In this document: positions 1 through 30,395 of the stretch, piece by piece
Layout of the letters: each line of letters begins with the position of its first letter
How positions within the stretch are numbered: the stretch's first letter is position 1
IMG/VR virus record: IMGVR_UViG_3300044297_000019
Coordinates: 1 to 30,395 of that record
Length of the DNA: 30,395 bases
DNA from: a virus
Lineage: Duplodnaviria; Caudoviricetes
Strand: one strand, 5' to 3'
Program-made: the position numbers and the translations under genes
Notes under the pieces: model-generated
Told to the model about the DNA's origin: nothing
The model's database searches: none
What the model saw: the letters and a program-made list of their open reading frames with translations, nothing else

Positions 1-2
1 AC

Positions 3-203
3 ATTTTGGAGTTGAAGAATCGCAAGACGTTATCCCTTCCGACGTTCTGGGATGAAGCAACTTCCGAAGCAGAAAACTATGCGAAGGCTCGTGGTTTATC
101 CTCTTCACCGCCAGCCTTCGTCATAGTGAAACGACGAAACGCATCAATCGAAAAGGCTTGGGTTATCCAAGACTTACAAAGTTGGGTAAAGGAGAAACAA
201 TAA
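3..203 (+). CDS. Holliday junction resolvase-like protein, C-terminal part (5'-truncated by the window)
   Basis: xLELKN motif followed by EAENYAKAR...VIVKRR, typical of actinophage PD-(D/E)XK resolvases; lies upstream of the primase. Confidence 0.65.
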   Translation: MLELKNRKTLSLPTFWDEATSEAENYAKARGLSSSPPAFVIVKRRNASIEKAWVIQDLQSWVKEKQ

Positions 204-304
204 TGCCAACACCAGAAGGTAACATCACTAGTACACAGGTATGGTTAACACCAGCAGAAGAAGCAAAGCCAGAAGAGACAAAGGCTGAAGAAGAAAAGAA
301 ATGA
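203..304 (+). CDS. 33-aa acidic hypothetical protein (MPTPEGNITST...EEEKK)
   Basis: AAGGAG RBS, TAATG coupling to the upstream stop and ATGA coupling downstream; read manually. Confidence 0.6.
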   Translation: MPTPEGNITSTQVWLTPAEEAKPEETKAEEEKK

Positions 305-471
305 TTTGCGAAAACTGTAAGATGGCAGGTGAGTTCAACGCTCACGCTAAGCCAGCACTTGCACAAGCAAAGCATCAAGAGTGCGAGAAGGGTTGTGTAT
401 GTCAACACAAGGTTGGTCCAGAGTACGTCGCAAAGGCAAAGGTAAAGCCGATGCAAGTACAATCTCCATAA
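301..471 (+). CDS. 56-aa Cys/His-rich (probable Zn-binding) hypothetical protein
   Basis: MICENC...HQECEKGCVCQH; ATGA overlap with the previous gene. Confidence 0.65.
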   Translation: MICENCKMAGEFNAHAKPALAQAKHQECEKGCVCQHKVGPEYVAKAKVKPMQVQSP

Positions 472-770
472 CAACTATTGTTTTGCATTACGGAGGGGAA
501 GTAAAAGAGGGACGTAACGTATCGGTGAAGTGTTGTATACACCACGACACACGCAGGTCAGCAGTCATTGATACCTACAACAATTTATATTTTTGCCACA
601 CCTGCGGTAAAGGTGGAAGCGCAGTAGATGTGGTGATGGAGAAGGAAGGATTAGGTTTTAAGGATGCTATTAACAGAGCAGAAGAAATCGTTGCTGGAAG
701 CGGTGACACATTACAGCAATCATCTCAGCGACGAGGCGCTAAATTATCTCGACGAACGTGGAATATCTAA
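399..770 (+). CDS. DNA primase zinc-binding (CHC2) subunit
   Basis: CCIHHDTRRSA...YFCHTCGKGGSAVDVVMEKEGLGFKDA matches the zf-CHC2 pattern. Confidence 0.85.
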   Translation: MSTQGWSRVRRKGKGKADASTISITTIVLHYGGEVKEGRNVSVKCCIHHDTRRSAVIDTYNNLYFCHTCGKGGSAVDVVMEKEGLGFKDAINRAEEIVAGSGDTLQQSSQRRGAKLSRRTWNI

Positions 771-1305
771 CCAAGTAGCACAGCAGTTCTCGCTAGGAAC
801 TATCGTCGACCCTATCAATGGACACGAAGCATTTACTGGGTGGCTATGTATCCCATACTTCACTGCTCTAGGTGATGTGACTATTGTTAAGTTCCGCAGG
901 TTAGATGATGGCAAGCCAAAGTATGGACAGCCTGTTGGTCAGAAGACTCATCTATTTAATGTCTCAGATACTCTTGCTGATTCACCACGCATTGTTATCT
1001 GCGAAGGTGAACTTGATGCGATAGTGTTATCGGGAGTGATAGGAATACCAGCAGTTGGTGTACCTGGTGTTGCCTCGTGGAAGAATTACTATGCAAAGTT
1101 GTTTAATGGTTTTGATACGGTTTATATTGCTGGTGATAATGACATCAAAGAGGATGGCTCCAACCCTGGCGCTGAGTTCTCAAGGCGTGTCGCTGGTGAT
1201 TTAATTAACGGACAAATAGTACAATTACCCGCAGGTATGGATATAAACGACTTCTATCTGGCCAACGGGTTAGAGAATACAGCCAACCTAGTAGGAGGAA
1301 AGTGA
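664..1305 (+). CDS. DNA primase catalytic TOPRIM subunit
   Basis: YLDERGI, ICEGELDA, AVGVPG, AGDND, DINDFY motifs. Confidence 0.9.
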   Translation: MLLTEQKKSLLEAVTHYSNHLSDEALNYLDERGISNQVAQQFSLGTIVDPINGHEAFTGWLCIPYFTALGDVTIVKFRRLDDGKPKYGQPVGQKTHLFNVSDTLADSPRIVICEGELDAIVLSGVIGIPAVGVPGVASWKNYYAKLFNGFDTVYIAGDNDIKEDGSNPGAEFSRRVAGDLINGQIVQLPAGMDINDFYLANGLENTANLVGGK

Positions 1306-1718
1306 TGTATGACCAGCAAGAAGGAGTTGAATCAAGTAGCAGAATTGTTGATGAATATGGGGATGGTCATAGTCTCAATGGACTACAAGGAAGGAACTAT
1401 TACCTGCAAACCAATTCCAGTAAAGAAGTAGCAGACAAGTTTATCTTGGATATGTGGGCTGTCTTTGATACTGCTGGCAACTTGCTCCTCAAAAAGCACT
1501 CTGACTATGGTCCGCTCAATGTGGCTCACTCACCTGGTGGTGCGCTTAATGGTCTGCGAGTTCGTATGTGGGACAAGATTGCTCGCATAAATAACTTACT
1601 TGATAGCGGAGTAAAGCCTTCTAATGAATCTTTGCGTGACTCTTTTGTTGACCTGATGAACTATGCCGCCATCGCACAGATGGTGATTGATAAGACGTGG
1701 CCTGAGTTACCAGAATGA
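1305..1718 (+). CDS. Nucleotide modification associated domain 1 (Nmad1/DUF1599-like, all-alpha NTP-PPase-like) protein
   Basis: KKHSDYG...RMWDKIARINNL...ESLRDSFVDLMNYA motifs; GGAGG RBS at 1294-1298. Confidence 0.7.
   Translation: MYDQQEGVESSSRIVDEYGDGHSLNGLQGRNYYLQTNSSKEVADKFILDMWAVFDTAGNLLLKKHSDYGPLNVAHSPGGALNGLRVRMWDKIARINNLLDSGVKPSNESLRDSFVDLMNYAAIAQMVIDKTWPELPE
1309..1431 (+). CDS. 40-aa hypothetical protein nested out of frame in the 5' end of the Nmad1 ORF
   Basis: MTSKKELNQVAELLMNMGMVIVSMDYKEGTITCKPIPVKK; shares the GGAGG RBS; protein-like helix/strand pattern. Confidence 0.45.
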   Translation: MTSKKELNQVAELLMNMGMVIVSMDYKEGTITCKPIPVKK

Positions 1719-2101
1719 GTAGTTTCTCATCGTTTGATTTAGACTTCGAGTATGGAGTTGATGGAGAGAAGTTAGTCTCCGACCTGCTCTTAGGTAAAAA
1801 GACTATTGAAGTTAAGCGTGACCGCAAGTGGATTAAGACTGGCAATATCTACATAGAAACTGAGTGCTTCTTTACCAAGTCAAACTCGTGGGAGTTATCA
1901 GGTTTATCTGTTACCAAGGCTGGCTACTGGGCTTTTGTCATTGAAGAATCTATTGTCATCATACCCACTGATACCTTGCGCTTTGCTGTCAATGTCTACG
2001 GCAAGGAAATCTCCTGCCATATCCCACCGAATTTATCCAAAGGATTTCTTCTCACACCAGAACAACTTATCAGCGCAACAAAGGACTATCCTCGTGACTG
2101 A
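1715..2101 (+). CDS. PD-(D/E)XK nuclease-like phage protein
   Basis: FDLDFEYGVDGE...TIEVKRD...TGNIYIE motif; ATGA coupling. Confidence 0.55.
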   Translation: MSSFSSFDLDFEYGVDGEKLVSDLLLGKKTIEVKRDRKWIKTGNIYIETECFFTKSNSWELSGLSVTKAGYWAFVIEESIVIIPTDTLRFAVNVYGKEISCHIPPNLSKGFLLTPEQLISATKDYPRD

Positions 2102-2726
2102 ATTAAATCCTATCCTTGATGACCTGATTGCTTCGGTTGTCACCGTCACCTTCCGCAGGTATCGCAAGTTTGTCGAGCGTTTGGACCTCAAGCAAGAAGC
2201 CTACACTTTCGTCTACTCCAAGGCTGAGATGTTTAATGAATCTCTTGCTATTGAAAATGAGATACAACGTGGCTTTAATGAGAAGAAGATTGCTTGGCAG
2301 ATTAAGCGAAACCTTGAGCGCTACTGTCGCAAAGAGAAGGCAAACAAGTCTGGCTATGCCACCAATGATGAAGCCTTCTATGACACCGTCACCATCGCAC
2401 AACTCTTGCCCTATGTCATTTCCTCTATCGTCTCTAATACAGCCCTAGAACAGGCACAGAACCTTATCAATGATGGCACTCCACGCAAGCCATCAGCGCC
2501 AGCAGAAGGTGGCAACCTACTTGCTATCTTGATTGATATTAAAAAGTCTTACGAGTTATTAGATAAAGATGAGCAGGAAATCCTACGCCTGCGCTATCAC
2601 GACAACCTCACACTTGAACTGTTGGGTGAGTACCTCGAATGCTCTCGCTCTACTGCCGAGCGTAAATCTAATAACGCTTTGCGTAAGTTAAACAATAACA
2701 TCGGCGGAGAGTCACCCTATAACTAA
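2094..2726 (+). CDS. Sigma70-like (region 4 HTH) phage transcription factor
   Basis: C-terminal LDKDEQEILRLRYHDNLTLELLGEYLECSRSTAERKSNNALRKL; GTG start at 2094 after AAGGA. Confidence 0.75.
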   Translation: MTELNPILDDLIASVVTVTFRRYRKFVERLDLKQEAYTFVYSKAEMFNESLAIENEIQRGFNEKKIAWQIKRNLERYCRKEKANKSGYATNDEAFYDTVTIAQLLPYVISSIVSNTALEQAQNLINDGTPRKPSAPAEGGNLLAILIDIKKSYELLDKDEQEILRLRYHDNLTLELLGEYLECSRSTAERKSNNALRKLNNNIGGESPYN

Positions 2727-2899
2727 TGACATACGAATACACTTGCCCTAGTTGCCACATCACTATCTTTGTTGAGCGCTCTATCCATTCTGAAGCGTCA
2801 TCTCCCACCTGCCGCGACTGTCAGATAGAAGCGGTGCGTAATTGGTCTGCCACTCCCGTACACTTTAAGGGCACTGGCTTTTATTCTACCGACAATTAG
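2726..2899 (+). CDS. FmdB-family (CxxC...CxxC) zinc-ribbon protein
   Basis: MTYEYTCPSC...PTCRDC...VHFKGTGFYSTDN; TAATG coupling. Confidence 0.8.
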   Translation: MTYEYTCPSCHITIFVERSIHSEASSPTCRDCQIEAVRNWSATPVHFKGTGFYSTDN

Positions 2900-2900
2900 A

Positions 2901-2932
2901 AAGACCCCCGCCGAAAGGGTAGCGGAGGTCTT
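2901..2932 (-). terminator. Intrinsic terminator hairpin between convergent operons
   Basis: Minus strand aagacctccgc / gcgggggtctt 11-bp stem (one U-G), followed by a T-rich tail; lies between convergent stops at 2899 and 2948/2952. Confidence 0.6.
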
Positions 2933-2947
2933 AAGCCTAATCGTACA

Positions 2948-3226
2948 CTAACTAGTAGTGGTTGTGTCTAATGTGGTATTTCCACGCTCTACAAGGTGTT
3001 GAGTATCTCGTAGAAATGTATCTAAGACCGTGGAGAATTTGGATTGCAGGTCTTCTATCCTTTTCTCCAAGGAGTTGAGCAATTCCGTAAGCGCTACTTC
3101 TTGGGTTGTCTGCGTATTGGTCAAACCTGCTCTCACTGGTCCAAAGGGCGTTAAGGCACGACCATTCTCTTCCTCTCCACCCGTAACCAGCCGAAGCGTA
3201 GGTCTTTGCGAGTAATCTATTGGCAC
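2948..3226 (-). CDS. 92-aa coiled-coil protein overprinted on the transglycosylase gene
   Basis: AAGGAG RBS just before the GTG start; heptad segment LTELLNSLEKRIEDLQSKF. Confidence 0.45.
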   Translation of the reverse strand: MPIDYSQRPTLRLVTGGEEENGRALTPFGPVRAGLTNTQTTQEVALTELLNSLEKRIEDLQSKFSTVLDTFLRDTQHLVERGNTTLDTTTTS

Positions 3227-3386
3227 GTTTCTCCTTCCACGTTGCTTGTTTGCTCGTTATCTTACTCTGTTTGTGTATCGGTGTGTGAGCCGTTTGTACT
3301 CCCACTATTAACAGCAGGCACGAGAGTAGTACCGCTAATGTCCAACCATTTCTTTCCCGTTTCCTCATCTGCCTTAAACTCCTCAT
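2952..3386 (-). CDS. Membrane-anchored/secreted lytic transglycosylase (SLT-like, actinobacterial type)
   Basis: N-terminal basic region plus hydrophobic helix; CLNALWTSES...NPRSSAYGIAQ...GLRYISTRYSTPCRAW. Confidence 0.85.
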   Translation of the reverse strand: MRSLRQMRKRERNGWTLAVLLSCLLLIVGVQTAHTPIHKQSKITSKQATWKEKRANRLLAKTYASAGYGWRGREWSCLNALWTSESRFDQYADNPRSSAYGIAQLLGEKDRRPAIQILHGLRYISTRYSTPCRAWKYHIRHNHY

Positions 3387-3519
3387 CGAGTAGTTGCTTA
3401 TAGGTATCGTTGTAAAGGTTGGCTAGGCGCGTGAGCGCCCTCGACCTTGCTCTTTGATAGTTGCGTAGGTAGACCGCACTTTTCTCTGCTGAGCGTACTC
3501 TATCAGTTTTATCTGCCAT
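3262..3519 (-). CDS. Hypothetical helical protein
   Basis: YLRNYQRARSRALTRLANLY...; ATG at 3519 with GAGG upstream. Confidence 0.65.
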   Translation of the reverse strand: MADKTDRVRSAEKSAVYLRNYQRARSRALTRLANLYNDTYKQLLDEEFKADEETGKKWLDISGTTLVPAVNSGSTNGSHTDTQTE

Positions 3520-3589
3520 TAAGAAAATCCTCAAAGCATATCAGTATATATGCTATTAAACACATAGCGATTACGCCTAAGAAAATCAT
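3509..3589 (-). CDS. 26-aa membrane peptide (MIFLGVIAMCLIAYILICFEDFLNGR)
   Basis: AAGGAG RBS, ATGA overlap with the upstream gene, single hydrophobic helix. Confidence 0.55.
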   Translation of the reverse strand: MIFLGVIAMCLIAYILICFEDFLNGR

Positions 3590-3822
3590 AGCGGCTTCTC
3601 CTTATCCATCTGGTCTGAAATCGTGGCAAGAATAAGGGCGGTAACATCTATCTGGTCTGTCACCAGCACCATATCCTCTCCCTTTTCTGTATCCCATACG
3701 GTTACCACCACACGGGCGTTAGGTGTTTTACGAAAAAAGCGTACAGTTTCTAGTGCGCTCTCTGAACCAAAGGCGCTATCTCCCCCGCTATCTTTCACCT
3801 CATAAAAGTTTGCTAGTTTCAT
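3586..3822 (-). CDS. Hypothetical early protein
   Basis: ORF with GAGG RBS and ATGA coupling. Confidence 0.65.
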   Translation of the reverse strand: MKLANFYEVKDSGGDSAFGSESALETVRFFRKTPNARVVVTVWDTEKGEDMVLVTDQIDVTALILATISDQMDKEKPL

Positions 3823-3980
3823 TGTGTTACCTCTTCCTCTTCCTCTGTGTTAAACATTTGCGCCATCACGGCATTAGCCTTTCGTAGTGTAGCAATAGCC
3901 CTGCGCTGAGTTATATATTCGACAGCGTGGGCGCATTGGTCCAAAGATATTAAACAGTCCCCGCACATTGGTGCGCTCAT
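3819..3980 (-). CDS. Small Cys/His (CxxC...CxH) early protein
   Basis: MSAPMCGDCLISLDQCAH; AGAGGA RBS; TAATG coupling. Confidence 0.6.
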   Translation of the reverse strand: MSAPMCGDCLISLDQCAHAVEYITQRRAIATLRKANAVMAQMFNTEEEEEVTQ

Positions 3981-4120
3981 TATCTTCCTCTTTCTCTTCC
4001 GCAAGTCTTACAGTTCTCCAACGGTGCGCTATCTGTGTCCCAAGTATAGAAACCGCACTCAACGCATATTTCATTTTCGCTTGTGTATCTATCAAGCAAG
4101 TGTTCCTTCATCTTAGACAT
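3980..4120 (-). CDS. 46-aa zinc-ribbon early protein
   Basis: MSKMKEH...CVECG...CKTCG; AGAGGA RBS. Confidence 0.6.
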   Translation of the reverse strand: MSKMKEHLLDRYTSENEICVECGFYTWDTDSAPLENCKTCGRERGR

Positions 4121-4135
4121 TATTGCTTCCTCTTT

Positions 4136-4243
4136 CTAGTATCCACCAAGGCATTGTGCGCTCGGTGTGTGTAGTCTAAAACTCACGGCTAGTTCACCGC
4201 GAGTGGGGGCGTACAGTATGACACCGCACGCCCCGCACTTCAT
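4136..4243 (-). CDS. Small CxxC...H...C protein (may extend to an ATT at 4279)
   Basis: MKCGACGVILYAPT...LHTPSAQCLGGY fills the gap between neighbouring genes. Confidence 0.5.
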   Translation of the reverse strand: MKCGACGVILYAPTRGELAVSFRLHTPSAQCLGGY

Positions 4244-4271
4244 ATCCCATTCACCCGCTGACGGGTCATAT

Positions 4272-4445
4272 CTATAAATTGACCGCCCCCTCTTCTAACT
4301 CTCTCTTGATGTCGTTTATGGTCCGCTCGTTATCTTCCTCTGCGACAGGCTCAAAGTCTGGGTCATACACGCACCCTTTCCCGTGGTATGAGAAAATATG
4401 CTCGCCACACCCCGCGCATTCATTGTTGCGGTTATAGTTTCCCAT
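4272..4445 (-). CDS. Small CxxC...H...C early protein
   Basis: MGNYNRNNECAGCGEHIFSYHGKGC; TGATG coupling; GGGGG RBS. Confidence 0.6.
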   Translation of the reverse strand: MGNYNRNNECAGCGEHIFSYHGKGCVYDPDFEPVAEEDNERTINDIKRELEEGAVNL

Positions 4446-4594
4446 CACTTGCCCCCATATACGCATTTAATGACATCGCCGACGCATACACCGTCAGCGT
4501 TCACCCATAACTGGGTTGAGATAAACCAGATAAGCAGGGCTAGGGCGATACCTAGCACGATTTTTCCGCGCTTTGTCAGTCGTTGCTTAGGCAT
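4445..4594 (-). CDS. 49-aa membrane protein with RLTKRG motif
   Basis: MPKQRLTKRGKIVLGIALALLIWFISTQLW...; TAATG coupling. Confidence 0.6.
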   Translation of the reverse strand: MPKQRLTKRGKIVLGIALALLIWFISTQLWVNADGVCVGDVIKCVYGGK

Positions 4595-4953
4595 TACGCA
4601 CTCATCATTTCTAAAATTCCTTCAGCGTATCTCCACACTGAGGAATCTTGCTCGACTTGTTTGCGTGCGCCATCGTACCAATCTTGGTAGATATACTCTA
4701 CCTTCTCAATGTCGCCTTCAGAATCGGTAGTTATTTCAATCCAATCAGCAGGACCACCACCAGACCAGATAACCTTGTACACCTTCTTGACCTCTATTCC
4801 GTAGGACATTTCGTTAATTTCGTTATACGCCTCGTCCTCTAGGTCCATACCGTCACCGCTATCTATTACCGCATAAAGGCGGTGTAGTTCCGCCTCGCGG
4901 TCTGCCAGTTCCTGCCCAATGCGCTCAGCGCACGTTTCTTGCTTGGTTTCCAT
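4594..4953 (-). CDS. Acidic hypothetical early protein (119 aa)
   Basis: AAAGGG RBS; WSGGGPADWIE and YQDWYDGA segments; very acidic. Confidence 0.7.
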   Translation of the reverse strand: METKQETCAERIGQELADREAELHRLYAVIDSGDGMDLEDEAYNEINEMSYGIEVKKVYKVIWSGGGPADWIEITTDSEGDIEKVEYIYQDWYDGARKQVEQDSSVWRYAEGILEMMSA

Positions 4954-4986
4954 TATGTTTCCCTTTCGTGATTAGCCCCTACTTGT

Positions 4987-5041
4987 TAGGTGGCTACCTC
5001 CTCCCATAGTCTCGCAACTATGAGAGAAAGTAAAGCACCTA
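4987..5041 (-). promoter_or_regulatory. Long RNA stem-loop with GCGA tetraloop (candidate processing site)
   Basis: About 24 bp paired with five G-U pairs on the minus strand and one small internal loop. Confidence 0.55.
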
Positions 5042-5055
5042 CGCCACAGTTTTTT

Positions 5056-5193
5056 TTACTTTTCCTCTCTCTTGAATTTGTCGGCTAGGTTCAAGACCCA
5101 ATTCGCCACATCGGTTTGCCCTCTTTCTTTAGCGTCCTTGAGTAATAGGTGATAGATGTAATTATTCTCGTTTGGCTCTAAATTGAGGCGCAT
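5056..5193 (-). CDS. 45-aa hypothetical early protein
   Basis: MRLNLEPNENNYIYHLLLKDAKERG...; AGAGGGGGG RBS; TAATG coupling. Confidence 0.6.
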   Translation of the reverse strand: MRLNLEPNENNYIYHLLLKDAKERGQTDVANWVLNLADKFKREEK

Positions 5194-5336
5194 TATGCCC
5201 CCCTCTTGACTCTATGAATTCGATACTGTCCGCCTGTCCACGCGGTCACTGTCACCGCGTAATCTTCTGCTTCTTGCTTAGTTGCGAATTCATAGGGCAT
5301 AACACCTTTACCGCGAATTTCTACCTTGTAAATCAT
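5193..5336 (-). CDS. 47-aa hypothetical early protein
   Basis: MIYKVEIRGKGVMPYEFATKQEAEDYA...KRGA; GAGGGG RBS. Confidence 0.6.
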   Translation of the reverse strand: MIYKVEIRGKGVMPYEFATKQEAEDYAVTVTAWTGGQYRIHRVKRGA

Positions 5337-5337
5337 T

Positions 5338-5502
5338 CTATGCCCCTCTCTTTGCTAGATATTGCGCTAGTTGCTCATCACACTTAGCGCGGAAGCAGGT
5401 ATCGCATAGGCGATAGGTAGGTGACTCTGAGTGGTATCCCTTGCCCTGACCGCACTTGTCGCAAGGGCGGATGTATGAAGGAACCTTGAATTTCTTTGCC
5501 AT
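5338..5502 (-). CDS. 54-aa zinc-finger early protein
   Basis: CDKCG...LCDTCF; AAAGGG RBS directly after the ribozyme. Confidence 0.65.
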   Translation of the reverse strand: MAKKFKVPSYIRPCDKCGQGKGYHSESPTYRLCDTCFRAKCDEQLAQYLAKRGA

Positions 5503-5519
5503 TTCTTTACCCTTTCTCT

Positions 5520-5582
5520 TTGGTCTGGCTCATCAGTAGGGGGAGACCAATCCGCCCTAGACCCCCGTGAGGGGGTTTCGCC
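5520..5582 (-). ncRNA. Hammerhead ribozyme, type II with pseudoknot
   Basis: Minus strand: GGC-GAAA-CCCCC(UCAC)GGGGG-UC^UAGGG...CCCUA-CUGAUGA-GCC; loop I UUGGUCU pairs with the 3' tail AGACCAA. Confidence 0.93.
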
Positions 5583-5794
5583 TAGTTGTGGAGAACCTCG
5601 GTCGCAACCATAAAGCGATTCTCGTCAAAGCGTGGGTTTTCCATAAAGAATTCATTGGAGAGGATTACGGCTAATTCATAGAAACCAGCATTAGCGCCAT
5701 CCATAACCTCTTTGCGATTGTCTGATTCGTGCGCTACTTTGGCGCGAGCATCGCGGATTGCCTTTGCGATTAGTTCGTAGTCTTTGCGTGTCAT
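5582..5794 (-). CDS. First early gene; conserved phage protein of the MTRKDY...NPRFD..RF type
   Basis: MTRKDYELIA and ENPRFDENRF motifs; AAGGGG RBS. Confidence 0.75.
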   Translation of the reverse strand: MTRKDYELIAKAIRDARAKVAHESDNRKEVMDGANAGFYELAVILSNEFFMENPRFDENRFMVATEVLHN

Positions 5795-5841
5795 TTGATT
5801 TGCCCCTTTTCGGTTCGTTCGGCGGTGTTGCCGATAAGAGA

Positions 5842-5870
5842 AGAATATATGAGCACATAGTATATGTCAA
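5842..5870 (-). promoter_or_regulatory. Sigma70/SigA-type early promoter
   Basis: TTGACA (5870-5865), 17-nt spacer, TATTCT (5847-5842); a 5' hairpin tcggc/gccga lies in the leader. Confidence 0.85.
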
Positions 5871-6304
5871 TAGCAGAATCTAGCGCGTGTCGGTCAATAA
5901 TCGGTCATCACTTTAGCACCGTCTAATCAAGCATTACCATTGATTAGACTTGAGCAACGCCTTGCCGTTGCCACCGTTTATCGGTGTCTATTAGGACAGA
6001 TGTTCGACGGTTAGGCGGGGTGTATCGGCGGTGAAAGGCTGAGGGTTTATTAAGTGGCTCTGTCTGGAAATTGTTAGAAAAGGGAGCAAGTTGGAAATCG
6101 TCAGAGTGCCGAAGGGGTAGCACCTCTCCCTTTCTCCCCTTTTCTCTCCCTTTTACTCCAAACAAATTATCCTACGGGAAAAAGACGACCCCCTCATTTT
6201 AAAATTTAGCCCACCCAGCCCCATACTCCCACAATAAATATTTCGACTAAAGTAAAAGGGTTATATTGGCTGTCCTACTTTGTCCGTATTTTAATAACTA
6301 TTTT

Positions 6305-6320
6305 AGTGAGGTTCGTCACA
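6305..6320. promoter_or_regulatory. CRP/GlxR-like operator
   Basis: aGTGA-ggttcg-TCACA, a 9/10 match to TGTGA-N6-TCACA. Confidence 0.4.
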
Positions 6321-6600
6321 AACGTGGGAAATCACCTATTTTTCCCGCCTTATATATAGTAGGGGAGTAAAACTCCCTGGCTTACGTTTTACGACCCGTA
6401 CCTCGCTACACTGCCGTTACGCGAGGCCCCTCGGCCGAGCACCAACTTACCCCTTGCTGCGCTGTGGCTTGCAAGGGAGTTAAACACCGCTGTGCGGTGC
6501 ATTGCACCGCTTTTAGTGGGGATAGTTCTATCATTTTACAAATAATCATTTTCCTCCCCGCCGAGATAAAATCTATCTCGCGCCGCGCCAAAGGAAGCCC

Positions 6601-8460
6601 GTGTCAGAAAATCCAGCAGACTTAGCCAAGAAGGTAATTCTGCAATGTATGGCAGAAGGTATGACCGTTGAGGCAGCCTGCCAAGCCGCGGGGAAGTCAG
6701 TAAAGACTTACGAGTACTACCGCCGCTCAGATTTGAATTTTAAGAACCTTGCCGACAGAACCCGTCTGGGGGCTGTCAACAAGAAGTTTGCAGATGCCGA
6801 CGTGATGGATATAGACTTTCCCACCTGGCGCTCACGCTTTCTCAAGCAGCAAACATTTCCACACCAGCAGAACCTGGTGGATGTCATTGAAGGCAGAGAA
6901 CCTGGCTGGTTTCATCCGTCGATGAAGTATGAAAAGGGAACCGCGTCAAACCGCATCCTGATTAACATTCCACCCAACCACGCCAAGTCCATTACTATCA
7001 CCGTTGACTATGTCACCTGGAAGGTAGTCCAAGACCCCAACTTTAGAGTCTTGATAGTCTCTCAAACCCAGCGCTTAGCCGCAGACTTTCTCTACGCTAT
7101 CAAGCAACGCTTGACCCATCCGATGTATGAAGAACTCCAGCAGGCCTATGCTGCAGGTGTCGGCTTTAATTCTAAGACCGCTTCCTGGCAAGCCACTCGT
7201 ATCACCTTCGGTGATGAACTGCGCGAGTCTACTGAGAAAGACCCCAACATTGAAGCCGTAGGTATCGGCGGTCAGATTTACGGCAAGCGTGCAGATATGA
7301 TTATCATAGATGACGCTGTCACCTTATCCAATGCCAATGACTTTGAAAAGCAAATTAAGTGGTTACAACAGGATGTGCGTTCTCGTCTTAACCCGACGGG
7401 TAAGTTAATTGTTATCGGCACACGCGTGGCAGCGGTAGATTTATATAAAGAACTACGCAATCCAGATAGATACCCTGGAGGCTTAGTTCCCTGGACATAC
7501 CTGGCAATGCCAGCACAATTAGAATCCGATGAGGACCCTGACAAGTGGGTCACTCTCTGGCCTTATTCTGACCAACCCTTCGACGGTCAATCTGAATCAG
7601 ATAAGAACGAAGAAGGACTATATCCCCGTTGGAATGGAAGGCACCTGTACAATGAGCGTCAGTCAATGGATGCCTCTACTTGGGCACTTATCTATCAGCA
7701 ACAAGACATTTCTGATGATGCTATTTTTGACCCTGTGTGCGTTAAGGGTTCGATAGATGGAATGCGTAAATCTGGTCGTCTCGTTCCTGGCCACCCTGGC
7801 CATCCTCGTGACCTTCACGGTTTTAGTTTTATCTGCGGCCTTGACCCTGCTATGGTTGGTGACACAGCAGCCATTTGCTACGCTATTGACCGCGTATCTC
7901 ACAAGCGGTACATTGTGGATGCTATCAAGATTACCAGGCCTACCCCAGCAGCAATTCGCCAACTCATATTCGACTGGACAAACCTTTACACACCCGCAGA
8001 GTGGATTGTGGAAAAGAACGCCTTCCAGTCATTCCTCACACAAGATGAGGGAATCCGTCAGCAATTAGCAACCAAAGGTGTTGTCCTTCGAGAACACCAC
8101 ACTGGCGCCAATAAATGGGATTCAGGTTTTGGTGTGGCATCAATGTCTACACTGTTTGGAACAAAACAACCCGATGGAAAGCATCACCGAGATAACCTGA
8201 TGCATCTTCCTTCAGACCAGACAGAAAACATCAAGGCTTTAATAGAACAACTTATCACCTGGTCACCGACGACTAAAGGTAAGACCGATATGGTGATGGC
8301 TTTGTGGTTTTGTGAGATTAGAGCGCGAGAGATGCTCAACACAGGAATGCATCAAAAGCATCATATGTCTAACCCCTTCCTCTCACGGGCAGAGATGAAC
8401 AAGCGCAGAGTTGTCAATATCGACCAGTTGTTAATGGAACAAGAAAAGCAATTTATCTAA
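6601..8460 (+). CDS. terL: Terminase large subunit with N-terminal HTH extension
   Basis: Walker A-like PPNHAKS, Walker B MIIIDD, IVIGTR, nuclease motifs GLDPA, IVEKN, DMVMA. Confidence 0.93.
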   Translation: MSENPADLAKKVILQCMAEGMTVEAACQAAGKSVKTYEYYRRSDLNFKNLADRTRLGAVNKKFADADVMDIDFPTWRSRFLKQQTFPHQQNLVDVIEGREPGWFHPSMKYEKGTASNRILINIPPNHAKSITITVDYVTWKVVQDPNFRVLIVSQTQRLAADFLYAIKQRLTHPMYEELQQAYAAGVGFNSKTASWQATRITFGDELRESTEKDPNIEAVGIGGQIYGKRADMIIIDDAVTLSNANDFEKQIKWLQQDVRSRLNPTGKLIVIGTRVAAVDLYKELRNPDRYPGGLVPWTYLAMPAQLESDEDPDKWVTLWPYSDQPFDGQSESDKNEEGLYPRWNGRHLYNERQSMDASTWALIYQQQDISDDAIFDPVCVKGSIDGMRKSGRLVPGHPGHPRDLHGFSFICGLDPAMVGDTAAICYAIDRVSHKRYIVDAIKITRPTPAAIRQLIFDWTNLYTPAEWIVEKNAFQSFLTQDEGIRQQLATKGVVLREHHTGANKWDSGFGVASMSTLFGTKQPDGKHHRDNLMHLPSDQTENIKALIEQLITWSPTTKGKTDMVMALWFCEIRAREMLNTGMHQKHHMSNPFLSRAEMNKRRVVNIDQLLMEQEKQFI

Positions 8461-8469
8461 GGAGTACCA

Positions 8470-8616
8470 ATGCCACGCAAGGACGTATTAGTTTCTAAGG
8501 CAGCGGTCAAGCGTAAGACAAAAGTGAAGAAGGCAAAGCGTAAGAACCACAACGGTACAAACCAGCGAGTAGCAACTCCTGGCAACGCTTTTGCCTATAG
8601 CGATTTCAACCGATAG
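8470..8616 (+). CDS. 48-aa highly basic protein
   Basis: AAGGAG RBS; KAAVKRKTKVKKAKRK. Confidence 0.65.
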   Translation: MPRKDVLVSKAAVKRKTKVKKAKRKNHNGTNQRVATPGNAFAYSDFNR

Positions 8617-8623
8617 AGGTACA

Positions 8624-10363
8624 ATGCTCAGCACAAAAGAGGTAATCTCGAAGGTATCACGCCTTCAGACCAAGTATGCAAAGCGCGACCAACGTATGCG
8701 CGATGTGCTTTCAGTGCGCCAAGGAGACATCTCCAAGGTCTACCCAGCAATGTTCTCCGAAGATTATCCAAAACCTTTAGTAGCAAACTTTGTTGATGTA
8801 GCAGCACGAGACTTAGCAGAAGTGATGGCACCTCTTCCATCTTTTAACTGCTCAGCAACCAATATGGTTTCTGACTCTGCTCGAAAGGCAGCAGATACCA
8901 GAACCCGCATTGCTAACTATTATGTGACCTCATCAGATTTACAAATCCAAATGTATTCTGGAGCAGACTGGTTTAATACCTACGGTATGCTTCCAGCGAT
9001 TGTAGAGTTGGACTATGATACTAATAATCCTCGCATCCGTCTTCTTAATCCTTGGGGCGTTTATCCTGAGATTGACCGTTTTGGCCGCACGCTATCGCTC
9101 ACAATCGTCACTCAATCTGATGCTGAAACTCTTGCCTCTCAGTACCCAGAGTTCTCGAAACAAATTTTTGGAAACTCGTTAAACGTACAAGGCTCGCCGT
9201 TGATTACAATGGTGCGCTACCACGATGCAGACCAGGACTTAGTATTCCTTCCAGACCGTGGCAACATTGTTTTAGCAAACGTTCCAAATCCACTAGGTAA
9301 ATGCTTAGCATCTGTTGCTATGCGCTCATCTTTGGACGGCGAAGCAAGAGGCCAGTTCGATGATATTCTCGCGGTACAATTAGCCCGTGCTCGCTTCGCT
9401 GTCCTTCAAATTCAGGCAGCAGAAAAATCTATCCAAGCACCGATTGCTATTCCGCAAGATGTGCAAGAACTTGCCTTCGGTCCAGATTCGATTATGCGCT
9501 CATCCAATCCGCAGGCTATTCGTCGCGTTCCATTGGAACTTCCACAAGGAGTATTCTCTGAGTCGCAAGTATTAGAACGAGAACTACGTCTAGGCGCTCG
9601 CTATCCAGAAGTCCGCTCAGGAAATCTTGACGCTTCAATCGTTACAGGCCGCGGAGTTCAAGCACTTCAAGCAGGATTTGATACACAAGTTCGCGCAGCA
9701 CAAGCACAGTTTGCTCGACTCTTTGTTGATATGATTGGTCTTTGCTTTGAGGTAGATGAAAAACTTTTTGGTTCCATTACCAAGACCATAAAAGGTAATG
9801 AAGATGGAACCCCGTATACACTGAAATACATTCCAAACCGCGACATCAAAGGCGAGTATGGTGTAGATGTTAAGTACGGCATTATGTCTGGTATGGACCC
9901 AAACCGTGCCATCATTGCCTTGCTTCAGATGCGCTCAGACAAACTTGTCTCTCGTGATTATGTCCGTCGAGAAATCCCAATGGAGTTAAATGTTACACAA
10001 GAAGAACAACGTGTGGACATTGAAGAAATGCGTGATAGTTTGCGTGTTGCTATGGCTCAGTATGCCGCGGCAATTCCGACGCTTGCTGCACAAGGTCAAG
10101 ACCCTTCACAAATTGTTGCAAGGATTGCTGAAGTTATTCAAGGACGACAAAAAGGATTACAACTAGAAACTGTGGTGGAGAAGGTGTTTACACCCGAACC
10201 ACAACCACAACAAGCACAACTTGGTGCTCAAGTTCCAGCAGCAGGCGTGGCCCCCGTTCCTGCCTCGCAGCCAACTCCAGAACAAATGGGTGCGGCCCCT
10301 GCTGCTGGCGCTCCACAACAACGTCCAGATATAGCAAGTTTACTTGCACAAATTGCAGGGTAA
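8624..10363 (+). CDS. Portal protein
   Basis: Position after terL, about 580 aa, helical with a Q/P/A-rich C-terminal tail; ATG at 8624 with GAGG RBS. Confidence 0.8.
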   Translation: MLSTKEVISKVSRLQTKYAKRDQRMRDVLSVRQGDISKVYPAMFSEDYPKPLVANFVDVAARDLAEVMAPLPSFNCSATNMVSDSARKAADTRTRIANYYVTSSDLQIQMYSGADWFNTYGMLPAIVELDYDTNNPRIRLLNPWGVYPEIDRFGRTLSLTIVTQSDAETLASQYPEFSKQIFGNSLNVQGSPLITMVRYHDADQDLVFLPDRGNIVLANVPNPLGKCLASVAMRSSLDGEARGQFDDILAVQLARARFAVLQIQAAEKSIQAPIAIPQDVQELAFGPDSIMRSSNPQAIRRVPLELPQGVFSESQVLERELRLGARYPEVRSGNLDASIVTGRGVQALQAGFDTQVRAAQAQFARLFVDMIGLCFEVDEKLFGSITKTIKGNEDGTPYTLKYIPNRDIKGEYGVDVKYGIMSGMDPNRAIIALLQMRSDKLVSRDYVRREIPMELNVTQEEQRVDIEEMRDSLRVAMAQYAAAIPTLAAQGQDPSQIVARIAEVIQGRQKGLQLETVVEKVFTPEPQPQQAQLGAQVPAAGVAPVPASQPTPEQMGAAPAAGAPQQRPDIASLLAQIAG

Positions 10364-10377
10364 TGAGGGGGTGTTAA

Positions 10378-10521
10378 ATGCGTAAAGGTTCAGTAGCGGC
10401 GGCTTCAATGTCAAAGCCAGTTGAAGGAAAGAGAGACACTTCCAAGCCAGCAGGTGGCGAAGTCAAATTCGGCTTCACTGCAGCGGCTCGTAAGGGTAAG
10501 CCAGTTAAAGTATCAAAGTAA
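10378..10521 (+). CDS. 47-aa basic hypothetical protein
   Basis: GAGGGGG RBS; MRKGSVAAASMSKPVEGK... Confidence 0.65.
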   Translation: MRKGSVAAASMSKPVEGKRDTSKPAGGEVKFGFTAAARKGKPVKVSK

Positions 10522-10542
10522 AGAATTCAAAGGAGACTGAGC

Positions 10543-10758
10543 GTGGATGACAAGGACTTTGTACCGCGCTCAGTTAACTTCGATGATTTCCTTGTAGTAG
10601 TAGCAGAGTTTTTACATAACATAGCACAAACATTTCATACATTAACAGAATCATTATTAGAACTGTCCGTCTATAACGCCAATAGAAAAGTTAAGGTCAA
10701 TAGGACGTGGGAACAGTTTTCAACAGATTTAGAAAAGATGGAGGACAATAATGGCTAG
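10543..10758 (+). CDS. Hypothetical helical protein
   Basis: AGGGAG RBS, GTG start. Confidence 0.6.
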   Translation: MDDKDFVPRSVNFDDFLVVVAEFLHNIAQTFHTLTESLLELSVYNANRKVKVNRTWEQFSTDLEKMEDNNG

Positions 10759-11164
10759 AAATACACAGCCTATGAATCCTCTTGCTGGAGTTCCAGGACC
10801 AGGAGACAAGTCAGTGCGAAACGATTTACTAAAGATGGGTTCCACCGCATACGGTGAAGGAATCGAAACTGACGCCATCAAATCAGGTGCTAAACTTGCA
10901 AAGACTCCCGATGTACGCGGAGCAACCAATACACAAGTGCGCCAAGCCGCATCAGGCGGAGGCGTTGGTATGTTTGATAATACCAATAGACCAAATGAAG
11001 ACATAATGACTGGCGCTGATAGAATTCTTGACGGAAGCCAATATCGTCAATCAGATTTAGATATTATCAATAAATATATGCCAGCACTTGACGCAATGGC
11101 TGCGGCTCCAGATTCACCACAGTCTTTCAGAATTTTTGTTCGCAACATTCAAGGAATAATGTGA
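10751..11164 (+). CDS. Hypothetical virion-associated protein
   Basis: GGAGG RBS; GPG..SVR.D and YGE motifs. Confidence 0.65.
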   Translation: MARNTQPMNPLAGVPGPGDKSVRNDLLKMGSTAYGEGIETDAIKSGAKLAKTPDVRGATNTQVRQAASGGGVGMFDNTNRPNEDIMTGADRILDGSQYRQSDLDIINKYMPALDAMAAAPDSPQSFRIFVRNIQGIM

Positions 11165-11307
11165 ATCAATTTGTTAAAGATGTCACCGCTTTTGTTGATG
11201 CTTTAGGTATGGATGAACCAGCGGTCATTCTTTCTCTTGCCCAGGTTCCGTGGGAATCTGAAGGTGACCGAGATGAATTTATTAAATATCTAACCAGAGA
11301 GGTTTAA
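11161..11307 (+). CDS. 48-aa hypothetical protein
   Basis: AAGGA RBS, GTGA coupling; MNQFVKDVTAFVDALGMDEP... Confidence 0.55.
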   Translation: MNQFVKDVTAFVDALGMDEPAVILSLAQVPWESEGDRDEFIKYLTREV

Positions 11308-11309
11308 CC

Positions 11310-14300
11310 TTGGCTAACTACTGGGACTCTCTTAAAACTGCTATTGCTAACACTATTGGCAAGTCTATTGCTGCACCAGTTCAGGCTGCGCTAGGACTTG
11401 GAACTGGTTTAGCAGAAAAACAAGCAGCAACTATTACTCCAGTAGCAGCGCCAGCAATTCAAGCACAAGGTGAACAACTTCAAAAGCAAGTTGGCTCAAT
11501 GGGAAGAACTGCAGCAACTGCGGCGGTTGGAACCATAACAAAACCAGCAGAATTTCTTAATGTCGATACCGCGTTCAATCTTGGTATGGAACAACTTAAT
11601 AAAGCATATGAATTTGCTTATCCAAAAGTTGCTCAACCAATCAGCGCTGCGCTATTAACAAACGCAGACCTTGTTGCTGGTGATGGATTAAACATTGTTA
11701 AGAACTGGACGCTTGGACGTCAGGTAAGTCCAGGTCAAGCAGCGGCAAATCTTCTTGGTACAGAACTTGAGACTGCTGGAGTTACTCCACTTCTTGAGAA
11801 AAAAGGATTAAGCCTTCCGACGTTTCTTAGCCCAAACTTTAACATTGCCGACCCAGATGAACGCAAGAAGGCATTTCAAGATGAAATCTTTGGAAAAGTT
11901 TTATCTGGTGGTTTAGATGGATTTCTTAATTGGTATGCAGACCCGCTGGTTATTGCTGGTAAAGGCGCAAAAACGTTACGTCTTGCTGGGCTTAATCGTC
12001 CGATTCGTTCAGCGGAAGATGTAATAAGGCTTCGCTCAGAACTAGATTCTCACGGTATGTGGCTTAAGACCGATGGACAAATTGGTCGAGAGACACCAAT
12101 GGGTGTGGTTGCTCAACGACTGGTAGGTAAAACTCCAGAGCAAGCAATCGACGATGTGTTTGTTAAAAACACAACCAACCCACGCTTTGTTGCATCCATT
12201 GCTGGTGAATTAGATAACTACGACGATGTCGCAGACTTTCTTGCTGCAGCCGCTGGTGATAAGAATTCATTACTTAAGTTGGAAAAAACAAAGGCATCTA
12301 TTGCTGATGAAATTCAACGCACTCAAGATATTTTAGAACCAATTCAAAAGCGCTATAACTCTATTGACTTTGGTCAGGCTATAAATTTTAATCAACATAT
12401 GCCAACCATTGAAGAGTACGATAAGTTAACAAACGTACTTAACGACTTAACCCGTCGAGACAAGAACCTTGCAGAGGCTCTTAATCAAAAGGTAAGTGAC
12501 TATCGAGTCATCAGAGATTACACATCTGCGGCAGACGTAGAAGTTTTCAATAAGAACATAGGTGTGGCTGTTGAAAAAGCACGAGCGGCAGCGTCTGAGG
12601 TTTACCACAATGTATCTTTCTTTACGGAGAAATTTCAAAAGACTCCATTTAGCCGCGCTGTAACTGTTATCACTTTACCATTTACTAAACTTCCTCGTGG
12701 CATTGTTCGTGTGGACGGCGGTCCAGTAGCCGATTCATATAACGAAATTAAGTACGCTCTCAATTCTGTAAAACCTATTCGAGGAATAGAGTATGCAGCG
12801 GTAAAGAATGAACTTGCTCGCTCCTATATTAACGCACGTAACGCTCAAGAGCGTATGGTTGCTATTCAAAATATAGAGCAGGAACTGGCGGACATCATTG
12901 CCCTGGAAAAAGGGTTTACGCCAGAAGATGCTCGTAACGTGTATAATGAATTTGGTAAAGTCCGCAGAGGTCTTATGGACACAATGCAGACAAAAGGTTT
13001 TTGGGTAGATGATGCTGGAGATTTAGTAAAGTCACCATTCTGGAAATCTGAAATGCCCAACATAGTTCCGATGATGAACTTTAAAGACTTTTCAAATTTC
13101 TTAGACATCTATCGTGTTTCTAAGCGTCCTGGTGCAACAGCGCTTAAGATAGCAAAAGAAGGTGAAGATTGGTTAGACTTTGCCAACTCATTCTTTAAGG
13201 CATCTGTGCTTACTCGTATGGGCTATCCAATCCGTAACACCATTGACGGTCAAATGCGAGCAGCGCTTACGCTTGGTTCTTTGGTAAAAACAGATAATGT
13301 TATTAGAGATTTTGCTAAAAACACAGCGACTCGTTTACAGATAGCAAAAAACTACGGTCAACAACTTGTTCAGTTGAAAACTCCAGGTATGTTGCGTACT
13401 GGAACTGGCAAAGCAATATCTATGCGTAACAGTTATATTGATGTTCGCAATCAGATTCTTGATGAACTTACCCCAGAAAAGTATTACGCTGGAGCATCTG
13501 GAGTATTTGGAAAGCCAATAGAACCTGGTATGGTTGAACTTGCTATATCTTCTAAGACTGCTCCAGTTCTTGATGCTGGAAAACGTTTAGATTACTTTAA
13601 GTTAAAAGAATTAAAAAATAAACAAAACGGATTACTTTTTGGTCAAGATAAAAAGAAGTTTGAAAGATTACAACAAGAAGCATTTGGCAAATATGTCAAA
13701 CAAGAAGTTGTAGGAAAACTTCCAGAAGGTACAACTCTTGTTTATGCAGACTTTCCAAGCGGAAAGATTTTCTATAAAGTTCCTGGCGAAAAGGGAAGAT
13801 TGCCAAAGGGGGCATTTCCTACAATCGAACCACGAAAAGGATTGCCAGCGGGACTGCTTGAGGGTGAAATGCCTAAAGGTATGGGCATTAAGGCTCGCGC
13901 TAAACATCCTGGAGCGCAGCCAGATATTCGAGTGGTGACTTCATACGACCTTTCTCGTTCAAGAAACTTTGAAGACATTGCAGAAATTCTTGGCGAAGAC
14001 CAAATGAACCGCATCAGAATCTATACTCAAAACATTGAGGCTCTCAATAATCAAATTGATGACCTTATTGAAGAGTCACAAAAAATGGCTCTTATCCGTT
14101 CTGAACTTAAAATTGTAAAAGGCGGAGAAAAAGACGTAAAAATTATTACACCAAAAGGCGTTGAGGTAAATGCTGGCGGTGCGTTCGGTGGACCAAACGG
14201 TATGGCCATTCGAGACGAAGCAGCAAGCGATAAGACGCTAAACTGGCTTACTGAATCTCAAGCATATATGACTTTTGATGCTCAAAAGGGTCTGACATCT

Positions 14301-16577
14301 CATTCCTTTACTGGTAAACTAGGACCAGAGCGTGTAGTTGTTAATCCAACGGACCCGCAATACTTTAACGAAATGGCAAATTTTGCCAATAGATTTTTAC
14401 GCAATGACCAACTTGCTATGCGTCTTCTTGCTGGACAATCAGATACTCAAATTCTTGAGTGGTTTAAAAAAGATGGACAATTCTACCTTAATGAAATTAA
14501 GGCTTCCATTACAAAAGAAGAAGTAGTTAGCCACATTGCTGAAGCCCGCGCTAGACTTAATAGAGTATTTCCAGACCGTCAGGTTCAATCCCTTATTGCT
14601 CGTGAAGAATTAACGCCAGAGCAATTTGACGTATTGATGCGCGGTGTTCCAAACCTTACCCCTATTGCTGGGCGTAAGATTATGGAAGATACATTTAGGT
14701 ATGGAAGTTCAACTACTCGAAGCGTTATCAATCAGACTTTGTCAAAATTGTTCAAAGTGCTTGGTTCAACCCCAGAAAACAATTTGGTTGCTTGGCCATT
14801 TTATCAAAGACTATATGAGCGAGCGCTTACTGAAGAAGTTAAGATTGCTGAAGGTCTTGGTAAGAATCTTCAAGACCCAGATTTAATTATTCAACTTCAG
14901 CGTACTGCGCATTCCCAAGCGTTAAAGACTACTAATGAAGTTTTGTACCGTGTAACAAATAACACTGGTATGTCAAATACGCTTCGCTTTTTGATTCCGT
15001 TCTTTAACGCACAGTATAACGCAGTTAAGGTCTACGGAAAGTTTATGTTTGAAGACCCTTCACGCATAGCCAGAACTCAACAGTTATGGAATGCACCAAA
15101 CCGAGTCGCTACGGTTGTGGACAATGAAGGTAATCAAGTTCCTCCAGGACAGTCTCCAGCAACGCCACAGTTCCTGCTCTTTACAATTCCGCAGGGACTT
15201 CAAGGTAAGTTTGGTATTCCAAAAGGATACGATATTTCTATTCCAAAAAATAGCCTTAACGTATTTCTTACTGGCGAAAACCCATTGGCTCCGTCGTTTG
15301 GCTTACCAGTTCAAATTCCACTATCATCGTTTGCTAACAGTAGACCAGAAGTAGTTGAAGATGTCAGGTCTTATTTAGCAAGAGCAGTGGGTCCATCTGC
15401 CGCAAATGCCATAATGAGTTCCCTTCTTCCATTTGGCAAGCCTGCAGAAAAGCCTTGGGATTTATTACTACCAGCCGCTGCTAGAAAATACGCAGCAAGC
15501 CAGGCTGGATTAGACAACGCAGCCTTTGCATCAGCGGTAGCAAGTGCAATGAAGACCCAGTACAATGAATGGGTTCAAGATGGAAGAGTTGGTAAACAAC
15601 CAACTTTTGATGATGCGATTAAACTTGCTAAGCATTTATATGACATACGCATCGGTGTCAATATGCTGTTGCCGTTTACTTTTAGTTTCCGACCAGAATG
15701 GCAAGTCATCATCGATGATTACCGCAAGGCTATCGCTAACCCATTAGTCGGACCAGATAAAGTCAATGATTACATCCTTAGTAAATGGGGCGATATAGGA
15801 TATATCCTTACCGCGCCAACAACAAAAAATGCTACTGGTGTAGTTCCTACAGCAAATGCTGTAAGAAATGAAAAAGAGTTTAGGTCATTGCTCGGCAAGA
15901 TGGATGATTTAAATGTTCCAGGTCTTGTTGGGTTTATAGTCAACAATGGCATTTCATCCAGTAAGTACTCTGATGCAGCATCTAATTATTTCAAAAATAG
16001 AGAAGTTCGCCCTGGTGGAAATCTAACTTACACAGAAAAGCGCACAACAGAAGACATTCTTAAAGACAGGGAAATCAGTCTTGGATGGTATTTCTATCAA
16101 AAACTTAGCGCTCAGATGGACGGACTGCTGGCACAAAACGGACTTAAGTCTGTTAATTCTTCTGCTGCTGAGCAACTTGGGCTTAAGGCTCAATGGGACA
16201 ATAAGATAGAGGAATTGAAAAAATATCTTCCAGCCTGGGGCGAGGACAAAGAGTTTGGTGCAACTGATATAAACAAGACAAAGCGTTATATCAAAGGCTT
16301 AATGACCATTGTCAGCGACAAGGATTATATGGGCAAGTACGGAAACACGCCAACTATGCAGGCTGTTTCAGATTATGTAGCAGCAAGAACATATGTTGCT
16401 CAAGAACTTGTTAAGCGAAAAGATTACTACGGAGATAGTAGCCTTACTAGCGTATATAATTCAGACCTCAAAGAAAAGTGGGATGACTATATCTTCAGAA
16501 TGAAAAACTGGGATAAAGGATTCTCTGATTTGTACACACGTTATTTAGAAAATGATAAGTTCGGGGTGATTAAGTAA
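11310..16577 (+). CDS. 1755-aa putative internal virion/DNA-ejection protein
   Basis: Very long helical ORF between portal and scaffold; podovirus-like context; no catalytic motif recognised. Confidence 0.6.
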   Translation: MANYWDSLKTAIANTIGKSIAAPVQAALGLGTGLAEKQAATITPVAAPAIQAQGEQLQKQVGSMGRTAATAAVGTITKPAEFLNVDTAFNLGMEQLNKAYEFAYPKVAQPISAALLTNADLVAGDGLNIVKNWTLGRQVSPGQAAANLLGTELETAGVTPLLEKKGLSLPTFLSPNFNIADPDERKKAFQDEIFGKVLSGGLDGFLNWYADPLVIAGKGAKTLRLAGLNRPIRSAEDVIRLRSELDSHGMWLKTDGQIGRETPMGVVAQRLVGKTPEQAIDDVFVKNTTNPRFVASIAGELDNYDDVADFLAAAAGDKNSLLKLEKTKASIADEIQRTQDILEPIQKRYNSIDFGQAINFNQHMPTIEEYDKLTNVLNDLTRRDKNLAEALNQKVSDYRVIRDYTSAADVEVFNKNIGVAVEKARAAASEVYHNVSFFTEKFQKTPFSRAVTVITLPFTKLPRGIVRVDGGPVADSYNEIKYALNSVKPIRGIEYAAVKNELARSYINARNAQERMVAIQNIEQELADIIALEKGFTPEDARNVYNEFGKVRRGLMDTMQTKGFWVDDAGDLVKSPFWKSEMPNIVPMMNFKDFSNFLDIYRVSKRPGATALKIAKEGEDWLDFANSFFKASVLTRMGYPIRNTIDGQMRAALTLGSLVKTDNVIRDFAKNTATRLQIAKNYGQQLVQLKTPGMLRTGTGKAISMRNSYIDVRNQILDELTPEKYYAGASGVFGKPIEPGMVELAISSKTAPVLDAGKRLDYFKLKELKNKQNGLLFGQDKKKFERLQQEAFGKYVKQEVVGKLPEGTTLVYADFPSGKIFYKVPGEKGRLPKGAFPTIEPRKGLPAGLLEGEMPKGMGIKARAKHPGAQPDIRVVTSYDLSRSRNFEDIAEILGEDQMNRIRIYTQNIEALNNQIDDLIEESQKMALIRSELKIVKGGEKDVKIITPKGVEVNAGGAFGGPNGMAIRDEAASDKTLNWLTESQAYMTFDAQKGLTSHSFTGKLGPERVVVNPTDPQYFNEMANFANRFLRNDQLAMRLLAGQSDTQILEWFKKDGQFYLNEIKASITKEEVVSHIAEARARLNRVFPDRQVQSLIAREELTPEQFDVLMRGVPNLTPIAGRKIMEDTFRYGSSTTRSVINQTLSKLFKVLGSTPENNLVAWPFYQRLYERALTEEVKIAEGLGKNLQDPDLIIQLQRTAHSQALKTTNEVLYRVTNNTGMSNTLRFLIPFFNAQYNAVKVYGKFMFEDPSRIARTQQLWNAPNRVATVVDNEGNQVPPGQSPATPQFLLFTIPQGLQGKFGIPKGYDISIPKNSLNVFLTGENPLAPSFGLPVQIPLSSFANSRPEVVEDVRSYLARAVGPSAANAIMSSLLPFGKPAEKPWDLLLPAAARKYAASQAGLDNAAFASAVASAMKTQYNEWVQDGRVGKQPTFDDAIKLAKHLYDIRIGVNMLLPFTFSFRPEWQVIIDDYRKAIANPLVGPDKVNDYILSKWGDIGYILTAPTTKNATGVVPTANAVRNEKEFRSLLGKMDDLNVPGLVGFIVNNGISSSKYSDAASNYFKNREVRPGGNLTYTEKRTTEDILKDREISLGWYFYQKLSAQMDGLLAQNGLKSVNSSAAEQLGLKAQWDNKIEELKKYLPAWGEDKEFGATDINKTKRYIKGLMTIVSDKDYMGKYGNTPTMQAVSDYVAARTYVAQELVKRKDYYGDSSLTSVYNSDLKEKWDDYIFRMKNWDKGFSDLYTRYLENDKFGVIK

Positions 16578-17422
16578 TGGGTAATAAGACGTACAAGCAG
16601 TACGAGAACGAAGTTCGTTCTGCTCACCCTGAGTGGAACTCCGAGCAGGTATCCGCTGAAGCAAAAAAAGTTTATCAATCAGACCCTCAATCAACATATG
16701 TAAAACCATCGCCTGGTGGATTCAGCACGACGTTTGATACAAGCGGTTCCACTGGAGGTAATTCTTCTGGCGTTGATTTTGGTTTCGGTGTAGAAACTAA
16801 TCTACCTCCAATTAAATATGAGTCATATATTACTTCACTTGCTGTAACAAATAAAAAGGCTTATGCTGCGCTACAAAATTTAGTAAAGCGGGCTTCGGGT
16901 AAAAACATTCAAGACCCAACCACTCTTGGTAAATGGGTATCTCGCTATGCATTAGCAATGAGTGCTTCAACAGACCCAATGGTAAAAACTCTCAGTGTTG
17001 AGGATATGCTTCGCAACAGCGCAGCCGCTAAAATATCAGCATCTGCAGATAAACTTCCAAGCCGTCAAGTATATCAATATACCCCAGAGCAACGAGACGC
17101 AGTTATCAATAAAGGTGCACAATCAATTTTAGGAAGAAGCCTTTCTGAAGATGATAAAAAGCAACCTTGGTACAGCGACCTTGCTGGCGCTATTCAAAGT
17201 ATGATGGATGCTGGAACTGTAACCGTAACCAAAAAAGTAAAGAATCCACAGACTGGAAAACTTGAAAACGTTACTACATCAACTCCAGGATATAGCGAAG
17301 AAAAGGCTTTAAGTAAGGTGGGGGCAGCAATTCAAGCAGTGCCTGAATTAACTGACGACCTACAACGTAAACGTGAATCAGATTTTGGCAGTTGGATAAT
17401 GAAGCAAATTGGAGGTCAATAG
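16577..17422 (+). CDS. Putative internal virion protein
   Basis: TAATG coupling; gene context. Confidence 0.55.
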   Translation: MGNKTYKQYENEVRSAHPEWNSEQVSAEAKKVYQSDPQSTYVKPSPGGFSTTFDTSGSTGGNSSGVDFGFGVETNLPPIKYESYITSLAVTNKKAYAALQNLVKRASGKNIQDPTTLGKWVSRYALAMSASTDPMVKTLSVEDMLRNSAAAKISASADKLPSRQVYQYTPEQRDAVINKGAQSILGRSLSEDDKKQPWYSDLAGAIQSMMDAGTVTVTKKVKNPQTGKLENVTTSTPGYSEEKALSKVGAAIQAVPELTDDLQRKRESDFGSWIMKQIGGQ

Positions 17423-18279
17423 TGGTAGACGGCACCTCTACAATACAAGATAAACTTGGTCTTGTATCGGCTCTATTGCTTGACCCAAAGTATGGAACAA
17501 AAGCAGACCCATACTTACAGGAAGTATTTGATTTATTTGATAAAGACCCAATTAAGGCTAAAGAAATATTTAAAACTAAGTCTTTATTTGGACAGTTAAA
17601 TGGCACAGCACAAACTCGGTACCTTTCTCAACTCGAAAACTCTGACGTATTTCAGCAGTCACGAGAAGACTGGAAAGTAAATTTACGTAAATTGCTTAAG
17701 CAAGCAGGCGTACAGTTTACTGAAAACCAACTTGATGACTATTACTTACGTGGCATTCCAGAGTCAACCATTAAAGATGAACTTATTAAAGGGACTACGT
17801 TTGAACCTGGAAAAACTGGCGGGACATTTCAGGACAATTACAATACATTACTTAAGGTGGCAAAACGTAACGGTGTGGCAGAAAACTCAATCGCTAAAGT
17901 TCTTGGGTTTGACACGATTGACCAGGCTATGGATGAGTTAGCAACAGGTGAGTCACTTAACAATTATGAACAAAAGATTCGCAATTATGCAAAGACTGCT
18001 ATGCCAGAAAACGTTCGCAATATGATTGACCAAGGATATGACTTAATGGATGTCATCGGACCTTATCAATCAACTATCGCTGATGAACTTGAAATTCCAT
18101 ATTCGACTATTGACGTAACAAACAAATATGTACAAGATGCTTTAAGTAAAAATATGAATCTTTCTGAATTGCGAAGACTGCTCAGAAAAGATGACCAATG
18201 GCAATATACAGATAAGGCACGCAAAGAAGTAGCAGATGTGTTGCTAACGGTTAAACGTAACTTTGGACTTGCGGGGTAA
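17422..18279 (+). CDS. Putative internal virion protein
   Basis: GGAGG RBS, GTG at 17422 overlapping the upstream stop; C-terminal LRKDDQWQYT. Confidence 0.55.
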   Translation: MVDGTSTIQDKLGLVSALLLDPKYGTKADPYLQEVFDLFDKDPIKAKEIFKTKSLFGQLNGTAQTRYLSQLENSDVFQQSREDWKVNLRKLLKQAGVQFTENQLDDYYLRGIPESTIKDELIKGTTFEPGKTGGTFQDNYNTLLKVAKRNGVAENSIAKVLGFDTIDQAMDELATGESLNNYEQKIRNYAKTAMPENVRNMIDQGYDLMDVIGPYQSTIADELEIPYSTIDVTNKYVQDALSKNMNLSELRRLLRKDDQWQYTDKARKEVADVLLTVKRNFGLAG

Positions 18280-18281
18280 TA

Positions 18282-19661
18282 ATGGCAATCTATACAGGAA
18301 AATCTTACTATGACCCAGAGCAAGATGCCATCGTACAGGGCACCTCTGGTTCAAACCCCAATAAAAATTTCAACTATCTCAATTTCTATTCTGCTCCGCA
18401 GACAGTAAATCCAGTCGTTTCAGAACCTACCGCAACCCTTACGCCAACACCAACTAAAAAGAAACCAGTCGCTCCTGGACGTGCTTGGGTATGGGATGAA
18501 GCATCTGGAAACTGGAAGCAGCCAGAGATGCCAACTGACGGAAATTACAAATGGTATGACAATCAGGGTTGGGTAAAAATAAGTTCAAGTACTGGAGCAC
18601 CTTCGGGCTCATCTTCAGGAACAACTACTGGTGGCGGAACAGTCACGGAAAAAAAGCCAGTAGTTTATACTTCATCTGATGGAAAAACTTTTACAGACCA
18701 ACAAGCATATGCCGCTTATCAATCATATTTAGATTCAAAAAAGGCTACATTAAAATCAGCATATGATTCACTAAGAACGGATTTTAAAACTCTTGGTCTT
18801 GAATCACTTGTTGGCCCTCTTGAAGATATGATACAGCGTGGCGTAACTGGTGGAGCGGAACTTATTAATGAACTTCGCGCAACTCCAGAATACAAAGACC
18901 GTTTTGCTGCCAATGAGGCACGCATTAAAAACGGATACCGAGCGCTATCTGAGGGTGAGTATATTCAAAAAGAAAATGCTTACCGTAAGGTAATGCAGAT
19001 ATACGGTATTCCTCAAGGATACTATTCTTCAGGAAAACTAGGAAAGACGCCTGCTTTTGAAAAACTTCTTGCGGGAGATGTCTCTTCTGACGAATTAGAA
19101 TCTCGCGTACAAGAGGGTTTAAATAAAGTTATCAATGGTTCACCAGAGGTAATGGCAAGCCTTAAGGCATTCTATCCAGAGATTAACACTGGCGATATTC
19201 TTGGCTATGTACTTGACCCAACTAATGCGCTTCAAGACATTAAGCGAAAAGTTACATCTGCCCAAATCGGCGGAGCAGCCCTTGGTGCAAATTTACTTGG
19301 AATGACTCCAGAAGAGATAGCAAAGAATCTTCCAGAATTTGCAGCACGAGCAAAGGAACTTGCAAACCTTGGAATTACTGGAGAACAATACGGAGCGCAA
19401 TCTCCGTTCCTTGCAAGCGCAACTCAACGCGGTGGACAACTCGCGTCGATTTACAATCAAGACCAATATGGAAGAACTCAAGCAGAAGCAGAAGCATTTA
19501 ACCTTGCTGGTGGAACTGCTGCTGCAGCACAGCGTAGAAAGTTAACTGAACTTGAGAAATCTTCATTTGGAGGTAGGTCGGGACTTGCACAAAATGCACT
19601 TAACCGTGACCGAGCAATCACTGGATATATGCTCGGAACTCCAGGCGCTGGCTCGATATAA
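18282..19661 (+). CDS. Putative internal virion protein with low-complexity N-terminus
   Basis: 459-aa ORF; YKDRFAANEARIKNG...LSEGEYI helical core. Confidence 0.55.
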   Translation: MAIYTGKSYYDPEQDAIVQGTSGSNPNKNFNYLNFYSAPQTVNPVVSEPTATLTPTPTKKKPVAPGRAWVWDEASGNWKQPEMPTDGNYKWYDNQGWVKISSSTGAPSGSSSGTTTGGGTVTEKKPVVYTSSDGKTFTDQQAYAAYQSYLDSKKATLKSAYDSLRTDFKTLGLESLVGPLEDMIQRGVTGGAELINELRATPEYKDRFAANEARIKNGYRALSEGEYIQKENAYRKVMQIYGIPQGYYSSGKLGKTPAFEKLLAGDVSSDELESRVQEGLNKVINGSPEVMASLKAFYPEINTGDILGYVLDPTNALQDIKRKVTSAQIGGAALGANLLGMTPEEIAKNLPEFAARAKELANLGITGEQYGAQSPFLASATQRGGQLASIYNQDQYGRTQAEAEAFNLAGGTAAAAQRRKLTELEKSSFGGRSGLAQNALNRDRAITGYMLGTPGAGSI

Positions 19662-19664
19662 CAA

Positions 19665-19780
19665 AGACCTGCTAACAGAACGACTGGCCTGTTAGAGAGA
19701 TAAGAAAGACCAGTAGTAGAAGCCATACGGCGTTCCCCAAACCGTATGAGGTCTACGCAAACCAAACAATAAGGGAGAAG
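19665..19780 (+). promoter_or_regulatory. Structured leader (hairpin + pseudoknot + hairpin) upstream of the scaffold gene
   Basis: ctaacag/ctgttag, actgg/ccagt, gtaga/tctac and catacgg/ccgtatg pairings. Confidence 0.5.
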
Positions 19781-19785
19781 GACCT

Positions 19786-20256
19786 ATGTCCAACTACGAC
19801 TACGAAGAAGACGACTTTGATACACCATCAGCAGATGGTAACGACCTCGTCAAACAGTTGCGTAAAGCAAATAAGCAAAAAGAGAAAGAACTCGCTGAAT
19901 TAAAATCTCAGTTTGAGAATCTTTCCAAAGCACAAAGAGAACGAGCAATCAAAGATGCACTCGCTAGTCGCGGGGTAAATACCAAGATTGCGTCATTTAT
20001 CCCACAGGATATAGACCCAACTGAAGAGTCTGTATCTAAATGGCTGACTGAATACTCAGATGTATTCGGTATTGAAACAGCCGAAAGCCAGGCAACACCG
20101 AATGTTGACCCAGCCCAAGCAGCAGCATATAAGCGAATGAATAGCGCAACTCAACAGGCGGCATCGCCTGATGCGGGTGGCGATATTATGCGTCGCTTAT
20201 TAAATGCTTCTAGCAAGGAAGAACTGGACCAAGTCATTCGTGAGTCTGGACTCTAA
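19786..20256 (+). CDS. Capsid scaffolding protein
   Basis: Acidic N-terminus, coiled coil, lies immediately before the major capsid gene. Confidence 0.75.
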   Translation: MSNYDYEEDDFDTPSADGNDLVKQLRKANKQKEKELAELKSQFENLSKAQRERAIKDALASRGVNTKIASFIPQDIDPTEESVSKWLTEYSDVFGIETAESQATPNVDPAQAAAYKRMNSATQQAASPDAGGDIMRRLLNASSKEELDQVIRESGL

Positions 20257-20290
20257 ACCGAACCTCTACATTACGAAAGGCTAAACCCCA

Positions 20291-21220
20291 ATGGCAATTC
20301 CTTCGGGTAGTTTAACTGGCGTAACAGACATTGCGGCCCTCGTACAAACAGCGTACGACCAATATGTCCGTATGGCACTTCGTTCCATCCCAGTGATGCG
20401 TGCGATTGCTGACGTTAAGCCAGTACAGCAAGCAATGCCAGGTTCGTCAGTTGTATTCTCCATCTACTCAGACTTGGCTGCTGCAACAAGCACCTTGACA
20501 GAAACAACCGACGTTTCCTCCGTTGCTCTTGGTAACCCATCACAAGTTACCGTAACACTTCAAGAATACGGCTCAGCCGTAACCACAACCAAGAAGTTGA
20601 ACCTCACATCATTCAACGATGTTGACGCTGCTCTTGCAGACATCATCGCTTACAATGCTGCTGACTCAATCGACAAGGTTGTTGCATCTGTTCTTACTGC
20701 AGGTACAAACGTAATCTACGCAGGTACTGCAACAAGCACAAACTCAATCACATCCTCAATGACACTCAGCGTTGCTGATATCCGCGAGGCTGTAGTTCAA
20801 CTCCGCACCAACAAGGCTTTGCCTCGTATCGGTGAACTCTATGCTGCTTATGTGCACCCACGTCAGTCCGCTGACCTTCGTGCAGAAGCAGGAACTGGTG
20901 GATTCCAAGAACTCACCAAGTACGTTGACCGTACCCCATTCGTGGCTGGTGCTGTTGGCGTTCTCGAAGGTGCATTCGTTGTCGAAACACCTCGCGTTCC
21001 TTACGCAGCAAACAGCGGTTCAGTTAACGTCTACAAGGCGTTCGTTGCTGGTCGTGAAGCACTTGCTGAAGCAATGGCTCAAGACATCACAACTGTTATC
21101 GGTCCAGAAATCGACGCACTCCGTCGTTTCCGTACCATCGGTTGGTACTACTTCGGTGGCTTTAACCGCCTCCGTGAAGCAGCGCTCTACCGTATCGAGT
21201 CTGCTACATCAATCAACTAA
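20291..21220 (+). CDS. Major capsid protein (HK97 fold, N4-gp56-like)
   Basis: 309 aa; VTVTLQEYG, YVHP...DL, GVLEGAFVVET, IGWY motifs; strongly biased codon usage. Confidence 0.88.
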   Translation: MAIPSGSLTGVTDIAALVQTAYDQYVRMALRSIPVMRAIADVKPVQQAMPGSSVVFSIYSDLAAATSTLTETTDVSSVALGNPSQVTVTLQEYGSAVTTTKKLNLTSFNDVDAALADIIAYNAADSIDKVVASVLTAGTNVIYAGTATSTNSITSSMTLSVADIREAVVQLRTNKALPRIGELYAAYVHPRQSADLRAEAGTGGFQELTKYVDRTPFVAGAVGVLEGAFVVETPRVPYAANSGSVNVYKAFVAGREALAEAMAQDITTVIGPEIDALRRFRTIGWYYFGGFNRLREAALYRIESATSIN

Positions 21221-21233
21221 CTTTAGTTGGTTC

Positions 21234-21263
21234 GGTACAGGTGGTGTCAAAGCCACCTGTATC
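21234..21263 (+). terminator. Hairpin downstream of the capsid gene (terminator/attenuator or stabiliser)
   Basis: ggtacaggtgg / ccacctgtatc 11-bp stem; no U tract. Confidence 0.5.
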
Positions 21264-21278
21264 ACTAGAAAGGACGTT

Positions 21279-21584
21279 ATGCCTTATCAATTAACAACAC
21301 CGTGGCAAGGAGAAACCTGGATTTCAGGTTCGCAGTATTCTCCATATGCTCGTCTTGCTGGTCGTCCATTATCTGATGGACACGGATTCTTGACAGATAT
21401 TGGTCGCGGAGTTACCTTGATTGTTAACGGTACAACGGTGACAGAAACCCGCTTCCCCTATCAAAATGATTTAGCCGATGCAACAACATATTACCTTGGC
21501 GGTCATTCCTACACATTGACAGATGCGGAGGCGCAGGTACTTATTGACGCAGGATATGGTGAGTACCTCACACCAATAGTATGA
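21279..21584 (+). CDS. Hypothetical virion protein
   Basis: AAAGGA RBS, ATG at 21279; YYLGGH.Y...EA..L..AGY motif. Confidence 0.7.
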   Translation: MPYQLTTPWQGETWISGSQYSPYARLAGRPLSDGHGFLTDIGRGVTLIVNGTTVTETRFPYQNDLADATTYYLGGHSYTLTDAEAQVLIDAGYGEYLTPIV

Positions 21585-21865
21585 CAAATTGCACAGCAAG
21601 TTGTAAGACGCAAGACCATCAATCGTATGGTGATTGCTTACAACAGAATATGCCAATGGTTGCTCCATCAACTACTCCATCACGAAGTGGTTGGGATAAA
21701 GACCAGATTAAGAAAGACGACAAAGAGTTGGACTCGTATTACTCCGCAGTAAAGCAGGGTATTGAGCCACGCAGTACAAGACAAAAAGATATAGACGCAG
21801 CGGTTAAGTTCTCCAACGAAGGCGGTAAAGCATTCGATGGAATTAACCTTACATTCAAGGAGTAA
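21581..21865 (+). CDS. Hypothetical protein (C/H motif; ELDSYYSAVKQGIEP)
   Basis: ATGA coupling. Confidence 0.7.
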   Translation: MTNCTASCKTQDHQSYGDCLQQNMPMVAPSTTPSRSGWDKDQIKKDDKELDSYYSAVKQGIEPRSTRQKDIDAAVKFSNEGGKAFDGINLTFKE

Positions 21866-21867
21866 CA

Positions 21868-22026
21868 ATGAAAACAGTAAAGAAGAAGGAATCCGTAGGA
21901 TTCCCATTCAAAGGTGGAAAGAAGTCTGCGCCTAAGTCTATGGCTGCAGGTACAACCACTGCTCACACCACAGGTTTAAAGGCATCCTTTGCAGGTGGCA
22001 AGAAGCACGTTTCAAGAGGAAAGTAA
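21868..22026 (+). CDS. 52-aa Lys-rich protein
   Basis: AAGGAG RBS; MKTVKKKESVGFPFKGGKKSAPK... Confidence 0.6.
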   Translation: MKTVKKKESVGFPFKGGKKSAPKSMAAGTTTAHTTGLKASFAGGKKHVSRGK

Positions 22027-22027
22027 T

Positions 22028-22174
22028 ATGCCAAAAGTAGGAAATAAGAAGTTTGCTTATACAGCAAAAGGAAAAGCAGCCGCCAAGAAGGAAGCAAAGA
22101 AAACTGGCAAGGCTATGCAGATGAAAACCTACAACGAAATCTCTAAGGGCGCTAAAGGAAAGAAGGCTAAATAA
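22028..22174 (+). CDS. 48-aa Lys/Ala-rich protein
   Basis: GAGGA RBS; MPKVGNKKFAYTAKGKAAAKKEAKK. Confidence 0.7.
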   Translation: MPKVGNKKFAYTAKGKAAAKKEAKKTGKAMQMKTYNEISKGAKGKKAK

Positions 22175-22362
22175 TGGCTGGCGACTGGCTCGGTGAACAA
22201 GAAGCAATTATCCACGAACAGATGGAACCACAGAAAGTCCGCATTGAAGAATACGGAACTGTTGGTAAATACCGTAACTACGCAGATATTCAAACTGGTG
22301 TAGGTGGCAAGGGTCGTACAGAAAAGCCACTTCCAAGTATGAGCGAAGCGGACCTAGCATAA
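22174..22362 (+). CDS. 62-aa hypothetical protein
   Basis: TAATG coupling at both ends. Confidence 0.6.
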   Translation: MAGDWLGEQEAIIHEQMEPQKVRIEEYGTVGKYRNYADIQTGVGGKGRTEKPLPSMSEADLA

Positions 22363-22535
22363 TGAAAAAGGCTAGCGGCGCTAAGAAAGTACAGAAAGTA
22401 ATGCACGAGTTTAAGGCTGGCGCACTTCACAGCGGAAGCAAGAAGGGTCCAGTTGTTAAGTCTCGCAAGCAGGCTATTGCCATTGCTTTATCTGAAGCAA
22501 AAATGTCCAAGAAGAAAATGGGCAAGAAGAAGTAA
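22362..22535 (+). CDS. 57-aa basic protein, DUF6496-like
   Basis: KVMHEFKAGALHSGSKKGPVVKSRKQAIAIALSEA. Confidence 0.7.
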   Translation: MKKASGAKKVQKVMHEFKAGALHSGSKKGPVVKSRKQAIAIALSEAKMSKKKMGKKK

Positions 22536-22693
22536 TGTCTTCAGGTCAACACCGCAAGCATATTAAATTCAATCCTGTTGTTATCAGAGATGGATTTGTA
22601 GTTCGTCTAAATAAAAACGGAACTGTAAAAGACATCTTAGGAAAGTACGGAGAGTATGGCAAAAAGTCCAGCGTGGCAACGCAAAGAGGGTAA
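22535..22693 (+). CDS. 52-aa basic hypothetical protein
   Basis: TAATG coupling; MSSGQHRKH...IRDGFVVRLNKNG. Confidence 0.6.
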   Translation: MSSGQHRKHIKFNPVVIRDGFVVRLNKNGTVKDILGKYGEYGKKSSVATQRG

Positions 22694-22958
22694 GAATCCT
22701 AAAGGTGGCCTCAATGCAAAAGGACGAGCATCAGCCAAAGCACAGGGTCACAATCTTAAAGCGCCAGTAAAATCTGGTGACAACCCACGACGAGCATCTT
22801 TCCTTGCTCGTATGGGAAATATGCCAGGACCTGAAAGAAAACCAAATGGCGAGCCGACAAGGCTTCTCTTATCGCTTCAAGCGTGGGGAGCATCAAGCAA
22901 AGCAGATGCAAAGAAAAAGGCTGCGGCTATTTCACAAAGAAATAAATCTAAGAAGTAG
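22656..22958 (+). CDS. 100-aa basic protein, DUF6321-like
   Basis: AWQRKEGKNPKGGLNAKGRAS...RRASFLARM; GGAG RBS. Confidence 0.7.
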   Translation: MAKSPAWQRKEGKNPKGGLNAKGRASAKAQGHNLKAPVKSGDNPRRASFLARMGNMPGPERKPNGEPTRLLLSLQAWGASSKADAKKKAAAISQRNKSKK

Positions 22959-22967
22959 GAGACAACT

Positions 22968-23260
22968 ATGACGATGTATGGACAGTCTTGGTCAACACTC
23001 AAGGACGAACTTAATCGTCTTGCCGCAGGTGGCGGTACTACTTATCCACCTCGTTCATCCTACCTTGATGTCTCAGGCGCAGCCCGTGCGTGGGCTGCTG
23101 CTAGAGGCGTAGCAATTACTAAGACCGATGCAGTGGGGGTTATCAATCAAATTGCTGGTATCACTAGCGAAAAAGATTATCTTGATTTTAGCGGTATATG
23201 TAATTACATCGCTGGCACTTCTGGAATACCTGCTGCGGCTGCTCTCCGACAGGTCGCATC

Positions 23261-23264
<4 letters not shown>
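22968..23264 (+). CDS. Hypothetical virion protein
   Basis: AGGAG RBS; ELNRLA motif. Confidence 0.65.
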
Positions 23265-25131
<1,867 letters not shown>

Positions 25132-25143
25132 TAATAAACGGTT

Positions 25144-26229
25144 ATGAAAGTTGCCGTCTATACAATCGCACTCAATGAAGATAAGCACGTCAAACGCTGG
25201 TATGAATCTAGCAAAGATGCTGACTATCATCTTATAGCAGATACTGGCTCAACAGATAAAACAGTTGAGATAGCGCAAGAACTTGGTATCAATGTTATCC
25301 ACGTCAGGTCAGTTCCATTTAGATTTGATGATGCTCGCAATGCAAGTTTAATGGCTTTGCCTGACGATGTAGATTACTGCGTAGCCTTGGATATGGATGA
25401 GGTAATGCAGCCAGGATGGCGGCCTGAATTAGAGAAGGCTTTAGCAGAAGGAATCTCAAGACCGCAGTACAGATTCATTACTGACTGGACAGAAGATGGA
25501 CAGCCAGCAGTAGAGTTTGATGGCTTTAGAATCCACAAGCGTAAAGGTATCCGCTGGATATATCCGATTCACGAAGTACCAACAGAGTATGACGATGAAC
25601 CAAAGACCAGCAAGAAGTTTAACTTTGAGATATGGCACTTGCCAGATAAAACAAAATCTCGTGGACAGTATCTTCCGCAGTTAGAACAAGCGGTCAAGGA
25701 AGAGAAGAACTCTCGTAACTTGTACTACTTAGGCAGAGAATACTTCTACCGAAAGATGTTTACCGAGGCTGCTTCTACTCTTAAAGAGTACTTAGAGATT
25801 TCTGTGTTCATTGCTGAAAAGGGATACGCTATGCGTATTCTGTCAAAGTGTGAACCAGAACAGGCTGAAGAATGGCTGATGAAGTCAGTCGAAATCTTCC
25901 CTTCACGAGAAGCACTTCTTGCTCTAGCAAACCACTACTACCTCAACGGTGAGTGGGCAGAGTGTGTCCTTGTATCTAAGGAAGCGCTGAAAGTAAAACA
26001 AAAACCTACAGAGTTTTTATCTGAAGCCTGGGCCTGGGGCCATATGGCAGATGACTTAATAGCAGTGTGTTCGTGGCAGTTAGGTGATTTCAAGACTGCA
26101 TACAAACACGGAAAGATTGCGGCAGAGATGTCGCCTAATGATGAACGGCTAATAAAGAACCTAGAGTTCTATAAGGAAAAGGTGGGTAATGCCAACATTC
26201 AACGAAATGGTAGACACCGTAAAAAGTAA
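25144..26229 (+). CDS. GT2 glycosyltransferase with C-terminal TPR repeats
   Basis: YTIALNE, DTGSTDKT, FDDARN, LDMDE (DxD), IHE motifs; TPR-like YYLGREY and LALANHYY. Confidence 0.88.
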   Translation: MKVAVYTIALNEDKHVKRWYESSKDADYHLIADTGSTDKTVEIAQELGINVIHVRSVPFRFDDARNASLMALPDDVDYCVALDMDEVMQPGWRPELEKALAEGISRPQYRFITDWTEDGQPAVEFDGFRIHKRKGIRWIYPIHEVPTEYDDEPKTSKKFNFEIWHLPDKTKSRGQYLPQLEQAVKEEKNSRNLYYLGREYFYRKMFTEAASTLKEYLEISVFIAEKGYAMRILSKCEPEQAEEWLMKSVEIFPSREALLALANHYYLNGEWAECVLVSKEALKVKQKPTEFLSEAWAWGHMADDLIAVCSWQLGDFKTAYKHGKIAAEMSPNDERLIKNLEFYKEKVGNANIQRNGRHRKK

Positions 26230-27091
26230 CCTTATTGGTTACACGCTACGACAGGACCGTCTTACCTACGTCACTAACCCTTCGGGTTTGACGACCACCA
26301 CGACAGCAATCAAGGTTGGTTCATCAGATAACTTGGCTAAAGGAACTATCGAGATTGATGATGAACTCATCTGGGTAGATAACTTTGATAAGCAAAACAA
26401 TACGCTCAATGCTGCGCCAGGATTTGGTCGTGGCTATATGGGAACTACTCCGTCTCCACACGCACTTAATGCGATGGTTACCCTGGCTCCATCATTCCCA
26501 CGGGTGTCAATTAAGAAGGCTATCAATGATACGATTCGTTCCTTCTATCCAAAACTCTTTGCAGTAGGAACAGTATCTTTCACATTTAACGCAGCGCAGG
26601 TTACATATCCGCTGCCAGATGATGCTCGTGAAGTTTTGTATATGTCCTGGCAAACCACAGGTTCATCCAAAGAATGGATTCCAGTCAAGCGCTGGCGCTT
26701 TGACCCATTATCAAACACACCAACATTTAACACACAAAAGACTGTTAACTTGTACGAGAACATTCAGCCAGGACGTACGGTAAAAGTCTGGTACGCAATG
26801 ATTCCAGATACGATGGATGCTAACACCGATGACTTTGTCGATGTCACTGGTCTTCCAGAATCCTGCCAGGATGTAGTTGTCTACGGTGCTATCTATCGTA
26901 TGCTCTCATTCCTAGATACTGGCCGTATCAATCTCTCATCTGCAGAAGCAGACCTTAATGATTCCAAGATTCCATCTGGTGCTGGTGTTGCTGCATCAAA
27001 GTACATTTTTGCTTTGTATCAACAACGCTTGCAAGAAGAGTCACTCAAACTCTCCGACCAGTTCCCAATTCGCTTACACATCACCAAATAA
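26189..27091 (+). CDS. Putative head-tail adaptor/tail tubular protein with N-terminal beta insert
   Basis: IKKAINDTI...YPLP...VVVYGAIYRM...YQQRL adaptor-like pattern. Confidence 0.55.
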   Translation: MPTFNEMVDTVKSNLIGYTLRQDRLTYVTNPSGLTTTTTAIKVGSSDNLAKGTIEIDDELIWVDNFDKQNNTLNAAPGFGRGYMGTTPSPHALNAMVTLAPSFPRVSIKKAINDTIRSFYPKLFAVGTVSFTFNAAQVTYPLPDDAREVLYMSWQTTGSSKEWIPVKRWRFDPLSNTPTFNTQKTVNLYENIQPGRTVKVWYAMIPDTMDANTDDFVDVTGLPESCQDVVVYGAIYRMLSFLDTGRINLSSAEADLNDSKIPSGAGVAASKYIFALYQQRLQEESLKLSDQFPIRLHITK

Positions 27092-27100
27092 GGAAGGCTA

Positions 27101-27922
27101 ATGACTCGCCAATACTCATCAACGTCAGTTGAAACAACACTGGCATCTGGCATATCTTCATCGGCAACGTCAATGACTGTTGCCACAGGTACTGGCACCG
27201 CCTTGCTTGGTGGAGTCACACTTGCCGCAGGAAATGTTGACCAGTTCACAGTAGCGCTAGACCCAGATACTACGAACGAAGAAATTGTTTTTATTACTGC
27301 AGTCTCTAGCGATACTTTTACCATCGTTCGAGGACGAGCAGGAACGTCAGCGATTGCTCACACAGCAGGCGCTGGAGTTCAGCACGTTCTTACCTCTGAT
27401 GACCTTAATGCTTTCAAGGCATCAATCAACCCAGTAACTAACGTTGCCTTCTCTGGTTCATCAAGTGGAACCACAACAGTACAGGCTTCAGCGGTTGCTG
27501 GAACTACCACTTTAACTCTTCCTGCGGTCACAGATACTGTGGTAACAACAAACGCCACACAAACCTTGACCAACAAGACCATTGATGGTGCGTCTAACAC
27601 GTTGACCAATATCAACTTAGACTTAACGCTCAATGCACAAACTGGAACCACATATACACTTGCTCTAACAGACAAGAATAAACTTGTCACTTTAAGTAAT
27701 GCTTCTGCCATAACACTAACTGTGCCAGCAAACGCTACCGTTGCATTCGCTACGGGCGCACAGGTAAACATCCAGCAAATCGGAGCAGGACAGGTAACAG
27801 TTTCTGGCGCTGCTGGCGTTACAGTCAATGGCACTGGAACAAAGACTCGTGCTCAATGGTCTGCTGCAACTCTGGTTAAGACAGACACTAACGTTTGGAC
27901 ACTGATTGGAGACCTATCCTAA
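27101..27922 (+). CDS. Tail fibre/appendage protein
   Basis: RGRAGT...H motif, TQTLTNKTI repeat, C-terminal NAQTGTTYTL...IGDLS domain. Confidence 0.7.
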   Translation: MTRQYSSTSVETTLASGISSSATSMTVATGTGTALLGGVTLAAGNVDQFTVALDPDTTNEEIVFITAVSSDTFTIVRGRAGTSAIAHTAGAGVQHVLTSDDLNAFKASINPVTNVAFSGSSSGTTTVQASAVAGTTTLTLPAVTDTVVTTNATQTLTNKTIDGASNTLTNINLDLTLNAQTGTTYTLALTDKNKLVTLSNASAITLTVPANATVAFATGAQVNIQQIGAGQVTVSGAAGVTVNGTGTKTRAQWSAATLVKTDTNVWTLIGDLS

Positions 27923-28254
27923 TGGCAACGGTATATAAAGTTCTTGGTCAATCAGCGCCTAGCGCTACCACAGCGACAACGCTCTATACAGTTCCTGCCG
28001 CAACCTCGACGGTTGTCTCAAGCATTAACGTAGTAAACACTGGCGCATCTACTGCTGACACTATCCGCATAGCAATTCGTCCAGCGGGTGCAGCGTTAGC
28101 CAGCCAGCACTACATTGTCTACGGTCTTTCACTTGCTGCTGGTGCTACATTTACCTACACAGGTGGAATTACTTTGGCCACAACAGATGTTGTGACGATT
28201 TATTCAACGACAGGTACAAGTTCATTCTCAGCATTCGGAAGCGAGATAGCATAA
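27922..28254 (+). CDS. Small beta-rich tail/appendage protein
   Basis: MATVYKVLGQ...TLYTVP...SAFGSE; TAATG coupling at 27922. Confidence 0.65.
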   Translation: MATVYKVLGQSAPSATTATTLYTVPAATSTVVSSINVVNTGASTADTIRIAIRPAGAALASQHYIVYGLSLAAGATFTYTGGITLATTDVVTIYSTTGTSSFSAFGSEIA

Positions 28255-28255
28255 A

Positions 28256-28669
28256 ATGACAGTCGGTATAACTCCTAATCCAACTACAGTAGGACCAACA
28301 GGTCCGACAGGACCAACGGGTAGCACAGGAACTACAGGTGCTACAGGACCAACAGGTCCAGTCCTTGCTGGTTTCTCAGCGCAGGTAGCCTCTTACACTT
28401 TGGCTGCTGGTGATGTTAATAAATTAGTTACTGTATCTAATGCTTCTGCAAATACTGTCACTGTACCTCCGTCAGTCTTTAGCGCTAACGATGTCATCAA
28501 CGTACAGCAAATTGGCGCAGGTCAGACTTCATTTGCTGCTGGCGCAGGTGTAACTATCACCTCAACTGGTGCAACCGCTGCTGCTCCTAAACTGCGGGCG
28601 CAGTACTCGTCAGCATCTGTTATCTGTACAGCAAGCAATACGTTTACGATTGTGGGTGACATTTCCTAA
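28256..28669 (+). CDS. Short collagen + fibre C-terminal domain protein
   Basis: Seven GXY triplets followed by a domain paralogous to the C-terminus of 27101-27922. Confidence 0.7.
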   Translation: MTVGITPNPTTVGPTGPTGPTGSTGTTGATGPTGPVLAGFSAQVASYTLAAGDVNKLVTVSNASANTVTVPPSVFSANDVINVQQIGAGQTSFAAGAGVTITSTGATAAAPKLRAQYSSASVICTASNTFTIVGDIS

Positions 28670-29262
28670 TGACACCAATTCTAGGAATTATCGCTTCAAG
28701 CATTAGTGGAAGTATTTCAAATAACTCTTTTGAATCTATTGCTACAGTAACCGTAGGCTCTGGAGGAACTTCAGAAGTAACATTTAGTTCCATACCAAGC
28801 ACTTACACACATCTTCAAATTAGATGGCTTGCTCGTGGTTCTTCTTCTGGAAGCGACCAAGGTTCTTTGGCAATTCGTGTTGGCAATGGTTCTGTTGATA
28901 CTGGTTCTAATTATGCTCGCCACGCTTTAGAAGGAAATGGAGCAAGTGCATCGTCTGGAGCAAGTACAAGTCAAACATACGCAACAATCGCCAACATCCC
29001 ACGCAATACTTACGACTCTGGAATGTTCGGAGCAGGTGTTGTAGATGTTTTAGATTACGCAAACGGCAATAAATACAAAACATTTCGCACACTAGGTGGA
29101 AACGATACAAACAATACAGGAACAGAAAAAGGAATTGTGAGCCTTTATTCAGGGTTATGGATGAGTACATCTGCGATTAACACAATAAAATTTTCTGTTT
29201 CAGGATTTACACAAAGTCTTGCTCAGTATTCACATTTTGCACTATACGGAATAAAATCGTGA
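28669..29262 (+). CDS. Putative receptor-binding/fibre-tip protein, paralog 1
   Basis: FESIAT...VTFSSIPSTYTHL...YGIK. Confidence 0.6.
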   Translation: MTPILGIIASSISGSISNNSFESIATVTVGSGGTSEVTFSSIPSTYTHLQIRWLARGSSSGSDQGSLAIRVGNGSVDTGSNYARHALEGNGASASSGASTSQTYATIANIPRNTYDSGMFGAGVVDVLDYANGNKYKTFRTLGGNDTNNTGTEKGIVSLYSGLWMSTSAINTIKFSVSGFTQSLAQYSHFALYGIKS

Positions 29263-29299
29263 GGATGATAACTATGACATTTATTAAGGTAGGTGCATA

Positions 29300-29824
29300 A
29301 TGGCTTCAACATACGAACCGATTGCAACGACAACTCTTTCAAGCGCACAATCTAGCGTTACTTTTTCGTCAATAAGTGGAAGTTATACGGATTTGGTTTT
29401 AGTTGTTCAGGGTAGATTTGATAGTGCTAATACTATTCGAGAAATCGGTTTCAGATTTAATGGTGACTCTGGAACTAATTATTCTTCCACTAGGATAAGT
29501 GGGGATGGTTCAACCGCATCTTCTGACAGGCTTACAAATTTTAACAATATGAGATTTGGTGTGCTGCCAGCAGCAAACGCAACCGCAAGTCAGTTGGGCG
29601 ATGCTATTTTTCACCTTCAAAATTACAGTAATAGCACTACATATAAAACCGTTTTGAATAGAACAAACTATGCTGGTTCTGGCGGTTGGACTGTTGCATC
29701 TGTTGGTTTATGGAGAGACACTTCCGCTATTACATCGATTCGTATTGCTATTTCAGAAACACAAACAGGAAATTTCATTTCAGGCTCTACTTTCACTCTT
29801 TACGGAATAAAGGCATTTGCCTGA
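29300..29824 (+). CDS. Putative receptor-binding/fibre-tip protein, paralog 2
   Basis: YEPIAT...VTFSSISGSYTDL...YGIK. Confidence 0.6.
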   Translation: MASTYEPIATTTLSSAQSSVTFSSISGSYTDLVLVVQGRFDSANTIREIGFRFNGDSGTNYSSTRISGDGSTASSDRLTNFNNMRFGVLPAANATASQLGDAIFHLQNYSNSTTYKTVLNRTNYAGSGGWTVASVGLWRDTSAITSIRIAISETQTGNFISGSTFTLYGIKAFA

Positions 29825-29830
29825 TATAAT
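29822..29830 (+). promoter_or_regulatory. Extended -10 promoter for a leaderless HNH transcript
   Basis: TG-A-TATAAT, then 5 nt, then ATG; no Shine-Dalgarno. Confidence 0.6.
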
Positions 29831-29835
29831 TTCTT

Positions 29836-30390
29836 ATGCCATATAAAAATCATTATCCTTGTGGGGTAGATGGTTGCGAAAAATCTCGCAAAGAACGAGG
29901 ACTTTGTTCAATGCACGCAAAGCGTCTACGCATACACGGGGACATTGCAAAAGTTTTACCCAGAGGAAACTTCAGTAAATACAAACATTGCACTATCGGT
30001 CAGTGTAAAAAACCACATATTGCTAAAGGTATGTGTCAGATGCACTATCGCAGAGTTGCTTTGTATGACCATCCCGAAGCAATATCATCATCTGGATATG
30101 CTGTTTTAGAAGGTGGATATATTTCACTTCACCTTCCTAATCACCCTATGGCAAACAAAAGTGGAAATGTATATGAACATCGTTTGGTAATGGCAGAACA
30201 TATTGGTAGATGGTTACACAAAGGTGAATCGGTGCATCATAAGAACGGCAATCGTAAAGATAATAGAATTAAAAACCTAGAATTATGGAGTAAAGCCCAA
30301 CCAGCGGGACAGAGAGTAGAGGATAAAGTGAAATACGCAATAGAAATCCTAGAGCAGTATGCTCCTGATAAGTTGGCCAAGGAGATATAA
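29836..30390 (+). CDS. Free-standing HNH homing endonuclease with two N-terminal C3H zinc motifs
   Basis: [13 protein letters not shown]...[18 protein letters not shown]; two C-x4-C-x9-C-x2-H repeats. Confidence 0.9.
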
Positions 30391-30395
30391 TGGCA

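Follow-up and report, generated by a model that had tools for sequence, protein, structure and literature searches.

The window analysed here, a stretch of 30,395 nt, derives from a 75%-complete caudoviral record and encodes terminase, major head, tail, primase and sigma-like genes. On its minus strand lies a leftward operon of small genes, interrupted by two structured RNA spacers and ending with a transglycosylase-like gene (2952-3386, minus strand) before a terminator-like hairpin (Table 1). The earlier note had called gene 1 the first early gene, a placement supported by the promoter-like site at 5870-5842, a match that is weak taken alone, since the pattern occurs at 3 sites in the window against 4.8 in shuffles. 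Similar promoter-like sites lie upstream of the gene-1 orthologues in L001 and L003. We infer the early status of the operon from its layout, namely a promoter-like start, small genes of no known family and a terminator-like end. Gene 1 itself yielded no PHROGs match and no Pfam family over the cut-off, nor did a comparison with 50,697 phage records return one. The nearest named phages by terminase are Streptomyces Beephvirinae (43-44%), which points to an actinobacterial host; the Shine-Dalgarno style is presumably a further pointer, and a scan of genome contigs returned one short MAG contig, without the early region, that was uninformative on the host. Between the leftward promoter and the terminase, about 650 nt (5944-6600) of purine tracts and hairpins without a convincing gene may contain the genome ends. 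The DNA primase at 381-1305 (plus strand) is carried by two overlapping ORFs (129 and 213 aa), either a natural split or a frameshift, and bears the same annotation in Streptomyces phage WRightOn.

Table 1. Features of the leftward operon and its two RNA spacers (positions in the window)
Feature	Position	Strand	Basis or remark
Sigma70-type promoter-like site, TTGACA-17-TATTCT (10 of 12)	5842..5870	-	putative head of the leftward small-gene operon
Gene 1, 70 aa	5582..5794	-	last base of TAG lies in hammerhead stem II
Type II hammerhead ribozyme with loop I/3'-tail pseudoknot	5520..5582	-	Rfam, core reading, folding, covariation
Stem II, 5' strand GGC	5582-5580	-	sequence reading
GAAA core	5579-5576	-	sequence reading
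Stem III	5576-5571 paired with 5566-5561	-	sequence reading
GUC cleavage triplet	5562-5560; C17 = 5560	-	sequence reading
Predicted cut	between 5560 and 5559	-	from GUC triplet
Stem I	5559-5552 (C5554 bulged) paired with 5543-5537	-	sequence reading
Loop I UUGGUCU, pseudoknot 5' strand	5550-5544	-	sequence; covariation
CUGAUGA core	5536-5530	-	sequence reading
Stem II, 3' strand GCC	5529-5527	-	sequence reading
AGACCAA, pseudoknot 3' strand	5526-5520	-	7 bp complementary to loop I; covariation
Shine-Dalgarno-like GAAAGGG of gene 2	5510..5516	-	outside the ribozyme fold; ATG at 5502
Gene 2, 54 aa, two CxxC motifs	5338..5502	-	opens a block of three adjoining genes (5502-5056)
Long irregular helix serving as second spacer, in the gene 4/gene 5 gap, with alternative 3' hairpin	4973..5041	-	no Rfam match; RBS of ORF 4953-4594 follows
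Helix pairings	UAG 5041-5039 with CUA 4989-4987; CUUU 5030-5027 with GAGG 5000-4997	-	
Helix 3' hairpin	4996-4973	-	mutually exclusive with helix
Gene 5, ORF downstream of helix module	4953-4594	-	own RBS after helix
Terminator-like hairpin	2904..2920	-	putative end of the leftward operon, after the transglycosylase-like gene

The spacer after gene 1 has the core of a hammerhead ribozyme (CUGANGA, GAAA and an NUH triplet, here CUGAUGA, GAAA and GUC) and the type II topology, in which loops close stems I and III and stem II is open, together with 7 bp between loop I and the 3' tail, where at least 4 bp are expected of the pseudoknotted form. Re-reading of the sequence confirmed the intact minus-strand core and the predicted cut at 5560/5559 described in the earlier note, and the three stems and the UUGGUCU/AGACCAA pseudoknot that it described were borne out by sequence, minimum free energy (MFE) stems and covariation. 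The Rfam Hammerhead_II model (RF02276), which the same note had named as a check, matched 5583-5519 with 49.1 bits (gathering threshold 37, E 2.3e-7), with no second Rfam match in the whole window. The core-plus-tail pattern occurs once in the window and in 0 of 100 shuffles. The RNAfold MFE structure of the 63-mer consists of stems I-III, with an unremarkable energy (z -1.0) computed without the pseudoknot. In an alignment of eight hand-picked pseudoknot-type relatives, one row of which is shifted by one column in stem III, 92% of cells pair against 35-46% in slid controls, and both sides change in 8 of 18 pairs, including two of the four pseudoknot pairs, compensatory changes that support the fold. 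The first G of the ribozyme is, as claimed, the last base of the upstream stop, G5582 ending the TAG of ORF 5794-5582. The tail had been described as running straight into the ribosome binding site (RBS), which does follow closely, but GAAAGGG begins 4 nt past the pseudoknot strand and outside the fold.

Type II hammerheads with this pseudoknot had been said to occur in phage intergenic regions in a largely unknown role, in agreement with PMC3088659 and PMC6765202. Perreault 2011 (PMC3088659) describes them in clusters flanking prophage genes, reports that 14 of 18 consensus hammerheads were active and that clustered prophage copies cleaved ~2-kb transcripts both in E. coli and in vitro, notes that the 5' end of an early halovirus transcript had been placed no more than 3 nt from a hammerhead site, and proposes processing into operon- or gene-length mRNAs; a 2019 review (PMC6765202) still describes the purpose of phage hammerheads as undefined. 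The element studied here shares with those of Perreault 2011 the permutation, the core, the pseudoknot and an intergenic place among variable small genes. Unlike their clusters, with at least two copies bracketing genes, it is single in a record that is 75% complete, and the next boundary is occupied by a helix outside Rfam. Relatives L015, L096 and L183 hold two to three hammerheads each, and the viral contigs L323, L375 and L320-L322 carry arrays of three to six of type II, one per small gene. Judged from its sequence, the hammerhead is very probably active, and self-cleavage of the mRNA after gene 1 appears likely from the canonical core, the stem and pseudoknot covariation and the activity rate in Perreault 2011. 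Hammerheads of this kind in phages, and the proposal that long transcripts are processed by them, go back to that study.

The contents of the same slot in relatives were compared for the best 80 of 95 viral and the best 80 of 173 metagenomic loci with a gene-1 relative. After removal of duplicates, two truncated loci and short proteins, and with 16 rows relabelled by eye, the resulting table of 119 rows (the window included) has a hammerhead in 10, a long helix in 19, a mini-tRNA in 17 and other contents in 38, while in the remaining 35 the spacer is wholly absent and the genes are directly coupled. A supported clade of the ten closest gene-1 orthologues (63-79% identical to that of the window) comprises four with hammerheads, of two sequence types, five with helices and one with a mini-tRNA. 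In a 45-row gene-1 tree of element-bearing rows only, built on 73 columns and poorly resolved, the well-supported branches force at least five hammerhead gains or losses. Among 47 terminase-anchored relatives (those of 80 loci with ~2.5 kb or more upstream), the hammerhead is found in 7, the helix in 37 and neither in 8. No hammerhead precedes any of seven gene-2 homologues read by eye, four of which simply adjoin the upstream gene. In the closest relative, L096, a hammerhead at 1768-1846 (minus strand) with the same pseudoknot and a U4C core (CCGAUGA), a variant mentioned in Perreault 2011 (PMC3088659), stands before the gene 3 orthologue and, as the window also shows, a helix lies ahead of a gene similar to gene 5. 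By these comparisons the hammerhead is optional, dispensable and exchangeable with two non-catalytic-looking RNA modules.

The helix module has the consensus UAG-N(6-8)-CUWU-[variable stem-loop]-RWRG-N(6-8)-CUA, and a descriptor of it returned 70 rows against one when the same 1.2 Mb were shuffled; about 90 distinct copies occur in the lineage. In 25 copies, picked by a descriptor that demands some of the pairs in question, the helix comprises 24 pairs with 88% of cells paired, and both sides change in 19 of the 24. The 3' arm can refold as a hairpin of its own in 59 of 81 copies (30 expected). Searches against Rfam gave no match at gathering in 80 loci and, by E-value in six loci and one 501-nt stretch, weak miRNA, snoRNA and lncRNA matches far below cut-off. 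A model, R1, whose source alignment includes the copy of the window, gave a marginal match in WRightOn (E 0.039), matches in 2 of 100 other hammerhead-bearing loci and none in T7; the motif therefore looks lineage-restricted. An attC-like integron site was considered for the helix and rejected, a tyrosine recombinase (PF00589) being found in none of five relatives 90-100% complete; none was seen among the 38 window ORFs scanned. HDV-like, pistol and twister-sister ribozymes were rejected by inspection for both the helix and the mini-tRNA, on account of the wrong topology and of conserved bases within helices.

Five T7 intergenic regions (NC_001604), which by name and role we take to be the RNase III processing hairpins between early genes, were folded for comparison with the helix module; the likeness concerns that module and not the hammerhead. 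Both systems have the layout stop, irregular helix, RBS, and at three of the five T7 stems U-G and A-U pairs occupy the same upper-stem register (determinants in PMC1540722). The 24 pairs of the helix exceed the ~20 bp of an RNase III substrate, and the U-G of the distal box is present at the matching register in 74 of 105. Unlike the T7 hairpins, the helix has dyad-like UAG-N7-CUA boxes, an alternative 3' hairpin and a proximal box, expected to read G-C and then A-U/U-A without G, that conforms only in part: by the T7 rules, which are not actinobacterial, the key pair has no G in 55% of the 105. The helix centre is 39-81% paired, whereas pairing next to the cut exceeds 90% at B. subtilis RNase III sites. 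The fit to RNase III is thus partial: the U-G/A-U register is shared with T7, while proximal box and central pairing agree less well. An RNase III domain was found in none of five near-complete relatives, and an RNase III acting on the helix would therefore be that of the host.

The third module, present in relatives (L009:1347-1407, L029:3207-5601, L053:3151-3862 and others) and absent from the window, is built from an acceptor-like stem, a short hairpin and a T-arm; a further hairpin and an RBS usually come after it. An AC-N-A trailer is found in 28 of 37 candidates and in no shuffle; it reads ACGA, ACAA or ACUA in all 28 and never ACCA. Both sides change in 9 of 12 pairs among 25 copies. 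Acceptor-like stems with a T-arm and no anticodon are known as processing signals at transcript boundaries from mascRNA and plant mitochondrial t-elements, to which the mini-tRNA compares in all three respects and in its place at a transcript boundary; it differs in occurring in relatives rather than in the window, in its never-ACCA trailer and in the lack of an Rfam match in the loci searched.

Across 160 distinct elements (90 helices, 42 mini-tRNAs and 28 hammerheads), module class tracks the downstream gene and not the upstream gene at matched identity. Pairs of elements with homologous downstream genes share their class in 41 of 47 cases at 45-65% identity and in 57 of 61 at 65-85%; for homologous upstream genes, the figures are 86 of 206 and 17 of 33 (in each case the pairs are not independent). 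Some downstream families are still mixed in class. Since class follows the downstream gene, each module behaves as a leader plus RBS, and because it moves together with the gene that it precedes, small early genes could be rearranged, each bringing along a finished 5' end that does not depend on context.

We therefore consider that all three modules, which fill the same gap in close relatives, likely mark cut points in the early message, and our favoured reading, held with somewhat better than even confidence, is that the hammerhead cleaves the early polycistronic mRNA and belongs to a set of three interchangeable leader modules, by which the operon would be divided into pieces that are each protected on their own. 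Constitutive self-cleavage at the predicted site, 22 nt past the gene 1 stop and 57 nt before the gene 2 ATG, would leave the gene 1 message with the stem III hairpin and a 2',3'-cyclic phosphate at its 3' end, and the message of genes 2-4 would begin at a 5'-OH whose base is paired within stem I, together with the pseudoknot, its RBS and ATG unsequestered. The hammerhead would work alongside sites that are likely targets of host nucleases: the helix would be a substrate of a host dsRNA nuclease, RNase III being the best candidate, its 3' arm refolding as a 5' hairpin after the cut, and RNase P or RNase Z would process the mini-tRNA. Cleavage of the helix and of the mini-tRNA is putative, and the property common to the three modules would most simply be a cut, self-made, RNase III-like or RNase P/Z-like. 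Against this punctuation stands the dispensability of the hammerhead, in view of the 7 of 47 terminase-anchored relatives, the 0 of 7 gene-2 homologues and the 35 of 119 gene-1 rows without a spacer.

A cut might instead serve as a decay signal, its 5'-OH product passing to a 5'-3' exonuclease as in glmS and so lowering or timing the downstream genes. RNase J requires unpaired 5' bases, and folding places the new 5' base in a stem I pair. Moreover, module class goes with the downstream gene, and a structure remains ahead of the RBS whichever the class. In favour of a decay signal stands the glmS ribozyme (PMC3328962, PMC11780869), whose 5'-OH product is degraded by RNase J1 and which resembles the hammerhead in cutting itself within a bacterial mRNA so that a 5'-OH precedes a coding sequence. 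The glmS ribozyme responds to a ligand and sets off decay, whereas the window hammerhead has no ligand pocket and its new 5' end is, by prediction, paired. The altered stability or translation that the earlier note proposed for the downstream genes could thus go either way: a cut may stabilise the downstream RNA or, as in glmS, destabilise it, and we regard a role as a decay signal as improbable.

We assign a similarly low probability to the view that the modules are mainly structured leaders, or repeated DNA for cassette recombination, with cleavage incidental or nearly neutral. Their patchy distribution and frequent swaps would be in keeping with it, as would the near-identical copies that recur within one contig. 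Under such a view, however, one would have to account for an unchanging catalytic core beside stems that vary by compensatory changes, and for U-G pairs of the helix that are conserved only on the mRNA strand; the recombinase result in the five near-complete relatives also argues against attC-like sites.

The fusion of the ribozyme to a stop codon had been presented in the earlier note as though it were special, which was not borne out. An unselected sample was obtained by scanning 1/64 of the viral collection with a pattern in which no stop was specified, giving 134 loci, 115 distinct motifs past the stem check and 113 with enough upstream sequence; the whole collection would hold about 8,100 stretches with the type II pattern by estimate. 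A stop closing an open frame of at least 45 codons ends 2-7 nt before GAAA in 73 of these 113 viral type II hammerheads, against 3 of 113 in a 6-nt bin on the opposite strand, and is thus the norm. A Shine-Dalgarno-like site and a start follow in 92 of 113, the median distance from the cut being 55 nt. The window hammerhead, with 2 nt from stop to GAAA and 57 nt from cut to ATG, is typical of the sample: it is a common element in the usual phage place, between small genes.

That close fit bears on a translation-gated switch, in which a ribosome at the gene 1 stop would unfold stems II and III (or the outer helix), so that cutting or downstream initiation depends on upstream translation. In the lineage, the stop ends 2-4 nt before GAAA in 24 of 28 hammerheads and is itself the closing triplet of the helix in 74 of 90, and the helix has its mutually exclusive 3' hairpin, all of which would suit such gating. 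However, the tight fit is general in viral hammerheads and tight genome packing may be enough to explain it, the UAG of the window's own helix is not the stop, and module class does not track the upstream gene. Folding gives little support: predicted RBS accessibility is alike in the cut and uncut RNA (0.72 and 0.71), and pairing with gene 1 sequence yields a competing fold with an advantage of just 1.4 kcal/mol, the pseudoknot uncounted. Conserved inhibition through pairing with the coding sequence upstream was rejected as well, the gain ranging over 0-7.6 kcal/mol across the 28. We consider gating unlikely. Inactivity or very slow cleavage in vivo, through misfolding of the stem III G-run onto the stem I C-run, is less probable still. 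That pairing does appear in folding once the 5' part is removed, and Perreault 2011 (PMC3088659) found no activity in 4 of 18 consensus hammerheads; against it, stems I-III are the MFE structure of the isolated motif and the 7-bp pseudoknot adds unmodelled stability.

Returning to punctuation of the operon, a more far-reaching form of it is put forward tentatively, at somewhat less than even confidence: a three-letter RNA punctuation code in which the hammerhead, the dyad-like UAG-N7-CUA helix with its refolding 3' hairpin and the CCA-avoiding mini-tRNA would be equivalent portable 5'-leader cassettes, the helix perhaps being a new cleavage signal and not a textbook RNase III site. If true, the equivalence of the modules would explain the purpose of phage hammerheads, and if all three are interchangeable and all give cuts, their function would be mRNA punctuation. 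The terms "stop codon" and "RNase" are absent from the main text of PMC3088659, where abutment on the stop and exchange with nuclease modules are therefore not discussed. In a literature search thin on subscription papers, we found no report of hammerhead, helix and tRNA-mimic exchange in phage operons, which is weak evidence of novelty; PMC5737381 could contain related motifs, and PMC13725137 concerns eukaryotic RNA viruses. What the present comparison adds to the 2011 work is that the ribozyme is optional and swappable, with module type tied to the downstream gene. The purpose of phage hammerheads has been in question since 2011, and natural swaps behind near-identical genes make it testable. 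A bench model is offered by the cultured distant relative WRightOn (L440:36594-43900), in whose leftward small-gene region no hammerhead pattern was found, and where long irregular hairpins lie between the stop and a shared RBS in most gaps, between equivalent genes.
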